From Patescibacteria group bacterium (GTDB lineage Bacteria > Patescibacteriota > Minisyncoccia > Minisyncoccales > UBA5738), in NCBI GenBank assembly GCA_022710775.1, contig JAKLGH010000001.1, positions 5,824 through 69,823 on the forward strand: a DNA stretch of 64,000 nucleotides. The letters are read 5' to 3'. Numbering within the stretch: position 1 is the first letter of the stretch; the number at the start of each line of letters is the position of its first letter. A model generated the notes under the pieces. That model worked only from the letters and a program-made list of their open reading frames with translations. It ran no database searches and was not told the DNA's origin. Of this stretch, positions 1 to 64,000 are shown piece by piece. The position numbers and the translations under genes were made by a program.

Positions 1-278
1 CCAATTTCGTAGTATCCGGGATTAGACCCGGAAACAAGGTACATGAAACCGGCAATAGCCAGCGCTACCGCTGCAAAGGCGGTCGCGGCTTCAAATAGCA
101 TAAAATCCATCGTTTGCCGCAGCAAAACGAAAAACCAGCAGATGTTGCAATCGGTCTGGCCGGGACCGCCGCAGGGCACTATGCCGGCGGCTTGGGCTTG
201 AAACAGCGGAATGAAAGATAATACCGCCAGAATAGCAACGGTACCGAAAAAAAGAATTTTTTTACCAATATATTTCAT
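1..278 (-). CDS. T4SS-pilin-like (TrbC/VirB2-like) small membrane protein, N-terminal part only; the gene runs off the window edge
   Basis: Not in the ORF track because it is truncated. Hand translation from the ATG (complement of 276-278): MKYIGKKILFFGTVAILAVLSFIPLFQAQAAGIVPCGGPGQTDCNICWFFVLLRQTMDFMLFEAATAFAAVALAIAGFMYLVSGSNPGYYEIG. It has a signal peptide, a Cys-rich loop and two hydrophobic helices, the layout I recall for CPR T4SS-pilin family proteins. Confidence 0.5.
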   Translation of the reverse strand, partial: MKYIGKKILFFGTVAILAVLSFIPLFQAQAAGIVPCGGPGQTDCNICWFFVLLRQTMDFMLFEAATAFAAVALAIAGFMYLVSGSNPGYYEI

Positions 279-286
279 TGTTTTGG

Positions 287-1723
287 TCATTTCTTTAACG
301 GGTCGGTACCGCCCATTGTTTCATTGAGATCGGGCTTACCGTCAAAATCAGTATCGGCTTCGGCCGGGTTGGTTCCAAGGTTCTTTTCCCGGATGTCGGA
401 TAGGCCGTCCATATCAAAATCCAGATCACCCTGGCCAATCGGATTCGACAAATCAGCTATTTCATCGGCATCGTTGATTCCGTCTCCATCGCTGTCTTTT
501 TTAAAACGGTCGCACCCGTAAAAGATCTCGTCGATGTCGTTTAGGCCGTCGTTATCGGTATCGTACAGATCTTGGCCTTTTTTAAGAGGATCGAATCCAT
601 TGTTCCATTCTTCGCCGTCGCTTAGCCCGTCGCCGTCGGTGTCGCTGTTGTCCGGACGGGTGCCGATCTTTTTTTCGATTTCGTCCTCAAGGCCGTCGCG
701 ATCCTGGTCATTCGCAACAGGATCCTTGCCACTGGCAACGGCCTCGCCATCATTAGTGCCGTCATTATCGGTATCGGGCTTGGAACAGGAAGATCGATAA
801 TCGTTGATTTCTTCGTTATCATTCAAGCCGTCGCGGTCGGTATCGACTGCCAGCGGATTGCAATGGTTTGCCATTTCGGCGCTGTCGGGCAAAGTGTCGC
901 CGTCCGTATCTTTTTTTGAAGGATCGGTCCCAAACCAAAGCTCCTGGTAGTCGAAAATGCCATCGGCATCATAATCAAAATTAGAATCTTCGACCATTGC
1001 CTTGCATGCCTGGCGGCCACCCTCGAATTCGATCTTTGCGCAGTCCTCGACGGTTTTGGCGGAGCGATAGGCCAGGTTGGCGTCAAAAGACCGCTGAAAT
1101 TCTTTTTCTCCCGTGCTTCCGGTGAGCTTGATCCCGTTTTTTGAAGCATATAAAATGCAAAGCTTCCCGTATTCCAGGGTTTTTATCTTGGCGCAGTAGT
1201 CAATCGGCAGGGATGTTTCCCCGTTATTTCCGACATTCGTGGCTTTGACGCGGTCAACGCATTCTTGGGTTTCGTAAACATCCTCGTCGCCGTCATCGCA
1301 TAAATCGGGGTTATTGCTGTTTATCGCGATGTCCTGAATGCAGCGCGAACGTTCGGACGCGTTAACCAGCTTTTGGCAATAGCGTCCATCCATTCGCGTC
1401 CGCGCGAGCCTAAAAAGGCAATCGGAGCGGAATGCCATATCATCGAATTCGAGACAGTCCTTGATGTTTTTTGTCGTATATAGGATTTCCGAGAGGCGCG
1501 TCCGGTCATAGCATGTTTTTCTCTTTTTTCGATCACTTATCGACGCGCAATCTCCGGGAACGTCGGGTTCTCCTTCGATCAGCTCATTGGCGTTAGCAGC
1601 GGGTCCATTGGCGGTATCTTTTGGTTTAGGCCAAAAATGAGGTATCAGCACGATCAACAGAAGAACAAGCGAAAACGCTATCAGTAAAATTCCTTTAATA
1701 TATATTTTTTTGGTTTCTTCCAT
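287..1723 (-). CDS. Membrane-anchored extracellular protein with thrombospondin type-3-like Ca-binding repeats
   Basis: 478-aa ORF with an N-terminal TM (IYIKGILLIAFSLVLLLIVLI) and a Cys-rich middle. The C-terminal half carries about 9 DxDxDGxxDxxE motifs (DTDGDTLPD, DTDRDGLNDNEE, DTDNDGTNDGE, DQDRDGLEDE, DTDGDGLSDGEE, DTDNDGLNDIDE, DSDGDGINDADE, DFDMDGLSD, DTDFDGKPD). Confidence 0.8.
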   Translation of the reverse strand: MEETKKIYIKGILLIAFSLVLLLIVLIPHFWPKPKDTANGPAANANELIEGEPDVPGDCASISDRKKRKTCYDRTRLSEILYTTKNIKDCLEFDDMAFRSDCLFRLARTRMDGRYCQKLVNASERSRCIQDIAINSNNPDLCDDGDEDVYETQECVDRVKATNVGNNGETSLPIDYCAKIKTLEYGKLCILYASKNGIKLTGSTGEKEFQRSFDANLAYRSAKTVEDCAKIEFEGGRQACKAMVEDSNFDYDADGIFDYQELWFGTDPSKKDTDGDTLPDSAEMANHCNPLAVDTDRDGLNDNEEINDYRSSCSKPDTDNDGTNDGEAVASGKDPVANDQDRDGLEDEIEKKIGTRPDNSDTDGDGLSDGEEWNNGFDPLKKGQDLYDTDNDGLNDIDEIFYGCDRFKKDSDGDGINDADEIADLSNPIGQGDLDFDMDGLSDIREKNLGTNPAEADTDFDGKPDLNETMGGTDPLKK

Positions 1724-2016
1724 TTTAAAATTTTCGCCTAATCAAAATTATATTCTTAAAATATGCCGCCGATCGGTGTTTTAACCTTGTTTCGTCTTTT
1801 GAACGGAAAAATTGTCTAAAAAATACCTAAGGTCTAATGAGAAAATTAGGCCATTATTTTCAAACACCCGCTTTGCATTGGGTTCTAATCAGCAGAATAA
1901 TGCCCCTTATTCCTATATTATACGTATATTGTTTTGAAAACTCAATTCATTAGGTTATAATATCTTAATGGGATTTTAATATTTTTGATTTTGTAAGTTT
2001 ACAAAACAAAGAACCT

Positions 2017-3930
2017 ATGAAAGCTTTCGAATACAATTTTAATCCGCAGACGTCCGGTTATTTTTTTGACAGTTTTTCGTTTGAGCCAGAAAGCGGCCAT
2101 GAGAAATCGCTGGGCAGCCTTTATATGGTCGGTATTTTAAGCAATGCCCAGCAAAATGACGAGTTTTTCCTTTCCAATCTTGCCAAGAAAATAAGGGAAA
2201 ACCATTACCAGTCCAAAAGCAAGGACCTAGAAACTGCTTTGAATGAAAGTTTACAGCTGGCCAACCAGCATCTTGAAGCTTTGGTGAAAAGCGATTGCGC
2301 CGGCTGGATCAATAACCTTGGTTTTGCGGTAATAGGCATTAAAAACCGGTCAATCAATTTCACAAAGACCGGCCCGGTCAGGATTTTGCTGCTTAGGCAA
2401 GGCGGCGTCATTGATCTTGAGGAAGGAATCGATTTTCCGGAAATGGAAACATGCCCATTGAGGGTTTTTGGCAATTTGGCGATCGGTAAGCTTGAAGAAG
2501 GCGATGCGATAATGGCCGCCACGAACGGAATTGCGGATTTTTTAACGAAGCAGAAAATGGACGTCGATATAGCGGGGCTGGTCGCGCCTGAAAACGCGGA
2601 ACAGAAATTAGACGAAAAAAAATTAGAAAATCTGTTTTCTTCGCACCGGACCGAACTTGGCCAGGTGCCCGGTTCTTGCCTGATAGTGAGTTTAAGGAAA
2701 AACGAAGCGCCGGAAGCCGCAGCCGGATTTTTACCGGCCGCGAATTTAAAGAAGATGGCGCTTCGAGACGCGTTTAAGCCGACTTCTTTATCATCTCCCG
2801 TAAATACTCCTAAGCTTTCTCTGCCATCCGTCCCGCGCCTGCCGTTATTGAAAGCGGGAGCCATAATTCTGGTTATCGCCGCCATCGCCGCCGGCGGATA
2901 CCTTTACCTTCTTAACGAGAATCAAAAGAAAACGCGCGCAACCAGCGATGCTTTTTACGCCATTGAGAATAAGGTAGCTCAAGCTAAAGGCTACCAAGAT
3001 GGCGGCCAAGCCGTTGAAGCAAGCAATCTTTTGCAGGCCAGCCTGCAGGAATTGTCGGTTCTTGAAAGCCAAGCTTCATTGACCCCCGAACTCAAAGAAC
3101 AGGTCCAAGAGCTTAAAGCGCAGATCGGCGATAATATGGACAGCTTGAATAAAGTGGAAGAAACGGCCGCAATCGAACCGCTTTTCGATCTAAAGGATAG
3201 CGGGATCGATCCCCAAAAGCTTTTGCGCTTCAACGGAGAATTTTATTTTTTTGATCCCAAGGTGCAAAACATCTATTATTTGGATAAAAACAATTCGGCA
3301 AAATCCGTTGCCGGCCAGGTGAACTTTGATTCCGCGGCGGCCGGGGCAGAATCCCTTCTTTTTTTCGCCAAACCGAATCTTTTCTCCTATTACTCGAAAG
3401 GAGAGTTCTCTAAAGTAATTACCCTTAAAGACCCTTACGCCGGATATGCTTATGAAGATTTTTATACCTATGCCCAAAATCTTTACCTTATCGATAAGAA
3501 CAGCGGAAAGATCGTTAAATATCCGCATCTTGGCGGGGATTCCTGGGCTTTGCCGCAAGTCTGGCTGAATGCCGATCCGTCAAAACTGGCGATGTTTGCG
3601 TCGATGGCCTTTGATAAAAGCGCCTGGATTCTTAATAAGGATGGTTCTGTTGATAAATATTATTTGGGAAAGCTGGAAACTACGTTTAAAGCCAACTATT
3701 TTCCCGCTCCCGGACAGCCTGCTAAGATAGTAACTTCATTAGATAATCCCAATCTGTATATATTGGATAAAAATCCGCCGCGAATCGTTGTTATGGACAA
3801 GAACGGAACACTGCTAAGACAGGTTAAAAGCAGCCAGTTTAACGACATCCGCGATATCGCAGTTTCCGATGACGGTAAAAATATCTGGATTCTTAACGGA
3901 ACAGCGCTTTACAGGGTGGGCGCGGATTAA
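2017..3930 (+). CDS. Bitopic membrane protein with a cytoplasmic N-domain (weak PP2C/SpoIIE-like pattern), a central TM and a C-terminal beta-propeller-like repeat region
   Basis: 637-aa ORF with a TM segment AGAIILVIAAIAAGGYLYLL near aa 290. The C-terminal part has recurring blade-like motifs (NIYYLDKNN, NLYLIDKNSGKIVKY, SAWILNKDGSVDKYY, NLYILDKNPPRIVVMDKNG, NIWILNGTALYRV). Confidence 0.6.
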   Translation: MKAFEYNFNPQTSGYFFDSFSFEPESGHEKSLGSLYMVGILSNAQQNDEFFLSNLAKKIRENHYQSKSKDLETALNESLQLANQHLEALVKSDCAGWINNLGFAVIGIKNRSINFTKTGPVRILLLRQGGVIDLEEGIDFPEMETCPLRVFGNLAIGKLEEGDAIMAATNGIADFLTKQKMDVDIAGLVAPENAEQKLDEKKLENLFSSHRTELGQVPGSCLIVSLRKNEAPEAAAGFLPAANLKKMALRDAFKPTSLSSPVNTPKLSLPSVPRLPLLKAGAIILVIAAIAAGGYLYLLNENQKKTRATSDAFYAIENKVAQAKGYQDGGQAVEASNLLQASLQELSVLESQASLTPELKEQVQELKAQIGDNMDSLNKVEETAAIEPLFDLKDSGIDPQKLLRFNGEFYFFDPKVQNIYYLDKNNSAKSVAGQVNFDSAAAGAESLLFFAKPNLFSYYSKGEFSKVITLKDPYAGYAYEDFYTYAQNLYLIDKNSGKIVKYPHLGGDSWALPQVWLNADPSKLAMFASMAFDKSAWILNKDGSVDKYYLGKLETTFKANYFPAPGQPAKIVTSLDNPNLYILDKNPPRIVVMDKNGTLLRQVKSSQFNDIRDIAVSDDGKNIWILNGTALYRVGAD

Positions 3931-3990
3931 TCCGTCCTGGATTCTTTTGCTCAGCTGATGATGCGCGGGGGGAATACGGTAACCTTAAAC

Positions 3991-4021
3991 AAAAACGCAG
4001 GACTGCCATCCTGCGTTTTTT
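3991..4021. terminator. Bidirectional rho-independent terminator between convergent genes
   Basis: AAAAACGCAGGActgccaTCCTGCGTTTTTT: a perfect GC-containing hairpin flanked by an A-run and a T-run. Confidence 0.75.
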
Positions 4022-4058
4022 ATTATCGTTCTTCTATGTTGCCGCGCTGTTGCCCTGT

Positions 4059-4796
4059 TTAAAACTTGAACAATGATGCCAGGTAGTCAGCTATCGATTG
4101 GAATAATCCTTTCTTCGGGTTTTCAGTAGTAACAGTAATGCCCGGCTTTTCTCCGTTAGCTTCTACATCGCCTTCCGGGGTGATAGTGATCTCGGGCGTA
4201 ACTTCTTTGGGAGATGCGGGCTCGATTATTGCATTTTCAGACGGCTGCTCTGCTTGATCGGATGCTTGGTTTGCAACGTCCTCCGGTTGTTGGGCTTTTT
4301 CCGCCGGTTCAGTCTTCACTTCGGCAGGCGCTTCTTTGTTTTGGCTTGCACCTTGGGATCCGGCCTTCTGGGCCATCAGCTTTTCCGTAAGAGCGTTTAT
4401 CTCCTTTTTAATTTCGGCTATTCTCTCATTAGCGTCAACTGTGGTGGCCGGAGTTTTAGCGGCAACGGTGTTAGGATGGGCGGCCACATAAGCTTGAACC
4501 TTCTGTGCCAGGATTTCTTTTTCCTTGGCGATGCGCTGGACTTCGGCGGCGATCTCGGCCAGCGTCATTTTTTTAACCGGCGCTTCGGCTTGTTTTGCTT
4601 GAATTTTCGCGGTAAGCTCGGCTATCGTTTTTTGAAGGGTATCTATCTTGGCTTTCAATTGGGCTGTTTTTGCCTGTTCATCCGCTGCTTGCGTTGAAGT
4701 GCTAGCGTCCGCGTAGGCTTTCGGTGCCGAAGCTCCCAAAAAACCGAACGCTAGCATTATTGCCGATAATACGATAATTGCTTTATTTCGCTTCAT
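4059..4796 (-). CDS. Secreted coiled-coil protein of unknown function
   Basis: 245-aa ORF with a signal peptide ending AYA-DA. A long K/A/E/Q-rich heptad-like helical region (QLKAKIDTLQKTIAELTAKIQAKQ) is followed by an acidic tail. Confidence 0.6.
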   Translation of the reverse strand: MKRNKAIIVLSAIMLAFGFLGASAPKAYADASTSTQAADEQAKTAQLKAKIDTLQKTIAELTAKIQAKQAEAPVKKMTLAEIAAEVQRIAKEKEILAQKVQAYVAAHPNTVAAKTPATTVDANERIAEIKKEINALTEKLMAQKAGSQGASQNKEAPAEVKTEPAEKAQQPEDVANQASDQAEQPSENAIIEPASPKEVTPEITITPEGDVEANGEKPGITVTTENPKKGLFQSIADYLASLFKF

Positions 4797-4905
4797 AATA
4801 TTTTATCTGCTTCCTCCCTTTTTTAAATTAACGATGATGGTTGATCCGGCAGTTTATCAGTCGACCGCGCATATTGGCGCTAAACCTAGCCGGATCGTTT
4901 CATGA

Positions 4906-5508
4906 TCATCCTTTCGAATTGTCATCTGGCTGGTCTTCTTGCGGCTTAACGGTGTCTAAGGGTTGTTTAACTTGGCTGGAATCATCGCTTTTTGCCTCTA
5001 TTTTCTTTTTCTTCAATTCTTTTTTGATGGATTTAACCTCTTCGATAACGATCAGCAGAAGCGGAATGGCAACAATGAAGAAAAAACCGATTGGTTTTCG
5101 CACAGCCGAAACCGCGTATCCTACGTAAGGTAAAGTGAGAAAAACTTTGCCGTGCACCGATTTTTCCGCAATTTCTTTGGCGTCGATTGATTCATTAGCA
5201 TCGCCTTTGGTGATGAAATATGTCTGGCCGTTAACAACTTTAACCTCCTTTATCCGATGCGTAACCGGTATTTTATCCTTGCCGATCGCGCCGTATGTAA
5301 CAACATCGCCGATCTTATATGAATCCGCCGGCTTAATCGCTACAATACTGCCGGTTTTAATCGCAGGCTCCATAGAACCCGACAGGACGGTTAACACGAT
5401 ATAATTCCCTTTAGCGGGAATTAAAGAAACCAAAAAAAATGCCGCGAACGAAAAGATCAATGATAAAAATGCATAATACAAAATATGAAAAACCGCAGAG
5501 ATTTTCAT
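4906..5508 (-). CDS. sipW: Signal peptidase I, SipW / archaeal-ER type (copy 1)
   Basis: 200 aa with an N-terminal TM, the catalytic Ser box LSGSMEPAIKTGSIV, the His box PVTHRI, and a C-terminal TM plus charged tail. Confidence 0.85.
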   Translation of the reverse strand: MKISAVFHILYYAFLSLIFSFAAFFLVSLIPAKGNYIVLTVLSGSMEPAIKTGSIVAIKPADSYKIGDVVTYGAIGKDKIPVTHRIKEVKVVNGQTYFITKGDANESIDAKEIAEKSVHGKVFLTLPYVGYAVSAVRKPIGFFFIVAIPLLLIVIEEVKSIKKELKKKKIEAKSDDSSQVKQPLDTVKPQEDQPDDNSKG

Positions 5509-5660
5509 AAGAGTTCGATCTGTCTATCCAAAAAACAGAAACAGCGGCTTTCAGCCATTAAATTTATCGTTGCGGGATGGGACTCATCCTCTTTAAGTAC
5601 TAATACCAAAGTCCGATTATTTTGTAAATGCTTTTTTACGTGATACCGGAAAAATCCGCA

Positions 5661-5776
5661 AGGCTATTATTTTATTAATTTGTAGACCCCGGGACAAGCC
5701 CTTGGAACAAATTAATGAGGAGTCCAGAGGAAACATCCTCTGGTCGCCTCCCGGGGCTCTGCCCCGGGGTAGTTAA
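5661..5776 (+). repeat. Intergenic structured element, copy A (family shared with 59790-59990 and, more distantly, 61430-61606)
   Basis: ATTTTATTAATTTGTAGACCCCGGGACAAGCCCTTGGAACAA matches the reverse complement of 59946-59989 at about 40 of 44 positions. It also shares the hairpin AGAGGAaacaTCCTCTGGTCGCC and a terminal CCCGGGGCtctGCCCCGGGG hairpin. Confidence 0.55.
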
Positions 5777-6526
5777 TTATTGTTCTTCAATGGCCGCATT
5801 GCCCAAAAATTTCTTTAAACCTTTATCGAATATTATGTTGCGGACAAAGGCTTCATAAGCAATTATCTCGGTTGGGAGATTGCTGATTGCCAAAAATTGC
5901 TTACGTTCGGTGATCGAAAAATTCCTTGATCCCAGGTTTTCTTTAATGCTGTTAAAAGGGCTTTTTAAAATTTGGCCGAATGAAGCATCGAAATTGCCAA
6001 GAACCGTCCTGTTAGGCAGCAACTCCAGAGGATTAAGAACCTGGATATACGTATCAACATATTGCAAATAGCGCACTCCGTTTATTAGCCGTGCTTGGTA
6101 GGACCCTTGGAAAACCTTGCCTGATTCGCTGTATTTAACATTGAAATAAGCGGTATAGCCATTGCCCAATTTTTTGATAAAGGCCGATATTCCTCCGGGG
6201 ATAATCTCTCTCAACAGCAAATGGTAATGGTTTGGCATCAACGCGTAGCTGACTATTTCAGCCAGCGGCTCCTGCTTGGGCCAATACTCCGGCCAACGAA
6301 AAAAATTGGGGCTGTTGAGGTTTGACCTCAACAGATTTCTCGGCGAGTATAGCTGGCGCAAAAGGTTTAGCGATGACCGGCTATCGTTAAAGAATCGTAA
6401 TATTGTGAGCATTCGCCACCGATCTTTGTCATCCAAAAAAATCGGCATTTTCCGATTGCCGCAATTATACACATGAACAAAATCTCCAACGTTAAAAGGC
6501 TCTTTCCTCATAGGACAATAGGACAC
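5777..6526 (-). CDS. REP-associated tyrosine transposase (RAYT; IS200/IS605-like Y1 HUH family)
   Basis: 249 aa with the HUH motif MPNHYHLLL and the catalytic-Tyr region YVDTYIQVLNP. The N-terminal strand FVHVYNCGNRKMPIF is present. REP hairpins lie immediately upstream, and one lies inside the ORF. Confidence 0.8.
   Translation of the reverse strand: MSYCPMRKEPFNVGDFVHVYNCGNRKMPIFLDDKDRWRMLTILRFFNDSRSSLNLLRQLYSPRNLLRSNLNSPNFFRWPEYWPKQEPLAEIVSYALMPNHYHLLLREIIPGGISAFIKKLGNGYTAYFNVKYSESGKVFQGSYQARLINGVRYLQYVDTYIQVLNPLELLPNRTVLGNFDASFGQILKSPFNSIKENLGSRNFSITERKQFLAISNLPTEIIAYEAFVRNIIFDKGLKKFLGNAAIEEQ
6312..6334. repeat. REP hairpin copy embedded in-frame in the RAYT ORF
   Basis: CTGTTGAGGTTTGACCTCAACAG. 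The RAYT reading frame stays open through it (peptide ...LLRSNLNSP...). Confidence 0.85.
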
Positions 6527-6554
6527 AATTAATACGCCAATCTACCCCAAAACC

Positions 6555-6639
6555 CTGTTGAGGTCAAACCTCAACAGAAATTGGTCAAACCTCAACAGAA
6601 ATTGCCTCACAAAACTTGTTGAGGTTTGACCTCAACAAG
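6555..6639. repeat. REP cluster (2 full copies and 1 partial copy) upstream of the RAYT gene
   Basis: CTGTTGAGGTCAAACCTCAACAG (6555-6577), a partial GGTCAAACCTCAACAG (6583-6598) and CTTGTTGAGGTTTGACCTCAACAAG (6615-6639). The spacer AAATTGCCTCACAAAA is shared, inverted, with the other doublets. Confidence 0.9.
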
Positions 6640-6802
6640 TTTTGGCTTCAACAAGTAGGGTTATACTAAAGCCGCCTTCTTTGAGGAGAATTGGCGCTAA
6701 TTTGCGTTGTATTGAAACAATGCGGTTTAAATGGTCATTCTTCCCTTTTGAACCATTAATATGTCCTATGAGCAAATAAATGGCTTTAACGGGCATTTCT
6801 AT

Positions 6803-6833
6803 AACAAAAGCGCGCAGAGCTTGCCGCGCGCTT
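6803..6833 (-). terminator. Rho-independent terminator of the 6867..7868 gene
   Basis: Minus strand reads AGCGCGCggcaagctctGCGCGCTTTTGTTAT. Confidence 0.6.
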
Positions 6834-6866
6834 TCTTTGGAACGTTTTTCCTCTTAAATATATCGG

Positions 6867-7868
6867 CTAATCGGCGCTGTCGAACTCTTCGGCTGCGCCC
6901 AACACAATGATCTGTACGGCCGACATTGTTTTTTCCGTCGAGTTAACATCGATGACCCCGCGAGCTTTAACGATATCCCCCACTTCGATATCGGCGAGCG
7001 TTGCGGCAACATCGTTCTTGACAATCTTTGCGTTTGCGGCGGGCGTTACGATGTAATCACCCGTATTTTTTCCGTTATTTACCGTAACCGTGATAGATGT
7101 GCCCGAAGCGGCTGAAACGGTGCCGGTAACCGCCAAATTAAAAGACCCGGCAATGCCGATCCTGGCTGCCTCTATTTCACCGCTGGCATTAAGCGGACCA
7201 ACGGCAATAACGGCAATGCCGTTTACCAAATCGGCCTTTGCGGCGGTTTCTCCGCGTTTCTTGATTACGGTCGCGGCACTCACATTTACTTTAATCGTTC
7301 CCTGCGTCAATCCCTTTTTCTGAAGGGTGATAGTAGTGATGTCGGAGGCGGCGCCGTCGACGGCTATGATAACGCCGGCGATATGCTTGATGCCTTTAAC
7401 GCGCTTATCGCCCTCGGCAACCACAGGTTTTTTGTCGTTGATAATGATGTTAGTTGCTTCAATAATGTTGTTGGCTAAAGCGCCTTTTACTCCGATATTC
7501 TGCCCAACCTCCAAATCGGCCGTTGTTGCCGCTTCTCCATTCATGAGAGTAATTTTGGTGGCCGTGCTGATTTTAACGGTAAGAGGCGCGGCGCTATTTG
7601 CGCCGATCGTTAACGTGAGGCTGGATTTATCGGCCGCAATGTCGGAAATCTCGCCCTTTACCCCCTTGTCGGCTTTTCCCAGGCGGCTGATCAACGATTG
7701 AATCTGGTTTCTAAGCGAGTCAGCCGTTTCTTTCAGGCTGGCCATAAGGCCGGCGGAGACGGATGCCGATTCGCAATCCTTGCATTTTTGAGCGCCAGCC
7801 ACAAAGGCCGGTGCGGCAGAGGCTAAAATTACAGAACATAGAATATAAGCAATAATTTTTTTATCCAT
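6867..7868 (-). CDS. Secreted repeat protein (DUF5666-like beta domains)
   Basis: 333 aa with a signal peptide. It has four repeats of a module of about 60 aa with the pattern ...T.I....a.aadL.vG..v.v.G......ieA..I.i (for example ATKITLMNGEAATTADLEVGQNIGVKGALANNIIEATNIII). Confidence 0.55.
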   Translation of the reverse strand: MDKKIIAYILCSVILASAAPAFVAGAQKCKDCESASVSAGLMASLKETADSLRNQIQSLISRLGKADKGVKGEISDIAADKSSLTLTIGANSAAPLTVKISTATKITLMNGEAATTADLEVGQNIGVKGALANNIIEATNIIINDKKPVVAEGDKRVKGIKHIAGVIIAVDGAASDITTITLQKKGLTQGTIKVNVSAATVIKKRGETAAKADLVNGIAVIAVGPLNASGEIEAARIGIAGSFNLAVTGTVSAASGTSITVTVNNGKNTGDYIVTPAANAKIVKNDVAATLADIEVGDIVKARGVIDVNSTEKTMSAVQIIVLGAAEEFDSAD

Positions 7869-8049
7869 GCTTTTTATTTATAAAATGATCAATATTTAAA
7901 AGCCGTTGCAGCGATATATGCCGACCATTAATAAAATCGCCGATATTATGAGGCTTGATTATATTATTATAATACGATTGCCGCGAACAGCAAACAAACG
8001 AAAGCAGCTTGACAAACTAGCTTAAAATTACGTTAAATAACAACAAAAA

Positions 8050-8115
8050 CTTGTTGAGGTCAAACCTCAACAAGTTTTTGTGAGGAAATTGCTGTTGAGG
8101 TTTGACCTCAACAAG
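8050..8115. repeat. REPIN (inverted REP doublet)
   Basis: CTTGTTGAGGTCAAACCTCAACAAG + TTTTTGTGAGGAAATTG + CTGTTGAGGTTTGACCTCAACAAG. Confidence 0.9.
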
Positions 8116-8172
8116 TAGCGGGTGGATAAAATAAAGCCGCGGTTTTTCTGCCGGCGGCTTAAATATTGTTGC

Positions 8173-8550
8173 CTAAATTTGTGATAAAGCTCGTTCTCTG
8201 GCGATAAGGCTGTTATCGCGTTTCGCCTTGATGTTGGACATGATCTCGGTCATCAGATCGATAACTTCATTGTCTCCGGCATTTTTTGTGTCAACTTCGA
8301 AGTTGACAATGATATCGCCGATCTTTGGAACTTCACCGAACCTGACCGAGCCTTCAATTTTGGTGTTATCAAGGAGAACGCAATGTATCCAGTCGACAGC
8401 CAGCGAGATACCGCTGTCATCAATTGTTAAGGCTGAAAACGCTTGATTTTCTGACCTATTTATTTCGTGGAGACTCAAGATCTCAAGATTTTCCTTTTTT
8501 GAAAATTCCCGGGCTTTTTTCAAAACCAGTATATCGCCTGCATCCATCAA
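8173..8550 (-). CDS. Small cytoplasmic hypothetical protein flanked by REPINs on both sides
   Basis: 125-aa ORF with no signal peptide and no motif I recognise. A hairpin plus T-run lies downstream (about 8134-8160, minus strand). Confidence 0.5.
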   Translation of the reverse strand: MMDAGDILVLKKAREFSKKENLEILSLHEINRSENQAFSALTIDDSGISLAVDWIHCVLLDNTKIEGSVRFGEVPKIGDIIVNFEVDTKNAGDNEVIDLMTEIMSNIKAKRDNSLIARERALSQI

Positions 8551-8604
8551 AATTCACCATCAACATTATATAATGTTTGCTTAATATCGTCAAGGGAAAT
8601 TTAG

Positions 8605-8668
8605 CTGTTGAGGTCAAACCTCAACAAGTATTTATGAGGCAAATTCTGTTGAGGTTTGACCTCAACAG
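8605..8668. repeat. REPIN (inverted REP doublet)
   Basis: CTGTTGAGGTCAAACCTCAACAAG + TATTTATGAGGCAAATT + CTGTTGAGGTTTGACCTCAACAG. Confidence 0.9.
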
Positions 8669-8675
8669 ATTTGGG

Positions 8676-8705
8676 GGAAGAAAAAGCCCCCTTATACAGG
8701 GGGGC
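8676..8705 (-). terminator. Rho-independent terminator of the adhesin gene
   Basis: Minus strand reads GCCCCCCtgtataaGGGGGCTTTTTCTT. Confidence 0.65.
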
Positions 8706-8713
8706 TTTTGGGG

Positions 8714-11700
8714 TTAGAAGATGGAGAGGAAGGCTTTTAGCAGGGCTAGGAGGCTAAAACCTGATGAGGAGTGGGGAGAAACGCCTTTTGGCGGGGCGGA
8801 ATAAACGGGTATTTGCTTTACCGCGGCCGGGGCGTAGAGTTTTACGTCTTTGTCGGGGAGCGAGTAGGATTCGGCGGAGGGATATTGCGACGGGTCAAGA
8901 TCGCCGCCTACTCCGGTGGATACGGTCATAGCGCCTTCAACCATCTTTAGCCTCATAAAATCGGAAACGGAATTAGAGAGATCATGGATCTGCTGTTTAA
9001 GCAGGGCGAGATTAGCGGCGATTTCGTCGAGGGACCACTGCTCGGTAGAAGCGCCGGCCACTTGGGGCGCGACACCGCTGCCGGATCCGCCGCCGGACGT
9101 GTAGCTGGAACGCTTATGGGTGCTGGTTTTATGGGTTGTGGTGGCGTTATCGTCATCATCGCCGGAGTCATCATCACCAGTATCGTCATCAGCCGTGTCA
9201 TCATCTGCATCGTCACCAGAGTCATCGCCGGAGTCATCATCCCCTGTGCTGTCATCGTCGCCCGTATCGTCGTCATCGGCCGTGTCATCACCAGTGTCAT
9301 CGCCGGTATCGTCATCGCCAGTGTCGTCAGACTGGTCGCAGACATCGCCGAAGCCATCGTTGTCAGTGTCGGATTGGCCGGCATTGGCGTTAGCGGGGCA
9401 ATTGTCGCAGACATCGCCGATTCCGTCGCCGTCGGCATCAACCTGATCGGCATTGGCAACGTTAGGACAGTTGTCGGCGGGGTCAAGAATGCCGTCATTG
9501 TCGGTATCGATGCCGGAATCGTCATCATCGCCAGTGTCATCATCTCCGGTGTCATCGCCGGAATCATCATCCCCTGTACTGTCATCATCTCCGGTGTCGT
9601 CATCGCCAGTTGAATCATCGTCGCCGGTCGAGTCGTCATCGCCGGTGTCGTCACCGGTATCGAGACAATCGGCGCTTTCCACAGCTTGAGATGTGTCGGC
9701 GCAATAATCGAAATCTGTGGTTTGGCTGCGGGTTTGGTTCATCCAGCCCGAAGGTTCGGCGCAACCGGCATTGGTCCAACCGGTATAAGCGCAGGCGCAA
9801 GAGGCGTCGGCTTCGTTTACCGGCGAGGTGTAATGGCAATAATGGTAGTTGCCGCCGTAGGTTACGCTGGCTTGGCCGTCGGAGCTGCAGGTGCGGCCGG
9901 TCTCAATTTTTTGGCAAGCGCACCCAGAGTCCGGGACTCTGTCAGTTCGGTCGGCGCCGCAGTAGGAGAAATTGTAGTAAATATAATGGTCGCGGTAGCC
10001 GTCGGCAGAGCAATCAGCGGAGGGATTGTCGGTTTCCACGCAATTGCAAGCCGGGTCATCTAGGTCGCGGGTTTCGGTATTGGATTTGCCGTACTGGTCG
10101 GTGCAAGTCCGGGTTTGGTGCCTGATGCCGTCGGCGGAGCAAGAGCCGGACCAGTCGCCGCAATTATAATTGGAATCGCAGGAATTATCGGAAATCTGGG
10201 CGGAATAGTTTGCGGGGCAATAGGTGAAATTATATTCGTAATTTGCCGTAGCTATGCCGTCGCCGGTGCATGCGCGGGATTTTTCAGCCGCGGCGCAGGC
10301 GCAAGAGGGTTCAGGGTAAGTGGTTGTGCCGCCGGTCAAACCGCAATGGGCGTAGTTCCAGGTATAATCTTTCGAAGCCGTGCCGTCAGCGGTGCAAACA
10401 GGCGAACCATAAACTTTTTGGCAGGCAGGACTGTTGTAAAATACGCAGGAAACGATATCGAGATCGTCAACGTCGATTCCGGTTATGGTTTGGCTTGCCA
10501 AGTCAAAAGCGCCGTTTGAGCCGCTGGAGCCTGTACAGGACGCGGCAGCCAATTTATAATCGGAAGCAGCCGAATTTTCGGCTACGCTGAACGGGCCGTC
10601 TTCATCGTCAACGTCAACCGAAGGCGCGTTGCCCTCATCATTAGTCGTTATATCGGTTGAAAAACCGGTTGCTGTAATATTAAAATTCCAATTGGCAACC
10701 ACATCGCCGGCCGTGGTTTGATCGCCGGTGGTAGCGGGATCGCCGTCGGTATCAATGACCTTGCGGATATTAATGGTACCGCCGCAAAGCGCGGTGCTTA
10801 AATCGGCCAATACACTGCCCAGGGTGGAAATATCACCCATATATACGTCGGCATCGTTAATATCGGAAATGGTTGATACAACCTTAGGGCCGGAAATAAG
10901 CTTTAGATTTTCCAGATTAAGGCCGCCCGCGGTTCCATGGCTGTCAACGCCGATGACCAGAACGCGGCTGTCGGTCTTAATAGCATTGGCGGCGACAATC
11001 GCATCAAAAAGATGGCTCATTGGGCCAGAACTTTCGGTAGGATTTCCATCAGTAATTAAAATCACAAGATCGTTATTTCCAGCCATGGTATCAGCGGTTT
11101 TAAGGGCAGCTTCCCAATTGGTACTACCACTCCTTGAGATACCATTTATGTAACTAGTAATTTGGGCTAAATCTGCGGTAGGGGCAAGGGATTGGACAAC
11201 AGAAGTATCAAATTCAATGACGCCAACTTTTGACGGAGTAGCTGGAATTAATTTTTCAACCAAGGTATTGGAATAGTCTTTAACTAATTGGATATCTGCA
11301 GGGCTTAGGCTGTTTGAACTGTCAAGCAGGAGTATAATGTTTGAGCCGCATGTATTTGTCATAGCGGGGTTCTGTGCCGGAACAACACCAGGGATATATT
11401 TAATCGTAACCGATATTTCAGATACAACGGCTGGCGAGGACCCTGAAGTTTTCTCTACACCAAAATACATAGAATTAACACTATCAATAGTCCAGGTGTT
11501 ACCATTGAATGGGTTGGTAGCCAACGGCAAAGTCAAGTTAGCAAAATCGGCAGAGTCGAGATTATATTCTATATTATTCGAATAATAATTGCCGCTGCCC
11601 GGTCCTTTTTCAAGAAAAAGCTTCACGGTTGCTGAATTCATTATCGAAGTTGTAGCACGCACCGACAAATCAACCGATTGGATCACGGAATTGGAAGCTA

Positions 11701-12016
11701 TATCAAGGGCGGAAATGGAAAAACTTTGCTTTTTATTGTCCAGCGATTTAATGAAAGTCGAATTATTGCCATCGGATACCAGAGATACTTTATCTGAGCC
11801 AATCCAACCGTCATAATTGCCTATGCCCGCGGGGTTAAGAAGGACAGTAGCTGTTTCCGCCAAAACCGGCGAATAAAAAACCATGTTTTGTAAACAGACG
11901 GCAACTACCAAAACAACCGCCAACAATCTTTTAGAAAAAAGGGTGGACAAAATCGCCTTTTTAAAAAGATGCCGTTTCGGATATCGGTTAATATGCGCTT
12001 TTTTTTGCCTAGCCAT
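8714..12016 (-). CDS. Giant secreted adhesin-like protein with a vWA domain, Cys-rich repeats, poly-acidic linkers and thrombospondin type-3 repeats
   Basis: 1100 aa with an N-terminal signal/TM. The vWA MIDAS motifs are [20 protein letters not shown] and [11 protein letters not shown]. There are about 6 Cys-rich modules of 35-40 aa (for example [29 protein letters not shown]). The TSP3 core is [58 protein letters not shown], and D/T/G/S tracts are present. Confidence 0.85.
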
Positions 12017-12041
12017 TTTTTTATATTTACAAATTTTCCCT

Positions 12042-13013
12042 CTAGAGAAGCGAGTCTTTCTCGGAACGATTAGCCAGTTTTTTGAAAAACTTTTTGCTGG
12101 CTAGCGCGATAAGCGCCAACACCATCAAAAAGCCCACGGTAAAGGAAACAGTATGCGTGTTTATCGACTTAATCACGGCAGCTAAAACAACGTCTTTTTC
12201 AGAAATGATTGTAAAAGGAATGACCGCCTTTCCTACAACGGAGTCTTTCGCTAAAACTTCTATCGAGGCCACATAGGTGCCAACTTTTCCATCCATGGAC
12301 CGCCATTGAATAGGGTCAAGAGCGATAGTTGTGCCGGGATGAATAGCTTCCTTGGCGTCGGGAAAGGGATAGATAACATCAAAAACAGGATTACCGTCAG
12401 AAACAATGTTGAAGTGAACATTAGGCTTAATACTAACATTGCTTTCATTGCGAACATTAATATTAACGGTAAAATTCTCGGACGACGAGTATGTGTATTT
12501 TGAAGGAATGATCGAAACTGAAGCTGCAATATTTTCCTGATCAGTCACAGTGATTGTTACTGCGCGGCTGATTATTTGCCCAACGCTGACATTAACAGCG
12601 TCCTTATTGCTAGAATCAAGGGATTGGGGCACGGATTTAATATTAATAAACCCGGTATAAGTTCCATTGGGAATATCAGCTGGAATCTTAAAAATGGCAA
12701 CGGCTTGCATTCGACCATTGGCAGCCAAGGTAAATTCGCTAGTTAACGGAGTGCTTTTATCAGCCGTGGTATAAAAAGAGGTAAATTCGGCTGTTTTGCC
12801 GCCGGCAGACACGAGAAATTGCTCCTTGATATTATCAGAGTTGACAAAATATAAATCAACAGCCACCTCTTCGCCGCGCATCGCATTGTCAATCACGATG
12901 GGCGCGGTAATTTGCCCGACCGCAAAAACCGGCGAATTAACAATTAGCAAAGAAAATAATACAGATAAAAACACAGAAACCGTCAAGCATTTAGAAAGTT
13001 TAAATATTTTCAT
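12042..13013 (-). CDS. Cell-surface protein with a signal peptide, two Ig/CARDB-like beta domains and a C-terminal TM anchor
   Basis: 323 aa with a signal peptide ending VFA-VGQ, the C-terminal [19 protein letters not shown] and a basic tail. It starts 25 nt after the next gene on the minus strand ends. Confidence 0.65.
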
Positions 13014-13104
13014 ATTTTTAGGAAGTTCAGTGTTATGCTAAACTTTCTCGGTTTTTTTGTCAAGGGCTATTATTATATGAAATAGCCAGGGAAATCGCGT
13101 AGTA

Positions 13105-13135
13105 ACAAAAAAAGGCGCATACGCGCCCTTTTTTG
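13105..13135 (-). terminator. Rho-independent (bidirectional-looking) terminator
   Basis: AAAAAAAGGCGCatacGCGCCCTTTTTTG, 25 nt downstream of the stop at 13160. Confidence 0.7.
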
Positions 13136-13159
13136 CAAATTGGCTTGCACTAAATACTT

Positions 13160-14341
13160 TTATGTTCCGCAAGTCAAATGAGGAGCCTGGGTACCTTTCA
13201 ACCACATTGTGCCGGTGTAAGGGCCAGTGCCTTCAAACTTATCAACCAAGACGCCAAAATCGATTTCGTCATCAGTTGACAAATCGATGGTCTTGTCAAG
13301 CAAATGATAATCGCAATCAACAGGATCGCCAGCGACGCCGTATTTCTTGAACGGGTCGTAAGGAGCGTAAACACCATCGGTATTAATCTTGGCCTTGTAA
13401 TGGACATTCCAAGATGTGGAAGTAGGCGTCAAATCACGATCGCCCATTTGCATATCGTCCTGGGCAACATTGATTGCCAAGCGAGTGTTGCCGACATTCC
13501 TGATCGTCGGTCTACCGTCACCAAGCACGAAATCTTCATTGCCGGGAGCAACCACCCAATTATTCAAGGTAACCGCACCGTAAGCAACGTTGGAAAAATC
13601 GGTCTGGAACGCAGTTCCGGGATTGTAGGTGAAATAATTCACTAACGCATCGCTGGTAGCATTGGTTTTGCTCTGCGCCCAAACGTCAACCTTATATTCG
13701 CCGGAAGGATCTTCGTAGGAAAGATTCTTGTCGCAGCAATATACATACGCAACATCCTTTTTGATCCAACCATCGTTGGAACAAATTGTATCAAAGGTTT
13801 CGCCGTTCGCAAACGTGGGAAGCGTGCCGGTATTTTGGTTGCGAACTTTGTTGCAGAATAAATCCAAAGATGCATTTTTGTTCGCAAGGTGGTCATCGCC
13901 AGCAATCTTTATCATTGTGCACTCCGAACCAACCCTAGTGCTGCAACCCTGGCGGTCAGCGGGATGGTTAGGTCCAAGGGCAATATCAGGATAATAAACA
14001 TCACCATAAACGGCGTTGATATCAGTTAAGGACTGATCGTAAATCACGCCGCAGATGGAAATAACTTTGTTAACATTATGTTGCATTGACGGATCAAATT
14101 GAGCGTTTGCAATAGCCGGATAATCATCCTTGGCAAGCCCGGAAGTACCTAAAGCAGCCGACCACGGACCGTTCATTTCCCATTTGGCTTTCACGATGGG
14201 CGCAACGCCGCCGGTGCCTTTGGTCAAGCCGGTGCCAACCGTGCCAGAACCGATAACTACGGTTTGAGCTGTAGCAATAGCCGGACCAGCGGTCATAACG
14301 GCCAAAGCTACGAGCAAACAGATAGAAATAACTTTCTTCAT
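13160..14341 (-). CDS. Secreted Cys-containing protein, paralog A (unknown family)
   Basis: I place the start at the internal MKKVISICLLVALAVMTAGPAIATAQ (ATG = complement of 14339-14341), because that gives a canonical signal peptide. It shares many blocks with 15356..16642. Confidence 0.75.
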   Translation of the reverse strand: MKKVISICLLVALAVMTAGPAIATAQTVVIGSGTVGTGLTKGTGGVAPIVKAKWEMNGPWSAALGTSGLAKDDYPAIANAQFDPSMQHNVNKVISICGVIYDQSLTDINAVYGDVYYPDIALGPNHPADRQGCSTRVGSECTMIKIAGDDHLANKNASLDLFCNKVRNQNTGTLPTFANGETFDTICSNDGWIKKDVAYVYCCDKNLSYEDPSGEYKVDVWAQSKTNATSDALVNYFTYNPGTAFQTDFSNVAYGAVTLNNWVVAPGNEDFVLGDGRPTIRNVGNTRLAINVAQDDMQMGDRDLTPTSTSWNVHYKAKINTDGVYAPYDPFKKYGVAGDPVDCDYHLLDKTIDLSTDDEIDFGVLVDKFEGTGPYTGTMWLKGTQAPHLTCGT

Positions 14342-14502
14342 ATTTTTTTCGTTTTTTTCGGATTTTAGGAGAATCCGCAACCTTTTTATTTCTACCCGCC
14401 CGATCTTTTGCACTCTAATGATTTGTCGATAATCTGATAAGACATCAGCCGCGACAGCATACAGTGCAAAATCCCGGACGGGTCCCGGTCGACCACCTCC
14501 CG

Positions 14503-14558
14503 CAATCATTAATCATTGATCCTTAACCGTTAATCCTTGATCATTAATCATTAACAGC
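14503..14558 (+). repeat. Heptanucleotide array, TAAYC/TGATC type (8 units)
   Basis: caatcat taatcat tgatcct taaccgt taatcct tgatcat taatcat taacagc. Confidence 0.8.
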
Positions 14559-14694
14559 AAGGGATTGAATTTTGATTGGCGGGCCTTCTTTATTAAATTT
14601 CGGCGGCATGGCTTCGACGGCCTGTTTCGACGGCTTTCAATAAAGTGCGGGTCGCGGCTTTCCTCCCGGGAAACGCGATCCAAACTTTATTGGG

Positions 14695-14874
14695 TGAACA
14701 TTGAACGATGAACCTTGAACTTTGAACGATGAACATTGACGATGAACATTGACGATGAACCTTGAACTTTGAACTTTGAACCTTGAACGATGAACCTTGA
14801 ACTTTGAACTTTGAACGATGAACATTGAACTTTGAACATTGAACGATGAACATTGAACGATGAACATTGAACTT
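14695..14874 (+). repeat. Heptanucleotide tandem array TGAACNN (26 units)
   Basis: tgaacat tgaacga tgaacct tgaactt ... The variable dinucleotide is only AT, GA, CT or TT, and two units are 6-mers (tgacga). The array ends 3 nt from the stop codon of the four-helix-bundle gene. Confidence 0.95.
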
Positions 14875-14877
14875 TTA

Positions 14878-15249
14878 TTATTGTTTTGCTAAGAAATTTG
14901 TAAAACCTTTTAATCGTTTCGCGAGACTGGCAGCGGCTTCCAGAACTTTACCTTGATGGGCCTTGCTGATCAAATTTTCGTCGAGCGCGCAATCCAGGCC
15001 GGCGACTACCTCGTCTAATGAGCAATGAGCCCGGTTGATATAAACGCGGCGTTCTTTATCGGTGCTTTTATTGGCGCTTTCGGCGATATTAAGTATTATC
15101 GAGAGCGATGCCCTTCTAAGCTGATCGGTTAACCCAAACCTTTCTTCTTTTGGGAACAAATTCGCGGTTTCATAAATTATGGACCTGAATTTTAACGCAT
15201 CTTTATAAATATCCCAATTCCTGAATTTAAATCCAAGATCATCAATCAT
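14878..15249 (-). CDS. Four-helix-bundle protein (23S rRNA intervening-sequence protein / Avd-like family, TIGR02436-type)
   Basis: 123 aa. The sequence [80 protein letters not shown] fits the family pattern ([27 protein letters not shown]...). Confidence 0.8.
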   Translation of the reverse strand: [123 protein letters not shown]

Positions 15250-15250
15250 A

Positions 15251-15358
15251 GTTCAAGGTTTATTTTTTTGTTCATCAGCCATAGTTCATAGTTTAATGTT
15301 TATTGTTGTCTGTTCATCAGCCATAGTTCATAGTTTAATGTTCATTGTTTATTGTTCA
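15251..15358 (-). repeat. Inverted-orientation heptad region (TGAAC cores on the minus strand) containing a 31-bp direct repeat
   Basis: GTTCA (plus strand) occurs at 15251, 15270, 15284, 15312, 15326, 15340 and 15354. From 15270 onward the spacings are 14 or 28 nt; 15251 is 19 nt from the next core and out of phase. GTTCATCAGCCATAGTTCATAGTTTAATGTT occurs twice (15270-15300 and 15312-15342; period 42 = 6 heptads). Confidence 0.8.
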
Positions 15359-16642
15359 CTCATTGGAGCATTGGTAATGATCGGTTCCGGTGGCGCTTAG
15401 CGTAAGCGTACCGCTGTATTCGCTGGTCAGGGCGTCGGGGTACTTAAAGACCGTTACGCCCAGCTCCACCGCTTCGCTGGTCGAAAGATCGATCTCTCCG
15501 GGCAAGGCGGCTGACTCATTTGGCCAATAATACGTCCAGGGATTGTTACCCACGGCGTAGCGCGCGTGATAACGGATATTATAGCGGCCATCGGTTTTGC
15601 CCAGACCCATATCGTTTTGCTCGATCGAAACCCGGACGCGGGTATTGCCAAGGTTGCGGATATAAGCGGCGCCCAAGGTTTGCTTGCCGTCTTTACCATA
15701 ATATTGCGCCGTTTTATCCAGATTGGCCGCAACCGTACCGTAATTTACGCTGTTAAAATCAGCCTGGACCGCGGTAATGGGCAGGTATTCGACATTGCTT
15801 AACAGCAGGTTGGAAAAGATCCCGGCGCTGTTCTGGGCAATGACGGAAGCGCGGTAAATGCCGGAAATATCATCGTAAGCCAGGGATTGGCCGCAGCAAT
15901 ACACAGCAGCTGTTTGCTTTTCCAATTCGGCGCAAACCGCGTCGTAATTATAGCGTTCGCCTTCGGTTCCGGTGTCGCCAAAAACCGGCAAACTGGCATT
16001 ATCGTTTTTAATCTTTTGGCAAAATAATTCCAAGCCATTTGAAGCTTCCAAGGGTTTCATTTGGCAGATCGGCGAAACGGCCTGGCCGCAGCCTTGGCGC
16101 TTTTTTGCGTCGTTGGGGGCGAAAGCCGAGTTGCCGGGATATGAAAACTGGCTGTAAACTCCGAAGCTGTCATTTGGACCGGCACCGGGCCGCACCGCGC
16201 CGCAGATCTGAAAATCCGCGGAAACATCCAAGGCTCCGCTGGGCAAAAACTGGGCCAAAGGATCGGCTGAAGCGTCGGTTCCGTTATTCAGCATGGCCCA
16301 AGCCGCCATTACCGTGGGATTTGGGTTTAAAATGTCCGCTTCGCCGCTCGGGGCGGCGCCAGAAGGCGCGCCGTTGGATGAGCCGGCAGGTTCTAGGGCT
16401 GGCTGGGTTTCCCCTGCCGGGGTTATACCCGGATCGCTGACCGGATCGGTAGACTGGATTTTGCCGGTTTCCTCGGTTGAAGCGGCTGTGCCGTCATCGG
16501 TGGTGGTGGCTTCCTCAATAGAATCAGCCACCGGATCGGTGGAAGTGGCATTTTCTTCCTGGTTTTCCGCAACTAAAACCACCGGGCCAAGAATTCCCGC
16601 TAACAAAACCGCCGCCAGTAATAACGCGATAGGTCTTTGCAT
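15356..16642 (-). CDS. Secreted Cys-containing protein, paralog B (same family as 13160..14341)
   Basis: 428 aa with the signal peptide MQRPIALLLAAVLLAGILGPVVLVA and an S/T/E/P-rich linker containing QEENATST. Shared blocks include IRNLGNTRVRVSIEQNDMGLG / IRNVGNTRLAINVAQDDMQMG, VYCCGQSLAYDDISGIY / VYCCDKNLSYEDPSGEY and IDLSTSEAVELGV / IDLSTDDEIDFGV. Confidence 0.8.
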   Translation of the reverse strand: MQRPIALLLAAVLLAGILGPVVLVAENQEENATSTDPVADSIEEATTTDDGTAASTEETGKIQSTDPVSDPGITPAGETQPALEPAGSSNGAPSGAAPSGEADILNPNPTVMAAWAMLNNGTDASADPLAQFLPSGALDVSADFQICGAVRPGAGPNDSFGVYSQFSYPGNSAFAPNDAKKRQGCGQAVSPICQMKPLEASNGLELFCQKIKNDNASLPVFGDTGTEGERYNYDAVCAELEKQTAAVYCCGQSLAYDDISGIYRASVIAQNSAGIFSNLLLSNVEYLPITAVQADFNSVNYGTVAANLDKTAQYYGKDGKQTLGAAYIRNLGNTRVRVSIEQNDMGLGKTDGRYNIRYHARYAVGNNPWTYYWPNESAALPGEIDLSTSEAVELGVTVFKYPDALTSEYSGTLTLSATGTDHYQCSNE

Positions 16643-16766
16643 TTGGTTTTACGATTCCTTACAAAACCGCTGTGCGCCGCGCGTTCTTAACGCCGCGCTT
16701 ATCGCCATCAGACCCGCTATGAGAAGGCTTGCAATATAGGAAGCCTTTTCGCAAAGGGCCGAAGAA

Positions 16767-16976
16767 TGAACTTTGAACGATGAACGTTGAACGTTAACTA
16801 ATGAACCTTGAACGTTGAACTTTGAACGATGAACGTTGAACGTTAACTAATGAACCTTGAACGATGAACCTTGAACGTTGAACGTTGAACTTTGAACGTT
16901 AACTAATGAACCTTGAACGTTGAACTTTGAACGATGAACCTTGAACGTTGAACTTTGAACGTTAACATTTGGACTT
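16767..16976 (+). repeat. Heptanucleotide tandem array TGAACNN (30 units) with TAACTAA punctuation and a 49-bp super-repeat
   Basis: Units are tgaac + tt/ga/gt/ct. TAACTAA falls at units 5, 12 and 20, and TAACATT at unit 29. Units 1-7 are nearly identical to units 8-14. Confidence 0.95.
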
Positions 16977-17220
16977 TTTAAAAAAATGGAGTCCAAGTCC
17001 AACTTCCCCAATGTGAAAGACGGATTTGCACTCCATTATAATTTGACGCTTGATGGCAGAATAGTTCGTATTCAATTTCACGCGTCCATTTGCCCTCTCC
17101 GCAAATGGATTTTAATCATTTAAAACCCTGACTGTATTCTGATAGTATACGTTTCCCGAGCCGTGTCAAGCTTTTGACTGAAAAATTCTAGCAGTAAAGC
17201 GGACGCGCGGTCAATAGAGG

Positions 17221-17240
17221 TTATCCACAGGTTATCAACA
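17221..17240. promoter_or_regulatory. Two tandem DnaA-box-like 9-mers
   Basis: TTATCCACA (perfect consensus, 17221-17229), then GG, then TTATCAACA (one mismatch, 17232-17240). Confidence 0.4.
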
Positions 17241-17244
17241 GTGA

Positions 17245-17253
17245 ATTATAACA
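17245..17253 (-). promoter_or_regulatory. Candidate extended -10 promoter element (TGTTATAAT) reading toward the heptad array and paralog B
   Basis: The minus strand reads TGTTATAAT, followed 4 nt later by the two DnaA-box-like sites. The palindrome TGTCAAtTTGACA at 17271-17283 lies upstream. Confidence 0.35.
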
Positions 17254-17295
17254 ATGACAGTAGGCCATTTTGTCAATTTGACATGGGACAAAATT

Positions 17296-17425
17296 TAATC
17301 GCTAATCGTTAACTTTTAATCCTTAATCATTGATTGTTAACCTTTAACCATTGATTGTTAACATTTAATCATTGATCCTTGATCGTTAACCTTTAACCAT
17401 TGATGATTAACAATTAATCCTTTAA
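17296..17425 (+). repeat. Heptanucleotide array, TAAYC/TGATY type (about 18 units)
   Basis: taatcgt taacttt taatcct taatcat tgattgt taacctt taaccat tgattgt taacatt taatcat tgatcct tgatcgt taacctt taaccat tgatgat taacaat taatcct. Confidence 0.9.
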
Positions 17426-17563
17426 CGACGAGTGCGGGTATTTGGCGAGGATTGGCCTCAAAAAGACCGGAGGCCTAACCTCTCAAATTCCCAATACCGA
17501 ATTCATACTTTCCCAATATTCAACAACCCCGGCCTGAAGGCCGGGGCTTGCGACCCGGTTAAG

Positions 17564-18187
17564 TCAAGGAAAAGCGATTTTTTTTACCTGGTTTTTTAGA
17601 AAATCTTTAATTTCCTCGAAATCAATTTGGCCGCCGCTCTTAAAATTTATCGGCTCCATTACCAGATCATCAAAAAAAACCAGGCTTTTTAAAACCAGAT
17701 TTTCATCCAGCCCGGGAAGTTTTTTTGATAACGCGGACAAAATATCCTTAAGGGGCGTCATTTTCAAAATGTAATACAGGTCAATATAATCTTTGTTGGT
17801 TCCCCGGCCGGTAATGGCCGATAGCTTCATACAGGCAATATCTTCAATCGAAGCTATATTTAGATAAGGCTCGCTGATCAAGCTATTAACCAATTCATAC
17901 GGATAAAAGAAAAAGCTTAATTTAAGGCTATCATCGATAAAAACAGTAAGCGTTCCGGCTTCTTCCTGGGCTTTGATAATTTTATGGCCGGCAAATGCTT
18001 TCGCGGTTTGCTCGAAAACCGCCGAAGTATTAATTTCGGTTTGGGAAAAAAAATCAAAGTCAACGCTATCGCGATGGCCTATCTGCAAAGCAAGGCCGGT
18101 GCCGCCGGCCAGGTAGAATTGATCCTTGAATACATTTAAAAGCGGAAGGATGGCGCTTCTTTTTTCATCTAAAATTTCGTAATGCAT
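17564..18187 (-). CDS. Nucleotidyltransferase AbiEii/AbiGii-type toxin family protein
   Basis: 207 aa. The N-terminal pattern FYLAGGTGLALQIGHRDSVDFDFFS matches the family signature as I recall it (LAGGTALAL..GHR.S.DLDFF). Confidence 0.7.
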   Translation of the reverse strand: MHYEILDEKRSAILPLLNVFKDQFYLAGGTGLALQIGHRDSVDFDFFSQTEINTSAVFEQTAKAFAGHKIIKAQEEAGTLTVFIDDSLKLSFFFYPYELVNSLISEPYLNIASIEDIACMKLSAITGRGTNKDYIDLYYILKMTPLKDILSALSKKLPGLDENLVLKSLVFFDDLVMEPINFKSGGQIDFEEIKDFLKNQVKKIAFP

Positions 18188-18193
18188 AAGCGA

Positions 18194-18475
18194 TTATTTA
18201 GCGAGCCGCCTTTTAGAAATTTCCTGTTTATTTATTTCGAGCAAAAAACTCCAATAATTCAATGATTTCGGGCTTAATTCGCCGGAGCCATGCCGGATAA
18301 TGGTTTTTGTTATTACATCGCGCGGATAATATCGCAACAGCCAATCGGAAGCCAGCCGATCGCCCAGGTTTAAAACGTTAAGGATTATTCTTTCCCTGTT
18401 TTCTTTAAGGTCAATTTGGGTTAGGTCGCTGGACCAAAGATATTTTGCCACGCCCGGAGGCAGGTGTTCGTTCAT
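18194..18475 (-). CDS. Small partner protein of the AbiEii-like gene (putative antitoxin-side component)
   Basis: I place the start at MNEHLPPGVAKYLWSSDL (ATG = complement of 18473-18475; 93 aa). It ends 6 nt before the AbiEii-like start. The longer ORF-track version (196 aa) overlaps the upstream gene with an R/P-rich, implausible N-terminus. Confidence 0.55.
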   Translation of the reverse strand: MNEHLPPGVAKYLWSSDLTQIDLKENRERIILNVLNLGDRLASDWLLRYYPRDVITKTIIRHGSGELSPKSLNYWSFLLEINKQEISKRRLAK

Positions 18476-18521
18476 AGGCCTATTATAGCACAATTTAGGC
18501 TTAAATTGAACCTGCCGATTC

Positions 18522-19862
18522 TTATTGGATGGGTGTTGAGGTGGCGTTTTCTTCGTTTGATTGCTGGGGGATGATGGCCGGCGGGCCGGTGATGGCTTCA
18601 ACAGCCTGGCCGGGGTTGCCGCTTCCGGGCGCGGCAAACGGCACAATCTCGATGGCCCGGCCCGGATCGAGCAGCACGCTATCCCCTGTTGTCTCCGTGC
18701 TGGTGGCGTTGCGGATAATATCAATAGCCTCAACGATATCTTGCGGAGGCATCGGCGCAATATCCGAGGGCGGCAGGGCGGCATCGGATATTGCTTGCGG
18801 AGCGGCAGAGGCGCGGCCGGAGTTTGAGGCTTCCTCTTCGGCCGCGATTTGGTTCATTAAGTCTTCCATTGACATCATGGGCGGGCAAAAATCACGCTCG
18901 CTGACCGCTTCGCCGACAAACGCCGCGTTGTTCCTTCCATAAGCAACCACTTTGATCCGGGCCGTATGCGTAACATAAGCGGTATCGTAGGGAAGCATCC
19001 ACAGATACGAGCCGGTATTGGGCAAGGGGGCCGGATTGATCTTAGGCAGCCAGTGGCGGCCGCTGTCGTTTGAATAATAAATATCGATGAGCAAATCGCT
19101 GTCCGGACCATAGGGATTATGGGCCGTCCAGCGGATATTGTACTGGCAGTTAGCATTCATCGCATCGGGCTTACGTTCAGTGCACCATTTGCTGCAAGCC
19201 TGATCGCGAGGGCACTGTGGCGCCACCACATACCAATGCTGTCCGCCATCGGGATAAATGACATCGACATCGGGCGTATTGCGGACTACCCGGATGTGGC
19301 TAGGAAGGTTTTCGATATGACTAAAGCCTGTTCCGTATAGCTGGCGCGCCCGGAAAATAATATCGAAATAGCAATCGGAATCGTATATCACGCTGGCCAT
19401 ATTATCCACCCGAGCCGAGAATGACCATTCCGCGGTCGAGGAGGCGTATTCCCCGGCATCATAGGCAAAATCAACCAACGGACCGCTATAAACTACCGAA
19501 TTTCCAAGCGAGGCATCAAGCAACAAGTTATCACAGACATCAAGCGTAGTTGTGGCCGCCTGGATTCCGACATCATACTGAAAATCAATAGTTCCGGCGG
19601 CAATAATGCGGATAGCGCGTTCAGATACGCCAACTTGCGCATTAATTTCCGGGAATTCGGCAGGTGAAACAAGAGAAAAGTCAATCATACCAATCCGGAA
19701 CGTATTGCTATCACTAGACCTGGTTCGGGAAAAATACGCCCAAACCGGTGCCGGAATCATAAGACTGGGAAGAACAATCAGAATAATCAAAAAACCACTG
19801 ATCAGAGACCGCAGCAATTTTCCGAATTCAAAATACCTATGATTCTTAAAAACGTTGATCAT
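18522..19862 (-). CDS. TasA/camelysin-like secreted protein with a SipW-cognate-type N-terminus, an Ig-like domain and an S/T/P-rich tail
   Basis: 446 aa. The N-terminal TM is followed by VWAYFSRTRSSDSNTFRIGMIDFSL. The Ig-like block is YNIRWTAHNPYGPDSDLLIDIYY. The tail contains N-x-T motifs (IRNATSTE, EENATST). The start overlaps the sipW stop as ATGA. Confidence 0.75.
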   Translation of the reverse strand: MINVFKNHRYFEFGKLLRSLISGFLIILIVLPSLMIPAPVWAYFSRTRSSDSNTFRIGMIDFSLVSPAEFPEINAQVGVSERAIRIIAAGTIDFQYDVGIQAATTTLDVCDNLLLDASLGNSVVYSGPLVDFAYDAGEYASSTAEWSFSARVDNMASVIYDSDCYFDIIFRARQLYGTGFSHIENLPSHIRVVRNTPDVDVIYPDGGQHWYVVAPQCPRDQACSKWCTERKPDAMNANCQYNIRWTAHNPYGPDSDLLIDIYYSNDSGRHWLPKINPAPLPNTGSYLWMLPYDTAYVTHTARIKVVAYGRNNAAFVGEAVSERDFCPPMMSMEDLMNQIAAEEEASNSGRASAAPQAISDAALPPSDIAPMPPQDIVEAIDIIRNATSTETTGDSVLLDPGRAIEIVPFAAPGSGNPGQAVEAITGPPAIIPQQSNEENATSTPIQ

Positions 19863-20401
19863 ACCTTGTGATCTTCACGGTTTTTAACCGCGTGCAGCTG
19901 GCAGAAAATTTTTTGGAATTCATTATAAATGACCAGGCTCGCCGGTATAAAAACAATAGCCGTAAAAACAATCGGCTTTTTTGCCCACCCCAGCAAGAAG
20001 CCCACCCAAGGAAGCGTAAAAATAACTTGGCCGATTATTTCGTTTGGTTTAACTGGATCAGAATCCTCAAATTCGTTCCCATCTCCCTTAACAATATAAA
20101 CCGTTTCGTAATTATCCTGTTCAATCCTGGTAATCCGATGCGTTACCGAGACCATTTTATCCTCAACAGTCGAAAAAGAAATGATATCCCCAACTTTGTA
20201 TTCTGATCGAGGGCTGACCACTACAACACCTCCTGTTTTGATAGCAGGCTCCATGGAGCCTGACATAACGGAAAAAAATTTAATATTTCCGGGAACCGGC
20301 AAAATAGTAATAGCTAAAAAAAACGCAACTGAAACCAATAGGACAACGCATAACTTTTTTAATATATTGATAATTCTTTTCAAATTTAACATATTCATCA
20401 A
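19859..20401 (-). CDS. sipW: Signal peptidase I, SipW / archaeal-ER type (copy 2)
   Basis: 180 aa with an N-terminal TM, the Ser box MSGSMEPAIKTGGVVVV, the His box SVTHRI and a C-terminal TM. Confidence 0.85.
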   Translation of the reverse strand: MMNMLNLKRIINILKKLCVVLLVSVAFFLAITILPVPGNIKFFSVMSGSMEPAIKTGGVVVVSPRSEYKVGDIISFSTVEDKMVSVTHRITRIEQDNYETVYIVKGDGNEFEDSDPVKPNEIIGQVIFTLPWVGFLLGWAKKPIVFTAIVFIPASLVIYNEFQKIFCQLHAVKNREDHKV

Positions 20402-20475
20402 CTAAATATTTCTATCTGGAAAATAAATCTTTTAGCAGCCGCCCCAGCGGCTGAGGCGGCCAAAAAAGACTTAAA

Positions 20476-21219
20476 CTACCAATTAACACCACCGGCTATT
20501 CCGGGATCATTCGCTTGATGAATAGTGACACTGGCAATAGCTTCAATTGAAGCGTCTTGAAGAGTATCTGGCGCGTCGCCATCAAGCTGTACCATTAATT
20601 CTGTCTCGTGAACATCATCCTGGTTCCAAACAACCTCATCACCACCGCTATAATCACGATAATAGATTGTTATTGTTGAAAGGCCGAACAGGGTCGGGGC
20701 AAGATTAGGCATGGCAACACCGTCAACTGTAATATCTCCTGGTGCTAAACGCTGAATATACCCTTGAGCGATGCCATCAGCTTCCGAGAGGCCCGCATCT
20801 TCCAAGATTCTCTTGGCCCAATACGCTTGCCTGTCTAAAGCAGTTCCATCTAGCTTGGCATTCGTTATTATCATTTCTTTGGCAATATTGTCTGTCGTGG
20901 CATCACCGATGCCCGAATACGACATCTCAACTTTCACTTTTCCGGGAATCGGTTTTCCGTTCTTTACCTGTAAAGTAAACGGTCCAACTTCCAAGCCGGG
21001 ATACATATCGTTGTGAGTAGCAAAAACAACGTTTTCGGTTGTGAATTGATCGTCTCCGTTTGCCAGCAATAAGTCTATCCTTGTCATCGAAAAGGTATTG
21101 CCAGTGCTCGTTCTTGTTCTCGCCCAATAAGCATATGTAATGCCGCCCGCGATTGTTGCAACAACAAGAATCGTGGCAATGCTTGCTAAAATTTTTTGAT
21201 TCATTTTTTTGTTAATCAA
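20476..21219 (-). CDS. TasA/camelysin-like secreted protein (candidate fibre subunit)
   Basis: 247 aa. The N-terminus ILASIATILVVATIAGGITYAYWARTRTSTGNTFSMTRIDLLL is the SipW-cognate signal pattern. A single beta-rich domain follows. Confidence 0.75.
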   Translation of the reverse strand: MINKKMNQKILASIATILVVATIAGGITYAYWARTRTSTGNTFSMTRIDLLLANGDDQFTTENVVFATHNDMYPGLEVGPFTLQVKNGKPIPGKVKVEMSYSGIGDATTDNIAKEMIITNAKLDGTALDRQAYWAKRILEDAGLSEADGIAQGYIQRLAPGDITVDGVAMPNLAPTLFGLSTITIYYRDYSGGDEVVWNQDDVHETELMVQLDGDAPDTLQDASIEAIASVTIHQANDPGIAGGVNW

Positions 21220-21611
21220 TTATGTGTTTTTTAATCTTTATACATTTCAACTTACGGTGCCCCGGCGATTAAAGGATGCCAGCACCGGCGGACACATTTA
21301 AGCCTGGATCTTGGCGGGCCGGCTCGACCGTATAGGCCGGGCAATAAAAAAACGGCCCGGCGCCGCGTAATTAAAAAACCAAAAAACATTTGAAAACCAC
21401 TAGTAATCAATACCCGGCCTACGCGCGGACTTGTACGCCCGCGCATTCGGTGGAACACCTCAAACATTTTACTGTTTTCGGCCATTTAGTGTTTAAAACG
21501 AAAATTTAAAAAATACCGTACTTTTAATTTTAGGCCGTTGAACCGGCGGGTCAAATTAAAAGATATGCACACTTGGGGATAACCGTCCTAGGCCATAACA
21601 ACGAACTCCAA

Positions 21612-21644
21612 TTTTTAAAAAAACAAAACCCCAAAAGAATGGGG
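21612..21644 (-). terminator. Rho-independent terminator after the 551-aa gene
   Basis: Minus strand reads CCCCAttctttTGGGGTTTTGTTTTTTT. Confidence 0.6.
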
Positions 21645-21759
21645 CAAGTTTTGCCGGGTCTATTAATTTAACCTCCCAGAAGTATTTTTCCCATAATGAT
21701 GGTTGATGCTGATCGCGCGATGTCGAACGGCGGGCCGGATTTCCCGGCCCGCCATACGT

Positions 21760-23415
21760 TTAAAGGGTGGATGCCGGCTTGTTGCCAGGCATTGATGAGT
21801 TGGCAAATTGGACATTCTTAGAACCGCTAAGCCGGATAACGCCGGCGGCCTTGCGGCGGTCGTATTCGTATCCAACGACCGTGGCGGCCAGCAAAGCGAT
21901 GAACGGCCACCAAGGCAGGCAGCGCTGAGCGAAATACGCCCAGACAGCCAGGCCGACCGGCAGAAGGCTGGAATAGATCCAGGCGCGGCCCGAAGCGTTA
22001 AAGAATTTCTTTTGCGTTTGGTCGATCGTTTCTTTAGCTTCGTTGAACCGCGAACGGCTTTTATACATGGGGTAGGCGGCAAAAACCAGGAACAGCCACC
22101 AAGGGACATAGGGCGAGCAGGCCTGCCAGCCGGTCAGGCCGGCTATTCCCCCAAGCATATCCCAAAGGCTCCCGGCCATCAAAGGCGACAAAGCTTTAGT
22201 GGAACCGTTTTGTTCTGCCTGGCCGGTTAACGGATCCATGGCATCATCGCTTCCCTGCTCGGTTTCAAGACCAAGGACGTTGCCGCTGTTTGAACTGCTT
22301 GACAGGAGGCCCGCTACACCCGCGCCGCTGGCGCCGGACGCGTTGTTTTGCGGACACGCCGTCACAAACCAGTAGCCTTCGCTAATGCTGGGAGCGGGGG
22401 CCGAGGCGCGGCTGACAACGCGATAGTAATAGGTTTGGCACTCTTTTAAACCGCTTAACCCGACGGTGTGGCTGGCAACCAAATCGCGGCCAGCTTCTCC
22501 GGGGTAAATGGCCATATAGCCATACGCGGGCAAATCGTCGAGATCCAACGAAGTATCGCCGCCGGCCGGAGAAATAATCACCTGGCTGGTGGCATCTAAA
22601 TTGGTGTCCCATTTGATCGAAACGGCGGACGCGGTGATATCTTCGGCCCGGACATTGGTAATGAGCAAGCCCGGAACACCGCCGCTGATAAACCCGGATG
22701 TGCGGCGCCTTACCGGGCCGCTGTCATCGGAATCGTCATCGCCGGTCGAGTCATCATCGGAGTCATCATCGCTGTCGTCGTCAGAGTCGTCATCCGGAGC
22801 GGCATCGTCATTAGCGTCATCATCCGGGGCAACATCATCATCGGCGTCGTCGGAATCGTCATCGCTGTCGTCGTCAGCGTCGTCAGAATCGTCGGAATCG
22901 TCAGAGTCATCATCGCCGCCAAGGTCGTCGCTGGCGTTAACGGCCAAATCGAAACCGACGGTCTTGCCCTGGTAGGCATTACCGGCCAGGCGGTCGAACT
23001 CTAGCGTAAAGTCGTATGATTCAGCGGCATAAGCACCCAGCGTTGAAAGAAGGACATGGCCTCCGTTAAAGAAATTGGACAGCGAATCATTATAAAGCGT
23101 ATCGCTACCTCTTTTAATCGTAAGCCGCATGGCATCGCCCAATCCGCCTGAATTTGATACATTATCCGCCCAGACCGTAATGTTCTTTGGGGAAACATCG
23201 AGGTTGCGCGCCCTGACCCATGAAGCGTCGCTGTCGCCGGGCATATAGCCGGTAAAGTTAAACATGGGCCCGGAACCGTTTTCGAAAACGATCTCGACTC
23301 CGGACACTTCGGTGGCCGATGCCGAAGCGGCTAAAGCCAAACCGGCCAAGCAGCAAACCGCGGACATTAGCAGCGACCCGATGGGAAATAATTTACTCAT
23401 GGTAATGTGTTTCAT
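21760..23415 (-). CDS. Membrane-anchored TasA-like / poly-acidic / fibronectin-III protein (candidate fibre anchor)
   Basis: 551 aa with a signal peptide (ALAASASA-TEV). The N-domain carries MFNFTGYMPGDSDASWVRARN. A D/S tract of about 65 aa follows, then an Fn3-like domain (ITASAVSIKWDTNLDATSQVIISP...YYYRVVS) and about 3 C-terminal TM helices. Confidence 0.7.
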   Translation of the reverse strand: MKHITMSKLFPIGSLLMSAVCCLAGLALAASASATEVSGVEIVFENGSGPMFNFTGYMPGDSDASWVRARNLDVSPKNITVWADNVSNSGGLGDAMRLTIKRGSDTLYNDSLSNFFNGGHVLLSTLGAYAAESYDFTLEFDRLAGNAYQGKTVGFDLAVNASDDLGGDDDSDDSDDSDDADDDSDDDSDDADDDVAPDDDANDDAAPDDDSDDDSDDDSDDDSTGDDDSDDSGPVRRRTSGFISGGVPGLLITNVRAEDITASAVSIKWDTNLDATSQVIISPAGGDTSLDLDDLPAYGYMAIYPGEAGRDLVASHTVGLSGLKECQTYYYRVVSRASAPAPSISEGYWFVTACPQNNASGASGAGVAGLLSSSSNSGNVLGLETEQGSDDAMDPLTGQAEQNGSTKALSPLMAGSLWDMLGGIAGLTGWQACSPYVPWWLFLVFAAYPMYKSRSRFNEAKETIDQTQKKFFNASGRAWIYSSLLPVGLAVWAYFAQRCLPWWPFIALLAATVVGYEYDRRKAAGVIRLSGSKNVQFANSSMPGNKPASTL

Positions 23416-23426
23416 TTCGTTTTACG

Positions 23427-25283
23427 TCAAATTTCTCCTTTCGGGTCATCGACGGCAATTTCTTGCGTCGAGGTCGCGGTTCCGTTCGACTGGGAAACCG
23501 GCAAACCATTACTTTGGCCGCTATCGGAAAGCGGGTTATCGTTAAGCGTCAATGAATTGGTTGTGGCCGGATTGGCGGTAATTCCGGAATCGGTCTGGCT
23601 GGTTGATGTGCCGGTCAATTGCTCTTCGGTGGCGATCAAATCAATGACCGGAGCGGTCGAGGTGCCGTTATCGATCTCAATTTCGGGAATGACTGATACG
23701 GCGCCGTCATCAGTGGTGGTGGCATTATCATCAACGGGAATGGTGGATGTGGCATCGGTTGTTGTAGCGCTGCTGCCGCCGTCGCCTCCGGGCACGTAGT
23801 CAAGGATTTCTTCATCGCTGGAAGGCGGAGGAGGAATAATATCGTCACTGTCGGGTTCAAAAATCGCGCGGCTGCGGGTTAAGCCCGTTACCATGAAGTT
23901 ATCGGTGTTCCTGACAACCGCTTTAATCCAAACATAGCCGAAGAAATGGAATGGGCCAGAAATCGTTAAATTGTACTTTCCGCTATAGGCCAAGCCGGCC
24001 GCGATAGGAATCACCGAATCGGTCGAATCGTAAGCATTGTTGCCGTTGGTGTCCATTATGTAGTACAGATCAACCAGCAAATTGCTGTCGGGGCCGCTGG
24101 GGTTGGACGCCGTCCAGGAGATCGCGTATGTCCGGCCGTAAATATACATGCCGGTGGTGCCGACCGACGTAATAGTAATCGTGGGCATCGCGTAGTCTTT
24201 CCAATCGGCTACGGTATCGGTATCGGTTCCGCTGGGATAGCGCCCCAAAGCATGGCCTTGGCCGGCATCAACGACGCCCGGATTCCAGACATTGGCGTTA
24301 TACAACGGCCAAGCCGGATCAGGAGTGCCGTAATTCATTTGGTCGGTAATATGGCCGTCGGGATCTTTTAGGATGACCATTCCGTTATCGTTATTTAGGG
24401 CGATGGTCAGCGCGCCTTCGACAAACTGGTCGATCTTAATAACCCCGGCCGGAATCGTCCAATAGCCCCAAGTGGCGCTTTTCGGCGAAACCAGGGCAAA
24501 GCCTTCGGCCGGTATCCAGGAATCGTTCTTAACCGTTTCGCAGGCCGACTGGTTGCAAATTTTCCAATTCTTCAAATTGACGGCCTCATCGTTCGGGTTA
24601 TAAATCTCAATCCATTCATTGTTGGGATCGGTACCCTTGCCGCAGGCCACATCGTAATAGATCTTATTGACGATCATGGGGATGTTCGCGCCGCAATCGC
24701 CCCGGGTGATCAAATTCGCTATTGTTTGCCCGTCGGTAAACCCACCGCCGGACAAATTCATTTGCCAGCTGGCATAGGCAAAATCGAAACTGCAGGTGCT
24801 GTTATCCGGCGCGTTGGCCGCCCACTCGGCCTCAAACGTCCATTCATGGGTGGTGCCCGGACCGATCTCGGAAAAGACCTGATCGTTGCATTCAAAACCT
24901 ACCAGGTTGCCGGAGCAGACCGGGACACCGTCGAGGCTGGCTTGCAAAGTCAAATATGGACATAGGCCCCCGGTGACATTGGCGGTTTTGAGCTTATAGC
25001 GGAAAGGGTTGCCTAAATTTGTAATGGTTATTTTTCTGCTCGGCTTTGCCTCGCATTGGCCCTGCGGGGTGAAATCGGACGCCGACGAGAGATTGAAATG
25101 AAGATTTCCCATGGCGAACAAATTATTCGCGAGACCTTCAATATCGCTGAAATTAGCTTTGGTCGCAACGATACCTAAACTGCCAATTCCCACCGTTATG
25201 AGAAAAGCTAATGCCAAGTATATCTTGTTGCTAGTTCTCGAAATCACGCCGCAATTGGTATTTTGGATTATTACCGTGTTCAT
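23427..25283 (-). CDS. Large TasA-like secreted protein with a lamin-tail domain (LTD), an Ig-like domain and an S/T-rich tail
   Basis: 618 aa with the N-terminus LGIVATKANFSDIEGLANNLFAMGNLHFNL. The LTD pattern is NEWIEIYNPNDEAVNLKNWKI. The Ig-like block is YAISWTASNPSGPDSNLLVDLYY. The tail has DNATTT, DNGTST and SNGTATST. Confidence 0.75.
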   Translation of the reverse strand: MNTVIIQNTNCGVISRTSNKIYLALAFLITVGIGSLGIVATKANFSDIEGLANNLFAMGNLHFNLSSASDFTPQGQCEAKPSRKITITNLGNPFRYKLKTANVTGGLCPYLTLQASLDGVPVCSGNLVGFECNDQVFSEIGPGTTHEWTFEAEWAANAPDNSTCSFDFAYASWQMNLSGGGFTDGQTIANLITRGDCGANIPMIVNKIYYDVACGKGTDPNNEWIEIYNPNDEAVNLKNWKICNQSACETVKNDSWIPAEGFALVSPKSATWGYWTIPAGVIKIDQFVEGALTIALNNDNGMVILKDPDGHITDQMNYGTPDPAWPLYNANVWNPGVVDAGQGHALGRYPSGTDTDTVADWKDYAMPTITITSVGTTGMYIYGRTYAISWTASNPSGPDSNLLVDLYYIMDTNGNNAYDSTDSVIPIAAGLAYSGKYNLTISGPFHFFGYVWIKAVVRNTDNFMVTGLTRSRAIFEPDSDDIIPPPPSSDEEILDYVPGGDGGSSATTTDATSTIPVDDNATTTDDGAVSVIPEIEIDNGTSTAPVIDLIATEEQLTGTSTSQTDSGITANPATTNSLTLNDNPLSDSGQSNGLPVSQSNGTATSTQEIAVDDPKGEI

Positions 25284-25336
25284 TCCTTGAATAGTCTTTA
25301 AGCTTATTAAGCTACTTAGGCCTTTTAAGCGGATAA

Positions 25337-25390
25337 TTCTTACTCTTCTTACTCTTCTTACTCTTCTTACTCTTCTTACTCTTCTTACTT
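25337..25390. repeat. 9-bp tandem repeat TTCTTACTC x6 in the 5' region of the 618-aa gene
   Basis: Six consecutive copies (the last is TTCTTACTT), 55-105 nt upstream of the start codon at 25283. Confidence 0.95.
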
Positions 25391-25406
25391 ACTGTCTGGC
25401 TCCTAC

Positions 25407-25454
25407 GGTGCTATTCTTGCAAGGTGCTATTACTGACAGAGCTATTGTTGTTAG
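25407..25454. repeat. 16-nt imperfect tandem repeat x3 (GGTGCTATTnnTGnnA)
   Basis: ggtgctattcttgcaa / ggtgctattactgaca / gagctattgttgttag. Confidence 0.8.
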
Positions 25455-25550
25455 GCTTTTGACATAGCTTTTCCGAAGCCCGATACCCTCCACGGCTCAT
25501 CGCCGCGAAGGGCTTCCGGCTCCCGAAAAATCCGGGATCAGAAATTGCGA

Positions 25551-26348
25551 CTATTGGCAGGTAGGACCGCCGTCGCCATTAGGATTGTTCATTGATTGAA
25601 TGACAGCAAATTCAACGTCCAAGTTCAAGCTGTCTCCCTGGGCTTCGTTGCCGATGGCAAGACCATCGCAATCGTATCCGCCGGCGGAGTTTACAACCCA
25701 GTTACCGGCGCACCAAGAAACGCCCACGCAATAAGTTGTGTCCGGATCCAGAGGGACATAATCGCCGCATCCGGTCGGGCCGCAGCCTTTGCTAAGCTTA
25801 ATTACTTCACAAGAACTAATAGCTTCATTGGTCTTGAAAATATGCTCTCCGGCATCGAGCTGGTTATTGCAGGCATGGACTCCTCCGCCATCGTACGTGT
25901 CTTGCCAGACAAGATAATGAAGGTTGTTGGCCAATTCGCCTTCGCCGTTTCCGGGAGTGCCGCAAGTGGTATCAACCTTGCCTTCAGGCTCGTTGCAGCC
26001 ATTTTCAAGATTTTGTACCGCGTCAATTTTCATCCAAGCCCAGGCTGGATTGTCGTCAACGTGCAAGCTGATGGTGTTTTCACCCCAAGAACCGGGCTTG
26101 ATATCATCGAAATTGAAAAACTTGTGCACTCCGGCTTCCAGATCGGTCAAAGCCCATGTGCTGTTCGCATCCGGACAATTACCAGAGCCGTAATGACATT
26201 GACTGTCAATTTTGAGGTCGATATTTCCGGCCGTGAAAGTGTTTCCCGTGGATTCTTCAGTGTCGCTAAAATACGCAATTGTTCCACCAGCCATCACCGC
26301 GGTTGCGGCCGCGATAACAGCCAGGCTCATTACTATTTTTTTGTTCAT
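25551..26348 (-). CDS. TasA/camelysin-like secreted protein, first gene of the locus (candidate major subunit)
   Basis: 265 aa. The N-terminus MSLAVIAAATAVMAGGTIAYFSDTEESTGNTFTAGNIDLKID is a textbook SipW-cognate signal plus TasA-family start. FFNFDDIKPGSWGENTISLHV follows. Confidence 0.8.
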   Translation of the reverse strand: MNKKIVMSLAVIAAATAVMAGGTIAYFSDTEESTGNTFTAGNIDLKIDSQCHYGSGNCPDANSTWALTDLEAGVHKFFNFDDIKPGSWGENTISLHVDDNPAWAWMKIDAVQNLENGCNEPEGKVDTTCGTPGNGEGELANNLHYLVWQDTYDGGGVHACNNQLDAGEHIFKTNEAISSCEVIKLSKGCGPTGCGDYVPLDPDTTYCVGVSWCAGNWVVNSAGGYDCDGLAIGNEAQGDSLNLDVEFAVIQSMNNPNGDGGPTCQ

Positions 26349-26722
26349 ATTTACAATTATATTTTTATTTTCTATTTTTAACCTTTTAGGTTCAGATCGA
26401 CCTTTGGCGTTATCGCGTCAACTGTTCTGCTTTTTCCAATTTTGGGTAACAAAAAACTCAACCGCTGGCCTTCTAGAAGAAGGATATTGGTTGAATTTTT
26501 GTGATCTTTGGCTTGGCTATTTTGCAGAAAAAAGGCACAGTATATTATCTCCTTTCCCCCCGCAGAGATATTTACCGCGAATCACTATTCACAGCCTAGC
26601 AGAACCGCATATCCGCCGTCAATATTGACAACAAAATATTTGATGTCGTGCAAAAATTTCAAAAAAAATAATTACGATCTTTGCCCAGACCGGCGATATT
26701 TTTGCGCTACTCGTTTAAATTG

Positions 26723-26785
26723 CTGTTGAGGTCAAACCTCAACAGGGTTTAAGCTTGAATATTTGTTGAGGTTTGACCTCAACAG
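26723..26785. repeat. REPIN (inverted REP doublet)
   Basis: CTGTTGAGGTCAAACCTCAACAG + GGTTTAAGCTTGAATAT + TTGTTGAGGTTTGACCTCAACAG. Confidence 0.9.
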
Positions 26786-27037
26786 GTTGGTGTCCTATGG
26801 TTTAAAACAAAAACGGCTTTTAGGCCGTTTGGGAACAAGTACTGTTATGGCACCGGATTAGGGAGGAAATGAATTAATAACCCGGCGCCATAACAATATT
26901 TGTTAGGTCATCTATGAAAAGGTGTTCAGTGTCCTTAGGACATTGCGAATATAATGGTTATATCATCGGACACGTCCAAAGTCAAGCCAGAAATTAACTA
27001 TTCCTAAAACCTTGCCTTAATTGAGCGATAGCGCTAT

Positions 27038-27066
27038 TTGACTTAAATGGCCTTTTCTTTTATGAC
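27038..27066 (+). promoter_or_regulatory. Candidate sigma70-type promoter of 27121..27825
   Basis: TTGACT, a 17-nt spacer, then TATGAC. A perfect 10-bp palindrome ATAGCGCTAT (27028-27037) abuts the -35 element. The RBS GGAGGG lies 7 nt before the ATG. Confidence 0.4.
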
Positions 27067-27120
27067 AAAGCCAGCACCTTTAAACCATTAACTTACCAGA
27101 TAGGAATGGAGGGTTGATAA

Positions 27121-27825
27121 ATGAATCCGAAACCAAACAACCATAAAGCCGGAAGATCGGAGCCAACCGTGCAGCTGATGGTTAACGACTACGACATGCT
27201 GCGCCTGGCGGGAAAATTACTGACGCTGACAAACAGCGTGTTCGCAAAAAGAAATACGCCGGAATTTAACAGCAAGGAAAATAAATATATTCAAGGTTTG
27301 CTGTTAACTCTGAACGATTGGTGGCTTAGCGAAACCCGAGACGGAAGCCGCGTACCCGGAAGTACCAGCGCCCACGTCTTGGGCTCGGCGGCGGCCTACA
27401 GCATGATACTGGCCAAGCGGTTGAAAACCCAAGCAGATCGCGCAAATGCTGACGATATCAAAAGCATGCGCCAAGCCGTCATTACTGCCTACGATATAAC
27501 GGTGATGCTAAGGTGCTTGACCGATAACGCGCAAGGCATCAATATGCGACCCGCCGTAAACCGCTACTTTGACGGAGTTACGGCTGTCTTAGCTGGCGAG
27601 GAGGCAGATTTAGCCGAATATGAAAAGGATATTCCAAAGCTCTACAAATATCCGTCTATCGCGCGGGTATTCACAATGACCACGGATATCGGAGGCGGAG
27701 GAGACCTTCGTTACTATTATCAGCGAAGGCCCGATGGAAGCGAGCAAGTTTACGCCGGATCCGATGAAGCCGGAAAACTTTTTATCAGAGCGATGAATAA
27801 AGCCAAGCAAAAGAGAGGTAAATAA
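27121..27825 (+). CDS. Hypothetical cytoplasmic protein, paralog 1 of a tandem pair (no family recognised)
   Basis: 234 aa. It shares EPTV.L, AGK, LL..N.W, R.GS.VP, LG....MIL and YAG...AGK blocks with 28040..28741. It has its own RBS and terminator. Confidence 0.75.
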   Translation: MNPKPNNHKAGRSEPTVQLMVNDYDMLRLAGKLLTLTNSVFAKRNTPEFNSKENKYIQGLLLTLNDWWLSETRDGSRVPGSTSAHVLGSAAAYSMILAKRLKTQADRANADDIKSMRQAVITAYDITVMLRCLTDNAQGINMRPAVNRYFDGVTAVLAGEEADLAEYEKDIPKLYKYPSIARVFTMTTDIGGGGDLRYYYQRRPDGSEQVYAGSDEAGKLFIRAMNKAKQKRGK

Positions 27826-27844
27826 GCGGCCTATGAGCCAAACA

Positions 27845-27867
27845 AAGGGTAGCAATACCCTTTTTTC
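27845..27867 (+). terminator. Rho-independent terminator of paralog 1
   Basis: AAGGGTAgcaaTACCCTTTTTT. Confidence 0.75.
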
Positions 27868-27887
27868 GTTAACAGCCCCGCTGACGT

Positions 27888-27949
27888 GTTGAGGTCAAAC
27901 CTCAACAGGAAGTTCCCGAACAAAATCTGTTGAGGTTTGACCTCAACAG
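27888..27949. repeat. REPIN (inverted REP doublet)
   Basis: GTTGAGGTCAAACCTCAACAG + GAAGTTCCCGAACAAAAT + CTGTTGAGGTTTGACCTCAACAG. Confidence 0.9.
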
Positions 27950-27959
27950 ATCTTTAGGC

Positions 27960-27988
27960 TTGACTAAAAACGGTTTTTCTGTTATGGT
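27960..27988 (+). promoter_or_regulatory. Candidate sigma70-type promoter of 28040..28741
   Basis: TTGACT, a 17-nt spacer, then TATGGT. It has the same -35 hexamer and spacing as the paralog-1 promoter. The RBS GAGGTGG precedes the ATG. Confidence 0.4.
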
Positions 27989-28039
27989 ACGAGCAGTTCT
28001 TCCCATGGTTTTTTTGGAAGCATCGTTTGAGGTGGAAGT

Positions 28040-28741
28040 ATGGCAGATAATTCAGCGGAAGCAGGCAAAAAGATGATCGAACCTACCGTCAGACTGGAAA
28101 TTACGGCAGAACAGGTGTTGTTGTTCGCGGGCAAGTCAATGAATTTGTTTGCAACATTGTTCGGAAAGCAATTCGAATACTCAAGTAAGCTGGCAAACGC
28201 CAAGTCGCAGTTGCTTTGGGTCAATAATTGGTTGCGAAACGCCACTCGCGGCGGATCGGTGGTGCCCCAAGAGACAAACGTCTGGAAGCTGGGAGCGACT
28301 TTGGGACATTGCATGATTCTGCACATAATGACCCAGGAGCTTGCAAATAAGGTGAGCGAGGCGGATAAACAATGTCTGGAACGCGCCGTCATGAATGCCC
28401 GGGGCATGATAAATATGCTCAACCGCTGGGTCGAGGAGTCGGACGGTATAAGCGAGAATCGCAAACTACGGCGCTTTTATCATGGATTCGCCGTAGCGCT
28501 TGTCAGGGGAAACGTATCGATGACCGATTACATCGATCTGTTGCCAAATATGCCGGGCAGTCCGATATTGGTTCAGGTTTTGTCGATGACACTGGGTTCC
28601 CCCAACGAGTTCATATATTGCGAAAGCGACTTTGGCGGAGACCGGCTTTACGCCGGAAAAAACCAGGCCGGAAAATGGTTGGCGCAAATGCTCACGAACG
28701 TAAAAAGCGGAAAGGCGAACGCCGAGAACACTTCGGCATAA
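28040..28741 (+). CDS. Hypothetical cytoplasmic protein, paralog 2 of the tandem pair
   Basis: 233 aa, roughly 25-30% identical by eye to 27121..27825 along its full length. Confidence 0.75.
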   Translation: MADNSAEAGKKMIEPTVRLEITAEQVLLFAGKSMNLFATLFGKQFEYSSKLANAKSQLLWVNNWLRNATRGGSVVPQETNVWKLGATLGHCMILHIMTQELANKVSEADKQCLERAVMNARGMINMLNRWVEESDGISENRKLRRFYHGFAVALVRGNVSMTDYIDLLPNMPGSPILVQVLSMTLGSPNEFIYCESDFGGDRLYAGKNQAGKWLAQMLTNVKSGKANAENTSA

Positions 28742-28764
28742 AGGGAATTATCATCCCTTTTTTT
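28741..28764 (+). terminator. Rho-independent terminator of paralog 2
   Basis: AAGGGAattatcaTCCCTTTTTTT, starting at the stop codon. Confidence 0.75.
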
Positions 28765-28794
28765 AATACATTTTCCGCTGACTTGAGACAAGCA

Positions 28795-28823
28795 ACAAAA
28801 AAAGCCCGGTTGGGCTTTTTTTG
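28795..28823. terminator. Bidirectional terminator (serves rplL on the minus strand)
   Basis: AAAAAAAGCCCggttGGGCTTTTTTT. Confidence 0.75.
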
Positions 28824-28848
28824 AGCAATGCTGGTGCGGAATGACGTT

Positions 28849-29259
28849 TTATTTCAATTCCACTTTCGCGCCGGCGGCTTCGAATTTTTTCTTCATTTCC
28901 TCGGCCTCTTCCTTTTTGGCGTTCTCCTTTACCACCTGGGGGGCGGCAGCCGAAGCGTCAACGAGGTCTTTGGATTCTTTTAAACCCTTCTGGGTAATGT
29001 CGCGGACAACCTTGATCACTTCGATCTTCTTGTCTCCGGGAGCGGCAAGCACAACCGTGAAGGATGTTTTCTCTTCCGCGGCGGGAGCGGCGGCTCCGGC
29101 GGCGGCGCCAGCCACCATAACGGGAGCGGCGGCGGATACGCCGAACTTCTGCTCAAGGATCTTAACCAGCTCGGCCAAGTCCAAAACTGACATTTCTTCG
29201 ATCTTTTTCACGAGGTCGGCGAATTTTGCCGGAACCTCGACTTTTTCTGCGTCTGCCAT
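28849..29259 (-). CDS. rplL: 50S ribosomal protein L7/L12
   Basis: 136 aa with an Ala-rich hinge ([14 protein letters not shown]) and the C-terminal domain [24 protein letters not shown]...[12 protein letters not shown]. Confidence 0.95.
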
Positions 29260-29322
29260 TTTTTTATTGTATGCGCCCGGTTTTATAGGGATAAACCCTT
29301 CGGCCGGACGTACGGTTAATAT

Positions 29323-29841
29323 TTATTCAGCTTTCTTGATCTGCGATAAGGCGCGCACCAAACCCGTGATATTGGCCTGCAAAACGTAGGCAAAATTGCG
29401 GGCCGGGCTGGACATACTGCCAACCATATTGGCCAGCAATTGCTGGCGGCTGGGAAGCATTGCCAGCGCCTGAACCTCGGATAAACCGATTTCCTTGTTT
29501 TCCAGATAACCGCCAAGGATCTTAATAAACTTGTTGGTCCTGGAAAACTCGTAAACCACCCGGGCCGGAGACACCTCGTCGGAGTAACCCATTACGAGAG
29601 CTATCTCCCCCTGCATCTTTTTGGGATCGGCGGCAATTTTCTTATCCTTGAAAACGATAGTCATCAAGGTTTTTTTGGCCACTTTGAGCTCGGCTCCGTT
29701 TTCGCGAAGCTTTTTCTTGAGCTCGACCATGTCTTTTACTTTAAGGCCGGTAAAATCGGCAAAAACCATCGCTTTCTGTTTGGCGACTTTTTCGCCCAGC
29801 GATTTCACTATTTCTTTTTTCTTATCTTTTGATATCGCCAT
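29323..29841 (-). CDS. rplJ: 50S ribosomal protein L10
   Basis: 172 aa, MAISKDKKKEIVKSLGEKVAKQKAMVFADFTGLKVKDMVELKKKLRENGAELKVAKKTL, immediately upstream of rplL. Confidence 0.9.
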   Translation of the reverse strand: MAISKDKKKEIVKSLGEKVAKQKAMVFADFTGLKVKDMVELKKKLRENGAELKVAKKTLMTIVFKDKKIAADPKKMQGEIALVMGYSDEVSPARVVYEFSRTNKFIKILGGYLENKEIGLSEVQALAMLPSRQQLLANMVGSMSSPARNFAYVLQANITGLVRALSQIKKAE

Positions 29842-30036
29842 GTGGGTAAACTTGTAACAAAAAAATCCGCTTCCGCAGATTCAGACCAAGATCGGCGATA
29901 CGAGAAGCAAAATACCGAACGCGTTCGATGCTTTGCCTAACAGGCTGCCATCCTCGGCAGGATTTAGCGGGTTTTTACGCCCTTACCTGCTGTCTGCGGA
30001 TGGTTAGATATTAACAAACAACCAGTTCATTGTCAA
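29842..30036 (-). promoter_or_regulatory. rplJL promoter plus structured leader/attenuator (L10-leader-like)
   Basis: Minus strand: TTGACA (complement of 30031-30036), a 17-nt spacer, then TAATAT (30008-30013). A leader of about 150 nt has long-range pairing CCGCAGA...TCTGCGG. A hairpin ATCTGCggaaGCGGAT plus T7 (29859-29880) lies 18 nt before the rplJ ATG. Confidence 0.5.
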
Positions 30037-30040
30037 ATCC

Positions 30041-31150
30041 CTATTGCTCAACGCAAAGCAAACGGAGCGAAGAATTGCAGCTTTTGCCAATCAAACCGGT
30101 CGCGCCTTCGTTGGAAACAACCGAGCTGTACGCTCCGACGTAGTTGGCCGGTATGCTTTTGCCCTGGCTGTTGTAGCACCGTTCCAAACCCGCAAAATCG
30201 GGCACGTTGCCCGTATAGATCTTATCTTTGCTTTGCGACCAGTTCTGGCAAGTCGTCGAATAGGAATAACTGTCTTCGGAATTCATGATGGTCAAACAAT
30301 CTTTTTTGGCGTTGGGAGTGAGCCGTCCGACCCATACCCTCCCGAAATTCTTGATAAATTCTGGATCGAGCTTGATCTTCGCCGTTTCCGCGGACAAAGT
30401 GAACTTTTCGATCAGTTTCTCGGTATTTTCAGCCAGCAGACGGTGGCAGGTAGTGCCTTCGACCAATGACGATGAACCCGAAGCGAGCACATACACGCTC
30501 GGATCTTTAAGCCGTTCCTTGGCGGAAACCGAATCGTTGCCCAAAAAGGCGATAAAATTGCCCTGATAGCCCAGCTTCTCCGCTTCTTTGGCACACTTTT
30601 TGTCGGCGCCCTCAAATCCGTCAAGGTTGCCGTTATAGTTGTTAGCGGTAATAAAAACCTTTCGGATATTTTCGTAGTTGCTGGCGATAAACGGGTATTC
30701 CGCTTCTACCGACAACGCCTCGCAAGAAACGTATTTCGAGCTGAGAATTTCGATTTTTTTGTTCGAATACGCCACCAGATTGCCATCTTTCCAAGGATAC
30801 TCGAAAACCACAATCCGGAAATCGTTGCCGCCGCGCTGGTAAACAAAAGTTTTCCAATCATAAATCCCCTGTTTTCCCGGCAGGTTCCGCGCAATCCATT
30901 GGACCCCGGACGGAGAATACAATATAATACCCACCTTATCAACCTTGCCGGCAGCCCATTTTATCGTATAGGAATCCCCGGCTTTTAAAACCACCGGATC
31001 CTTGCCTTCAACGATGGTTAATGACCGCTTGGTGATCAAAAAGGTTGCCGCAAGAACGATCGCGAGAATCAATACAATCATTCCCGCCACAATCAGCACG
31101 GCATATCTTTTGAATACCGACTGCCCTTCGTTTGATTCGTCGTTTTCCAT
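30041..31150 (-). CDS. Membrane-anchored extracellular protein with a DUF1554-like C-terminal domain
   Basis: 369 aa with the N-terminal TM AVLIVAGMIVLILAIVLAATFLI. The motif VFITANNYNGNLDGFEGADKKCAKEAEKLGYQGNFIAFLGNDSVSAKERL fits the DUF1554 pattern as I recall it. Confidence 0.55.
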   Translation of the reverse strand: MENDESNEGQSVFKRYAVLIVAGMIVLILAIVLAATFLITKRSLTIVEGKDPVVLKAGDSYTIKWAAGKVDKVGIILYSPSGVQWIARNLPGKQGIYDWKTFVYQRGGNDFRIVVFEYPWKDGNLVAYSNKKIEILSSKYVSCEALSVEAEYPFIASNYENIRKVFITANNYNGNLDGFEGADKKCAKEAEKLGYQGNFIAFLGNDSVSAKERLKDPSVYVLASGSSSLVEGTTCHRLLAENTEKLIEKFTLSAETAKIKLDPEFIKNFGRVWVGRLTPNAKKDCLTIMNSEDSYSYSTTCQNWSQSKDKIYTGNVPDFAGLERCYNSQGKSIPANYVGAYSSVVSNEGATGLIGKSCNSSLRLLCVEQ

Positions 31151-31220
31151 TTTTGGATTGCCGGGACTTTGCCCGAAATTTATTTCCGCCCTTTGGCGGA
31201 ATTATTGCGACATATTTAAG

Positions 31221-31580
31221 CTACCGTTTTATTTCTTCCTTTATGGCAGGGGGCGCCGGAGGTAAATTCTTGGACATATCAACCGGAAGGTTATCCTCGG
31301 ATATCCGGTCTTCGGGGTAAAAAATTCCCCTCGAGCCGCGCCAATCGCCGATTATAGCGACAGAAAAATAAACAATAAGCAAACCGAATCCGATCACTCC
31401 AGCCAGCGACAAAGAGGCCAGCAAGTCCCTCATTTTTGCGCCATCCAGGGTTTGATCGGCTCCGCTATCGGAATCGCGGTCAGCGCCCAATTTAAGCTGA
31501 ACAACGATAGATACGAAGAACAGCGCGACAGAAAGGTAAAAAGTAACCGGTATTGAAAGCAATATGTTTAGGAATGACAT
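31221..31580 (-). CDS. Small membrane protein
   Basis: 119 aa with two predicted TM helices. It is tightly spaced between co-directional genes. Confidence 0.5.
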   Translation of the reverse strand: MSFLNILLSIPVTFYLSVALFFVSIVVQLKLGADRDSDSGADQTLDGAKMRDLLASLSLAGVIGFGLLIVYFSVAIIGDWRGSRGIFYPEDRISEDNLPVDMSKNLPPAPPAIKEEIKR

Positions 31581-31591
31581 CGGCGTAAGCG

Positions 31592-33691
31592 CTAAAATTC
31601 AAGCTCGTTCACTTTTTCAAAATTTTGGGACGATACTACGATTATTTTATCATCACTGACGACATAAAAGAAATCCCCAAGATATAAAGCGCGCTTAACC
31701 GCATTGCCAGCCAAAGCCTTTTTTAATTCCAATTTGCCGTTTTTATACGAGAAGAAGTATCCGCCTTTGGAACCGGGCATGAAAAAAAGCTTGTTTGCGC
31801 GGTCCAGCAAGAAAGCATGGTGATTGCCTTCAACCTCGGTCCAGTAATCATCGAGGTTGTATTTGGCCAGTTCCCGCGGCTTTGACGGCAAGGAAACGTC
31901 GAATAACGACACCTTGACCTTCCAGTTTTCTTTTCCAATGCCCAAAACCAAATTTTTATCAAGCGGATGCAGATAAGCCGAGTATCCCGGAATCTGCAAT
32001 TCCCCCTTCAGCTCCGGTTTTTTCGGATCGGACAAGTCAATGACAAAAAACGGATCAGTCTGCTTGAACGTGACCAAATAACCAAGTTCGTTGACAAAGC
32101 GCGCGGAGTAAATCCGTTCGTCCAATCCCAAGTCTTGGAGCGAACCAAGCAAGGCCAAGCCGCCGTCTAAAACATAAACATCGTTGGCGCTTTCACCCAT
32201 AGATCCAAACATGCTCCAGCCGCCTCCGACCGTTGTGGCTATGCGCAAATTGCCAAGGTATTCGTCAAGCGCAAACTGATTCAAGGGGGAACCGGGGACG
32301 CTTCCCGAAGCAACAATTTGCAGATCTTGGACATTTAATTTAACGATTCCCGTACGCTCCAATTCGCGCGAGCGCAACTTGGAAAAATCGGCCAGCCGGT
32401 TGGCCAGCTCGTTATCGAATTTTACCCGGTCATCGGCCGACAAGGTTGCCCGATAATTGGACATGACAGTTGTTACTTCGGTAAGCTTGGCAGCCGCGCT
32501 GATATCATAGGAAGCCAGCCGCCCGATCCTTTCGACGAGATAGGTCGGCACCAGGCCGGCTGCCTTGTCCGAAAGGAAATCGTGATAGAACTTGATGTAA
32601 TCTCCGGCATATCCCCAAGTTACGTAAATTCCTGACTGGGACATGTATAATAGGGAGGATCCGGAAGATCCGACAAAAGAGAGGCTTTTTTCGATAGTGC
32701 CCGAAACCGCGTCAACGATAACCGCGGTATAGATGACGTCGGCGCTGAAATCCGGATCCGGGTGGTAAATATCGCCGCACTGCACGATCATTGGCGAATC
32801 GCCGGCCGCGAAAGGCCGCACCGGGCAGGGATGATAGGCATCGATAACAGTCTTGGAAACAAGGTAAATCTTTGATCCGTACAAGCGCGAGCCGACCAGC
32901 TGGTTATTATCCTCAAGCTTGATCGTCCAAACTTCTGACGGTTTCTTCGGATCGGTTATGTCGTATCCGTAAATTTGGCTGCTGGAAAAAACGGCTAACC
33001 GGTTCTTTGCGATCAAAAGCTCGCCGCCAGCCTGGATCGATCCGCTTTTGGCCAGCTTATCCGGCGGAAAAGCGTCAAAAACGGCAGTTTCGCCCTTGGG
33101 CTGGACGGGAACGCCGACACCGCCCTTTTGCGGAGCGGAAATTACATCATCATAGCGCGTCCAATAGTACGACATCGGCTGGGAATAAAAAATCGTTTTG
33201 CCGTCGGTTTTAACAATATCGGGCTCATCGATGCCGGCAACCTGCACATTTGTTTGCGAAACGCGGCCCGCGGCCTCGCCAGCGCCAAAACCGTCGTCAA
33301 CCGAGGTTTTTCTTTCCGCGGCGGGAACCGCTATTCCCATTGCCGCAATATCGTTCGCGGCGCCGCCGGTGCCAAATCCGCCCGATTTCGTTTGCGTAAG
33401 CTGGACTTCGGCCAGGAATTTTTTAAAATCGTCCTCGGATGAAAATTTAGAAATGCCTTTTATCGATATAACCGAGGTTTTATCGCCGGTGGGCTGGTTG
33501 CCGACTGCGTTATTGACAACATTGGTAAAAGGGAGGGAAATTTGATCATTTACCGAGGAGATCTGGATTATAAGAAAAAAAGCGACCGTTATGGCAAAAG
33601 CCGCTAAAAAACCAAGCGCGAATTTCTGGTTGATCTGGCCAGAAATTTTCGGGTTGGGAGCATTAGTATCGGAAGTATTGGTTTCGGGCAT
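31592..33691 (-). CDS. Beta-propeller domain-containing secreted protein (Beta_propel family)
   Basis: 699 aa with an N-terminal TM. The motif VSQTNVQVAGIDEPDIVKTDGKTIFY is typical of that family. Confidence 0.65.
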   Translation of the reverse strand: MPETNTSDTNAPNPKISGQINQKFALGFLAAFAITVAFFLIIQISSVNDQISLPFTNVVNNAVGNQPTGDKTSVISIKGISKFSSEDDFKKFLAEVQLTQTKSGGFGTGGAANDIAAMGIAVPAAERKTSVDDGFGAGEAAGRVSQTNVQVAGIDEPDIVKTDGKTIFYSQPMSYYWTRYDDVISAPQKGGVGVPVQPKGETAVFDAFPPDKLAKSGSIQAGGELLIAKNRLAVFSSSQIYGYDITDPKKPSEVWTIKLEDNNQLVGSRLYGSKIYLVSKTVIDAYHPCPVRPFAAGDSPMIVQCGDIYHPDPDFSADVIYTAVIVDAVSGTIEKSLSFVGSSGSSLLYMSQSGIYVTWGYAGDYIKFYHDFLSDKAAGLVPTYLVERIGRLASYDISAAAKLTEVTTVMSNYRATLSADDRVKFDNELANRLADFSKLRSRELERTGIVKLNVQDLQIVASGSVPGSPLNQFALDEYLGNLRIATTVGGGWSMFGSMGESANDVYVLDGGLALLGSLQDLGLDERIYSARFVNELGYLVTFKQTDPFFVIDLSDPKKPELKGELQIPGYSAYLHPLDKNLVLGIGKENWKVKVSLFDVSLPSKPRELAKYNLDDYWTEVEGNHHAFLLDRANKLFFMPGSKGGYFFSYKNGKLELKKALAGNAVKRALYLGDFFYVVSDDKIIVVSSQNFEKVNELEF

Positions 33692-33747
33692 GGATATAGT
33701 ATTTTACTGGTTTTATTTTACTTTTTACCCTATCCTATACTTTAATT

Positions 33748-34797
33748 TTATTTTAAATACGTCCGCTTTGCAACCACATGATCCTGGAAGTTGCGCGAGA
33801 AAATCGTCCGGCCGTCGTAGGCCGTAAGATAAAAGAAATAATCGGTTTTTTCCGGATAAATAGCAGCCATTATACTTTCCAGCCCGGGATTGCAAATCGG
33901 GCCCTTGGGCAGTCCGCGGTAAACGTAAGTGTTATAGGGAGAATCAATTTTGGTATCGGCAATCGTAAAACGGGTGGTATGCTTGTCGGTTATATAAGCC
34001 AGGGTCGCATCTATCTGCAAGGGCATGTCTGCTTTCAGCCGATTAGCCATTATACCGGCAACTTTCCGCTTGTCGGATTGGCTGCGCACCTCTTTTTCGA
34101 TCAACGATGCCATTGTAACAATTTCGTAAACCGATTTTTTCTGTTCTTTTATCGCGTCTAGAACGTCAGGCGTAATTTTAGCCTCGAAATTTTTCAGCAT
34201 CCGGCGCGCCACGCTGTCATGATCATCTTCGGCCGTAAACCGATAAGTGTCCGGATAAAGATATCCTTCCAGCGACGCATCGTCGGGAGCATCTTGCAAA
34301 AAAGCGAAACGATTCTTAAAATCTTTAACCCGGTAGTATGAAAGCACAATCTTTTTTCCACACCTGGAACCGCAGACCTTTGGATCGTTGAAGCGGGCAT
34401 TCAGCGATGCTTCGATCTGGCTGATATCGAAGCCTTCGAAGATAGTAACTCCGATCTTGATCGTATCGCCGCTGCGAAGCTTGGCCACAATATCGGAAAA
34501 ACCCATTGAAGCGCTTAGCGCGTAATCACCGGCCTGCAAGGAACCGCTTACCCCTTTAAAAAAAACATATGCCCGAAACAGCAGTTCATTGGAAATCAAT
34601 CCCTGGGTTTTCAAATCGCGGGCGATATTTTTAAGGCTGGCGCCGGGTTCGATATTGAAAACCACAAAATTGCCTAACGGGTCCTGAACCGCCGGAAGCA
34701 AACCATCGGCAGCGTTTGCCATTAAGGGAAAAGCGTTAACCGCGAAAGCAAATGCCAGATAGAGGGCAACAATAAACGATAATATCTTTTTAGCCAT
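33748..34797 (-). CDS. mltG: Endolytic murein transglycosylase MltG (YceG-like)
   Basis: 349 aa with an N-terminal TM, ASLIEKEV, and the motif PYNTYVYRGLPKGPICNPGLESIMAAIYPEKTDYFFY. Confidence 0.9.
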   Translation of the reverse strand: MAKKILSFIVALYLAFAFAVNAFPLMANAADGLLPAVQDPLGNFVVFNIEPGASLKNIARDLKTQGLISNELLFRAYVFFKGVSGSLQAGDYALSASMGFSDIVAKLRSGDTIKIGVTIFEGFDISQIEASLNARFNDPKVCGSRCGKKIVLSYYRVKDFKNRFAFLQDAPDDASLEGYLYPDTYRFTAEDDHDSVARRMLKNFEAKITPDVLDAIKEQKKSVYEIVTMASLIEKEVRSQSDKRKVAGIMANRLKADMPLQIDATLAYITDKHTTRFTIADTKIDSPYNTYVYRGLPKGPICNPGLESIMAAIYPEKTDYFFYLTAYDGRTIFSRNFQDHVVAKRTYLK

Positions 34798-34912
34798 TTT
34801 TCGTCTCGTTTTGGATCAATCAGTTGCTCTGAGCGAGGAACAATGATAACCCCGGATAATGAAATTATACTTTAAAACGCAAGATTCGCCAAAATTCCAA
34901 CGAAATAAGTTA

Positions 34913-34985
34913 CAGAGTCCCGGTCTCTGGAAGCTGGTCCAGAGTCCCGGTCTCTGTTTGACAATTGTTGGTTTAATGATATTAT
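34913..34985 (+). promoter_or_regulatory. Two 17-nt direct repeats (candidate operator pair) followed by a strong sigma70-type promoter
   Basis: CAGAGTCCCGGTCTCTG occurs at 34913-34929 and 34940-34956 (period 27). Then come TTGACA (34958-34963), a 16-nt spacer and TATTAT (34980-34985). The ATG of the next gene is at 35004. Confidence 0.55.
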
Positions 34986-35003
34986 TCCGCCAGAGGCTTT
35001 AGA

Positions 35004-35642
35004 ATGACGGACGATGCAAAAAAGGATTGCCCGCTCGCGTGCGGGTATGAAGCACTAAGAAAAACCAAATTCTGGTGGGCTTATAAAGGTAAGGACATTG
35101 CGCTTACGATTTGGCTGATTTTCGCGATACCGCTCTTAGCGGTTTTACTCTGGGGTGAAAAATCGGGCTGGCTGAATGTAAACGGATGGTGGAACGCACC
35201 AGTAATAGCTCTATTCATCATCGGAATCGTGGGGGCTGTAATGGATGTTGTTATTACCGCTATTGTGGCCGCGGAGTACTTTAAAAGAATATCGAAGAAG
35301 AAAAATGGTTTTATGCAAAAATTACCGCTCGACGAAGTTATCAAGTTTACCTTTGTCGCCGGTTCCCCGGTTTACGCGGTCTGGTTTGGAGCCGCGCGGC
35401 ATAGCGGCGAGCTTGCTAAAATTTCTGAAGATGCATTGCTGGTCGTAGCGATTGTCGAGCTTTTCGCCATCGCCGGCTGTATTTATGACGCCAATTGGCT
35501 GTTCGGCGACTATGTCAGGCACATCTGGGCAAACCAAGATAAAAACGCGATCGGCAGCGTGAAACGCTCGATCATCCGCCTTATCGGCCACGGATACATT
35601 GCGGCCGGGAAATGCGACCTTGTCAAAAGATCAACCAGATAA
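35004..35642 (+). CDS. Integral membrane protein of unknown function
   Basis: 212 aa with about 4 hydrophobic helices. The promoter above and the terminator below delimit a monocistronic unit. Confidence 0.6.
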   Translation: MTDDAKKDCPLACGYEALRKTKFWWAYKGKDIALTIWLIFAIPLLAVLLWGEKSGWLNVNGWWNAPVIALFIIGIVGAVMDVVITAIVAAEYFKRISKKKNGFMQKLPLDEVIKFTFVAGSPVYAVWFGAARHSGELAKISEDALLVVAIVELFAIAGCIYDANWLFGDYVRHIWANQDKNAIGSVKRSIIRLIGHGYIAAGKCDLVKRSTR

Positions 35643-35668
35643 AAGCAAAAGAATTTAACCTAAAGCAT

Positions 35669-35691
35669 ATCGGCAAACGCCGATTTTTTTT
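35669..35691 (+). terminator. Rho-independent terminator
   Basis: ATCGGCaaacGCCGATTTTTTTT. Confidence 0.7.
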
Positions 35692-35699
35692 ACGCCCGC

Positions 35700-36932
35700 C
35701 TATTCGTATTTGCGCAAAGCTTCGATCGGGCGCAGTTTGGCCGCCCGGCGCGCCGGAAGGATCCCGGCGGCGCAGCCAACGATAAAGGAAAAAGTAAGTC
35801 CGAACAAAATAATCCACGGAGAGAATGAAGCGCGAAAATAAAACATGGGGTGCACCTGGCCATAGAGCTCGACAGACCATGCGGCAAGCAATCCCAAAGC
35901 TGTTCCGGCAAATCCGCCGACCAAGCCGATAATACCCGCTTCAAAAAGAAAAATGCTTAAAATAGCGGAGTTTGGAGCTCCAACCGCTTTCATAATTCCG
36001 ATCTCGCGGGTTCGCTCGCGAACCGCCGTATACATGGTATTGGTAATGCCGATGCCGCCGACGATTATGGCAATGCTGGCAAAGGCCAGCACGGCTAGCT
36101 CAATCACTCCCAGCACGTCTCCGGCGATTCCCTTGATTTTTTCGGCTGTTATAACGGCGTAATTCAAGTCGTCGCTTCCAAATTGCTTCTTTTGGGATCT
36201 TTTCAGGCTGTCTTTGATCTTCTCGGCCACAACGTTCGGATTCGCGCCTTCGGCAACGGTCACCATTGCCATTCGGGCGGTGCCCCTTTTTTCGCCGGTG
36301 ATATCGTAGAACAGCTCGATATCCATAAAGATCGCTGCGTCATCGTCTTTAGCCCCCAAGGAATTCAAAATTCCGGTTACAATTAATTTTTTTCCTTTAA
36401 TGTTGAACTCATCGCCTATTTTAACCTTTTCGTCGAAAACATCTTCTCTAAACCGGCTCCCCACGACAATCTCTTTTTTGCCTGTCTTTGGCCATTCTCC
36501 TTCCGCCAGGCTCCAGCCCTGCATCAGGCGCAAGGCATCCAGCCCGGTTTCGATCGGCAAGCCTTCTATAGCCAAGGATTTGTTATAATCCTTGAAGCGG
36601 ACGTTAACCCCGCGGTAATCGAACGGCACTACCGTATCGACCCCATCGGATTTCTCAATCATCGTCAGATCCCCTTTTTCCAGCTTGTCGCCGCCATACA
36701 TCATGCTCGCCATCGGGTTAGACTCGTCGCCGGGCATCACGATTATCATATTGCCGCCCAGCGACATCAGTTGCTTCTCAACGGTCATTTTTATTCCCTC
36801 GGACAGGGACAATAGGCTCATGATGAGAAAAACGCCCATAATGATGCCAAAGATGGTAAGCCAGGAACGCAAAGAGCGCATTTTGAGATTTCTCACCGCC
36901 ATTTTGAAATATTCCTTGGTATTTTCAAACAT
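35700..36932 (-). CDS. ABC transporter permease, MacB/FtsX type
   Basis: 410 aa with an N-terminal TM, a large extracytoplasmic domain and three C-terminal TMs in an FtsX-like arrangement. Confidence 0.85.
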   Translation of the reverse strand: MFENTKEYFKMAVRNLKMRSLRSWLTIFGIIMGVFLIMSLLSLSEGIKMTVEKQLMSLGGNMIIVMPGDESNPMASMMYGGDKLEKGDLTMIEKSDGVDTVVPFDYRGVNVRFKDYNKSLAIEGLPIETGLDALRLMQGWSLAEGEWPKTGKKEIVVGSRFREDVFDEKVKIGDEFNIKGKKLIVTGILNSLGAKDDDAAIFMDIELFYDITGEKRGTARMAMVTVAEGANPNVVAEKIKDSLKRSQKKQFGSDDLNYAVITAEKIKGIAGDVLGVIELAVLAFASIAIIVGGIGITNTMYTAVRERTREIGIMKAVGAPNSAILSIFLFEAGIIGLVGGFAGTALGLLAAWSVELYGQVHPMFYFRASFSPWIILFGLTFSFIVGCAAGILPARRAAKLRPIEALRKYE

Positions 36933-36985
36933 TGGTTTGATCGGCAGCCAGCGAACGCCGGCGGAGCTCCGGCATATTCTGAAAG

Positions 36986-37702
36986 TTAAATCAGTTTTCG
37001 GCCAAACGCGCTTACCTCGTCGACAATTTGTCCGTCTTTGATGAAAATCCGCTGGCGCCCGTAAGCGCCGATATTCGGATCGTGGGTAACAATCATCAGC
37101 GTCTTGCCGTTTTTGTTTTGAAAATTGATGAGGATCTCCATGATCTTCTTTCCGTTGATAGAATCCAGATTTCCGGTGGGTTCGTCGGCGATCACCATTT
37201 CCGGATCATTGACGAAAGCGCGCGCGATGGCAACCCTCTGGCGTTCTCCGATCGAAAGTTCCGACAACTGATGGTCAACCCGCGCCTCCAAGCCGACAAG
37301 CGCCAGCAGTTCTTTTGAACGCATTTCGCGCCTGGCCTTAGATACCCCCTGAAAAATCATCGGAATTTCCACGTTCTCCCAGGCTTTCAAATAAGCCAAA
37401 AGATGGAACTCCTGAAACACAAAACCGATTGAGCGTCCCCGCAAAACTGAAAGCTCGCTTTCGGCAAGCTTCGTAACGTCTTTCCCCTTTAAATAAACTG
37501 TTCCTTTCGTAGGAACATCAAGCAAACCGATAAGGTTTAAGAGAGTGGATTTTCCCGAACCCGACGGACCCATTAACGTAATCAAGGATCCGGGCATTAT
37601 TTCCAAATTTACGCCGCGAAGGGATTGGACTTCGGCTTTTCCCAGCCGGTAAATTTTCCAGACATTCTCCAATTTGATGATCGGTTGGGCGCCCTGATCC
37701 AT
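36986..37702 (-). CDS. ABC transporter ATP-binding protein (MacB/LolD-like)
   Basis: Walker A GPSGSGKSTLLN, signature LSIGERQRVAIARA and Walker B MVIADEPTGNLD. Confidence 0.9.
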   Translation of the reverse strand: MDQGAQPIIKLENVWKIYRLGKAEVQSLRGVNLEIMPGSLITLMGPSGSGKSTLLNLIGLLDVPTKGTVYLKGKDVTKLAESELSVLRGRSIGFVFQEFHLLAYLKAWENVEIPMIFQGVSKARREMRSKELLALVGLEARVDHQLSELSIGERQRVAIARAFVNDPEMVIADEPTGNLDSINGKKIMEILINFQNKNGKTLMIVTHDPNIGAYGRQRIFIKDGQIVDEVSAFGRKLI

Positions 37703-37705
37703 AGA

Positions 37706-39313
37706 TTAGGGAATGATTACCTGATCTCCGGCTTTGAGCCCCGATACGATCTCCGCCTCGGTTTTTGATCTGACCCCGATCGTTACCGGAATTTCCTTCA
37801 CATTGCCGTTTTCCAGTATCTGCACGAAGAAAGAGTTTTGTTGTTCGCGCAACGCGTTTTCCGGTATTTTAACCACTCCAACCCCCAAAATAGTTATAAT
37901 CTCGACATCAACGCTCATTCCGGGTTTCAAACCTTCGGGGGCGCCGTCGAAAACGATCTTAACCGGATAGTAAACTACGCCGCTCACCAGCTTATCGGCC
38001 GGTTCGATAAACGCCACCTTGCCCGAAAAAGTTTTATCGGGATAGGCCGTAAGAACAATCCTGACAGGATCATTAAGCTTTAATTTCACTATGTCTTCTT
38101 CGTAAATATCAACTTCTATCTGGAAAGGATCGGATGGCAGAACGACAAGCACCGGATCAGACGGTACCGGCTGGGCCAGCTCGCCGACGCGCTTATTGAC
38201 AGCAATAACCTCTCCGTTAACCGGGCTGGCCAACACGGTATCGCCCACCTGATTTTTAAGAAGTTCGTACTCGGCGGCGCTTTGGGCTACCTGCGTTTTC
38301 AGCAAAGCCACATCCTCAAAACGGGGCGGAGCAATAAGACTGGCATATTCATCTTGCGCTGACTGCAACTGGCTGTTGGCCGCATTTAAAGCCGCGGAAG
38401 CCGTATTAACGCTGTATTCGCCGGATAGCGTTTGATTAGCGATGGCCTGGCTGGCCGCGGTTAGATCGGCGGCGGCGGCAATAATATAATCGCGGTGGTT
38501 ATTAAGGGATGTTTTGTCGGTTTCCGCTACGGTATCGCGCCAAGACGGCTTTTCACAGATCTCGCGGATCCGCAACAAAGACCCGGATATTTCACCGATC
38601 TCGGATGCTGCCGATTTAAGCGCGCTTTCAATCGCTGGCCGATCGCCCGCCATTGCCGAATCAACGCTGGCTTTAATATTGCCGGTTTTGCGCCTAATCA
38701 GATCAGAATTTTCGTAAACGGTTATACCATCAGTGCTTTGGGGCGTGAAATAAGTGCGCTGCAGCAAGCTTGAAAAGTTTTGCGCGTTGAACGCAACCTG
38801 GTAAACATCGGATAAAACATCAAGGGCGTCATCATAAGCATTGGCCAACCGCTCGTCGGCTGTTTTTTTTACGTCGGTTAGGTTTTGGCCGGCATTAGCT
38901 GACGCGATCGTCGCGCTGGCCACCCGGGATTCAGCGATCTTCAACTCTTGGGCGCTCGCTCCGTTTAAAAGACGGTCAAGTTTGATTTGGGACAGATTTA
39001 AACCGGCTTGGGCCTGGGCAAGTTTTAATTTAAGATCGCCGGCATCAAGTTCGGCCAGCGCATCGCCAGGCGCTACGGTTTGCCCAACGGCAACATTTAT
39101 TTTTTCAATGCGCCCGCTGTTTTTAAAATTCAGATTGATCGCTTCGCCCTTCTTAACGGTGCCGGTTTCCGATATCTCCTGGACAATATCGCCAACGAGC
39201 ACATCAGCCGTATTGTAAACAACCGAAACGGGCTGGAACTTTCTGTATACAAAAAAAACCACTACTATTAACAAGAAAATGGCTGTAAAAAGAGTCGTTT
39301 TTTTAAATTTCAT
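37706..39313 (-). CDS. Efflux periplasmic adaptor (HlyD/MacA-like membrane fusion protein)
   Basis: 535 aa with an N-terminal TM, lipoyl-like motifs, a long coiled-coil hairpin and a C-terminal beta-barrel domain. It ends 3 nt before the ATPase gene. Confidence 0.8.
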   Translation of the reverse strand: MKFKKTTLFTAIFLLIVVVFFVYRKFQPVSVVYNTADVLVGDIVQEISETGTVKKGEAINLNFKNSGRIEKINVAVGQTVAPGDALAELDAGDLKLKLAQAQAGLNLSQIKLDRLLNGASAQELKIAESRVASATIASANAGQNLTDVKKTADERLANAYDDALDVLSDVYQVAFNAQNFSSLLQRTYFTPQSTDGITVYENSDLIRRKTGNIKASVDSAMAGDRPAIESALKSAASEIGEISGSLLRIREICEKPSWRDTVAETDKTSLNNHRDYIIAAAADLTAASQAIANQTLSGEYSVNTASAALNAANSQLQSAQDEYASLIAPPRFEDVALLKTQVAQSAAEYELLKNQVGDTVLASPVNGEVIAVNKRVGELAQPVPSDPVLVVLPSDPFQIEVDIYEEDIVKLKLNDPVRIVLTAYPDKTFSGKVAFIEPADKLVSGVVYYPVKIVFDGAPEGLKPGMSVDVEIITILGVGVVKIPENALREQQNSFFVQILENGNVKEIPVTIGVRSKTEAEIVSGLKAGDQVIIP

Positions 39314-39393
39314 AGCTTTGTCCCAACACAGATATTACGCATCAATGCGGCATGGTTGCCGTATAAAATTTCTAGATGATTTTGATAGGACGG

Positions 39394-39732
39394 CTATTTG
39401 ATCCGGAATAGGACTTGGTGCCAATCGTTATAACAGGATATACCCTGATAAGCCAAACCGCCCAGCATCCCGATCACGAATTGATCGGAAACAAAAGCCA
39501 GATTGTAATGAATGGCAACCGGTATAACGGTAAGGCACAAGACCCAGTGATGCAAATGAAGCCGGTATTTACCTAAATCAAAGATCAAGGAACGGACATA
39601 GCCTTCCATGCCGGTTTCCTTGCCGGCGAGAAAGAGCGCTCCGATATATCCGAGAAGAGCCCCTATATATATTTCAAATGAAACGATTGCCAACGGAACT
39701 GCATACAAAAGCTTACGTTTGGAAATTTTCAT
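39394..39732 (-). CDS. Small membrane protein
   Basis: 112 aa with 3-4 hydrophobic helices. Confidence 0.5.
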   Translation of the reverse strand: MKISKRKLLYAVPLAIVSFEIYIGALLGYIGALFLAGKETGMEGYVRSLIFDLGKYRLHLHHWVLCLTVIPVAIHYNLAFVSDQFVIGMLGGLAYQGISCYNDWHQVLFRIK

Positions 39733-39815
39733 AAAGGATAGCGCGGCCGTGAGTGAATGGCTGCGAAGTCTTGTTGAATATTTAAGAATTTAGTTTGCTA
39801 TGCTGCGTCGATCAG

Positions 39816-39886
39816 CGGGGACGCCAGGATTCGAACCTGGAACAAAAATTTTGGAGATTTCCATGATGCCATTTCACCACGTCCCC
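39816..39886 (-). tRNA. tRNA-Trp (anticodon CCA)
   Basis: Hand fold: acceptor GGGGACG/CGTCCCC; D arm GTGA-AATGGCA-TCAT; anticodon arm GAAAT-CTCCAAA-ATTTT; T arm CCAGG-TTCGAAT-CCTGG; discriminator G. Confidence 0.9.
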
Positions 39887-40036
39887 CTTGGCTGGCCCGA
39901 GCGAAACCTCCATTAGTATATTATACAAGATAGGGATTTTCTTGCCAACACCAAGATATTCACAGCCTTTTATTTTGAGCTTAAGAGCTTTTTGGCCCTT
40001 AAGCCGCGCTTAACAAGCTGCTTAATCAAGCTGTGC

Positions 40037-40198
40037 TTATTTCTTTAGTTCCTTATGTTTAACGCGTTTGCGGCACTTTTTGCAAAATTTGACCAAATCC
40101 AATTTGCCCTCCATAGTTTTTGACTTATGGGTGTTGTAATTTATTTCTTTGCAGGCAGTGCATTGCAATTTTACGTATGGTTTCTTTTTTGCGGCCAT
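40037..40198 (-). CDS. rpmG: 50S ribosomal protein L33
   Basis: Below the ORF-track size cutoff. Hand translation: MAAKKKPYVKLQCTACKEINYNTHKSKTMEGKLDLVKFCKKCRKRVKHKELKK (53 aa), with the two CxxC pairs typical of L33. Confidence 0.9.
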   Translation of the reverse strand: MAAKKKPYVKLQCTACKEINYNTHKSKTMEGKLDLVKFCKKCRKRVKHKELKK

Positions 40199-40359
40199 AT
40201 TTTTTTAAACTCGAAGCACGAAGCACGAATATTCGAAACAATTCTCAAATTATCAAATGACTTAATGTCCAAAAAATTAGTTTTGAGCATTCGAACTTTT
40301 TAACATTTGAATTTGTTTCGGATTCCGAACATTCGAACATTCGGATTTTGCTTGTCGTG

Positions 40360-40431
40360 AGCCCGAGAGAGGAGTTGAACCTCCGACCTACTCCTTACCA
40401 TGGAGTTGCTCTGCCTCTGAGCTACCCGGGC
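40360..40431 (-). tRNA. tRNA-Thr (anticodon GGT)
   Basis: Hand fold: acceptor GCCCGGG/CTCGGGC; D arm GCTC-AGAGGCA-GAGC; anticodon arm ACTCC-ATGGTAA-GGAGT; T arm GGAGG-TTCAACT-CCTCT. Confidence 0.9.
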
Positions 40432-40565
40432 GCATTCACTGAATAATTTTCAATTTTAATTCAATAAATGATCAATGCGGCAATTTTCAAATAAAACGCA
40501 TGTTTGCCCGTTTTATAGAAACATTGAAAATTAATTGAAAATTGATTATTGCCAATTGACAATTA

Positions 40566-40901
40566 CGAAGCGAACTCGTGTCGGCTGGGAGGGATGGATT
40601 CGGACTTACTCACCATTCCCCTAGTGCTTAAACAAACTTCATCTTCTACTGCTCGCCCTGAGTGAGCGAAGCGATCGAAGGGTGGGCTGGGAGGGATGGA
40701 TTCGGACTTACTCACCATTCCCCTAGTGCTTAGACAAACTTCATCTTCTACTGCTCGCCCTGAGTGAGCGAAGCGATCGAAGGGTGGGCTGGGAGGGATG
40801 GATTCGGACTTACTCACCATTCCCCTAGTGCTTAGACAAACTTCATCTTCTACTGCTCGCCCTGAGTGAGCGAAGCGATCGAAGGGTGGGCTGGGAGGGA
40901 T
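40566..40901. repeat. 102-bp tandem repeat, about 3.3 copies, whose last copy is the 3' end of tRNA-Tyr
   Basis: GGCTGGGAGGGAT recurs at 40583, 40685, 40787 and 40889 (exact period 102). Copies are nearly identical, with one A/G difference. Each unit carries the tRNA segment ATCCCTCCCAGCCCACCC (minus strand). Confidence 0.95.
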
Positions 40902-40970
40902 TTGCACCCCCGAAGGCGTGAAGCCACCGCGTTTACAGCGCGGTCCATTTGGCTACTTTGGTACCAACCC
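40887..40970 (-). tRNA. tRNA-Tyr (anticodon GTA), type II with a long variable arm
   Basis: Hand fold: acceptor GGGTTGG/CCAGCCC; D arm CCA-AAGTAGCCAAA-TGG; anticodon arm CCGCG-CTGTAAA-CGCGG; 15-nt variable arm; T arm GGGGG-TGCAAAT-CCCTC; discriminator A. The T loop is unusual (G where U55 is expected). Confidence 0.75.
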
Positions 40971-41143
40971 GCTGAGAATAGTTAATGAGTGCTTAGTTTA
41001 TAAGTTTATGAAATAACAACAAAATCCGCTCATCGCACATAGGCGCGCAGCGCCAGTTTCGCCATTAATCGCTATTCTCTTTTTTAAACAAATTAAGTAT
41101 ACAGTGTTTCGCAAAAAAAACAAGGCATCATTAACTGAAAGCG

Positions 41144-41854
41144 TTAGGCTAAGCGTTTGGCGCTGCCTATAAATCGGCCATGTTTTCTACGCCACTCGTT
41201 CACCTTTTTAGGGTCGCCCGACAGCAATTCCGGCGGCACTTTCCAGTTAACGCCTTTTTGGGGCGAAAAAACGGCGGGGCGGGTATATTGCGCGCTTTCA
41301 AAAAAACCGTCTTTTGAACTTCGATCAGCCAAAAAACCGGGTTTCCCGATAACTCCCGGAATAAGACGCGAGACCGTTTCAATAATCGCCATCGCCGCCA
41401 CTTCGCCCCCCATTAGGTCGAAATCTCCGATAGAAATCTCCAAATCGGACATTTTTTTGGCAACCCGCTCATCCACTCCTTCGTAGCGGCCGCAAACGAA
41501 TACCAGCTTCTTTTCGCGTGCCAATTTAGCGGCCATCTTTTGATCGAATTTTTTTCCGCGGGGGCTTAAAAGAATCACCTTTGTTCGAGCGGAAGGCTTG
41601 AATTTTGAACCAGTTTTTTTTAAGCCAGCGGTAATCTTTAACGCTCTGAAAATCACGTCCGGCTTCATAACCATGCCAAAACCGCCTCCATAGGGGCTGT
41701 CATCAACGCTCCGGTGCCGGTCTAGCGCGAAATCCCGAAGATTTGAAACATTGATTTTCACCAGCTTCATTTCCTGGGCCCTTTTCAGGAGGGATTCGGA
41801 GGCGTAAGCGGCAAAAATCTCCGGAAATATCGTCAGTATCTCGAACGTAATCAT
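41144..41854 (-). CDS. trmD: tRNA (guanine37-N1)-methyltransferase
   Basis: 236 aa: MITFEILTIFPEIF..., DDSPYGGGFGMVMKPD, GRYEGVDERV. Confidence 0.95.
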   Translation of the reverse strand: MITFEILTIFPEIFAAYASESLLKRAQEMKLVKINVSNLRDFALDRHRSVDDSPYGGGFGMVMKPDVIFRALKITAGLKKTGSKFKPSARTKVILLSPRGKKFDQKMAAKLAREKKLVFVCGRYEGVDERVAKKMSDLEISIGDFDLMGGEVAAMAIIETVSRLIPGVIGKPGFLADRSSKDGFFESAQYTRPAVFSPQKGVNWKVPPELLSGDPKKVNEWRRKHGRFIGSAKRLA

Positions 41855-41933
41855 AATTTTCTATACAATCATTTTATCATTTAAACCGCCGTCTTAAAAA
41901 AGCGGGAAAAAAACAAAGGGTCTTACCCTTTGA

Positions 41934-42188
41934 TTATGCTTTCGGATCGTGCCAGTGCAGGTAATCGGAAATTCCGATTCCGACGAATGAGCCGAATACC
42001 GCGGACAGCGGCGTTGCCGGCTCTTTCAGGCATAGCGCGAGTATGAACAGCAGGGCCAATGTGCCGGATAACTGCAGCCTTGCCGGTTTTCTCGCGCTCG
42101 TGCGCAAGAGAAACAGGTAAATCACGCTATTCAATACCAGCCCGATAAAGGCGCCGTAAATTATCATTACCATCGTTTCGACAACCAT
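41934..42188 (-). CDS. Small membrane protein (occupies the position where rimM is usually found)
   Basis: 84 aa with 3 hydrophobic helices. Confidence 0.45.
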   Translation of the reverse strand: MVVETMVMIIYGAFIGLVLNSVIYLFLLRTSARKPARLQLSGTLALLFILALCLKEPATPLSAVFGSFVGIGISDYLHWHDPKA

Positions 42189-42272
42189 CTTAGCACCTGC
42201 AATACTTTAACATATTGGCACTATTTGTCAAACTAAAAACCCCTTCCGGGGTTTTCAGTTTTATATCGCGAA

Positions 42273-42593
42273 CTAAATTTTTAAATCGTCGAGGTCTTCT
42301 GAGACCGGCTGCTTCGCTTCTTCACGAACCTTTCTTCCGCCCTCTGGTTCTTCGATCTTGAGATTCACTCTGGCGTGGTTCTTGAGGCCGATGATCCGGA
42401 CCAGATTCCTGATCGCCCTGGCGGTGCTACCGCTTCTTCCGATGATCTGACCCATATCTTCAGGGTTGACCTTCAGAGAAAGCAGGACGCCCATTTCATC
42501 AACCGATCGATTAACCCTGACATCGTCAGGATGGTCAACCAACGCTTTGATGATGAATTCAAGGAAATCCTGGTCAACAGTTTTTTTGTCCAT
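42273..42593 (-). CDS. KH-domain RNA-binding protein (YlqC/UPF0109-like)
   Basis: 106 aa with IGRSGSTARAIRNLVRI (the GxxG KH loop). It follows rpsP, as in many bacteria. Confidence 0.8.
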   Translation of the reverse strand: MDKKTVDQDFLEFIIKALVDHPDDVRVNRSVDEMGVLLSLKVNPEDMGQIIGRSGSTARAIRNLVRIIGLKNHARVNLKIEEPEGGRKVREEAKQPVSEDLDDLKI

Positions 42594-42749
42594 GTTCTGT
42601 ATAGCCTTATCCGTATTTTAAATCATTCTAGTAGCCCGACCTTTTCAGCCGATCCCTATCAGAAACCGGGAGAAGCCGAATCGCTACCTTGTAAAAATTA
42701 TAGCTCTTGGCTCTGATTTGTCAATCAAAAAACGTTAATCAACTCCCTG

Positions 42750-43073
42750 CTAGGCTTTGGCTGGGGCATCGGGTGCTTTTGCCGCCGCCGCTTCTTCTTT
42801 CTTTTTGGGCTGTTTATGGACAGCGATCTTTTTTTCGGAAATGATTTTCTCGGAAACCAGCAAATTATGGATGCTGGCGGACGGCTGCGCTCCTTGAGAA
42901 AGCCAATATTTGATTCTATCTTTGTTCAACTTGCTTTCCTTCCTGGCGCGGTTTAGCGAACCCACTTCCTCGCAAAAACTTCCGGCCGCGGCGGATTTCC
43001 TTTTATCAACGACAACGATCCTGAAGGTCGGTTGATTCGTTTTTCCGATGCGATGTAATCTAATTACCAACAT
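42750..43073 (-). CDS. rpsP: 30S ribosomal protein S16
   Basis: MLVIRLHRIGKTNQPTFRIVVVDKRK...WLSQGAQPS. Confidence 0.95.
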   Translation of the reverse strand: MLVIRLHRIGKTNQPTFRIVVVDKRKSAAAGSFCEEVGSLNRARKESKLNKDRIKYWLSQGAQPSASIHNLLVSEKIISEKKIAVHKQPKKKEEAAAAKAPDAPAKA

Positions 43074-43144
43074 ATTTTTTTATCCTTTTTATTCTTTTTA
43101 TTCTTTTTTCTTTTTTTGCTTTTAATTTCCTCTAAATTCTTACG

Positions 43145-43858
43145 CTACCATCCCTTGGTTTCCAGGGCTATCCGCGCCGTTTCCTCTTCGGCTTCCTGCT
43201 TGGACGTTCCTCCGCCTTTGGCAATAAGCTCCGGTCCGATATAGACGCCGACCAAGAATTGCTTGTTATGATCGGGCCCCTTTTCTTCCAGCACCCGATA
43301 GGTCGGCGTTATTTTCATTTTTTCCTGGGCGACTTCCTGAAAGCGCGATTTTGAATCTTTGTAAAGCTTTTTCTCGATAATCTCGGGTAATTCGCGGATC
43401 AAACTTTCATAGATGAACTGCCGGCAAGCTTCATATCCGGAATCCAGATATAAGCTTCCGATAAATGCTTCATAGGTGTTCGCCAGGATATACTGCCTTG
43501 ATTTGCCTTCTTCTTTCGACTCGCCCTTCGACAGAAGAAGAAAATCGCTGAATCCTAGTTTATAAGCCACAGAGGAAATCATTTTCGTGTTAACCAGCGC
43601 CGCTCTCCAGCTGGTAAGCTCCCCTTCAGGCTTGCCCGGATACTTACGGTAAAGATATTCAGTGGCTACCAATTCCAGAACCGCATCCCCTAAAAATTCC
43701 AGCCGTTCGTTATTGCCCAGGCCGATCTGCGGATTTTCGTTCAGATATGAGCGGTGGATAAAAGCCTGCGTCAACAGATTTTTATCTTTAAAAGCGATCT
43801 TCAGCTTCTGTTCCAGCGCCGTAAAGTCTTTGGACGCATTTTTTTCATTATTATTCAT
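43145..43858 (-). CDS. rnc: Ribonuclease III
   Basis: I place the start at [10 protein letters not shown] (complement of 43856-43858). Signature [21 protein letters not shown] and a C-terminal dsRBD ([10 protein letters not shown]). It overlaps the nusB stop by 8 nt. Confidence 0.9.
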
Positions 43859-44390
43859 TGGTCTGTTTTTCCGGCTCTTGCGACTCCGCCTCGTTATCGG
43901 CCTCACCGGCCGTTTCGGCGTCGGGCGGCTCGCTTTTCGATATTTCCTTATAAATCGTGCCCAATACACCGTTAATGAACTTTCCACTGCTGTCGCCTCC
44001 AAAATTTTTTCCCAGTTCTATCGCTTCATTGATTGCTACCTTGGGAGGGACGGCTTTCCGGTCTTCGTAAAGCAATTCATAAAGACCGATGCGCAAAATA
44101 TTGCGGTCAACGATGCTGATCTGCTCGATCGGCCACTGCGGCGCCGCCTTCGAGATAATCTTATCCAGCCCTTCGATCTTGCTCAAAACCCCCTCCGTAA
44201 GCTCGGCCGCAAAGCCTTTTTCCTCCAATCCGGGCCCAAACTCCTGCAGATTGCGTTCCAGAATCTGCTTTAAATCTCCGAGTTTGCCGGCAAAATCCCA
44301 TTCAAAAAGGGATTGCATCACTATTGATCTTGTTAAGTGCCTAGAGGCCATAGAGCTTGTATATTTTGATATTCGGCCCTTTGGCCGCAA
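43851..44390 (-). CDS. nusB: Transcription antitermination factor NusB
   Basis: [18 protein letters not shown]..., [27 protein letters not shown]. The true start may be the internal MASRHL at 44351. It has an acidic C-terminal tail. Confidence 0.85.
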
Positions 44391-44403
44391 GCGCGCGAAT
44401 GGA

Positions 44404-44688
44404 TTATTTCTTTTCCTCGGCTGTATCTTTTGCCGCGGGCTTTGCGCCCTCTTTTTCGTAATCCTTGATTTCCTTTTCTTTCCTTTTTCTTTCTTTACGG
44501 TCGAGCTTTTCCATTACATTAATCACTTCCCGGCCCTTGTAATAGCCGCAAGAAACGCAAACTCGGTGCGGCAAAACCGCTTTGCCGCATTTGGGACAAA
44601 CGGATAACGACGGACTGTTCAAATATAAATGCATCCGGCGCTGGTTCCGGCTTGATTTTGTATGTCTTTTTTTCGGTACGCCACCCAT
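44404..44688 (-). CDS. rpmF: 50S ribosomal protein L32 (with a K/E-rich C-terminal extension)
   Basis: [18 protein letters not shown]...[25 protein letters not shown]. Confidence 0.9.
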
Positions 44689-44888
44689 GGGATTATCTAT
44701 AACCGATCGCGCGCAAGCTGGAAGGCAAACGGCGCGATTCAGATGTGTTTAATCTTTTTCCTTCATCCTGACCTAGTTCAATCGGAAAGAAAAAGAGTAT
44801 TGGATTCAATACTTGACCTATCATAACAGATAATTAAAAAAATTCAAGGGCTCTAGAGCCTGGCTGCCGCGCCTTACCGCCCGCGATG

Positions 44889-45380
44889 CTATTCCGCGGG
44901 GGTGGAATCCGAAACCTGGAACACGCCGCTGAAAACTCCGATATCATCTTGCGGAGCGTCGGAATAGAAAGTATATGTTTCGGATTTGTCGGGGAAACTT
45001 CCGGCGGCAACTACCCTGAAATTCCCGGCTTCCACGATTCCGCTGTTCAAACCGAGGGCGTCTATCACGAACGAATGAGGATTTACTCCGGTATTCCTTA
45101 TAACAACGGTAATATCTTCGTTGGCGGAAAACTGAAAAGCGTTGTTGGCAAAGCCATTATCGGTTACTTCGATATCGACGCTCCTGGGCGTTTTTGCGGC
45201 TGGTTGTTCTGCCTTGGCGGCCATGGAGCAGTCCGGGCATCTCGGGCAGGCGCTTTGCATATCGTCAAGCCTGATATTTAAATACAATAGGATGCCAAGA
45301 GTCCAGATAATCGTGAATGTGAGACAAAAATTTAAAATGAAGCTTAATAATAAATACAAACTGATTTTTTTTTCTTCCAT
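44889..45380 (-). CDS. Membrane-anchored cupredoxin-like domain protein
   Basis: 163 aa with an N-terminal TM. VDIEVTDNGFANNAFQFSANEDITVVIRNTGVNPHSFVIDALGLNSGIVEAGN resembles EfeO-type cupredoxin-like domains. Confidence 0.55.
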   Translation of the reverse strand: MEEKKISLYLLLSFILNFCLTFTIIWTLGILLYLNIRLDDMQSACPRCPDCSMAAKAEQPAAKTPRSVDIEVTDNGFANNAFQFSANEDITVVIRNTGVNPHSFVIDALGLNSGIVEAGNFRVVAAGSFPDKSETYTFYSDAPQDDIGVFSGVFQVSDSTPAE

Positions 45381-45579
45381 GTTTTAGTTGTTTATTAATT
45401 AGTTTACTCTAGCCGACCTCGCAAAATTGCCGCAATTTTCCTGGAACGCAACGATGTCAACCAGCATTCGTTATAATTTCCAGACGGCAACTTTGAACCA
45501 TATGAAATGTTAAATCTTTAACCGGTTAGTTAATTATAACCGATAGCCGGAACGGACGCAAAATAGACGTTAAGCTTAA

Positions 45580-46800
45580 TCAGCGATTAGGCTCGGTTTG
45601 AAGCAAACGGGAAGCCGAACATGTATATCCATCGGAGTCTGTAACCGATAAAGTGATATTTTTTATTCCAACTTCTTTAAAATACGCGCGAATCCCCTGA
45701 TCGTACGATATGGCGGGATTGCCGTCCTCCAACGACCATAACCAGCGGACTTTGGTGGAAGATCCGTAAACTTCGGATTCGTCGATAAATTCCACGGGAT
45801 CGCCGACAATAGGATTTTTAGGCGTCCAGATAAAACCGACCTTCGGATAGGGATGAAGAGGCGTATCAAAAGGTATCCCCTCCGACCATTCAGAGCTTAA
45901 ACCAGCTTCATTCCAAGCCTTAACGCGCCAATAGTACCGTTTTCCCCATGATAGCTTTCCCCCGGGCGTTGCATAATTGAGGCTTGAAGAATCAATTTTG
46001 CCGGAATCATGGACCAAAGAAGAAAAGTAGGAACGGTTGCTGATCTGAACCTGGTAGGCAGACTGGTTCCGGCCGGCCGGATCAAGCCATTTCCAGTAAA
46101 GAATGGCCGCTGCCCCGGATGACGAGCAATAATCGGATTGCACGGCATTGGTTGCCAAAACTTCGGGAATATCCCGGCTTGGCTCATCGCTAATTCCGAT
46201 CTTTCCCTTTTGATAGGCAATAAGCCAGCGGAAACGGCTTATTCCCGAAGCTTCGGCTACGTTGCCGCCGTATCGGATGTAGAAGCGGACCGGGCCGGCC
46301 AACGCCAAATTTTTTGGCAGCACGAAAGTTTGGCTGAATTCAACGCTGTAATCACCGGAATTCAAACTTCCGATAGAATCGCCAATTTTAAGCTCTCCGA
46401 GTTTGATTACGTTTCTAGCCGGATATTCAATAATACCAAATGCCTCAGCTGGCGGAACAGATCCGCAATCCGAGGGAACCGGACATACCGCGGGCTTAAT
46501 ATCGCAAGAAGCTGCCGGCTGCCCCAAACAGTCGAATTGAGCTATGTCGGAATCGGGGGCGACAAAGAATGAAATACTGGCACATTTGCCCGAGCTGACC
46601 ACGCTGCCCGGCAGCCAGATCCGCCCGTCGAACAATATCCGGTCGCCTGGAGCAAAAACGGCATCGGGAACCGGCTTGTTGATCGTCGCCGACAATTCGG
46701 GAGTCGAACAGCGCGGAGCCGACGGCGCAGCCAAAGCCGAGCCCGCCAAAAACGAAGGGAAAACTGCGGCAAACAACAGTAATTTAGCGATGATATTCAT
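45580..46800 (-). CDS. Secreted protein with Fn3-like and PKD domains
   Basis: 406 aa with a signal peptide. The Fn3-like block is AYQVQISNRSYFSSLVHDSGKI...KRYYWRVKAWNEAGLSSEWS. The PKD pattern is FIDESEVYGSSTKVRWLWSLEDG...ITLSVTDSDGYTC. Confidence 0.7.
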   Translation of the reverse strand: MNIIAKLLLFAAVFPSFLAGSALAAPSAPRCSTPELSATINKPVPDAVFAPGDRILFDGRIWLPGSVVSSGKCASISFFVAPDSDIAQFDCLGQPAASCDIKPAVCPVPSDCGSVPPAEAFGIIEYPARNVIKLGELKIGDSIGSLNSGDYSVEFSQTFVLPKNLALAGPVRFYIRYGGNVAEASGISRFRWLIAYQKGKIGISDEPSRDIPEVLATNAVQSDYCSSSGAAAILYWKWLDPAGRNQSAYQVQISNRSYFSSLVHDSGKIDSSSLNYATPGGKLSWGKRYYWRVKAWNEAGLSSEWSEGIPFDTPLHPYPKVGFIWTPKNPIVGDPVEFIDESEVYGSSTKVRWLWSLEDGNPAISYDQGIRAYFKEVGIKNITLSVTDSDGYTCSASRLLQTEPNR

Positions 46801-48254
46801 TTTGGCGATTTAAAACGCTTATTCCGCTTTTCGATTTCATCAAATTCGTCCAACAAAGCTCCTAACGAACCGCTATTCACAGCGGATTTATTCGCGAATT
46901 TCTTTTTAGAGCGAAGCTTTTTCTTTGCTTTCAAGTAAGGAGCGATAACTTTAAAGCCGTAAACAACAGCGCCAATCAGAACAAAACCCGAAAATACCGC
47001 GATATACAGAGAAAACCGGGTAAAGAACAACGGCCAGAAACCAGGCAATACCGGTTCCGGGATCTTTACTTGGCCTTCAGAAGAATTTGCTTCTTGCTCT
47101 TTGGCCAAAAATTCATAATTATCGACCGGATGCCCGCCGATGCTTAATATCAGCGACGCTTTGGGATTATCAGCCTCCTTGGTTATCGGGATCCGCAACA
47201 ACGCTTCGCGGTCGGACATTTTGACGGCCTTAACCGCCTCACCAGCTATCGCGCCATCGCCAGCCAGTATTTTAGCCGCCACGCTTAACTCCTTGTCGGC
47301 CCCGATAATCCAATCCACGGCAGAAAACCCGACCCGAAGACTCGCGATCGATCCGGCCGGATAAGTATCTTTATCCAATGACGCATAATGGATTTGCGCG
47401 TTTCCCTGCGGTTCTTTTACGATCCAGGCGTATTCCAAACTATTGGAAACAATATCCCCGGATCCTTTATTGACCATTCTAACCACGGTACGGTAGAAAC
47501 CCGGTTCCGCAAAAACCGGCAATCTGTAGGCAATAGTTTTGCGGCTGGCCGCATCCAGTTCCAGGGGCAGTTCCGATTCGCGGCACGACTCACTCCCTTT
47601 TTTGCAAGTTTGGTATCGTATGACCTTGGAAATCATTTCGCCCTGTCTTAAGTCCGGCGGCGAGGTCATAGTAAACCGAACTTCCGGGCTTCCGCCGGGC
47701 GAAAGGATGCCGGGATTTTTCGAAGACGGATCGGCCAGGTAATCGAGCGTAAAAAAAGCTCCCGCGGCATCCGAATAAATGATTTTGTCCGTCCAGGCTA
47801 AAACGGTTCCCAGGGAATTTGCGACCTTGACCCTGAGCGTGAGGCCTCCATCACCCATCTGAATCCGGCTGGGCAGCTTGTAGGGCAGCCAATACTCGAA
47901 TTTAAACGATCTTCTTTCTCCGGCCGCCAATGCGAACGGTACGCCGGTGCGGGAATCAAGGATCTTTTTTGCGCCGGGAGGGCCATAACTAAGTTCGTAG
48001 CCGAGCGTCAAGTCGCTGGCGGGAGCGGCCTCGTAATTCCAGAGCGCAATCGAACCAGCTATTTTTCCTCCGGGCGGAACTTGGACCCGGTCCAGAACGC
48101 AATCGGTAAAATAAATCCGGGGAAGCTCGAAACCAAAAACAGCCCCTGCCGGCCATAACAACAGGGCTAAAAAACACGCCAGCGATCTTAAAACTAGTTT
48201 GGCCGTTGATTGCCTAAAGAGCATCGGCTTAAAAGCAAGGTGAAAACTTCTCAA
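46797..48254 (-). CDS. Surface protein with a signal peptide, Ig-like repeats, a C-terminal TM and a Lys-rich tail
   Basis: 485 aa. It overlaps the downstream gene by 4 nt. The TM is LYIAVFSGFVLIGAVVYGF, followed by KAKKKLRSKKKF. Confidence 0.6.
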   Translation of the reverse strand: MRSFHLAFKPMLFRQSTAKLVLRSLACFLALLLWPAGAVFGFELPRIYFTDCVLDRVQVPPGGKIAGSIALWNYEAAPASDLTLGYELSYGPPGAKKILDSRTGVPFALAAGERRSFKFEYWLPYKLPSRIQMGDGGLTLRVKVANSLGTVLAWTDKIIYSDAAGAFFTLDYLADPSSKNPGILSPGGSPEVRFTMTSPPDLRQGEMISKVIRYQTCKKGSESCRESELPLELDAASRKTIAYRLPVFAEPGFYRTVVRMVNKGSGDIVSNSLEYAWIVKEPQGNAQIHYASLDKDTYPAGSIASLRVGFSAVDWIIGADKELSVAAKILAGDGAIAGEAVKAVKMSDREALLRIPITKEADNPKASLILSIGGHPVDNYEFLAKEQEANSSEGQVKIPEPVLPGFWPLFFTRFSLYIAVFSGFVLIGAVVYGFKVIAPYLKAKKKLRSKKKFANKSAVNSGSLGALLDEFDEIEKRNKRFKSPK

Positions 48255-48269
48255 GTTACTATTGCTATT

Positions 48270-49007
48270 TTAGATACGCTTATTAGTGAAATTATCCCAT
48301 AATCGGGCAACCGGAGCAAATGTTTTTCTGTGCACAGGCAGGATACCCAGAGATTCCAAAGCTGCAAGATGCCGCCGGGTTCCATAACCTTTATGGGCCG
48401 AAAACCCGTATCCCGGATATTCAGCCTCATAAGAATCCATCAGCCGGTCGCGGCTCACCTTGGCAATGATGCTAGCCGCCGAAATCGAGAAAATCAGCCG
48501 ATCACCGGAAATGAACGAAGTTTGAGGGAGGGCGGTCCGAATCGAAAAATTACCATCGATAGCCAGGCAGGCCTTTTTGAGACAGAATGGCGGAAAGCGT
48601 CCAAGCGCGCGACTGGCCAGATCATCAACCGCTTTTCGCATCGCCGATTTGGTGGCCTCCAGGATGTTCATTTCATCGATCGCCTCGCTTGATTCGCTGG
48701 CAACACCCCACAAAACATCATTGCGGGCAGTAAGATGGGCGAATAACTCCTCTCGGAGGCGGCTGCCAACCTGCTTTGAATCACGAATTTTATTTTTCAG
48801 CAACTCAAAAACCGGATCGCTCGCGTTCGGATCCGTAAAACAGACTGCGGCAGCGTAAACCGGACCGGCCAGCGGACCGCGGCCCGCCTCATCGATACCG
48901 ACCACAAAACAGCCGCTGTTTTTCAGGGCCGTTCTTTCGTATTCTAAACGGTTTTCCGCCAATTGTTGATGCGATAGGCGCGCAATCCCGCAATTTTTAT
49001 TTTTCAT
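48270..49007 (-). CDS. rnhB: Ribonuclease HII
   Basis: VVGIDEAGRGPLAGPVYAAAV, DSKQV and SIIAKVSRD motifs. Confidence 0.9.
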   Translation of the reverse strand: MKNKNCGIARLSHQQLAENRLEYERTALKNSGCFVVGIDEAGRGPLAGPVYAAAVCFTDPNASDPVFELLKNKIRDSKQVGSRLREELFAHLTARNDVLWGVASESSEAIDEMNILEATKSAMRKAVDDLASRALGRFPPFCLKKACLAIDGNFSIRTALPQTSFISGDRLIFSISAASIIAKVSRDRLMDSYEAEYPGYGFSAHKGYGTRRHLAALESLGILPVHRKTFAPVARLWDNFTNKRI

Positions 49008-49372
49008 ATTAATCGGCCGCTAAACGCTCATAGCAACAAGGAATACCGGAAAAGGCCTGTTAATAATCCGGCTGCAAAACATACAAGCATTGCAACATCG
49101 ATGGCCCGGAGCTTTTATTCGGATCAAACAGCAATATTCTTTTCCTTTTTTATATATTATACTATAATTAATTAATCTATTTTTAAATCAGATTATTAAA
49201 GCATTGTGCCAGTAAAGCTATCTTATTTGAAAAATCCGGTTTTAAACGTTAAATCAGATTCAGATACATATTGAACGCTTAGGCAATGCCGCGGAATATA
49301 TCACTTTCAATGCGGCCATTAGAAAACCGTGAGACATTGCGCTTATGTTTCATTTAGATACTACGCATTAAT

Positions 49373-50041
49373 ATGGAAGACAGAATTCTCAATAAAGCAG
49401 ACGTAGACAACGAAATAGAAACTGCGATAATGGAACGCCGCGAGGCTAATTTTACCGGAAAGCGCCTAGAATGCCTGGCTCTGGCGGAAAAAAATATCGA
49501 TGTCGGAATCAATCTCCAGGATAGCGTTGTGTACGGCAATGTTTTTTTGGCAGACACGGTTATCAACGGAAACATAGATCTATCGGGCGCAACAGTTGCC
49601 GGATCCTTGTTTTACGGGCGCGGAAAATTGATGGGAAACCTATCTATGCGCAAGGCGAAGATTTCACAGACCATCAATCTGGTCGGCATTAATATTACCG
49701 GCTCGGTATACGGACAAAACGCCCGGATCAGCGGATTCATCAGCCTTACGAAAGCCGTTATTCTGGGCGACATTGATTGTTCAAAGATCGAGGTTCGCGA
49801 TTTCACTAAGGATGATTTGACCATCAAAGGCGATATTTATCTGAAAAGCGCCCAGGTAAATGGCTATTTCAGCATGGAAGACGCGGTAATTTGGGGCATG
49901 GTCAACTTTGAAAACGCTTTGGTTAGAAAAAGCCTGAATTTAAAAAACGCGATCGTGAAAGAAAATATCTTTTTGAAAAAATCAATAATCAAGGAGGGAT
50001 GCGATCTTACCGGAATCGCTCCGGAAAAAGTGATCCGCTGA
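49373..50041 (+). CDS. Beta-helix repeat protein (pentapeptide/bactofilin-like, uncertain)
   Basis: 222 aa with a repetitive hydrophobic-G/N pattern of about 20 aa (VVYGNVFLADTVINGNIDLSGATVAGSLFY...). Confidence 0.45.
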   Translation: MEDRILNKADVDNEIETAIMERREANFTGKRLECLALAEKNIDVGINLQDSVVYGNVFLADTVINGNIDLSGATVAGSLFYGRGKLMGNLSMRKAKISQTINLVGINITGSVYGQNARISGFISLTKAVILGDIDCSKIEVRDFTKDDLTIKGDIYLKSAQVNGYFSMEDAVIWGMVNFENALVRKSLNLKNAIVKENIFLKKSIIKEGCDLTGIAPEKVIR

Positions 50042-50124
50042 AAAATCGAAGCAGGCGGAAATTCAAACAATTTTTATCGACAAAAGAACAGCCGGCCACG
50101 GCCGGTTTTTATGACCGAACCAAT

Positions 50125-53100
50125 ATGCAATTCACCCATCTCCACGTCCACTCGCACTACAGCCTGCTTGACGGTCTGGCCCAGATAGACCCGCTTTTGG
50201 ATAAAGTAAAGGCTCTGGGAATGAAATCGGTGGCCATCACCGACCACGGCAATATGTACGCCGCCGTTGAATTTTACAACAAGGCTAAAAAACGCGGGAT
50301 CAAACCCATCATTGGCTGCGAAGTTTATGTCGCACTCGACCGGCGCGAGCAAAAAAGGCCCGGAATCGACGATATGCGCTACCATTTGGTGCTGTTGGCT
50401 AAAAACCAGACCGGATACAGAAATCTGGTAAAATTGGTAACCAAATCGCACTTAGAGGGTTTTTATTATAAGCCGCGGGTCGACGAAGACCTGCTTAGCC
50501 GCTACGGGGAAGGGCTTATCGGGATGTCGGCGTGCATCCAGGGAAAAATACCCCGGCTGATCCTATCAAAAAAAACGGATGAAGCGCTTGAAACAGCGCT
50601 GCGTTACCAGGATTATTTTGGCAAGGGAAACTTTTTTTTAGAGCTGCAACACCATAAGCATATAAGCGAGCAGGATACGGTGAACGCCGGCCTGGTTGAA
50701 ATCGCAAAAAAAACCGGGATCGGGCTGGTCGCTACCAATGATTGCCATTACCTTGATGCCAGCGACGCTGAAGCCCAGGACATTTTAATGCTTATCAACA
50801 CCGGAGCCGATATTAACGATCCCGGAAGGCTGACGATGAAAAACGAGGACTTTTCGATGAAAAGCCCTAAACAGATGGCGGAGGAATTCAAAGACTTTCC
50901 CGAAGCCATAGCCAACACCCAGAAAATTTCTGAAGCCTGCGTTTTTGAATTTGAACTGAAAAAAACCAAATTGCCGAAATTCGATCCGCCCGAAGGCAAA
51001 ACGACCGAGCAATACCTGCGAGACCTCTGTCTTGCCGGAATTGAGAAGCGCTACGGTAAAGAACCGCTAAAGGAAATCATCGACCGATTCGAATACGAGT
51101 TCTCCTCGATCAAGCAGCTGGGTTTTGTCGAATATTTTCTGATTGTGCAGGATTTCGTGAACTGGGCCAAGAATAACCGGATCGTGGTCGGACCGGGCCG
51201 CGGCTCCGCAGCCGGATCGCTGGTATCCTATTTGCTCAATATAACCGAGCTTGATCCGCTGAAGTACGGCCTCATCTTCGAACGTTTCTTAAATCCCGGC
51301 CGGATGCAGGTTTCCCTGCCTGATATCGATATGGATTTTGCGGATCGCAGGCGGCCCGAAGTGATCGCATACGTAGGCCAGAAATACGGAACCGACCACG
51401 TCGCGCAGATAATTACTTTCGGAACAATGGCCGCGCGCGCGGTAGTGCGCGATGTCGGACGCGTGTTGCAATATCCGTATAGCTATTGCGATCAACTGGC
51501 CAAAATGATACCGGCCGGAATGGATCTTAAAGAAGCTTTGGAAAAGAACGACGAACTGCGAAACTTCGTTTTAAGCGACGATAAAGCGGGCCGTCTGATG
51601 GAATTCGCCAAAAAGCTCGAAGGTTGCGCGCGCCACGCTTCAACCCATGCCTGCGGAGTCGTCATTTCGCCCTTGCCTTTGGACGAGATCGTACCGGTGC
51701 AGCATCCCACGGCCGATGACAGCGGTTTGGTATCCCAGTACGAATGGCATGCAATCGTCGATATGGGCTTTTTGAAAATGGATTTTTTGGGATTGAAGAA
51801 CTTAACCATCATTGAAGACACCCTCTCGCGGATCTATGTCGTCCATAAAACAAATATTGATTTAAAAACAATCCCGATGGATGACCGCGCGACTTACGAA
51901 CTAATGAAGCGCGGCGATACCGTGGGCGTCTTCCAGCTGGAAAGCGCGGGGATGCAAAGATATTTAAAACAGCTTAAGCCGACCCAGTTCGAAGATATTA
52001 TTGCCATGGTCGCGCTTTACCGCCCGGGCCCGATGCAGTTTATCCCCGAATTCATCGAAGGCAAGAACGGTTTGAAAGTTCCGGTTTATCTGCACCCTAA
52101 ACTTGAATCGATCCTCGGACCCACATACGGAATTATTCTGTATCAGGAGCAGACAATGAAAATCGCCCAGGAATTAGCCGGATTTTCGATGGCCGAAGCC
52201 GATACCCTCCGAATGGCTATCGGAAAAAAGATTAAAGACTTGATGGCGTCATCGAAATCTAAATTCGTCGAAGGCTGCCAGCAAAACGGCATTGCTAAAA
52301 AAGTCGCTCTAGAAATCTGGAGCTGGATCGAGCCCTCGGCTGATTATTCCTTCAATAAGGCGCACGCAGCTTGTTACGCCATGGTCGCATACCAGACAGC
52401 TTATCTTAAAGCCCATTATCCGGTGGAATTCATGGCCGCGCTCATCACTTCGGAGAAAAACGACGTCGAACGCGTCGGCTATCTGATCGGGGAATGCAAA
52501 ACCATGGGAATTGAAGTCCTGCCGCCCGACGTCAATGAAAGCTATCGCGGTTTCACGGTAATCCCAAACGTCAATAAGATCAGGTTCGGCCTTTCCGCCA
52601 TTAAGAACGTTGGTGAAAACCTGGTCGAGGATATCGTCAATGTCAGGAAAGCTGGCGGGCCGTTTACCGGCATTTTCGATTTTATGGAGAGAATTAATCC
52701 TAAAACCGTAAACAAAAAATCGCTTGAGGCCCTCATTAAATCCGGTACGTTCGACCTTATGGGCGAACGCAACACTCTGCTGGTAAACATCGACCGGCTG
52801 CTTGAGATCGGCCGTGAGATCCAAAAAAATAAATTAAACGGCCAGATCGGCCTGTTTGGCGGCGGGAATAATCCGGCGGCAGCCAAATCGCCCGTTCAAA
52901 TGGAAAAAGCGCGGGAAGCGTCTAAAGCTGAAAAGCTGATTTGGGAAAAAGAACTGCTCGGGCTCTTCGTAACAAGCCATCCGCTGGAGGAATACCGGAG
53001 CGCTATGGAAAAAAAATGCATGGAAATAACGCGAGTCAAAGACAGCCAGGCAGCCCGCCTGGTCAAGATCGGAGGCGTTATTACCGTGGTTAAAAAAATT

Positions 53101-53334
53101 GTCACTAAATCCGGCAAACCCATGCTTTTTATGAGCGTCGAAGATCTTACCGATAAGATCGAGATCGTAGTTTTCAATTCAATCTTGGAAAAGAACATGA
53201 TCGCGCTCCAGGTCAACAAAGTGGTTTTTGTTTACGGCCGCGTGGACAACCGGGACGGCGAGATCAAAATCGTAGCCGATAAAGTTGAGGAAGTTATCGA
53301 AGTTTCAGCCGGTTTTGGCCGCGATATTTTGTGA
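50125..53334 (+). CDS. dnaE: DNA polymerase III alpha subunit
   Basis: I place the start at MQFTHLHVHSHYSLLDGL (PHP domain), which trims the 42-aa ORF-track extension. The length of 1069 aa and the GVFQLES and LYRPGPM motifs fit. Confidence 0.95.
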   Translation: MQFTHLHVHSHYSLLDGLAQIDPLLDKVKALGMKSVAITDHGNMYAAVEFYNKAKKRGIKPIIGCEVYVALDRREQKRPGIDDMRYHLVLLAKNQTGYRNLVKLVTKSHLEGFYYKPRVDEDLLSRYGEGLIGMSACIQGKIPRLILSKKTDEALETALRYQDYFGKGNFFLELQHHKHISEQDTVNAGLVEIAKKTGIGLVATNDCHYLDASDAEAQDILMLINTGADINDPGRLTMKNEDFSMKSPKQMAEEFKDFPEAIANTQKISEACVFEFELKKTKLPKFDPPEGKTTEQYLRDLCLAGIEKRYGKEPLKEIIDRFEYEFSSIKQLGFVEYFLIVQDFVNWAKNNRIVVGPGRGSAAGSLVSYLLNITELDPLKYGLIFERFLNPGRMQVSLPDIDMDFADRRRPEVIAYVGQKYGTDHVAQIITFGTMAARAVVRDVGRVLQYPYSYCDQLAKMIPAGMDLKEALEKNDELRNFVLSDDKAGRLMEFAKKLEGCARHASTHACGVVISPLPLDEIVPVQHPTADDSGLVSQYEWHAIVDMGFLKMDFLGLKNLTIIEDTLSRIYVVHKTNIDLKTIPMDDRATYELMKRGDTVGVFQLESAGMQRYLKQLKPTQFEDIIAMVALYRPGPMQFIPEFIEGKNGLKVPVYLHPKLESILGPTYGIILYQEQTMKIAQELAGFSMAEADTLRMAIGKKIKDLMASSKSKFVEGCQQNGIAKKVALEIWSWIEPSADYSFNKAHAACYAMVAYQTAYLKAHYPVEFMAALITSEKNDVERVGYLIGECKTMGIEVLPPDVNESYRGFTVIPNVNKIRFGLSAIKNVGENLVEDIVNVRKAGGPFTGIFDFMERINPKTVNKKSLEALIKSGTFDLMGERNTLLVNIDRLLEIGREIQKNKLNGQIGLFGGGNNPAAAKSPVQMEKAREASKAEKLIWEKELLGLFVTSHPLEEYRSAMEKKCMEITRVKDSQAARLVKIGGVITVVKKIVTKSGKPMLFMSVEDLTDKIEIVVFNSILEKNMIALQVNKVVFVYGRVDNRDGEIKIVADKVEEVIEVSAGFGRDIL

Positions 53335-53782
53335 TTTTTAAACGGGGCAAAAAGAAAGCCGCTCGCTGTTGAGCGGTTTTATTGCGCCTGATCGTTCGCG
53401 CCAATTCATCGGCGATCGAAGGCAACGCCTTTTCGAATTGCTGATAATACAACGCCAGCTGGCATTTACCTTCGGTAACCCGGACCATCTCTTCATCAAT
53501 ACATACCAGATTTATCATCAGCGGGCTTAACATAATCCGGTGAATGGTTTGTTCGTGGCGCGGCACAACCGGATTTTCGTCGTTGTATCGGAGAACGGCG
53601 ATCATGTTTTGCCCGCGCTGGCGCACGGAAATTCTTCGGAATTGGGTTACCGCATTGCTTAAATTCATCCACTTTTTAACCAGGCTTTTGTCGTTGATCA
53701 GCCGGGAATTAGGAACGGTTTCAAAAAATCCAATCCTAGCGCTTAGTTTATCCCCTAATCTTGCTATCTTTTCAATACCCAA
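53294..53782 (-). CDS. Hypothetical protein (doubtful; its 3' end overlaps dnaE and its terminator)
   Basis: 162-aa ORF with no recognisable motif. It is convergent with dnaE, overlaps its last 41 nt and contains the dnaE terminator hairpin. Confidence 0.35.
   Translation of the reverse strand: MGIEKIARLGDKLSARIGFFETVPNSRLINDKSLVKKWMNLSNAVTQFRRISVRQRGQNMIAVLRYNDENPVVPRHEQTIHRIMLSPLMINLVCIDEEMVRVTEGKCQLALYYQQFEKALPSIADELARTIRRNKTAQQRAAFFLPRLKITKYRGQNRLKLR
53359..53383 (+). terminator. Rho-independent terminator of dnaE
   Basis: CCGCTCgctgttGAGCGGTTTTATT. Confidence 0.65.
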
Positions 53783-53927
53783 CTATTAACCCTCCAAATT
53801 AATTAGATAATCCGTAGATCAAAAAACATGCTGGCTACTGTAAAATATATAGTAATCTGGCTTTTGTCAAGGTTGGCAACCAAGGTTTTTTACGTTATGC
53901 TGACTCAATAGACGCAGACTTAAATCT

Positions 53928-55751
53928 ATGAAAAAAACGGAAAATTCCAGCGCACAAGATATTAACGTTGCCCGCCATTCCATGGCCCATATTCTGGCTT
54001 ACGCGGTCTCAGAACTTTACCCGGGAGTAAAACTTGGCATGGGGCCGGCCGTCGAGAACGGTTTTTACTATGATTTCGACTTTACTCCGATTAATGCATC
54101 CATTACGCCCGAAAACCTTTCAAAGATCGAAAAAAGGATGCGGGAGACTTTAAAGCAACGCCTTGATTTCGAAAAAACGGACATATCCATCGCGGAAGCC
54201 AAAGAGCTGTTCAAAGATCAACCGTTCAAATTCGAGCTGGTGGAGGACTTGGAAAAACAAGGAAGCGATAAAGTTACCATTTATAAAACCGGGAAATTTA
54301 CTGATCTGTGCTCCGGGCCTCATGTCGCAACCACGCGAGATCTGGCTATCGATGGTTTTAAATTGCAACGTCTTGCCGGCGCTTACTGGAAAGGATCGGA
54401 GCATAATCCCATGTTGACGAGGATATATGGCGTCGCGTTCAAAACGGCAGCCGAATTGGCTGATTTTCTGGTTAAAGAAAAGGAAGCTCAGAACCGCGAC
54501 CACCGGATTCTTGGAAAAAGATTGGATTTGTTCCATATCGATGAAGAAGTCGGGCTTGGCTTGGTACTTTGGCATCCTAAAGGAGCTCTTGTGTGGCGCC
54601 TGATCGAAGATTTTTGGTATCAAAAACATTTGGAAAAAGGCTATGAACTCGTACGCTCCCCGCATATAGGGAACCGGACTCTTTGGGAGCGATCGGGCCA
54701 CTGGGGATTTTTTTCCGAAAACATGTACCCGCCGCTGGAAGTCGGCCAATCTCTTGATGAATTAAAGAAAAAAAAGTCCGTTGCCAACTCGGAGCAGTAC
54801 TTATTGAAACCGATGAACTGCCCGTTTCATGTCCGCATTTATAACAACAGCCCGCATTCCTACCGTGAACTGCCGTTGCGCTGGGCGGAAACCGGCACGG
54901 TCTACCGATACGAAAAAAAAGGCGAGTTATCCGGCCTTACACGCGTGAGAGGTTTTACGCAGGATGACGCCCATATAATTTGCCGGAAAGACCAGGTAGA
55001 AAAAGAACTCAAAAATGTCGTCGATTTTATTCTTTACATGTATAAAGCATTTGGTTTCGGCATCGATTCGGTTAATGTTTATCTTTCTTTGCGCGATCCG
55101 GCCAACAAAGAACATAACGCTGGCGACGATGCAGGATGGGAATTCACGGAATCGGTCTTAAGAAAAATCGCAATTGAGAAAAAGCTGAAATTCAAGGAGG
55201 ATGTCGGAGAAGCCGCATTTTATGGGCCAAAACTTGACTTTAAGATTAAAGATGCCTTGGGGCGCGAATGGCAGTGTTCAACCCTGCAATTTGATTTCAA
55301 CTTGCCGGATCGTTTTGACATGACGTTCATTAACTCAAATGGAGATAAAGAACGACCTTATATGCTTCACCGGGCGCTATTCGGATCTTTCGAGCGGTTC
55401 ATCGGCCTGCTTATCGAGCACTATGCCGGAAACCTGCCGTTGTGGCTCGCGCCGGTCCAGGTCGCGGTCCTGCCGGTGGGAAAAAACCACCAGAAATACG
55501 CCAAGGAACTGATAAAGTCCCTTACAGAACGCGGCATCCGCACGCTGCTGATGGACGAAAACGACAGCGTGGGCAAAAAGATCCGCGAGGGCGAAACGCA
55601 AAAAATCCCCTATCTGCTGATTGTTGGAGACAAGGAGGCCAAATCTAAAACCGTCAGTGTCCGCCGCTCCGGAAAAGGCGATGCCGGTATTGTCAAATTC
55701 AAAAAATTCCTCGAGGATATCGAGCTTAAGATCGAAAAGAAAAAAAAGTGA
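53928..55751 (+). CDS. thrS: Threonine--tRNA ligase (no N-terminal TGS domain)
   Basis: 607 aa. It starts at the editing/SAD region (HSMAHILAYAV), then has class II motifs (FRDE-like YRYEKKGELSGLTRVRGFTQDDAHI) and a C-terminal anticodon-binding domain. Confidence 0.95.
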   Translation: MKKTENSSAQDINVARHSMAHILAYAVSELYPGVKLGMGPAVENGFYYDFDFTPINASITPENLSKIEKRMRETLKQRLDFEKTDISIAEAKELFKDQPFKFELVEDLEKQGSDKVTIYKTGKFTDLCSGPHVATTRDLAIDGFKLQRLAGAYWKGSEHNPMLTRIYGVAFKTAAELADFLVKEKEAQNRDHRILGKRLDLFHIDEEVGLGLVLWHPKGALVWRLIEDFWYQKHLEKGYELVRSPHIGNRTLWERSGHWGFFSENMYPPLEVGQSLDELKKKKSVANSEQYLLKPMNCPFHVRIYNNSPHSYRELPLRWAETGTVYRYEKKGELSGLTRVRGFTQDDAHIICRKDQVEKELKNVVDFILYMYKAFGFGIDSVNVYLSLRDPANKEHNAGDDAGWEFTESVLRKIAIEKKLKFKEDVGEAAFYGPKLDFKIKDALGREWQCSTLQFDFNLPDRFDMTFINSNGDKERPYMLHRALFGSFERFIGLLIEHYAGNLPLWLAPVQVAVLPVGKNHQKYAKELIKSLTERGIRTLLMDENDSVGKKIREGETQKIPYLLIVGDKEAKSKTVSVRRSGKGDAGIVKFKKFLEDIELKIEKKKK

Positions 55752-55786
55752 TTTTTTTTGCAAAAAAATAGCCTCTTTACATCAAA

Positions 55787-55811
55787 CCTGCTTTTTCTTG
55801 CGGGTTTTTTG
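55787..55811 (+). terminator. Probable terminator of thrS
   Basis: CCTGCtttttcttGCGGGTTTTTTG (one G-U pair). Confidence 0.5.
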
Positions 55812-55889
55812 TTAATGTGGCGATGCTTTTATTGGAATAATTTTCTTTATTTGCTAGAATAACTTCAGTTTTTTAGGCTTTGCGGAAAA

Positions 55890-57170
55890 ATGCAATATTA
55901 TATCATCACATACGGTTGTCAGATGAACCATTCCGATTCCGAAAGAATCGCCGATCATCTGGAGGCTAAAGGGATTCCCATGGCTGAAAGCCTCGAAAAA
56001 GCGGATATGATAATCGTGAATATGTGTTCGGTGCGCCAAGCTTCTGTGGATCGCGTTTTTGGTTTATCCGACCGCTTCCGCGCTTTAAGAACGGCTAAAC
56101 CCGGCCTGATAACCGTTCTTACCGGCTGCATAGTTAAAACGGATAAAAAAAAATTCGATAAAATTTTTGACCGCGTTGTCGAAATTAATTCCTTCGCTGA
56201 CTGGCTGGATTCGCTAGCAGGCGTGGTTAATTCAGAAACGAAGCCAGAAGCGAAAAGAAATACTAAAATAAGCGTGGGAATACCCATAACAACTGGCTGC
56301 GACAATTTCTGTGCCTATTGCGTCGTCCCTTATACCCGCGGTCCTCTGATTTCGCGCGACTGGAGAATAATTCTTGAGGAAGTGGAAAAAAGGGTAGAAA
56401 AAGGCGCTAAAGAGATCTGGCTGCTGGGCCAGAATGTCAACAATTATCATTTTGACGGTGTTGATTTCGCGCAACTAATCGAAAAAGCCAACGCCATTCC
56501 CGGTGATTTCTGGATCCGTTTTACATCGCCCCATCCCAAGGATTTCAACGACGCGGCCGTAAAAGCAGTCGCTTCCTGCGTGAAAGTAACGCCGTATTTC
56601 AACCTTGCGGTCCAATCCGGAGACGACACGATTCTGAAAGCCATGGCTCGCCCTTATACCGCCAAACAGTATATTGAGCTGGTTGACAAGATCCGCCAGG
56701 CCTTCCGCGAATGCCGAACCGGCATCGAATCGACGGTTGCCCTTTCAACCGACGTTATCGTCGGATTCCCGGGCGAAACCGAAGATCAATTTCTTAACAC
56801 CGCTGCCTTGTTTAAAAAGATCGGCTTTGATATGGCCTATATCGCGCGCTACTCGCCCCGCTCGGGTACGGCTGCCGCAAAATTATCCGACGATGTCTCT
56901 GAATCGGATAAGGAACACCGTTTTCTCGAACTTACGAAAATTCTGTTTGCGACATCCCAAAGAAATAACGAAAAATATGTTGGAACTGTTCTGCCAGTCC
57001 TGGTTAACAAAGTTTTTGAAAAAGAGGGCCGGTGGGCAAGCGGTAAAACGCGAAGCTATAAAACAGTTAAGTTCAGGCTGGATAAAGGAATTGAATGCGC
57101 AGCCGGGGACATCGTGAACGTTAGGATCACAGAAGCCTTACCTTTGGGATTGGGCGCCAAACTCCCATGA
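55890..57170 (+). CDS. miaB: tRNA-i6A37 methylthiotransferase MiaB
   Basis: MQYYIITYGCQMNHSDSERI (UPF0004 domain), radical-SAM motif GCDNFCAYCVVP and a C-terminal TRAM domain. Confidence 0.9.
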   Translation: MQYYIITYGCQMNHSDSERIADHLEAKGIPMAESLEKADMIIVNMCSVRQASVDRVFGLSDRFRALRTAKPGLITVLTGCIVKTDKKKFDKIFDRVVEINSFADWLDSLAGVVNSETKPEAKRNTKISVGIPITTGCDNFCAYCVVPYTRGPLISRDWRIILEEVEKRVEKGAKEIWLLGQNVNNYHFDGVDFAQLIEKANAIPGDFWIRFTSPHPKDFNDAAVKAVASCVKVTPYFNLAVQSGDDTILKAMARPYTAKQYIELVDKIRQAFRECRTGIESTVALSTDVIVGFPGETEDQFLNTAALFKKIGFDMAYIARYSPRSGTAAAKLSDDVSESDKEHRFLELTKILFATSQRNNEKYVGTVLPVLVNKVFEKEGRWASGKTRSYKTVKFRLDKGIECAAGDIVNVRITEALPLGLGAKLP

Positions 57171-58072
57171 AACAGTCAGTTTTGAAAAAATTGATCGTAA
57201 TCGTCGGGCCAACGGCATCAGGCAAATCAGATCTGGCGGTTCGACTAGCGCAAAAATTCAACGGGGAAGTTGTCTCCGCCGATTCGCGCCAAGTTTACCG
57301 AGGAATGGATATCGGATCCGGCAAGATCACGCGGCTGGAACAGCGCGGCGTTAAGCATCACTTGCTCGATGTAGCCGATCCGAAGCGATCTTTTAGCGTT
57401 GCCCGCTACCAAAAGATGGCTCAAATTGCCATCAACCAAATCAGACAAAACGGAAAAATACCCATCATTTGCGGCGGAACAGGTTTTTACATCAAATCAG
57501 TCGCGGAAATGACGTCGATACCTACCGTACCCCCGGACCCGATACTGCGGAAAAAGCTTGAGAAAAATAACTCCGCCCGGCTTTATAAAATGCTGGAAAT
57601 TAAAGACAAGGATTCGGCCCAACGAATTGGCCATTATAACACCAGGCGGCTAATCAGGGCGCTGGAAATCGTATTAAAAACAAAAAAACCCGTCCCCAAA
57701 ACAGCCTCTGTTCCTTTGCCTTATCCGGTCCTAACGATCGGATTATCGGTTGATCGGGAGAAATTAAGCCGGCTTATCGCAAAACGCCTAAACAAGCGCC
57801 TGCGCCGGGGAATGATTGCCGAAGTTAAAAAACTCCGCGCTAGCGGCTTATCTTGGAAAAGGTTGGAAAATTTTGGCTTGGAATACCGATATGCCGCCCT
57901 TTTTTTGCAAAAAAAAATAACCTTAAGCGAGATGAAATCAAAAATCCAAATCGAGTCGCAGCGTTACGCCAAGCGGCAGCTTACCTGGTTTAGAAAAGAC
58001 CATTCTGTCAAGTGGATCAAACATCCCAGTGAAGCTAACAAACTCGCCGCAAGCTATCTTAGGGCAAAATAA
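57167..58072 (+). CDS. miaA: tRNA dimethylallyltransferase MiaA
   Basis: VIVGPTASGKSDLAVRLAQKFNGEVVSADSRQVYRGMDIGSGK. The ATGA overlap with the miaB stop suggests translational coupling. Confidence 0.95.
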   Translation: MKQSVLKKLIVIVGPTASGKSDLAVRLAQKFNGEVVSADSRQVYRGMDIGSGKITRLEQRGVKHHLLDVADPKRSFSVARYQKMAQIAINQIRQNGKIPIICGGTGFYIKSVAEMTSIPTVPPDPILRKKLEKNNSARLYKMLEIKDKDSAQRIGHYNTRRLIRALEIVLKTKKPVPKTASVPLPYPVLTIGLSVDREKLSRLIAKRLNKRLRRGMIAEVKKLRASGLSWKRLENFGLEYRYAALFLQKKITLSEMKSKIQIESQRYAKRQLTWFRKDHSVKWIKHPSEANKLAASYLRAK

Positions 58073-58141
58073 ACCGCCACACCCCAGGATCCGGGCATTC
58101 GGGCCGAATAATCATCCGGGCTTATAAAATATCCGTTATGT

Positions 58142-59653
58142 TCAAATCTCGTCTAATTTCTTTTTCAGAATCTCGCGCGCTATCTGGGGATTCGCTTTTC
58201 CGCGCGACTTAGACAAGATTTGGCCCACCAGAAATTGAAACGCATTTTCCTTGCCTTTCTTAAAATCTTCGGCCGCTTTGGGATTATTTTTAATAACTCC
58301 GGCAACCAGCGCCTCGATCTCAACGCCGTCGGATATTTGCGCTAACCCTTTATCCGCGATGATATTGGAAGGATCCGCGCCAGTTTCCATCATAACCTGC
58401 AAAACAATTTTGGCGATCTTTGACGATATTTCGCCCTTGTAAATCATTTTTATGAATTCCGCGAAATTTTCCGGGCTGGTTTTGAATTGGCCTTGACTGA
58501 AATTCTGGTTCTTAAGCAAACCCAATACGTCCGTTACCAGATAGTTGGAAGTTAGCTTGCATAATTTAACAAATTCTTCCGCTAAAACATCTTCTTTCAT
58601 ATCTTGTTCTTTCACCCAGTTGGCAAGTTCAGAAATCGTTTTTTCAAAATATGACCCTAAATCACGATTTTTAACGTAGATATCAACCGTTTTGCCGTCT
58701 AATGAAAACTCCGAGGCGAATCTGCTTCTTTTGGCCGCCGGTAACTCGCCTATTTCGGACCTGGTTTTTCTTATCTCTTCATCGCTTACTCGGTAGGGAG
58801 CCAGATCAGGCTCTGGGAAATAGCGGTAATCGAAGGCTTCTTCTTTCTCCCGCTGGGAGAAAGTTTCCAGCTTCGCTTCGTTCCAACCCCTGGTCTCCTG
58901 GATAACCTTTGCGCCACTCTCGATCACTTTGCGCTGTCTTTCGATTTCATAGGCGACAGAACCTTCAACCGCTCTTAGCGAGTTCAGGTTTTTAATTTCT
59001 ACCTTGGTACCCAATTTTCCGTCATCAGGGCCGACAATCGACAAGCTGATATTGACCTCAACCCGCATTTTGCCTTTATCCATGTCCGCATCCGAAACGC
59101 CCAAATACCGCAGGATCAACTGAAGCTCTTCGGCAAACCGCCGAGCTTCAACAGCCGACGCGATATCGGGCTCGGTTACCAATTCCATCAGCGGGACACC
59201 GGACCGGTTAAAATCTACCAGCGAGTGGTCTTCGCCGTCGGGATGCAACAATTTAGCCGTATCCTCCTCCAAATGTACGCGCGTCACGCGAATGGTTTTG
59301 GGCGCTCCAGTCCCGTCCTCAATCTCAATCTTTCCGCCCAGGCAAAACGGCAGGTCATATTGCGATATCTGATATCCTTTGGGAAGATCGGGATAAAAAT
59401 AGTTTTTCCGGTCGAATTTACACTCTTTTAATATTTCAGATCCGATGGCTAAACCGGTCTTCATTACCAGTTTGATGGCTTCTTGGTTGGCTACGGGCAA
59501 AGTACCCGGATGACCCATGCAAACCGGGCAAACATTCACATTCGGTTTAACCTCCCCATTGCCGTTTGGGCACGAGCAAAACATTTTTGACCCGGTGTTC
59601 AATTCGCAATGGATTTCAAGCCCGATTGTCGGTTTGTATTGGTCGCTGGACAT
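58142..59653 (-). CDS. gatB: Asp-tRNA(Asn)/Glu-tRNA(Gln) amidotransferase subunit B
   Basis: 503 aa: YKPTIGLEIHCELNTGSKMFCSC, VCPVCMGHPGTLP, and a C-terminal YqeY-like domain. Confidence 0.95.
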   Translation of the reverse strand: MSSDQYKPTIGLEIHCELNTGSKMFCSCPNGNGEVKPNVNVCPVCMGHPGTLPVANQEAIKLVMKTGLAIGSEILKECKFDRKNYFYPDLPKGYQISQYDLPFCLGGKIEIEDGTGAPKTIRVTRVHLEEDTAKLLHPDGEDHSLVDFNRSGVPLMELVTEPDIASAVEARRFAEELQLILRYLGVSDADMDKGKMRVEVNISLSIVGPDDGKLGTKVEIKNLNSLRAVEGSVAYEIERQRKVIESGAKVIQETRGWNEAKLETFSQREKEEAFDYRYFPEPDLAPYRVSDEEIRKTRSEIGELPAAKRSRFASEFSLDGKTVDIYVKNRDLGSYFEKTISELANWVKEQDMKEDVLAEEFVKLCKLTSNYLVTDVLGLLKNQNFSQGQFKTSPENFAEFIKMIYKGEISSKIAKIVLQVMMETGADPSNIIADKGLAQISDGVEIEALVAGVIKNNPKAAEDFKKGKENAFQFLVGQILSKSRGKANPQIAREILKKKLDEI

Positions 59654-59789
59654 AATATTGTTTGATATTTATTGCTTTAAAACAGGTAAGCTGTGGAATA
59701 TGCAGAAAATAAGAAGACAAGGCAAGAGGTTGAGCACAAGGCCCGATCTAACAATATCGAATTTATATTTTTCTATCGGTATTTCGCCT

Positions 59790-59990
59790 CCCTGGGTACG
59801 AACCCCCGGCGGTGACCGAAGGAAATCCCGAAGCATTGAGGGGCGGCCAGAGGATGCTTCCTCCCCCGCATGATGCGGAGCGGAGTACCTAAGTCCTCCT
59901 CCTTTCTTCCCGCTTTTTTGCGGGAAGGAAACTGTAAGTTTCCTTTTGTTCCTAGGACTTGCCCAGGGTCTGCAAATTAATAAAATTAAA
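59790..59990 (-). repeat. Intergenic structured element, copy B (homologous to 5661-5776, with inserted hairpins)
   Basis: Minus strand reads ATTTTATTAATTTGCAGACCCTGGGCAAGTCCTAGGAACAA...GGAGGAagcaTCCTCTGGCCGCC...CCCAGGG. The 5' CCCTGGG and 3' CCCAGGG can pair, where copy A has CCCCGGG / CCCGGGG. Confidence 0.55.
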
Positions 59991-60001
59991 GAATTAAAAG
60001 A

Positions 60002-60697
60002 TTATTTCTTCTTTAATTTCAGCTTCTTGCCGACGATTTCCGGCCCGCTTGATGTTCCAATTATATCGGCGCCCGCTTTAATCGCTTCACGCGCATCTTT
60101 GGCCGTTTTGATGTTTCCGGAGGCTTTCATCAACAATCCCGGAGCCGCCTTTTGCATAATCTTTAAATGGAAATGTTTTTCCTTTAACTCTCGGTGCTCC
60201 AGCGGATCTTTGGCTGTTGCTGTTTTGACGCAGATCGCTCCGGCCTTTTTTACGATCGCTGAAACTTTCGCGATTTCCTCGTCGGTAAGGTATCCGGAAC
60301 CAATAATGACTTTGGTCGGCATAATCGCGCAGATCTCCGATAAATCATTGTAAATATCTTCCCATAGCTCGTGTTTGATGTTTGGAATTGACGCAACCAC
60401 ATCCAATTCATCGGCTCCGTCTTCCTGGGCGGTTTTACAGGCCTGCACGCGAAGCGTGTGAACGCTGTCTCCGATGGGATCGTCTATTAAACAAATTACT
60501 TTTGCATTTGAATCGCGAAGCTCCATTTTTGCCGTTCTTACCCACTGGGGATTCACGCAGATGCCCCTAAAACCGTAATCCCTTACCTCCGCGCTGGCCT
60601 TTTTAATATCCTTTAACGTTACTTTAGGGCCGATTTTTGTCTGATCGATTGTTGCGGCTAGACTGATTTTCTTTTTAGAGCTTTTTTTTGTTGCCAT
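60002..60697 (-). CDS. deoC: Deoxyribose-phosphate aldolase-like class I aldolase
   Basis: 231 aa. It carries ICVNPQWV, DELDVV, ICVKTATA (Schiff-base Lys region) and MKASGNIKTAKDAREAIKAGADIIGTSSG. Confidence 0.7.
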   Translation of the reverse strand: MATKKSSKKKISLAATIDQTKIGPKVTLKDIKKASAEVRDYGFRGICVNPQWVRTAKMELRDSNAKVICLIDDPIGDSVHTLRVQACKTAQEDGADELDVVASIPNIKHELWEDIYNDLSEICAIMPTKVIIGSGYLTDEEIAKVSAIVKKAGAICVKTATAKDPLEHRELKEKHFHLKIMQKAAPGLLMKASGNIKTAKDAREAIKAGADIIGTSSGPEIVGKKLKLKKK

Positions 60698-60774
60698 ATT
60701 TTTGTAAGTGTTCTAATTAATCTTTTTTTTGTTAGACGGAATAGGATTGGGTAAGATAATCCCGAGGGCCGGAT

Positions 60775-61407
60775 CTAAAGTTTCCAGCCATCGATTTTTT
60801 TTCCGGCAATAATTTTTTCGACTTCCTCAAATATCTCCGGAACGGGCCTGTCCCCGTTGATTACCCTGATATCGGCCTCGGATTTAAACCTCTCCACTAG
60901 CCTAAGGTAATTTTCCCATACTTTTTGCAATTTTCCAACTTTTTCGAACAGTTCCACGGAAAACCTTTCTTTAGCCATGCGTTTCATGCAAATATCGGGA
61001 TCGGACTTTAGAATAATCGTTAAGTCTGGCAGTAAAAAATTATCGTTGGCCTTAATCAGCCAGTCAAGGTCGCAATCGAGCGCACCGTAGGCAAACGATG
61101 AAAAAAAATACCGGTCGCAAACCACGTTAATCCTTTTTTTCAGCGCCGGAAATATTTCTTTTTCCAAATGGTATGCCCGATCGGCGGCGAATAACAGCTG
61201 CAAGCAATCCGGAGAACTTTTCCAGTCATTGGCCAAAAAGCTCCTGATCAGCCCGCCAATCAGATATTGAGTCGGTTCAAAGGTTTTATGCGACTTAATG
61301 GAGTTTTTATTCATTTTCTTAGCCAAAAGCCCGGCTTGCGTGGACTTGCCGGATCCGTCTAAGCCTTCAAAAACGATAAATTTTCCCTCGTATCGATTTT
61401 TAATCAT
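60775..61407 (-). CDS. tmk: Thymidylate kinase
   Basis: FIVFEGLDGSGKSTQ P-loop and DRYFFSSFAYG. Confidence 0.9.
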   Translation of the reverse strand: MIKNRYEGKFIVFEGLDGSGKSTQAGLLAKKMNKNSIKSHKTFEPTQYLIGGLIRSFLANDWKSSPDCLQLLFAADRAYHLEKEIFPALKKRINVVCDRYFFSSFAYGALDCDLDWLIKANDNFLLPDLTIILKSDPDICMKRMAKERFSVELFEKVGKLQKVWENYLRLVERFKSEADIRVINGDRPVPEIFEEVEKIIAGKKIDGWKL

Positions 61408-61429
61408 ATTCCGATAGAACGATTTAGTT

Positions 61430-61606
61430 TAATAAACTTCCCCGGGTAAAGCCCCGGGGTATTCCTACCGCTCTGCCTGCGCTTCGCGGATAGGAAAAGT
61501 ATGTTTTTCCTTCGCTATCCTCGCATTAAGCGAGGCCCAGGCAAACCGCTTGGGGCTGGCATTCATCCTGCGCGGCAAAGCCGGCGGGGTATTCTGCCAG
61601 ATTAAT
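61430..61606 (-). repeat. Intergenic structured element, copy C (distant member of the A/B family)
   Basis: The minus strand starts ATTTTATTAATCTGGCAGAATACCCC and ends ACCCCGGGGCTTTACCCGGGGAAG. The 5' box and the terminal CCCCGGGG hairpin are shared with copy A. Confidence 0.4.
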
Positions 61607-61784
61607 AAAATATATAATATTCTGGCCAATAATAAAAAACGCCGTACGATATTACGCCATTCCTTATTTGTCCATCATCGAATGAAGCAATCACTTTAGG
61701 CTCATTATCCGGCTTTTCGATATCCGTGCTAGATAAAACCATATTTAGTTTTTTTAGCATCACTTGGCCGCCTTGATCTGCCAA
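61602..61784 (-). CDS. Very small hypothetical ORF in the position where rplA is expected (doubtful)
   Basis: 60 aa with no motif. It overlaps the start of element C. Confidence 0.25.
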   Translation of the reverse strand: MADQGGQVMLKKLNMVLSSTDIEKPDNEPKVIASFDDGQIRNGVISYGVFYYWPEYYIFY

Positions 61785-61843
61785 ATCAATGGCGATCTTT
61801 TCGGCGCATTGGTTCTTTTCGCCTCATAAAAAAGGAAAAACGA

Positions 61844-62266
61844 TCATTCGATCGTTATTCCCATATTTTTGGCCGTACCCGCAATAATCTTCATCGCGGC
61901 ATCGATATCGGTTGTATTCAAATCCGGCATTTTCCGCTCCGCAATCTTTCTGAGCTGGTCTTTGGAAATCTTCGCTACCTTAATTTTGTTCGGCTCCTTT
62001 GAACCCGTGTCAATCCCGGCGGCTTTTTTGAGCAATTCCGAGGCCGGCGGCTGCTTTAGAACAAACGTATACGTACGGTCCTCAAAGACAGTTACTTCAA
62101 CGGGGATCTTGAATCCCATCATATCTTTCGTCGCTTCGTTGAATTTTTTGCCAAAGTCGCCGATATTGATACCCTGCTGCGCTAAAGTCGGTCCGACCGG
62201 CGGCGCCGGCGAAAACTTTCCGGCCTGAATTTGAACTTTTACTATTCCTTTGATTTTTTTTGCCAT
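61844..62266 (-). CDS. rplK: 50S ribosomal protein L11
   Basis: [48 protein letters not shown]. Confidence 0.95.
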
Positions 62267-62293
62267 GATAGTCTGATCTCTTTCGAGAATTGT

Positions 62294-62839
62294 TTACATC
62301 TTTTTGATCTGGAGTGAATCCAATTCAACTGGAGTGTCGCGTCCGAACATGCTCACCAGCACCTTTACTTTGCCGCGCTCTTTGTCAATCTCGGAAACTT
62401 TACCGTCGAAATCCTTGAACGGCCCATCGGTAATCTTAACCATTTCCCCGATATTAACCTCGATGGTATATTCAGGCTCATCCAGCTCCATTCTTTTTTT
62501 CAAGCTGTTGATCTCGTCGGGCGACACCGGGATAGGCGTGGTTCCCGCTCCCACAAAACCCGTTACGTTAGGCGTATTCCTAACTACGTACCAAGAATCG
62601 TCGGTAACGACCATCTCCACCAGGATGTATCCTGGATAAATCTTTTCCTCAATCACCTTCCTCTTGCCTTCCTTAATCTTGATCTTTTTTTCCTTTGGCA
62701 CGATTACGTTAAAAATCTTGTCTTCCATCCCGAGAGATTCGATCCTTTGTTTGAGATTTTTAGCCACAGCCTCCTCGTAACCCGAATACGTGTGGATGAC
62801 GTACCAATTTTTCTCCGGTAATATTTGTTGTTTTGGCAT
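62294..62839 (-). CDS. nusG: Transcription termination/antitermination factor NusG
   Basis: KNWYVIHTYSGYEEAV (NGN domain) and a C-terminal KOW domain (GEMVKITDGPFKDFDGKVSEID). Confidence 0.95.
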   Translation of the reverse strand: MPKQQILPEKNWYVIHTYSGYEEAVAKNLKQRIESLGMEDKIFNVIVPKEKKIKIKEGKRKVIEEKIYPGYILVEMVVTDDSWYVVRNTPNVTGFVGAGTTPIPVSPDEINSLKKRMELDEPEYTIEVNIGEMVKITDGPFKDFDGKVSEIDKERGKVKVLVSMFGRDTPVELDSLQIKKM

Positions 62840-62975
62840 AAGTGGTCAAATGATATTAATCCGGAAAACCGGATAAAAAAGGTCGCGCAGCTGCCAAGCT
62901 TTGCCGGATAACCGCGCAAATCGCCCCCGCAGCAGGCAAAGGCCGGATAAAGTTTTTGAGGCTTGCTTTCTAAAT

Positions 62976-63173
62976 TTATTTTTTAAGAATAAACTCGTTC
63001 AAAAGGCTGGAAAAACCAAAATCCAACACTCCAAAATAAAAAGCCATAAATAAAACAACTCCTACTACAAGCAGCGTGTAATTGATTATTTCCTGGCGGG
63101 TAAGCCAATTCACCTTTTTCATTTCCAGCCTCACTTCTTTAAGGAAGGTCGTGGTATTTTCTATGATTTTCAT
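62976..63173 (-). CDS. secE: Preprotein translocase subunit SecE
   Basis: 65 aa with FLKEVRLEMKKVNWLTRQE followed by a single TM. It lies upstream of nusG. Confidence 0.85.
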   Translation of the reverse strand: MKIIENTTTFLKEVRLEMKKVNWLTRQEIINYTLLVVGVVLFMAFYFGVLDFGFSSLLNEFILKK

Positions 63174-63317
63174 CTTTCGATTTCACAGCTTTGTGGCGGA
63201 GCCGCTTTAATTAAATATGTCCCTTTGTTAAAAGAACCCAAAGGGCCTGCTAAAAATATATCAAAATTTAGGCATTATGTCAAATTCGGCCATTGATCGA
63301 TCCTGACATTCCTAGTG

Positions 63318-64000
63318 TTAGATATCCAGGTTTTTTACGTGTTTGGCGTACGTTTGGATGAACTTTTTCCGTGGAAGCACCTCGTCTCCCATGAGCATAT
63401 CGAAAACCTTATCGGCTTCCAGGGCATCGGCCGCGGTTACTTGCAGCAGCAACCGGTTTTGCGGGTTCATCGTCGTCTCCCAAAGTTCTTCCGCGTTCAT
63501 CTCGCCCAAGCCTTTATAACGCTGGATATTCAAATTGGGCTTGTTAAATTCCTTTGCGACTTTGATTCTTTCTTCCTCGGTATAAGCGTAGCGTATCTCC
63601 TTGCCGGCCTGAATCTTATATAAAGGCGGCTGGGCAATGTATAAATATCCTTTTTCTATAATCGGTTTAAAATGGCGGTAAAACAAAGTCAGAAGCAATG
63701 TGCGGATATGATTTCCATCGCTATCGGCATCAGCCATGATGATAATGTGGTGATAACGCAATTTTTCAAGATTGAAGTCCTCCGCCACGGCCGTACCCAT
63801 GGCAATAATAAGCTGCTTGATTTCCTTAGAATCCAACATCTTATCGAGCCTGGCTCGTTCCACATTCAGGATCTTTCCGCGCAGAGGCAGAATTGCTTGA
63901 AAACGGCGGTTGCGGGCTTGCTTACCAGAACCGCCGGCCGACTCGCCTTCCACGAGGTAAATCTCGGAATCTTCAGGACTCCGCGACGTGCAATCCGCCA
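63318..64000 (-). CDS. gyrB: DNA gyrase subunit B, C-terminal part (the gene continues beyond the window)
   Basis: Toprim [52 protein letters not shown], and an ending ...VKNLDI. The frame stays open to position 64000. Confidence 0.85.

Follow-up and report, generated by a model that had tools for sequence, protein, structure and literature searches.

A Y1 HUH nuclease gene and a dispersed family of perfect hairpins in a Patescibacteria genome: a probable enzyme–hairpin pair of non-canonical RAYT/REP type

The nuclease gene and its product

The stretch of DNA analysed here (the window, 64 kb in length) comes from a Candidatus Paceibacterota (CPR) MAG and contains a single gene encoding a Y1 HUH tyrosine nuclease (RAYT/TIRYT-like; 5777..6526, minus strand), together with 11 copies of a short palindrome that lie upstream of this gene, within it and 1.5–21 kb away. 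The ORF encodes 249 aa when read from the GTG at 6526; the true start is likely to be the ATG at 6511, giving a product of 244 aa, because homologues begin at MRKEP. The HUH motif N99-H100-Y101-H102 (NHYH) lies at 6221..6232 and the catalytic-tyrosine motif Y160-IQVL-N165-P166 (YIQVLNP) at 6029..6049, both on the minus strand, in agreement with an earlier note on this DNA that had reported both motifs in the 249-aa gene. Residues N99, H100, H102, Y160 and N165 are invariant among 56 aligned homologues.

Profile matching, the invariant residues H100, H102 and Y160 and the predicted fold all place the protein in the Y1 HUH endonuclease superfamily. The two profile searches that had been proposed as a check gave different answers: the product matches Pfam Y1_Tnp (PF01797) with 28.9 bits against a cutoff of 23 (E 1.3e-6), but scores just 15.4 bits with the NCBIfam RAYT equivalog NF047646 (REP_Tyr_transpos), for which the cutoff is 80. 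Searches of PDB sequences, with the single protein and with a profile, yielded just a marginal match to ISDra2 around the HUH motif, and the classification therefore rests on the predicted fold. The AF2 model (pLDDT 87.4) consists of a Y1 core with a helical C-terminal extension, in a protein that has no match to a Pfam HTH domain. The best Foldseek match was 4er8_A (E. coli TnpA_REP bound to a REP hairpin; E 4.7e-6); 4ER8, 2A6M and 2XMA were all matched with a probability of 1.00, and 4ER8 ranked above the IS608 and ISDra2 TnpA structures.

The tyrosine motif of class-2 TnpA_Y1 proteins is Y-x-x-x-N-P (Quentin et al., 2018; PMC6006769); that of the window protein, Y-I-Q-V-L-N-P, is one residue longer, and distant homologues have YIH[LF]NP. 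Subclass 2.1 is characterized by NH[YF]H, FQ or W[EQ], Y[IV]HLNP, a length of ~238 aa and a C-terminal extension with a conserved serine motif; comparison of motifs shows NHYH, FQG, 244–249 aa and a helical C-terminal extension in the window protein, but one residue too many in its tyrosine motif and SPFNSI where the family consensus has PFSSLGE. The YIQVLNP motif, the length of 244–249 aa and the single window copy do not agree with an IS200/IS605 TnpA (subclass 1.1), which has Y-x-x-x-Q, a core-only protein of ~150 aa and several near-identical copies per genome. Assignment to the class-2 Y1 HUH enzymes, and not to the IS200 transposases, is supported and, judged from motifs alone, the protein appears to lie nearest to the long subclass 2.1/TIRYT group. 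We collected 181 homologues, and a profile search returned 1165 clusters (50 % identity) at E <= 1e-30; the searches show what appears to be a family of long Y1 proteins, similar to subclass 2.1 and distributed widely across Patescibacteria. Among captured GTDB loci there is one nuclease gene per genome.

Perfect hairpins in the window

The palindrome TGTTGAGGT-NNN-ACCTCAACA occurs in 11 exact copies in the window, where none is expected: the pattern TGTTGAGGTNNNACCTCAACA was searched with up to two mismatches allowed, all 11 matches were exact, and 100 dinucleotide-preserving shuffles of the window gave no match. The 21-mers start at 6313, 6556, 6617, 8052, 8093, 8606, 8647, 26724, 26764, 27887 and 27928, which bears out the earlier count of at least 11 sites and shifts their positions by just 1–2 nt. 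No degenerate copy was found in the window even at up to four mismatches. The stems are perfect, of 9–10 bp, and enclose a 3-nt loop. Canonical REPs of the GTAG and CGTC super-families have GT[AG]G or CGTC at the 5' foot of the hairpin. At all 11 copies the flank has the form (C/T/G)-TGTTGAGGT.., with neither GTAG nor CGTC conserved; the guide tetranucleotide GT[AG]G is absent at the hairpin foot, and neither a cleavage site nor a target-site signature was found at the copies examined.

One copy (6313..6333, an exact match) lies within the nuclease ORF 5777–6526, where it reads in frame as LLRSNLNS (aa 65–72). The remaining copies form five inverted doublets, as had been anticipated for most of them, in which a hairpin with a CAA loop is followed by one with a TTG loop and the 21-mers are separated by 19–20 nt. 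Doublet D1 (6556..6637; hairpins 6556–6576 and 6617–6637), upstream of the nuclease gene, owes its greater length to a partial duplication of 21 nt, found by sequence search, in which the 3' arm ACCTCAACA recurs at 6589–6597; this is the partial copy previously placed near 6583. D2 (8052..8113) is located between a 124/125-aa gene and a DUF5666 gene, D3 (8606..8667) between a gene for a 1100-aa VWA surface protein and the 124/125-aa gene, and D5 (27887..27948) between two apparently paralogous genes, ~1 kb from rplL/rplJ; D4 (26724..26784) was delimited from exact matches and ssDNA folding. The statement in the earlier note that all copies cluster in an accessory island is consequently weak, since the window scan puts a second cluster ~1 kb from the ribosomal protein genes. 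Each of the five doublets folds as a single long ssDNA hairpin (−24.6 to −26.9 kcal/mol, z −7.8 to −10.1, with D2 at −26.9 kcal/mol and z −10.1), and D1 (inverted), D2 and D3 have the related spacers ..TGAGG.AAATT.. that had already been noticed in three doublets. Two inverted REPs, a short spacer and folding into one long hairpin constitute the REPIN architecture; a replicating REPIN population, with many copies, mutational spread and insertion polymorphism between strains, was not apparent in this window and a few contigs, the 11 window copies being identical and without variants.

D1 brings its proximal hairpin to ~45 nt upstream of the nuclease start codon, and with further copies at 8.0, 8.6, 26.7 and 27.9 kb the gene is accompanied by hairpin repeats in the manner of a RAYT/REPtron. 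A consensus scan identified a promoter-like site for the nuclease gene, TTGACC-17 nt-TAGATT (6539..6567, minus strand; 9/12 matches), whose −35 hexamer falls within the proximal hairpin (loop and 3' arm). The promoter scan was not enriched overall, giving 8 sites compared with 6.1 expected in shuffles. The homologous locus L023 has TTGACC-17-TAAAAT at the equivalent place, and −10-like boxes follow the hairpin at many homologue loci. From sequence, the loop of the proximal hairpin may supply a −35-like element of the nuclease gene.

Hairpins at homologous loci

An unbiased hairpin scan of ~90 homologue loci detected a perfect hairpin of at least 8 bp within 100 nt upstream of the gene at 52 of 80 loci and within 60 nt downstream at 42 of 73; control windows gave 7 of 165. 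The stem top was identical on both sides of the gene at 25 of 67 loci, and the loop was 3 nt long in 96 of the 103 hairpins. Most family members have a perfect hairpin, specific to their lineage, both ahead of the start codon and just past the stop codon; the downstream one is missing from the clade to which the window belongs. Stems vary widely among lineages, those of other lineages including TGTTGAAGT, TGGCAACGT and TAGCGATAT, and enzyme and hairpin change together across dozens of lineages.

The core of the window hairpin was found in 45 Patescibacteria loci from GTDB species genomes. A genome usually had it on several contigs, only one of which carried it next to a homologue of the nuclease; related genomes carry ~4–13 exact copies each. 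The description of a single-copy gene flanked by a dispersed hairpin therefore extends to contigs of relatives that lack the gene, and the outcome that would have undone the earlier interpretation, an ordinary IS200 transposase with the hairpin absent elsewhere, is contradicted by the class-2 protein and by the hairpins on these other contigs. Eight matches in genome contigs from outside Patescibacteria, with loops that are mostly not Y-N-R, fit chance, ~9 being expected for 18 specified bases in 596 Gb. Viral contigs contained no copy of the hairpin and no relative of the nuclease gene, and a phage-borne origin was rejected for this reason.

Conservation and rearrangement among related strains

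Synteny with the window extends to both sides of the nuclease gene in L134 (89 % aa identity) and in L135–137 (65 %), and the gene is probably inherited vertically. Comparison of doublet positions among strains, which had been suggested earlier, showed orthologous, conserved doublets in L134, L144 and L145: D1 has an orthologue without the 21-nt duplication in L134, D2 is orthologous in L144 and L145, and D3 in L145. L138 and L139, which cover the D4/D5 region, and likewise L140 show no difference from the window, and the assemblies of L141–143 break at doublets and show nothing further. No insertion polymorphism of doublets was found in the contigs compared (L134, L138–L145). Only 3 of 252 stem positions were mismatched at orthologous hairpins, against ~40 expected (p ~2e-15), and the hairpins are equally perfect although the flanking DNA is just 70–92 % identical between strains. 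The identity of the copies therefore reflects conservation and not recent spread.

The sole difference found between strains is an indel. A segment at 8073..8646, absent from L134 in a blastn comparison with the window, has the outer hairpins of D2 and D3 as its exact limits and contains the inner half of each of these doublets as well as the 124/125-aa gene (8173–8550). Since L144 (83 % nucleotide identity) and L145 (92 %) both carry the segment, insertion of a cassette was set aside; it is simpler to suppose that the L134 lineage lost the segment by deletion between hairpins, a polarity taken from only three relatives. The hairpin copies mark sites of gene-sized rearrangement. With orthologous hairpins conserved and this one indel most simply a deletion, the view that the system is probably active is not sustained. 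The product of the gene within the segment is on record in its ATG-start 124-aa form; the exact TTG-start 125-aa form is not.

Nature of the hairpins

We consider it likely that the nuclease and the hairpins are a cognate pair and represent a non-canonical version of the RAYT/REP (REPtron) type, one that occurs widely among Patescibacteria. The presumed substrate of the nuclease is the 21-nt perfect palindrome TGTTGAGGT-YNR-ACCTCAACA, which is located ~45 nt upstream of the start codon, in a part of the gene encoding a surface loop, and in intergenic REPIN-like doublets downstream of terminators. If it works as E. coli TnpA_REP and IS608 TnpA do, the enzyme would bind the hairpin when the DNA is single-stranded, Tyr160 would cut next to the hairpin with the assistance of HUH-bound metal, and the strands would then be rejoined; the single-strand 'peel and paste' chemistry of IS200/IS605 elements serves as the model. 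Rarely, such binding, cutting and rejoining might copy or recombine hairpin-bounded DNA. Copy number speaks against a REPtron, the 11 copies in the window and ~4–13 in related genomes being far fewer than in classical REP populations. So do the low score with the RAYT equivalog, the missing GT[AG]G foot, the failure to find insertion polymorphism in the contigs compared and the lack of a downstream hairpin in the window clade.

An alternative that we regard as improbable is that the palindromes are operator or architectural sites in duplex DNA, recognized by a protein dimer, which could be the Y1 protein acting through its helical C-terminal domain or some other factor; the copies would then make up a small regulon or a structural motif and would not be products of single-strand transposition. 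In favour of this, the sites come close to perfect palindromes, their 3-nt loops being always Y-N-R and thus self-complementary, and for this reason covariation of the stems is equally expected for a duplex site of a protein dimer. There is overlap between the proximal copy and the −35 region of the nuclease gene's promoter-like site, conservation of orthologous copies far exceeds that of their flanks, the window has no decayed copies, and HTH-like C-terminal domains have been reported in subclass 2.1 (Quentin et al., 2018; PMC6006769). However, the nuclease itself has no Pfam HTH match, its invariant catalytic HUH and tyrosine residues argue for nuclease chemistry, and most copies lie downstream of terminators and not at promoters. 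Moreover, inverted doublets and tandem (flank plus hairpin) and partial arm duplications are typical of repeat proliferation, and the copy within the ORF occurs in three different frames across lineages.

We think it quite unlikely that the gene represents an autonomous insertion sequence of IS200/IS605 type (hairpin, tnpA, hairpin), with the dispersed hairpins as solo ends or MITE-like derivatives. The hairpins that across the family bracket the gene at ~−45 and just past the stop codon, identical on the two sides, do resemble IS200 left and right ends, and L023 has a truncated second 5' copy of the nuclease gene. Yet the window has a single copy, as does each genome among the captured GTDB loci, the chromosomal position is unchanged in genomes at 65–89 % protein identity, and the gene is absent from viral contigs; the protein has ~244 aa and a Y...NP motif instead of the ~150 aa and Y...Q of the insertion sequence type, the RAYT structure outranks those of IS608 and ISDra2, and the window copy has no downstream hairpin. 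That the hairpins are host transcription terminators or mRNA-stabilizing stem-loops lying near the Y1 gene by chance is very hard to credit, since, notwithstanding terminator-like calls at 8043–8081 (minus strand) and 8606–8626 (plus strand) and the location of copies between same-strand genes, a separate GC-rich terminator stands beside the doublet in each of three intergenic regions, a T run follows some copies only, one copy is within an ORF and the hairpin sequence follows the Y1 gene across dozens of lineages. An Rfam scan of 5400–8900 gave sub-threshold miRNA-precursor matches on the long hairpins alone and no known RNA family. CRISPR or TIGR arrays were rejected (two units per site, mutually related spacers, no associated genes), as were integron attC sites (no integrase; palindromes perfect and short).

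Relationship to known systems

The proposed enzyme–hairpin pair shares with the REPtron of E. coli (TnpA_REP, that is RAYT or YafM, PDB 4ER8; REP/BIME) the Y1 HUH fold with one catalytic tyrosine, a single-copy, syntenic nuclease gene flanked by a hairpin that is dispersed in the genome, and covariation of enzyme and hairpin between lineages; as in Pseudomonas RAYT systems with REPINs, inverted doublets fold into one long hairpin. It differs from a REPtron in that the nuclease fails the NCBIfam RAYT equivalog (15 vs 80 bits), is ~80 aa longer, with a helical C-terminal domain, and has one extra residue in its tyrosine motif (YIQVLNP), in that the stems are perfect, of 9–10 bp, close on a 3-nt loop and lack a GT[AG]G foot, in that there are ~10 copies per genome and not hundreds, and in its host, Patescibacteria instead of Proteobacteria. 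Of the earlier identification as a RAYT/REP system, the class-2 Y1 protein, the 4ER8 fold and the dispersed flanking hairpins therefore stand, whereas a canonical system is contradicted by the RAYT profile score (15.4 vs 80 bits) and the missing GT[AG]G foot.

TnpA_Y1 subclass 2.1 (Quentin et al., 2018; PMC6006769) corresponds to RAYT Group 1 (Bertels et al., 2017; PMC5581495) and to most TIRYTs/TIRtrons (Di Nocera et al., 2013; PMC3733652); no REP-like hairpins are described for it, and GGGGWSAS-type terminal inverted repeats are found instead (PMC6006769, PMC5581495, PMC3733652). The present family resembles subclass 2.1 in its length of ~240 aa, in NH[YF]H, in FQ replacing WQ/WE, in the Y[IV]H[LF]NP of the distant homologues P0053 and P0056, and in a proximal C-terminal serine motif (family consensus PFSSLGE; YRWSS in distant members), and the gene, like those of TIRtrons, is bracketed by repeats at fixed distances. 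Unlike the repeats of subclass 2.1/TIRtrons, those found here are self-complementary hairpins that are also dispersed. IS200/IS605 TnpA proteins (IS608, ISDra2) share the Y1 HUH fold and the presence, across the family, of subterminal hairpins that are identical on the two sides of the gene, but the present family lacks the Y...Q motif, the ~150-aa length, multiple copies and tnpB, and its position is conserved between strains.

Characterization of REP/RAYT systems has dealt almost wholly with Proteobacteria and, to some extent, with Cyanobacteria, and a limited literature search found no description of one in CPR. We know of no identified DNA partner for the largest Y1 group, subclass 2.1/Group 1. 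The hairpins now provide candidate substrates for this orphan enzyme group, and dozens of natural, covarying enzyme–hairpin pairs may allow the recognition rules of a Y1 HUH nuclease to be read. If the palindromes are REPs, very compact genomes too keep a small, strongly conserved REP population.

The intragenic hairpin

The copy within the nuclease gene falls, in the AF2 model, in a low-confidence loop (pLDDT 57, residues 61–70) between helix 33–45 and strand 89–96. A hairpin occupies the same position in 19 of 84 homologue loci, about a fifth of the family, with differing stems, and all perfect hairpins of at least 9 bp within homologue genes are at aa 58–68 (~+170 nt, before the HuH motif). 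The intragenic hairpin matches the flanking hairpin of its own locus; across the 19 loci 95.8 % of cells pair, and nine of ten pairs change on both sides. Copies from different lineages occupy all three reading frames, and decaying copies still follow the sequence of the flanking hairpin. Most likely, the intragenic copy is a REP that was inserted long ago, in frame, at a permissive loop; some lineages have kept it in step with the flanking copies, whereas in others it is decaying.

In TnpA_Y1 subclass 2.4 (Cyanobacteria, Bacteroidetes), REPs are inserted in the tnpA_REP gene, a property called unique to that subclass. The copies described here likewise lie in a peripheral loop of the nuclease and leave the reading frame unbroken, but they precede the HuH motif at one fixed site (~+170 nt) and belong to about a fifth of a different, longer subfamily. 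A fixed, in-frame intragenic copy is an unusual feature and one that is easily tested. It is tempting to speculate, though we hold it to be rather unlikely, that the intragenic hairpin is a selected cis-element and not a passenger: either a switch for autoregulation, or a master copy through which enzyme and substrate are inherited together and the dispersed family is reseeded. In that case the coding sequence and the −35 region of the nuclease gene would each contain a recognition site for the nuclease itself, and hairpin pairs could also be recombination sites of the enzyme for the gain or loss of single-gene cassettes in such minimal genomes. The earlier note had listed the copy at 6313–6333 without remarking on its place inside the ORF.

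Linkage of the hairpin to the nuclease gene

The palindrome TGTTGAGGT-NNN-ACCTCAACA has 11 matches in the window, all exact, and none arose in 100 dinucleotide-preserving shuffles, which bears out the hairpin observation of the earlier note. Allowing up to four mismatches added no further copy in the window, only a single half-site at 6589. Ten of the 11 copies are paired into five inverted doublets, D1 (6556-6637), D2 (8052-8113), D3 (8606-8667), D4 (26724-26784) and D5 (27887-27948), in each of which the loops run CAA then TTG. Predicted folding of the single strand gives a single long hairpin for each doublet (-24.6 to -26.9 kcal/mol, z -7.8 to -10.1) other than D1; there, with a partial duplication of 21 nt, two hairpins form instead of one (-27.5 kcal/mol, z -6.5). 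The remaining copy (6313-6333) is in frame within the nuclease gene, ORF 5777-6526(-), where it codes for LLRSNLNS.

The hairpin goes with the gene across the whole nuclease family. A metagenome scan yielded 80 homologue loci (29-49% identity), and more came from GTDB and exact look-ups. In an unbiased scan (perfect stem of at least 8 bp, loop of 3-5 nt), a hairpin was present in the 100 nt before the start in 52 of 80 loci and within 60 nt past the stop in 42 of 73, with the same stem top on both sides in 25 of 67; control windows from other parts of the same loci contained one in 7 of 165. Loops are of 3 nt in 96 of 103 hairpins, and the stems are highly diverse and lineage-specific (e.g. 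TGTTGAGGT, TGTTGAAGT, TGGCAACGT, TAGCGATAT, TTCGGAACC, TGTAGAGAC, AAAAGGGTC and TGAGGGACG). This gene-bracketing layout is that of REPtrons and TIRtrons, but the repeats here are self-complementary. In the searchable literature we found no description of such an enzyme-hairpin system in the CPR.

Within nuclease genes, all perfect hairpins of at least 9 bp fall at amino acids 58-68 (about +170 nt), where 19 of 84 testable loci have one. The stem of the internal copy is that of the flanking hairpins of the same locus, in JAHIOY even including their lineage-specific extension GGAA...TTCC. Over the 19 loci 95.8% of cells are paired and nine of ten pairs are altered on both sides, a level reached in 0 of 500 shuffles and falling to 26-44% paired in slid registers; these loci were picked for having a hairpin, and what is free of this selection is the clustering at one protein position and the agreement with the flanking hairpins. 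The window (LLRSNLNS) and L023, a related locus (LLRFDLNS), differ in loop orientation, and across loci the hairpin is read in each of the three frames (L051, L124); it is therefore the DNA, not the peptide, that is conserved at this site. Three loci (L076, L061 and L056) have one or two mismatches in the internal copy and still-perfect flanking copies, and a subclade whose linker is shorter (e.g. L012) lacks the internal copy and keeps the flanking hairpins. The encoded residues fall in a loop modelled with low confidence (pLDDT 57). The internal copy is most simply read as a REP that inserted in frame long ago into a permissive loop, stays matched in many lineages and is dispensable elsewhere.

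The nuclease and its class

The ORF carries the NHYH and YIQVLNP motifs and scores above the Pfam Y1_Tnp cutoff. Its true start is probably the ATG at 6511, because homologues begin MRKEP. The CPR host is supported by an identical protein annotated on a 404-kb contig of a Candidatus Paceibacterota MAG; the Met39 start of that public entry (P0002, 211 aa) was probably mis-called, since it leaves out the conserved first beta-strand (FVHVYNCGNRK). An AlphaFold model from 56 homologues is confident (pLDDT 87.4); of the solved structures, E. coli TnpA_REP with a bound REP hairpin matches it best (4er8_A, E 4.7e-6, TM 0.68 on target), followed by IS608 and ISDra2 TnpA. The homologue alignment shows no variation at N99, H100, H102, Y160 and N165. 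The family is large: among 1.84 billion cluster representatives searched by profile, 1165 reached E <= 1e-30 and 12455 reached E <= 1e-10.

With 15.4 bits for the NCBIfam RAYT equivalog, against a cutoff of 80, the nuclease falls outside the canonical gammaproteobacterial RAYTs. In length, NHYH, FQG and C-terminal extension it resembles TnpA_Y1 subclass 2.1 (Quentin et al. 2018), as do its remoter homologues in their YIH[LF]NP and YRWSS motifs; the tentative assignment to this subclass, which corresponds to Bertels Group 1 and most TIRYTs, is by motifs only (PMC6006769, PMC5581495, PMC3733652). REP-like sequences for subclass 2.1 had not been found by automatic or manual searches (Quentin et al. 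2018, PMC6006769). The REP/RAYT system proposed in the earlier note finds partial support: the pairing of enzyme and hairpin stands, whereas canonical RAYT/REP membership fell on two defining tests.

Inheritance, proposed mechanism and alternatives

The window is syntenic with L134 (89% aa, 84% nt) on the DUF5666 side of the nuclease gene and with L135-137 (65% aa) on the S24-peptidase side; the gene therefore occupies a fixed chromosomal site in these relatives. Orthologous stems in L134, L135, L144 and L145 show 3 mismatches in 252 positions, where the divergence of the flanks predicts about 40 (p = 1.7e-15). That the window copies are perfectly identical is therefore no evidence for recent spread; the earlier note's reading of the system as probably active is not supported.

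Our working hypothesis, by analogy with TnpA_REP and IS608 TnpA, is that the enzyme would bind the hairpin in single-stranded DNA, cut next to it by means of Tyr160 and an HUH-bound metal, and rejoin the strands after cleavage. The main rival, that the palindromes are duplex sites of a dimeric protein, draws on their near-perfect symmetry and Y-N-R loops; stem covariation fits it equally and does not separate it from the single-stranded reading, yet we consider it unlikely. Set beside the fixed chromosomal site, an autonomous IS appears less probable still, and, set beside the family-wide linkage, terminators with no relation to the gene seem very improbable.

The -35 hexamer of a promoter-like TTGACC-17-TAGATT falls in the loop of the proximal hairpin (the promoter scan as a whole was not significant). 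The arrangement recurs in L023, and in many loci the hairpin is followed by -10-like boxes; this suggests that the nuclease may be autoregulated from this site.

Rearrangement and dispersal

Segment 8073-8646, which carries a 124-aa gene and the inner half each of D2 and D3, is missing in L134, its exact bounds being the outer hairpins of the two doublets; at the corresponding place (L134 251-330) a single hybrid hairpin connects the outer flanks of 8647 and 8052. L144 and L145 carry the segment, which makes a deletion from hairpin to hairpin the simpler explanation. L023 (UBA5738) has two copies of the upstream doublet together with roughly the first 100 nt of the nuclease gene (4279-5104), and between them lie two genes resembling a toxin-antitoxin pair (108 and 82 aa); the truncated gene copy ends within a second palindrome, GATATTGTGCGCGACAATATC. 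The hairpins also fragment MAG assemblies: short-read contigs from several independent assemblies (L141-L143, L135-L137) end inside doublets, as in a 1462-bp contig with the DUF5666 gene only and contigs starting 75 nt upstream of the nuclease gene.

L144 (1948-2300) has some 350 nt more than the window on the far side of the DUF5666 gene, before the doublet that in the window precedes the nuclease gene; this additional sequence, which contains an ORF of 69 aa and a terminator, again points to a plastic region. Between the nuclease stop and the S24-peptidase gene lies a stretch of ~105 nt (window 5675-5779) that begins and ends with TTAATT and holds many CCCCGGGG-type hairpins. This stretch is missing at the orthologous spot of L134, its first ~43 nt recur with 88% identity at 59945-59986(-), and it could be a structured RNA or an independent small mobile element.

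The placing of all copies in an accessory island is weakened by D4 and D5, which lie about 1 kb from rplL/rplJ. D5 sits between two genes with similar N-termini (27121-27825 and 28040-28741) that look like paralogues and lack Pfam hits; the pair adjoins rplL/rplJ (28849-29841), so that the second hairpin cluster borders core genes.

Among GTDB species genomes the 18 specified bases of the hairpin occur in 53 stretches, 45 of them in Patescibacteria, mostly of Parcubacteria type (Yanofsky-, Nomura- and Lloydbacteria, Paceibacterota); the eight non-CPR matches compare with about nine expected by chance (596 Gb / 4^18). Loops vary by lineage (CAA/TTG, TAG/CTA, CAG/CTG, CGG/CCG, TTA/TAA). Genomes carry 4-13 exact copies on several contigs, only one of which bears a nuclease homologue. 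Partial duplications of the 3' arm are frequent on dispersed copies, and Nomurabacteria show tandem flank-plus-hairpin duplications. Doublets in a Nomurabacteria MAG are direct tandem duplications with a unit of 39-46 nt (L043 4220/4259; L012 7520/7566), whereas those of the window are inverted. In several genomes short 3'-arm duplications (..ACCTCAAC..) directly adjoin many hairpin copies (window 6583-6603; L023 4352-4365; L012 6712-6725 and 7587-7600; L051 7425-7450; also L026 and L020), and could be slippage products or footprints of cleavage and rejoining.

Follow-up and report, generated by a model that had tools for sequence, protein, structure and literature searches.

Proteins of the PF05635 family, annotated as '23S rRNA intervening sequence protein' or 'four helix bundle protein' (4HB, also S23p), form a very large group for which, to our knowledge, no function has been described. 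Some of their genes reside within intervening sequences (IVSs) of 23S rRNA, as in Coxiella burnetii and Leptospira. The IVS of Coxiella contains an S23p ORF and a 28-bp terminal stem that is cut by RNase III, and two to three GACAGAT heptamers, the number of which varies between strains, are found at its 5' cleavage site; RNase III removes this IVS from the precursor, and the rRNA pieces are not re-ligated (PMC4990558). ORFs annotated as 23S_rRNA_IVP are scattered over insertion sites in both the 16S and the 23S rRNA genes of CPR bacteria (PMC11270868), and are present inside cas operons as well (PMC3936711).

The locus described here belongs to a 64-kb stretch of DNA, the whole of which is called the window, and it resembles the ORF-bearing 23S IVSs in several respects. 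A PF05635/S23p protein is encoded in what is predicted to be the loop of a long stem, formed around the ORF by complementary termini; the distribution of the element is sporadic; and it is embedded in sense orientation in what would, by analogy, be a host transcript. As in Coxiella (PMC4990558), an arm adjoining the ORF carries tandem heptamers of strain-variable copy number. In contrast to the rRNA IVSs, the window cassette is located between two protein-coding genes and not in an rRNA helix, and no rRNA match was obtained with Rfam, either in the whole window at gathering thresholds or in positions 13000-19000 at E <= 1. Its arms (113 and ~178-180 nt) consist almost wholly of heptamers, whereas the 28-bp Coxiella stem has two to three, and its ORF is intact, whereas that of Coxiella is apparently decaying.

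Tandem heptanucleotide arrays of variable length are also found in non-coding or intergenic DNA of heterocystous cyanobacteria, where these repeats, known as STRRs, were reportedly described by Mazel and colleagues in 1990. The consensus units of STRR1-3 are CCCCA(A/G)T, TT(G/T)GTCA and CAACAGT. An earlier note on this DNA, made from the sequence alone, had drawn the comparison with STRRs; the resemblance as such holds, but the units differ from those of the window (TGAAC followed by AT, TT, GA or CT), as does the host phylum. The open-access literature searched contains no description of STRRs that are paired in inverted orientation on either side of a gene. On Nostoc and Aulosira plasmids, inverted heptamer arrays with complementary units (GGAGTCA/TGACTCC and GGAGATA/TATCTCC) flank the 4HB genes, an indication that some of the heptamer arrays in cyanobacteria are parts of this kind of cassette. 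The GGGAATC repeats of Xanthomonas likewise form intergenic heptamer arrays whose length varies between related species, with 70-75 convergent, stem-loop-capable inverted pairs per genome (Rehm et al. 2015, PMC4692102). Unlike the window arrays they are G-rich, have been studied as G-quadruplex formers and are linked to no enclosed gene, and S23 or four-helix-bundle proteins are nowhere mentioned in that paper (PMC4692102).

A heptanucleotide array adjoining a four-helix-bundle gene

The array consists of 26 back-to-back units, namely 24 heptamers with a TGAAC core and two hexamers (TGACGA), and our parse of the sequence agrees exactly with the description in the earlier note. TGAACAT and TGAACTT occur seven times each, TGAACGA six times and TGAACCT four times. 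TRF reports a period of 7 with 25.7 copies, and a higher-order period of 28 nt. The TGAAC motif is present 98 times in the window, and approximately half of these occurrences are inside this array and a second, orphan array upstream of paralog B (Table 1), which excludes chance as the source. The last unit is separated by 3 nt from the stop codon of the 4HB gene (14878-14880), as had been noted before. The longest ORF of paralog A would start at 14509, 185 nt downstream of the array and inside a short array of another type; if translation begins at the more likely start (~14338), this distance becomes ~360 nt.

Table 1. Arrays, genes and other features at the locus (window positions).
Feature	Position	Strand	Remarks
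Paralog A	13160..14338	-	Co-directional downstream neighbour; start set at MKKVISICLL
Short TTRAYCN-type heptamer array	14504..14554	.	7 units; between reported array and paralog A
Conserved non-coding leader	14570..14690	-	Directly 3' of reported array; non-repetitive, separate from it
Reported array, probable 3' arm of cassette	14695..14874	-	NNGTTCA units on gene strand; begins 3 nt past 4HB stop
Four-helix-bundle gene (4HB, 'S23p')	14878..15249	-	123 aa; PF05635/TIGR02436; in loop of predicted hairpin
TGAAC-type array, probable 5' arm	15246..15358	-	~16 heptads as 42-nt units x2.7; TRF and repeat search
Paralog B, secreted protein	15356..16642	-	Co-directional upstream neighbour; stop overlaps first TGAAC unit
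Orphan GTTCA-type array	16767..16963	-	28 units with a higher-order period of 49 nt; upstream of paralog B
TTRAYCN-type heptamer array	17308..17426	.	Nearly palindromic, folds on itself; TRF and inverted-repeat search

The protein encoded next to the array is a clear member of its family, with matches to PF05635 (E 1.3e-23, 83.7 bits against a cutoff of 33.8), to TIGR02436 (E 3.1e-21, 75.6 bits against a cutoff of 24) and to the PDB structure 2gsc of XCC0516 (E 1.6e-10). The ORF is intact, and its conservation is high, with 73% identity to the copy from Ca. Nealsonbacteria compared to 28% for the neighbouring gene. Ca. Nealsonbacteria is the best named relative of the gene adjoining the array, and the flanking genes, too, have their closest relatives in Patescibacteria. 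The phased heptamer array is part of a CPR/Patescibacteria-like genome, in line with the CPR host assumed earlier. Paralog B has no Pfam match. Distant homology to DGR Avd was detected for the 4HB protein (PF22296 E 0.0044; NF033474 26.6 bits), but a DGR was rejected: the scores are far below the cutoffs for Avd (80 bits for NF033474), none of the genes called within +/-10 kb is listed as a reverse transcriptase, and no template/variable repeat pair is present, the repeats of the window being short tandem arrays.

In four lineages, whether the cassette is present or absent, genes of the paralog A type are preceded by the leader that follows the array here, and compensatory pairs are seen in the alignment of this leader at columns 14/38 and 69/84. 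Rfam contains no family matching the arrays or the leader (13000-19000 at E <= 1; whole window at gathering thresholds), and a scan for promoters and terminators gave counts within the range of shuffled sequences. A coding reading of the array was rejected, as its period, 7, cannot be divided by 3; every frame is open on one strand of the array, which gives rise to spurious ORFs. The position of the array is not that of a phase-variable contingency locus (SSR switch), since it lies neither inside an ORF nor between promoter elements of a switched gene: it begins 3 nt past a stop codon, and at least 185 nt separate it from the next ORF. At 180 nt it is also far longer than a promoter spacer.

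The partner array and the predicted hairpin

TRF detects four further period-7 arrays in less than 3 kb around the locus (Table 1). These had been overlooked in the earlier note, among them the inverted partner array 15246-15358, and with it the enclosure of the 4HB gene. Read along the gene strand, the elements follow one another as paralog B stop codon, TGAAC array, 4HB gene, GTTCA array, leader and paralog A. The first TGA of the TGAAC array doubles as stop codon for paralog B, and at its other end the array runs into the 4HB start codon. An inverted-repeat search aligned 14777-14866 with 15269-15358 (90 nt, 73% complementary). In the predicted minimum free energy fold, 14694-14814 pairs with 15246-15359, and the 686-nt cassette RNA forms 85 bp between the arms (81 Watson-Crick, 4 G-U) in a stem that is retained in the centroid structure; the z-score of this fold is -2.65, calculated from 20 shuffles only. 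As the two arrays are reverse complements of each other, these folds place the 4HB gene in a loop that is closed by a stem of approximately 85-110 bp.

The three window arrays other than the two arms have no 4HB gene, and neither a second gene nor a remnant was found near the orphan arrays with tblastn and six-frame HMM searches. The orphan GTTCA-type array is predicted to pair with the TGAAC arm about as well as the reported array does (duplex energies of -69.6 vs -71.6 kcal/mol), and the nearly palindromic array has a self-fold energy of -30.8 kcal/mol. The short array next to paralog A is absent at the related locus L305.

We consider it somewhat better than an even chance that the reported array forms the 3' arm in a hairpin cassette of the IVS type located outside rRNA. 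By analogy with the 23S rRNA IVSs of Coxiella and Leptospira, the cassette would be transcribed via read-through from the host operon, its arms would pair within the RNA, and RNase III would cut the stem, freeing the 4HB message from the polycistronic transcript; it is from these two systems that we infer arm pairing and RNase III cleavage in the present organism. Arms built of tandem repeats may most simply be the product of slippage and block duplication, and a side-effect of such a construction would be that pairing is possible in many registers, so that indels would be tolerated.

Four-helix-bundle genes and arrays in other genomes

We called arrays with TRF in a set of 74 species genomes or loci with a 4HB gene. 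Arrays with a period of 7n cover 16% of the 100 nt before the gene and 13% of the 100 nt after it, as opposed to 0.6% beyond 500 nt, and array density falls from 2.88 per kb within 150 nt of the gene to 0.20 per kb far away, a difference of approximately 14-fold. An array is present in 40 of 105 intergenic segments adjoining a 4HB gene and in 30 of 223 others (OR 4.0, p = 1e-6), a roughly four-fold enrichment; the 13% of other intergenic segments that contain arrays show that these are not exclusive to the cassette. TRF-detectable arrays occur on both sides of the gene in only 15 of the 74 loci, and 33 have none at the threshold used.

Cognate flanks of 4HB genes pair more strongly than non-cognate ones (-54.7 vs -41.6 kcal/mol, p = 1.4e-11), and 33 of 71 cognate pairs are above the 95th percentile of non-cognate alignments. 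The units themselves differ from locus to locus and are still complementary within each: TGACTAT/GTCAAAA, TTAACGA/GTTAATC, AATCCTT/TTAAGGA, TGACAA/ATTGTC and GTTCTAGAT/TAGAACAAC, with periods of 6-9 nt, mostly 7. What is kept across loci is that the flanks on either side of the gene are complementary, and not a motif. The layout recurs around 4HB family members in Patescibacteria, Deltaproteobacteria/Thermodesulfobacteriota, Planctomycetota and Cyanobacteria. Both neighbours are co-directional with the 4HB gene in 56 of 66 loci, where 52% would be expected (p = 2.5e-8), the median gaps to them are 56 and 62 nt, and in one locus (L083) the gene lies within a cas operon. Two observations at the window locus also speak for the cassette: related lineages have or lack the gene at one intergenic site (absent in L305), and near-identical strains differ in the number and order of units (L086).

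Alternative explanations

The same anatomy could have its role in DNA, the arms being terminal inverted repeats, or forming a cruciform, by means of which a mobile 4HB cassette is inserted, excised or recombined, with any pairing in RNA incidental; we regard this as possible although rather unlikely. In the 33 loci with significant arms, arm mismatches have no sense-strand wobble bias (55 G-U and 55 A-C), and therefore no signature of selection on the sense transcript, so the complementarity could equally be maintained at the level of DNA or be young. The presence and absence of the gene at one site among related lineages is also what such an element would produce: L305 shares the spacer between paralogs B and A, with four TGAAC units and no 4HB gene. 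Two copies located 33 kb apart on one Planctomycetota contig (L077/L078) have 84% nucleotide identity that is confined to the cassette. This is the only pair resembling two copies in one genome, as recent transposition was rejected for L067/L068, which are syntenic. The spread of 23S_rRNA_IVP ORFs over many rRNA insertion sites and cas operons points in the same direction, as do older proposals, quoted in PMC4990558, in which IVSs are mobile elements or remnants of transposition. Nevertheless, the cassette encodes no recombinase or transposase, no catalytic motif is known for a four-helix bundle of 123 aa, and no target-site duplication is seen at the junction between the window and L305. Moreover, strong co-orientation with both neighbours and very short gaps are the prediction of a transcription-dependent element. 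Since the Ca. Nealsonbacteria copy occupies the same position as that of the window, the cassette may be old at this locus, vertically inherited and not recently mobile.

Heptamer arrays might also be neutral microsatellites, generated by polymerase slippage in AT-rich intergenic DNA in which the 4HB gene tends to land, for instance in the loop of a pre-existing array hairpin, and the array would then be functionless. This we think unlikely. It would account for the arrays of the window that have no gene, for those in 13% of the other intergenic segments, and for ORF-less hairpins in which a TGAAC array is followed by a GTTCA array (L088 5372-5734; also L094, L107 and L114); in addition, heptamers were noted earlier to be over-represented among bacterial SSRs (PMC4692102). 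Array length and unit order also vary among strains and lineages. In a strain that is 99% identical (L086), the partner arm is shorter by exactly one 7-nt unit, and unit order differs in the reported arm, of which 38 nt are visible. Together with higher-order periods of 28, 42, 49 and 54 nt among the arrays, this supports the suggestion in the earlier note that the array is a substrate for slippage or recombination. Arrays of five TGAACNN units are common in metagenomes, and a 4HB gene was found within 400 nt of only 2 of 120 in metagenome contigs and of 0 of 92 in viral contigs. However, most of the 120 matches are not comparable arrays but pure single-unit microsatellites or telomere-like GGGTTCA tracts, in unrelated and often GC-rich contigs; the pattern is unspecific, and the scan therefore says little about mixed-unit arrays. 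Slippage as the sole cause is further opposed by the four-fold enrichment of arrays next to 4HB genes, which holds even against other intergenic DNA, and by the specific complementarity of the two flanks of a gene, which independent slippage on each side would not yield.

The array could instead be a multivalent binding platform regulating paralog A, either as an RNA sponge that offers GUUCA 26 times or as a series of phased DNA sites, possibly for a pentamer of the 4HB protein; we judge this highly improbable. Strict phasing and the invariant 5-nt core are in its favour, and the TGAAC/GTTCA core is also present in Ca. Nealsonbacteria and in distant cassettes of Deltaproteobacteria/Thermodesulfobacteriota (L055-L068). 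DGR Avd, a relative of the 4HB protein, binds nucleic acids. Most homologous cassettes, however, have unrelated units, such as TGACTAT, TTAACGA, AATCCTT, GGAGTCA, 6-mers and 9-mers, with periods that may even be 6, 8 or 9, and what they keep is flank complementarity. This speaks against the sequence-specific GUUCA sponge of the earlier note, and its phased DNA-binding platform fares no better, as unit sequences are quite different in homologous cassettes and there is no conserved motif. Likewise, the paralog A leader persists in L305 and L306 although the array is missing, no Rfam family is matched, and orphan arrays show no significantly greater similarity in their units to the arms of their own locus than to arms elsewhere (p = 0.086).

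That the array was produced by misassembly of a repetitive region, as the breaking of contigs from related samples inside such arrays (L003, L086, L090-L092) might suggest, is of negligible probability and for practical purposes refuted: the identical 26 units are present in three independent assemblies (contigs from ENA ERZ761563, Logan SRR4244739 and JGI 3300019216), with unique sequence on both sides in two of them (L001 and L002), and counterparts of these arrays occupy the corresponding position in a closed genome of Ca. Nealsonbacteria, which settles a concern voiced in the earlier note.

Implications for IVSs and genome annotation

The window locus and the 74-genome comparison tie the PF05635 family to the excess of heptanucleotide repeats that has long been noted in bacteria. 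The typical placement of the 4HB gene would be in the loop of a hairpin with tandem-repeat arms, inside operons and in sense orientation. The hairpin cassette that we favour offers a testable model of read-through transcription, arm pairing and excision by RNase III, modelled on rRNA IVSs, and would widen the IVS concept from rRNA to mRNA.

A broader proposal, which we find doubtful and offer tentatively, is that PF05635 genes with inverted short-tandem-repeat arms constitute one widespread, unrecognised class of selfish 'hairpin-loop' cassettes that live in host transcripts (operons, cas loci and rRNA), classical ORF-bearing rRNA IVSs being only the rRNA-resident subset. The 4HB pentamer would act on its own periodic arm duplex, and decayed or ORF-less copies would make up a sizeable share of the heptanucleotide-repeat excess, including the STRR-like arrays of cyanobacteria and the orphan arrays of the window. 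The open-access literature that we searched yielded no general account of 4HB genes flanked by repeats, and an earlier description is possible.

In practical terms, the arrangement can serve as a rule by which such cassettes, and derivatives that lack the ORF, are searched for, and it accounts for the breaking of CPR assemblies beside 4HB genes. ORFs called across such arrays should be regarded as spurious, and the long start of paralog A lies inside one of them.

Composition and authenticity of the heptamer array

Parsing of the heptamer array into units bore out its description in the earlier note as 26 back-to-back TGAACNN units in which the variable dinucleotide is AT, GA, CT or TT and two units are 6-mers. 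The head-to-tail units comprise TGAACAT and TGAACTT (seven each), TGAACGA (six), TGAACCT (four) and the hexamer TGACGA (two), and TRF assigned the array a period of 7, 25.7 copies and a higher-order period of 28 nt. Chance can be excluded as an explanation, because about half of the 98 occurrences of TGAAC in the 64 kb are concentrated in this array and a second one at about 16767-16963. All 26 units are identical in three independent assemblies (ENA ERZ761563, Logan SRR4244739 and JGI 3300019216). The array is therefore not an assembly artefact, a possibility which the earlier note had raised and which is now scarcely conceivable, even though several short contigs from related samples end inside such arrays.

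As previously claimed, 3 nt separate the end of the array from the stop codon (14878-14880) of a four-helix-bundle (4HB) gene, whose exact protein is present on 13 contigs. This protein of 123 aa belongs to the family '23S rRNA-intervening sequence protein / four helix bundle protein' (PF05635, E 1.3e-23; TIGR02436, E 3.1e-21), and the nearest solved structure is Xanthomonas XCC0516 (2gsc, E 1.6e-10). A DGR reading was rejected, as the Avd score of 26.6 bits is far under the 80-bit cutoff; the list of genes called within 10 kb contains no reverse transcriptase. The array was also not classed as a classical contingency locus. ORFs of 50-86 aa across heptamer arrays (e.g. 14593..14853) are artefacts of stop-free repeats.

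Inverted arrays enclose the 4HB gene

Five period-7 arrays, the reported one among them, were detected by TRF within a 3-kb stretch. All genes of the array region are on the minus strand, on which the order is the stop of paralog B (a secreted protein), a TGAAC-type array, the 4HB gene, the reported array (GTTCA-type on this strand), a non-repetitive conserved stretch, a short TTRAYCN array and paralog A. The stop codon TGA of paralog B (15358-15356) doubles as the first TGA of the array that follows it.

Coordinates of features in the window and in related contigs (L-numbers)
Feature	Location	Remarks
Paralog A	13160..14338 (-)	downstream neighbour of 4HB gene
TTRAYCN-type array	14504-14554	TRF, period 7
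Leader	14570-14690 (-)	~110 nt
Leader counterparts	L088 5746-5862; L306 5660-5775; L305 5478-5570	
TGAACNN array (reported)	14695-14874	TRF, period 7
4HB gene	14878..15249 (-)	
Array, TGAAC-type on - strand	15246-15358	TRF, period 7
Paralog B	15356..16642 (-)	upstream neighbour of 4HB gene
TGAACNN array	about 16767-16963	TRF; 28 units, 49-nt higher-order period
Spacer between orphan arrays	16963-17308	345 nt, of special note 17218-17241 and 16985-17037; conserved in L305 3615-3950
Sigma-70-like promoter matches in spacer	17214-17185; 17169-17142	- strand
TTRAYCN-type array	17308-17426	TRF, period 7
AbiEii gene region	17564-18187; 18194-18784	just upstream of array region
102-nt repeat and tRNA gene region	40583-40901; 40533-40564; 39816-39886; 40360-40431	
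Palindromic hairpin	L305 5412-5455; L088 5888-5925 and 6183-6230	

The arrays flanking the 4HB gene are reverse complements of each other, with arms of 90 nt (14777-14866 and 15269-15358) that are 73% complementary. When the 686-nt cassette, i.e. the 4HB gene with both flanking arrays, is folded as RNA (MFE -165 kcal/mol; z = -2.65, 20 shuffles), 15359-15246 is joined to 14814-14694 by 85 bp (81 Watson-Crick, 4 G-U) with the ORF in the loop, and the stem between the arms is retained in the centroid structure. We are highly confident of this anatomy: a PF05635 gene is enclosed by an inverted pair of tandem-repeat arrays, the reported array being the 3' arm. A consensus scan of the minus strand, which is weak evidence, found no terminator-like site in the stretches that separate paralog B, the 4HB gene and paralog A.

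Four lineages retain the non-repetitive leader directly 3' of the array (GGATCGCGTTTCCCGGGAGGAAAGCCGCGACCCGCACTTTAT...CGAAACAGGCCGTCGAAGCCATGCCGCC) ahead of their paralog-A-type genes, despite protein identities of 28-88%. RNAalifold predicts two hairpins in it, with compensatory changes at columns 14/38 (CG<->GC) and 69/84 (AU<->GC), and it has no match in Rfam; it may be a cis-regulatory RNA for this family of CPR surface proteins. For paralog A, the longest ORF (13160-14509) begins inside the TTRAYCN array; its true start is more likely the signal-peptide-like MKKVISICLL at ~14338, which is kept in the related contig L305.

Complementary flanks are a general property of 4HB loci

We retrieved 76 loci encoding 4HB relatives (one genome per species), mostly from Patescibacteria and also from Deltaproteobacteria/Syntrophaceae/Thermodesulfobacteriota, Bacteroidetes, Poribacteria, Planctomycetota and others, and analysed the 74 with a clean ORF, gene starts being fixed by a simple rule. 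Coverage by arrays whose period is a multiple of 7 is 16.3% in the 100 nt upstream of the 4HB gene and 13.4% in the 100 nt downstream, compared with 0.63% beyond 500 nt and 0.2% in the gene body; array density is 2.88 per kb near the gene versus 0.20 far away. At the TRF threshold used, arrays lie on at least one side in 41 of the 74 loci and on both sides in only 15. The earlier note had envisaged an association of such arrays with specific gene families, and they are indeed enriched next to 4HB genes: 40/105 intergenic segments touching the gene contain an array, as against 30/223 of the remaining intergenic segments in those loci (odds ratio 4.0, p = 1e-6). Conversely, a 4HB gene accompanies 2/120 TGAACNN arrays, a pattern that lacked specificity.

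Unit sequence is not conserved among cassettes but complementarity of the flanks is. Upstream/downstream consensus pairs include TGACTAT/GTCAAAA, TTAACGA/GTTAATC, AATCCTT/TTAAGGA, TGACAA/ATTGTC (period 6), GTTCTAGAT/TAGAACAAC (period 9) and, in a deltaproteobacterial group whose core is identical to the window's, GATGAAC/GTTCATC. RNA duplex energies of 130-nt flanks are -54.7 kcal/mol for cognate versus -41.6 for non-cognate pairs (p = 1.4e-11), the window's own flanks giving -73.2 versus -37.6, and when flanks are aligned DNA-style, 33/71 cognate pairs score above the 95th percentile of the non-cognate ones. Polarity is not fixed, since one locus (L102) has a GTTCA-type array upstream and a GAAC-type array downstream. 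The layout of the window is also found around 4HB genes on cyanobacterial plasmids: (GGAGTCA)n upstream and CTCCTGACTTCTGAATTC downstream in Nostoc punctiforme, the same unit family in Aulosira, and inverted GGAGATA/TATCTCC heptamers in Picosynechococcus sp. PCC 7003 (NZ_CP016476.1 126543-126899), where the gene is set into a type III-B operon, ~35 nt from cas10/cmr2 on one side and from cmr3 on the other. A 4HB-type gene has been reported at the same cmr2/cmr3 position in Pleurocapsa, among 18 23S_rRNA_IVP-type genes inside cas loci (PMC3936711).

In 56/66 loci the genes on both sides run in the same direction as the 4HB gene; 52% would be expected, given that 72% of other adjacent ORF pairs in these loci share a strand (p = 2.5e-8). 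The median distances to the two neighbours are 56 and 62 nt. Cassettes thus usually lie within operons, in sense orientation. A statement of the general rule that 4HB genes are enclosed by complementary repeat arrays was not found in the open-access literature, so an earlier description is possible; the pattern seen across phyla may be a generalisation not made before.

Variation among strains and lineages

The architecture is family-wide, and it shows presence/absence and unit-number variation. In a Logan contig (L086, sample ERR7850085) with a 99% identical 4HB protein, the upstream arm is shorter by exactly one 7-nt unit and the unit order of the downstream arm differs over the 38 nt visible. 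In L305, whose paralogs A and B are 88% and 53% identical to those of the window, the B-to-A spacer is shared but holds only four TGAAC units, beginning at the B stop codon, and lacks the 4HB gene, the GTTCA array and the TTRAYCN array. The closed genome of Ca. Nealsonbacteria DGGOD1a (L088, CP092821.1) has a 73% identical 4HB gene at the corresponding position, where the paralog-A-type gene downstream of it shares only 28% identity. Its upstream array is TGAACGA/TGACGA, sharing the hexamer variant with the window. Downstream (5372-5734) a 110-nt TGAAC-type array, 17 nt and a 237-nt GTTCA-type array (35 units, 54-nt higher-order unit at 96% identity) form an ORF-less hairpin of two arrays; such adjacent pairs make up 13/212 pattern matches (e.g. 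L094, L107, L114). That the arrays grew via duplication of multi-unit blocks is suggested by their higher-order periods (28, 42, 49 and 54 nt). Two 4HB cassettes 33 kb apart on Planctomycetota contig JAJFFH010000051.1 share 84% nucleotide identity across 581 nt, confined to the cassette, with CCCGAC-type hexamer arrays downstream.

Comparison with known systems and possible mechanism

The closest parallel is the ORF-bearing rRNA intervening sequence (IVS). The Coxiella burnetii 23S IVS (428 nt, helix 45) carries an S23p ORF of the same family, preceded by 2-3 tandem GACAGAT heptamers whose number varies by strain, the 5' cleavage site being at the first of them (PMC4990558); 23S_rRNA_IVP ORFs are spread among several insertion sites in CPR 16S and 23S rRNA genes (PMC11270868). 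The cassette shares the protein family, complementary terminal arms and strain-variable heptamers, but it does not reside in an rRNA helix, the defining feature of an IVS, and we therefore describe it as IVS-type in an mRNA context. Heptameric repeats, described in Xanthomonas (70-75 convergent inverted pairs per genome) and Nostoc, have been called little studied and were not linked to the 4HB family (PMC4692102). The earlier comparison with cyanobacterial STRRs holds for the heptamer array as such; no further resemblance was seen.

On balance we lean towards an IVS-like RNA mechanism. By analogy with rRNA IVSs, the cassette would probably be transcribed within the host transcript; its arms would pair, and cleavage of the stem by RNase III would free the 4HB message. 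The tandem-repeat build of the arms, probably produced by slippage and block duplication, would permit pairing in many registers. This RNA-level reading is weakened by three observations. Arm mismatches have no sense-strand wobble bias (55 G-U versus 55 A-C), so the complementarity may be kept at the DNA level or just be recent. The TGAAC arm pairs about equally well with the orphan array (one not adjoining a 4HB gene) at about 16767-16963, at -69.6 versus -71.6 kcal/mol, which would enclose paralog B. Finally, no 4HB remnant was found at the orphan arrays. That the arms act at the DNA level in a mobile cassette we consider rather unlikely. Somewhat less probable still is that the arrays are neutral microsatellites with which the 4HB gene merely associates, and a sequence-specific binding platform or sponge, as first suggested, is very improbable.

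Other elements in the window and its relatives

The spacer between the orphan arrays contains two neighbouring DnaA-box-like 9-mers, TTATCCACA and TTATCAACA, two sigma-70-like promoter matches and, at its minus-strand end, a hairpin with 26-nt arms followed by T7. It may encode a small RNA or be a promoter under DnaA control. Contig L307 also carries TTGTGGATAACT (2.2 copies). A probable type IV toxin-antitoxin pair lies just upstream of the array region: a nucleotidyltransferase toxin gene of the AbiEii family (PF08843, E 5e-15), with a DUF6922-type partner that is listed in the identical contig L001. Elsewhere, a 102-nt unit (3.1 copies, 99% identity) adjoins two tRNA genes and is preceded by AATTGAC heptamers (4.6 copies); the ORF across it (40563..40907, minus strand) is probably spurious. 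A palindromic hairpin, GGTCTATCC...GGTTAGACC, recurs in equivalent intergenic regions of two lineages, which suggests a REP- or MITE-like family of these CPR genomes.

What the first reader, a model, noticed from the sequence alone, without database searches (positions are those of the whole stretch)
14878..15358. Four-helix-bundle (23S-IVS / Avd-family) gene framed by inverted heptad arrays, an IVS-like cassette outside rRNA
Seen: the 123-aa gene matches the four-helix-bundle family ([27 protein letters not shown]). In the gene's own (minus) sense its 5' flank (15251-15358) carries TGAAC cores, six of the seven spaced at multiples of 7 nt. That flank includes a 31-bp unit repeated with a 42-bp period. 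Its 3' flank (14695-14874) carries the complementary GUUCA cores. The segments next to the start and stop codons can pair (UUGAAC with GUUCAA). Many further 5-8 bp core pairings are possible, so the mRNA could fold into a long imperfect stem with the ORF in the loop. Established: members of this family occur inside 23S rRNA intervening sequences that form such stems and are excised by RNase III. Another branch, Avd, is the accessory protein of diversity-generating retroelements. An rnc gene is present at 43145..43858. Inference: this is a mobile or processed IVS-like cassette that has landed between two secreted-protein genes, and it is possibly the agent that seeds or spreads the heptad arrays.
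Basis: partly seen in the sequence, partly recalled or inferred. Interest (0 to 1): 0.7.

Follow-up and report, generated by a model that had tools for sequence, protein, structure and literature searches.

The report
IVS-type four-helix-bundle cassette with heptad-repeat arms
A small conserved gene sits between two mirror-image runs of 7-base repeats, the same layout that I found in the gene-carrying inserts bacteria cut out of their ribosomal RNA; here it lies between ordinary genes, and this layout recurs around the gene family in many bacterial phyla.

Summary
The 123-aa gene (14878-15249, minus) is a PF05635/TIGR02436 four-helix-bundle protein. Inverted TGAAC/GTTCA heptad arrays fill both intergenic gaps, and the predicted arm-arm duplex is -69.8 kcal/mol against -26±4 for shuffles.

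The layout is a family hallmark, not a local oddity:
- In 50 dereplicated relatives from Patescibacteria contigs, the 5' and 3' flanks are specifically complementary to each other. Framing occurs at 42% of these genes against 5% of control genes.
- The repeat unit differs from locus to locus.
- Eight of 11 non-rRNA copies sampled by tblastn on plasmids (mostly cyanobacterial, plus Riemerella) are framed the same way.
- All six genuine 23S rRNA intervening sequences I retrieved have heptad-periodic stem arms.
- A Nostoc/Calothrix pair shows arm-ORF-arm present or absent as one unit.

"IVS-like cassette outside rRNA" is therefore well supported. "Recently landed" is not: the Nealsonbacteria DGGOD1a ortholog is syntenic, with dN 0.20 and dS saturated. 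"Seeds the arrays" is not supported either: 117 of 120 TGAAC-array loci elsewhere lack the gene.

RNase III processing is inferred, not shown, and in this clade the antisense stem is predicted to be the more stable one. I found no paper linking this family to heptad arrays.

The parts
14878..15249 (-). Four-helix-bundle gene (123 aa) of the PF05635 / TIGR02436 family, the 'loop' of the cassette
   Evidence: Pfam E 1.3e-23. TIGR02436 75.6 bits against a cut-off of 24, while the Avd equivalog scores 26.6 against 80. Closest solved structure is 2GSC XCC0516. 72% identical to the syntenic Nealsonbacteria DGGOD1a ortholog, dN 0.20, dS 2.2.
15250..15358 (-). 5' arm: degenerate UGAAC/UAAAC heptads in the gene's sense, with a 42-nt super-period. 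It fills the whole gap from the stop of the upstream gene to the AUG.
   Evidence: TRF period 42, 2.7 copies, 87% match. Seven GTTCA and twelve GTTYA cores in register, plus a 32-nt exact repeat. Pairs with the 3' arm at -69.8 kcal/mol against -26 ± 4 for shuffles.
14695..14877 (-). 3' arm: about 25 GUUCA heptads in the gene's sense (TGAACNN on the + strand), with a 28-nt super-period
   Evidence: TRF period 7, 25.7 copies. 24 cores spaced 7 nt apart. Almost no self-structure: MFE -7.3 against -31.2 ± 4.4 for shuffles. Positions 14800-14821 pair with the AUG region at P close to 1.
16767..16963 (-). Second TGAACNN array (28 copies, 49-nt super-period) in the leader of the 428-aa gene. It is an alternative partner for the 5' arm.
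   Evidence: TRF. Duplex with 15250-15358 is -68.9 kcal/mol against -26 ± 4 for shuffles. Inverted-repeat pairs I9, I15 and I19-21.
14504..14554 (.). TTAATCA/TTGATCC-type heptad array upstream of the 449-aa gene
   Evidence: TRF period 7, 7.3 copies. An orthologous TTAACGA array lies 35 nt upstream of the orthologous gene in DGGOD1a (L005 11420-11449).
17308..17426 (.). TTAAYC/TTGATC-type heptad array (49-nt super-period), partly self-complementary
   Evidence: TRF. Inverted-repeat pairs I7, I10 and I24.
15356..16642 (-). 428-aa predicted secreted protein. Its stop codon abuts the 5' arm. It is a paralog of the 449-aa gene.
   Evidence: ORF list. No Pfam match. 32% identical to the 449-aa protein and 40% to DGGOD1a d573.
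13160..14509 (-). 449-aa predicted secreted protein downstream of the cassette, first gene of a conserved three-gene set
   Evidence: ORF list. Synteny with DGGOD1a d415/d327/d782.
17142..17214 (-). Two sigma-70-like promoter matches that would place all three TGAAC-type arrays on one transcript
   Evidence: TTGACC-18-TAGAAT (with TG) and TTGACA-16-TACTAT, each 10 of 12. These are consensus matches only.
43145..43858 (-). rnc (RNase III), the candidate processing enzyme
   Evidence: PF14622 at 5e-36, PF00636 at 6e-26, dsrm at 2e-13.

Best explanation
The region is one copy of a widespread cassette: a four-helix-bundle (PF05635/TIGR02436) ORF nested between two inverted arrays of short tandem repeats, mostly heptads. 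This is the same architecture I found in six ORF-bearing intervening sequences of 23S rRNA, but here it sits inside a protein-coding gene cluster of a Patescibacteria genome related to Nealsonbacteria.

Proposed mechanism. The cluster is probably transcribed from upstream of the 428-aa gene. In that RNA the UGAAC array (15358-15250) pairs with a GUUCA array. The partner is either the array after the ORF (14877-14695), which encloses the four-helix-bundle ORF and buries its AUG, or the array in the 428-aa gene's leader (16963-16767). The resulting long, imperfect double-stranded RNA would be a substrate for RNase III. Cleavage would cut the small ORF's message out of the polycistron and set the stability or translation of the flanking secreted-protein messages. 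This is how IVSs leave 23S rRNA, and how the heptad-repeat hairpin of the Haemophilus hmw1A leader works.

Shown: the anatomy; its recurrence across phyla with locus-specific complementary arms; purifying selection on the ORF; conservation of the arrays at the orthologous locus; the arm-ORF-arm unit as a presence/absence polymorphism elsewhere; the presence of rnc.

Inferred: that pairing happens in RNA rather than DNA; which strand matters; RNase III cleavage; any effect on the neighbouring genes; what the protein does.
For: Local.
- Arrays and gene confirmed.
- Arm-arm duplex -69.8 kcal/mol against -25.9 ± 4.3 for shuffles, with 77 expected arm-arm pairs. The 3' array has almost no self-structure.
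- The AUG is paired at P close to 1.
- rnc is present.
- Promoter-like sites occur only upstream of the first array.

Ortholog.
- DGGOD1a has the same gene order. TGAAC/GTTCA arrays surround the gene, and a TTAACGA array precedes the next gene.
- dN 0.20, dS 2.2.

Family-wide, 50 dereplicated relatives.
- Shared 6-mers between the 5' flank and the reverse complement of the 3' flank: 5.56 for cognate pairs, 2.37 for non-cognate pairs, 1.40 for shuffles, 1.24 for the same-strand comparison. Permutation p < 1e-4.
- Duplex energy -37.6 (cognate) against -30.4 kcal/mol (non-cognate), p = 6e-6.
- Framing score of 6 or more in 42% of these genes against 5% of other genes with non-coding flanks, Fisher p = 2e-5.
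- The two highest-scoring 'other' genes turned out to be PF05635 as well.
- Periods of 6-8 nt, most often 7, in 33 of 50 5' flanks and 17 of 50 3' flanks, against 1.6% of shuffles.

Other phyla.
- Eight of 11 non-rRNA plasmid copies sampled by tblastn are framed by inverted heptads of unrelated sequence (GTAGGGA/TCCCTAC, GGGTGTR/YACACCC, AAGGGAA/TTCCCTT, GGAGATA/TATCTCC, GGTTCAA/TTGAACC and others).
- L023, L058, L059 and L194 show the same framing.

True IVSs.
- Six of six have heptad-periodic arms, and five of the five tested have a more stable sense stem.

Empty site.
- Nostoc nrdA|cassette|nrdB against Calothrix nrdA|16 nt|nrdB.

Precedents.
- RNase III cuts the 28-bp IVS stem of Coxiella, with the S23p ORF in the loop (PMC4990558).
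- The hmw1A leader forms a hairpin whose left arm is ten (ATCTTTC) repeats, and RNase III cuts it (PMC12721329).
Against: - No transcript data exist, so RNase III cleavage and co-transcription are untested.
- The stem is imperfect: 73-85% complementary, made of 5-bp cores separated by 2-nt mismatched spacers. It may be a poor RNase III substrate.
- The antisense (+ strand) RNA would pair better than the sense RNA (-93.8 against -69.8 kcal/mol), and does so in 35 of 50 relatives (Wilcoxon p = 0.006). Mismatches within the helices are A·C 31 against G·U 11 on the sense strand. This is the opposite of what selection on a sense-RNA stem predicts, and the opposite of what the true IVSs show.
- Only about half of the relatives have arms that exceed shuffled controls: 26 of 50.
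- Two plasmid copies have direct, not inverted, arrays on both sides (L217, L219).
- The long 3' array may belong to the leader of the downstream gene rather than to the cassette, because the paralogous 428-aa gene has its own array.
Confidence: 0.6

Rival explanations
1. DNA-level mobile cassette. The inverted arrays are the ends of a mobile DNA unit, or the two halves of a pre-existing heptad hairpin into whose loop the ORF inserted. Pairing matters in DNA (cruciform or hairpin during replication or recombination), not in RNA. This rival does not exclude the RNA model.
For: - Arm-ORF-arm is present or absent as one unit between the Nostoc and Calothrix nrdA-nrdB junctions.
- Copies sit inside operons and stable-RNA genes: cas6|cas4, cmr2|cmr3, nrdA|nrdB, 23S helix 45 and the helix-25 region, and between tRNAs.
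- 'Empty' inverted heptad hairpins with 13-177-nt loops exist in 27 of 120 TGAAC-array loci.
- The excess of A·C over G·U mismatches gives no sign of sense-RNA selection in this clade.
Against: - No transposase, integrase or homing endonuclease lies next to the cassette here.
- No target-site duplication is visible at the Nostoc/Calothrix junction.
- The arm sequences differ completely between loci, so no single end-recognising enzyme can be involved.
- The window copy is an old syntenic resident.
- No relatives were found in viral contigs.
Confidence: 0.3
2. The arrays belong to the neighbouring genes. Heptad arrays would be cis-regulatory leader elements of the two secreted-protein paralogs, comparable to TAACTGA repeats or the hmw1A simple-sequence repeat. 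On this reading the four-helix-bundle gene merely sits between them, and the inverted arrangement is incidental at this locus.
For: - Both paralogs have a + strand TGAAC array and a TTAAYC-type array upstream.
- The DGGOD1a ortholog of the downstream gene keeps a GTTCA array and a TTAACGA array in its leader.
- Heptad arrays abut 16-18% of other gene ends in related contigs.
- 117 of 120 TGAAC-array loci lack the gene.
- Published precedents: PMC4679880 and PMC12721329.
Against: - Framing by mutually complementary arrays is specific to this gene family: 42% against 5% in the same contigs. It recurs in distant phyla and in rRNA, where no neighbouring protein gene exists.
- The degenerate 5' arm fills the gap between the upstream stop and the AUG and has no other obvious owner.
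- Three independent assemblies of this contig show no copy-number variation.
Confidence: 0.2
3. Protein-binding sites. The heptad arrays would be multivalent binding sites for the four-helix-bundle protein itself. Solved relatives are pentamers, and Avd binds a reverse transcriptase. Binding would give autoregulation or a trans-acting role at other arrays, and the 7-nt period would reflect protein spacing rather than helix formation.
For: - The strict short period, with unit sequence tracking protein clade: TGAC/TAAC/TGAAC in the Patescibacteria clade and CAGARGW in the IVS clade.
- Two copies have direct rather than inverted arrays, which a pure stem model does not explain (L217, L219).
- The 3' array is kept free of self-structure.
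- The closest solved structure is 2GSC, described as a homopentamer of four-helix bundles (PMC4990558).
Against: - There is no binding evidence of any kind.
- Unit sequence and protein clade are confounded by shared ancestry.
- Complementarity between the arms is not required by this model, yet it is the strongest signal.
Confidence: 0.15

Closest known systems
ORF-bearing intervening sequences (IVS) of 23S rRNA (Leptospira, Coxiella burnetii helix 45; PMC4990558)
   Same: - A PF05635 four-helix-bundle ORF lies in the loop of a stem formed by terminal inverted repeats.
- The unit is about 0.4-0.7 kb.
- RNase III is encoded in the genome.
- The six true IVSs I retrieved have arms built from the same kind of heptad arrays.
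   Different: - This copy is not in rRNA. It lies between protein-coding genes.
- The arms are much longer (109 and 183 nt against a 28-bp stem in Coxiella) and less perfectly complementary.
- The antisense stem is predicted to be the stronger one, whereas in true IVSs the sense stem is stronger.
- Excision is untested.
Haemophilus influenzae hmw1A 5'-UTR heptamer repeat hairpin (PMC12721329)
   Same: - Tandem heptamers lie in the leader of a surface or secreted protein gene.
- The repeats form one arm of a long hairpin.
- RNase III is the proposed processor.
   Different: - There the partner arm is a G-rich unique sequence, and no ORF lies in the loop.
- Here both arms are arrays and enclose a conserved gene.
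- No repeat-number variation was seen among three assemblies.
Intergenic heptamer direct repeats: TAACTGA repeats of Beggiatoaceae, Cyanobacteria and Bacteroidetes (PMC4679880), and cyanobacterial STRR heptamers (from my own knowledge: Mazel et al. 1990)
   Same: - Tandem heptamers lie in non-coding DNA, often ending within a few nucleotides of a start codon.
- They are patchily distributed, in the phyla that are also rich in four-helix-bundle paralogs.
- Related units (TAACTAT, TTAACTA) occur in the 5' arms of relatives.
   Different: - Those repeats are described as direct repeats with no partner array and no link to a gene family.
- Here the arrays come in inverted pairs around one particular family.
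Avd, the accessory protein of diversity-generating retroelements
   Same: Same four-helix-bundle superfamily, with a weak PF22296 match (E 0.0044).
   Different: - The Avd equivalog model scores 26.6 bits against a cut-off of 80.
- No reverse transcriptase domain is recorded among the genes called within 10 kb either side.
- Template/variable repeats were not searched for.

Membership tests
23S rRNA intervening sequence (IVS) | Inserted in a 23S rRNA helix (9, 25 or 45) | tested here: not met
   No rRNA match in the window. The cassette is flanked by protein-coding ORFs. None of 49 related loci has the gene inside a 23S gene; L146 lies about 470 nt upstream of one.
23S rRNA intervening sequence (IVS) | Bordered by complementary sequences that form a stem with the ORF in the loop | tested here: met
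   Inverted repeats of 90 nt at 73% and 33 nt at 85%. Long-range stem in the MFE and the ensemble, 77 expected pairs, duplex -69.8 against -26 ± 4 kcal/mol.
23S rRNA intervening sequence (IVS) | ORF of the PF05635 / S23p family | tested here: met
   PF05635 at E 1.3e-23. TIGR02436 at 75.6 bits against a cut-off of 24.
23S rRNA intervening sequence (IVS) | Excised from the precursor by RNase III | not testable with these tools
   Only the enzyme's gene can be shown (43145-43858). The established basis for true IVSs is PMC4990558.
PF05635 / TIGR02436 four-helix-bundle proteins | Profile score above the curated cut-offs, with full-length coverage | tested here: met
   Residues 11-114 cover profile positions 2-105 of 106. 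Closest PDB entry is 2GSC at E 1.6e-10.
DGR accessory protein Avd | Avd equivalog score, adjacent reverse transcriptase, template/variable repeats | tested here: not met
   NF033474 scores 26.6 bits against a cut-off of 80. No reverse transcriptase family is recorded among the genes called within 10 kb either side. Template/variable repeats were not searched for.
Heptamer direct-repeat arrays (TAACTGA type, STRR) | Tandem heptamers in intergenic DNA close to start codons | tested here: met
   Five arrays lie in the 14.5-17.5 kb stretch, all non-coding. The unit is TGAACNN or TTAAYCN, not TAACTGA, so this is a resemblance in kind and not the same repeat.
hmw1A-type repeat hairpin in a 5'-UTR | Heptamer repeat in the leader pairs into a long hairpin; repeat number varies in populations; RNase III dependence | tested here: inconclusive
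   Position and predicted pairing fit. Three assemblies of the contig are identical through the arrays. RNase III dependence is not testable here.
Transposon / MITE | Conserved terminal inverted repeat sequence, target-site duplication, transposase in cis or trans | tested here: not met
   Arm sequences differ between loci. No duplication is visible at the Nostoc/Calothrix filled and empty junctions. No transposase is adjacent.

The most novel reading that the evidence does not exclude
ORF-bearing 23S rRNA IVSs would be only the rRNA-resident subset of a much larger family of cassettes: a four-helix-bundle ORF between self-complementary heptad arrays, living in mRNAs, tRNA operons and rRNA across Bacteria. 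The protein and its arrays would form a co-evolving pair, with the pentameric protein binding, maintaining or generating the 7-nt repeats. That would make these cassettes a source of some of the unexplained bacterial heptamer arrays (STRR, TAACTGA-like repeats, 'empty' heptad hairpins). It would also explain how an insertion can sit inside essential transcripts without harm, because it is cut out at the RNA level.
Probability: 0.2. Interest if true: 0.9.

Novelty: new variant of a known kind. Interest (0 to 1): 0.72.

Why it matters
The origin and function of 23S rRNA intervening sequences and of their conserved S23p ORF are still described as unclear, decades after their discovery (PMC4990558). 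Bacterial heptamer repeat arrays are likewise described without an established function.

The evidence here links the two. The ORF family carries a recognisable nucleic-acid signature, inverted arrays of short (mostly 7-nt) repeats. That signature is the same inside and outside rRNA, differs in sequence between loci while the two arms stay complementary, and comes and goes with the ORF as one unit.

This gives a concrete search rule for finding such cassettes. It identifies a tractable set of natural variants for RNase III and structure-probing experiments. It also sets up a direct test of whether the protein recognises its own arrays.

At this locus it further suggests that two secreted-protein genes of an episymbiotic-type bacterium are controlled through alternative long-range pairings of repeat arrays.

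Tried and rejected
- **Chance.** Rejected: 42 core pairs against 0.11 expected, and duplex energy about 10 sd beyond shuffles.
- **Arrays as coding sequence.** The 50-86-aa ORFs running through the arrays are periodic artefacts of the repeats.
- **Rfam.** No known RNA family in the region at gathering threshold.
- **A second or decayed four-helix-bundle gene near the other arrays.** tblastn and phmmer over the six-frame window found none.
- **A general link between TGAAC arrays and the gene.** Only 3 of 120 array loci carry it, even with a broadened HMM.
- **TRF-based enrichment.** Weak: 33% against 16% upstream, and no difference downstream. TRF misses short or mixed 6/7-nt arrays, and arrays are common next to other genes. 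I replaced this with k-mer and duplex tests that use cognate, non-cognate and other-gene controls.
- **G·U against A·C test for RNA-level selection.** It pointed to the antisense strand in this clade and to the sense strand in true IVSs. I leave this unexplained.
- **Phage carriage.** No relatives in viral contigs.
- **Repeat-number variation.** None among three assemblies.
- **Literature.** Eight full-text searches found no paper linking this protein family to heptad arrays. The library lacks most subscription journals and database family notes.
Full report
**1. What is in the window**

- The ORF at 14878..15249 (minus strand, 123 aa) matches PF05635 (23S_rRNA_IVP) at E 1.3e-23. It matches bAvd only weakly.
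- It matches TIGR02436 'four helix bundle protein' at 75.6 bits against a cut-off of 24. The DGR Avd equivalog scores 26.6 bits against 80.
- The closest solved structure is XCC0516, PDB 2GSC. It is the only copy in the window.
- Tandem Repeats Finder reports five period-7 arrays, all between 14.5 and 17.5 kb:
  - 14504-14554, TTAATCA type;
  - 14695-14872, TGAACNN, 25.7 copies;
  - 15246-15358, 42-nt super-period containing GTTCA;
  - 16767-16963, TGAACNN, 28 copies;
  - 17308-17426, TTAAYC/TTGATC type.
- TGAACNNTGAAC occurs 42 times against 0.11 expected.
There are seven GTTCA cores in 15251-15358, six of them in one register. A 32-nt exact repeat recurs with a 42-nt period. There are 24 TGAAC cores in the other flank.
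- The 5' arm runs from the stop codon of the upstream 428-aa gene to the AUG, so the arrays fill the intergenic gaps.

**2. Pairing**

- The two flanks are inverted repeats: 90 nt at 73% complementarity and 33 nt at 85%.
- The minus-sense RNA 14690-15360 folds with a long-range stem, MFE -162.6 kcal/mol, z = -2.9.
- The arm-arm duplex is -69.8 kcal/mol against -25.9 ± 4.3 for shuffles. About 77 arm-arm pairs are expected in the ensemble.
- The 3' array alone has almost no self-structure (-7.3 against -31.2 ± 4.4), so it stays free for a distant partner.
- The AUG and the first codons pair with 14800-14821 at probability close to 1. Many registers are near-equivalent because of the periodicity.
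- The array at 16767-16963 pairs with the 5' arm equally well (-68.9 kcal/mol). Two mutually exclusive long-range structures are therefore possible, one enclosing the four-helix-bundle ORF and one enclosing the 428-aa gene.
- The only good promoter-like matches on the minus strand lie at 17214-17142, upstream of all three arrays. No terminator-like site follows the small gene. These are consensus matches only.
- rnc (RNase III with a dsRBD) is at 43145-43858.

**3. Whose genome, and how old is the arrangement**

- The nearest homologs come from Patescibacteria: Nealsonbacteria DGGOD1a at 73% identity, then Minisyncoccales and the Parcubacteria group.
- In the complete DGGOD1a genome the gene occupies the same position, upstream of orthologs of the 449-, 323- and 1100-aa genes and downstream of an ortholog of the 428-aa gene.
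- The neighbouring proteins are 28-40% identical and the four-helix-bundle protein 72%. Its dN is 0.20 and its dS 2.2, which is saturated.
- The gene is therefore an old resident under purifying selection, not a recent arrival.
- DGGOD1a also has arrays in the corresponding positions:
  - a short TGAACGA/TGACGA array before the gene;
  - a TGAAC array after it, followed by a 237-nt GTTCA array;
  - a TTAACGA array 35 nt before the next gene.
- Its GTTCA array pairs with the adjacent TGAAC array at -91.7 kcal/mol (shuffles -35 ± 6.5), and more weakly with the 5' array at -34.5 kcal/mol (shuffles -24.7 ± 3.8).
- Array type and position are thus conserved although the arrays have been remodelled.

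**4. Is the framing specific to this gene family?**

I fetched 80 metagenome loci encoding relatives at 49-73% identity and dereplicated them to 50, including the window.

- By eye, most have short-period repeats running up to the ATG and starting at the stop codon (for example ...TGACGATGACGATGAC...ATG / TAGTCATAGTCATCGTCA...). The units differ between loci: TGAC, TAAC, TGAAC, TAATC, TTATCC, TTACT.
- Shared 6-mers between the 5' flank and the reverse complement of the 3' flank average 5.56 for cognate pairs, 2.37 for non-cognate pairs, 1.40 for shuffles and 1.24 for the same-strand comparison. Permutation p < 1e-4.
- RNAduplex energies average -37.6 (cognate) against -30.4 kcal/mol (non-cognate), p = 6e-6. 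The window's pair is the best in both its row and its column.
- 26 of 50 loci exceed the 95th percentile of shuffles for the best ungapped helix.
- Against other genes in the same contigs that also have non-coding flanks of at least 60 nt, a framing score of 6 or more occurs in 42% against 5%, Fisher p = 2e-5.
- In a looser comparison, the two highest-scoring 'other' genes proved to be further PF05635 paralogs with yet another unit, AGTAGCN/NGCTACT.
- Periods of 6-8 nt, most often 7, occur in 33 of 50 5' flanks and 17 of 50 3' flanks, against 1.6% of shuffles.
- Heptad arrays are not exclusive to this gene. TRF finds them at 16-18% of other gene ends in these contigs.

**5. Beyond Patescibacteria**

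- A tblastn sample of plasmids gave 12 loci. Eleven lie outside rRNA, and eight of those are framed by inverted heptad arrays of unrelated sequence:
  - Nostoc edaphicum, GTAGGGA/TCCCTAC;
  - N. punctiforme, GGGTGTR/YACACCC;
  - Geminocystis, AAGGGAA/TTCCCTT;
  - Picosynechococcus, GGAGATA/TATCTCC;
  - Riemerella, GGTTCAA/TTGAACC;
  - Leptolyngbya, Anabaena and Stanieria.
- These eight share 7-19 inverted 6-mers against 0-4 direct ones.
- Two loci have direct arrays on both sides: Pseudanabaena (GCTAAAA×13 / GCCAAAA×10) and Gemmatirosa. One locus has an array on one side only.
- Several copies sit inside operons: nrdA|nrdB, cas6|cas4 twice, and cmr2|cmr3.
- Loci found through the TGAAC scan show the same framing in Acidimicrobiaceae, Draconibacterium and Desulfobacterales (GGTTTTC/GAAAACC).

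**6. Genuine IVSs have the same arms**

- The twelfth plasmid hit, Azospirillum lipoferum AZO_p2, lies inside a 23S rRNA gene at helix 45.
- Homologs of its ORF led to five more loci, representing four further distinct IVSs, where the Rfam LSU model spans the insert. They lie at helix 45 (L222, L224, L226/L228) and in the helix-25 region (L229).
- In all of them the stem arms are heptad arrays, CAGARGW on the 5' side and WCYTCTG on the 3' side.
- The window's cassette therefore shares with these IVSs the ORF family, the stem-loop layout and the repeat construction of the stem.
- It fails the one defining feature of an IVS, location in rRNA.

**7. The unit comes and goes as a whole**

- The Nostoc edaphicum pNe_5 junction reads nrdA | (GTAGGGA)n - ORF - (TCCCTAC)n | nrdB.
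- The homologous junction in Calothrix NIES-4105, with flanks 85% identical, has a 16-nt spacer instead.
- No target-site duplication is visible.
- No relatives were found in viral contigs.

**8. The reverse question**

They come from Acidobacteriota, Planctomycetota, Bacteroidota, Verrucomicrobiota, Cyanobacteriota, Patescibacteria and others.
- Only 3 of the 120 carry a four-helix-bundle gene within the fetched 8 kb, even with a broadened HMM.
- 27 of the 120 have an inverted partner array within 1.5 kb, mostly 13-177 nt away, forming 'empty' heptad hairpins.
- The idea that the cassette seeds arrays generally is therefore not supported, though empty hairpins could be relics or targets.

**9. 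RNA or DNA, and which strand**

- If the stem were selected in the sense mRNA, G·U should outnumber A·C among mismatches. In the Patescibacteria set it is the reverse: A·C 31, G·U 11.
- The antisense duplex is the more stable one in 35 of 50 loci (Wilcoxon p = 0.006), including the window at -93.8 against -69.8 kcal/mol.
- In the true IVSs tested, the sense duplex is the more stable one in 5 of 5. In other non-Patescibacteria copies it is so in 8 of 12.
- Relative to TGAAC-type copies in other phyla, the ORF in the Patescibacteria clade has the opposite orientation with respect to the arrays.
- Two relatives lie antisense between tRNA genes.
- I cannot explain this asymmetry. It argues against a simple sense-mRNA model in this clade.

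**10. Mechanism and comparison**

- The best-supported reading is an IVS-type cassette resident in an mRNA. Complementary repeat arrays would form long double-stranded RNA, a likely RNase III substrate, with consequences for the enclosed ORF and the flanking secreted-protein genes.
- Established precedents:
  - RNase III cuts the 28-bp stem of the Coxiella IVS, with the S23p ORF in the loop (PMC4990558).
  - The H. influenzae hmw1A leader forms a long hairpin whose left arm is ten (ATCTTTC) repeats. RNase III cleaves it, and it is needed for changes in repeat number (PMC12721329).
- Heptamer direct repeats ending just before start codons are described for Beggiatoaceae, Cyanobacteria and Bacteroidetes, without a link to any gene family (PMC4679880).
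- Eight full-text searches found no paper linking PF05635 genes with heptad arrays. That library lacks most subscription journals and database family notes, so prior mention cannot be excluded.

**11. Verdict**

'IVS-like' holds. 'Recently landed' and 'seeding the arrays' do not.
- RNase III processing remains inferred.

Noticed in passing
window 16767-16963 and 15250-15358: The TGAAC array in the leader of the 428-aa gene pairs with the 5' arm of the cassette as well as the cassette's own 3' arm does (-68.9 against -69.8 kcal/mol). The 428-aa gene is therefore also framed by inverted arrays, and two exclusive long-range structures are possible.
   Followed up: partly
window 14695-14877: The 183-nt GUUCA array has almost no self-structure (MFE -7.3 against -31.2 ± 4.4 for shuffles), as if kept single-stranded for a distant partner.
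   Followed up: partly
window 14695-15358; loci L130-L209: Stems are predicted to be more stable in the RNA antisense to the four-helix-bundle ORF (window -93.8 against -69.8 kcal/mol; 35 of 50 relatives). True 23S IVSs show the opposite (5 of 5). Unexplained.
   Followed up: partly
window 14504-14554 and 17308-17426; L005 11420-11449: A second heptad type (TTAATCA/TTGATCC/TTAACCN) lies upstream of both secreted-protein paralogs. The DGGOD1a ortholog keeps a TTAACGA array 35 nt before the orthologous start codon.
   Followed up: partly
window 40583-40901, next to tRNA-Tyr at 40885-40970 (-): A 102-bp unit is repeated 3.1 times at 99% identity. Each unit starts with the 3' end of tRNA-Tyr, as expected for repeated integration or duplication at a tRNA attachment site. 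tRNA-Thr and tRNA-Trp follow, and a short AATTGAC heptad run lies at 40533-40564.
   Followed up: no
window 17564-18187 and 18194-18784 (-): An AbiEii nucleotidyltransferase toxin gene with an upstream DUF6922 partner (a type IV toxin-antitoxin-like pair) lies directly upstream of the array region.
   Followed up: no
L013 2359-2494, L035 4103-4200, L043 807-883 and 24 other loci among L010-L129: 'Empty' hairpins: (GTTCANN)n, a 13-177-nt loop, then (TGAACNN)n, with no ORF. They lie in intergenic DNA of Acidobacteriota and other phyla, for example between the ybaB-like stop and the recR start in L035.
   Followed up: partly
L211 and L217 (cas6|cas4), L218 (cmr2|cmr3), L210 (nrdA|nrdB): Cyanobacterial four-helix-bundle cassettes are wedged inside operons. 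Two distant cyanobacteria have one at the same cas6|cas4 junction.
   Followed up: partly
L217 604-703 and 1064-1163; L219: Two copies are flanked by direct rather than inverted heptad arrays (Pseudanabaena GCTAAAA×13 and GCCAAAA×10; Gemmatirosa CTCCTGC type). A pure stem model does not explain them.
   Followed up: no
L203 and L206 (gene at about 4001-4366 +; tRNAs at about 3773-3959 and 4403-4497, -): The cassette lies antisense between two tRNA genes. L153 and L141 have it next to tRNAs, and L146 about 470 nt upstream of a 23S gene.
   Followed up: partly
L189 5699-6106; L147 2542-2880: Other small genes with above-background flank complementarity are a PD-(D/E)XK_3 protein, bracketed by a 10-bp perfect inverted repeat (AACACGGATC/GATCCGTGTT), and a Gp49/HigB-like protein.
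   Followed up: no
L059 1090-1660: In a Desulfobacterales contig that also carries two four-helix-bundle genes, a long near-perfect inverted repeat (four GTTCAAR heptads plus about 25 unique nt on each side) encloses about 450 nt with no convincing ORF. It may be a decayed cassette.
   Followed up: no
L002 and L003 against the window: Independent assemblies of this contig break inside or beside the arrays (window positions about 15298, 16707 and 14701). The arrays therefore fragment short-read assemblies and will be under-represented in metagenome bins.
   Followed up: no
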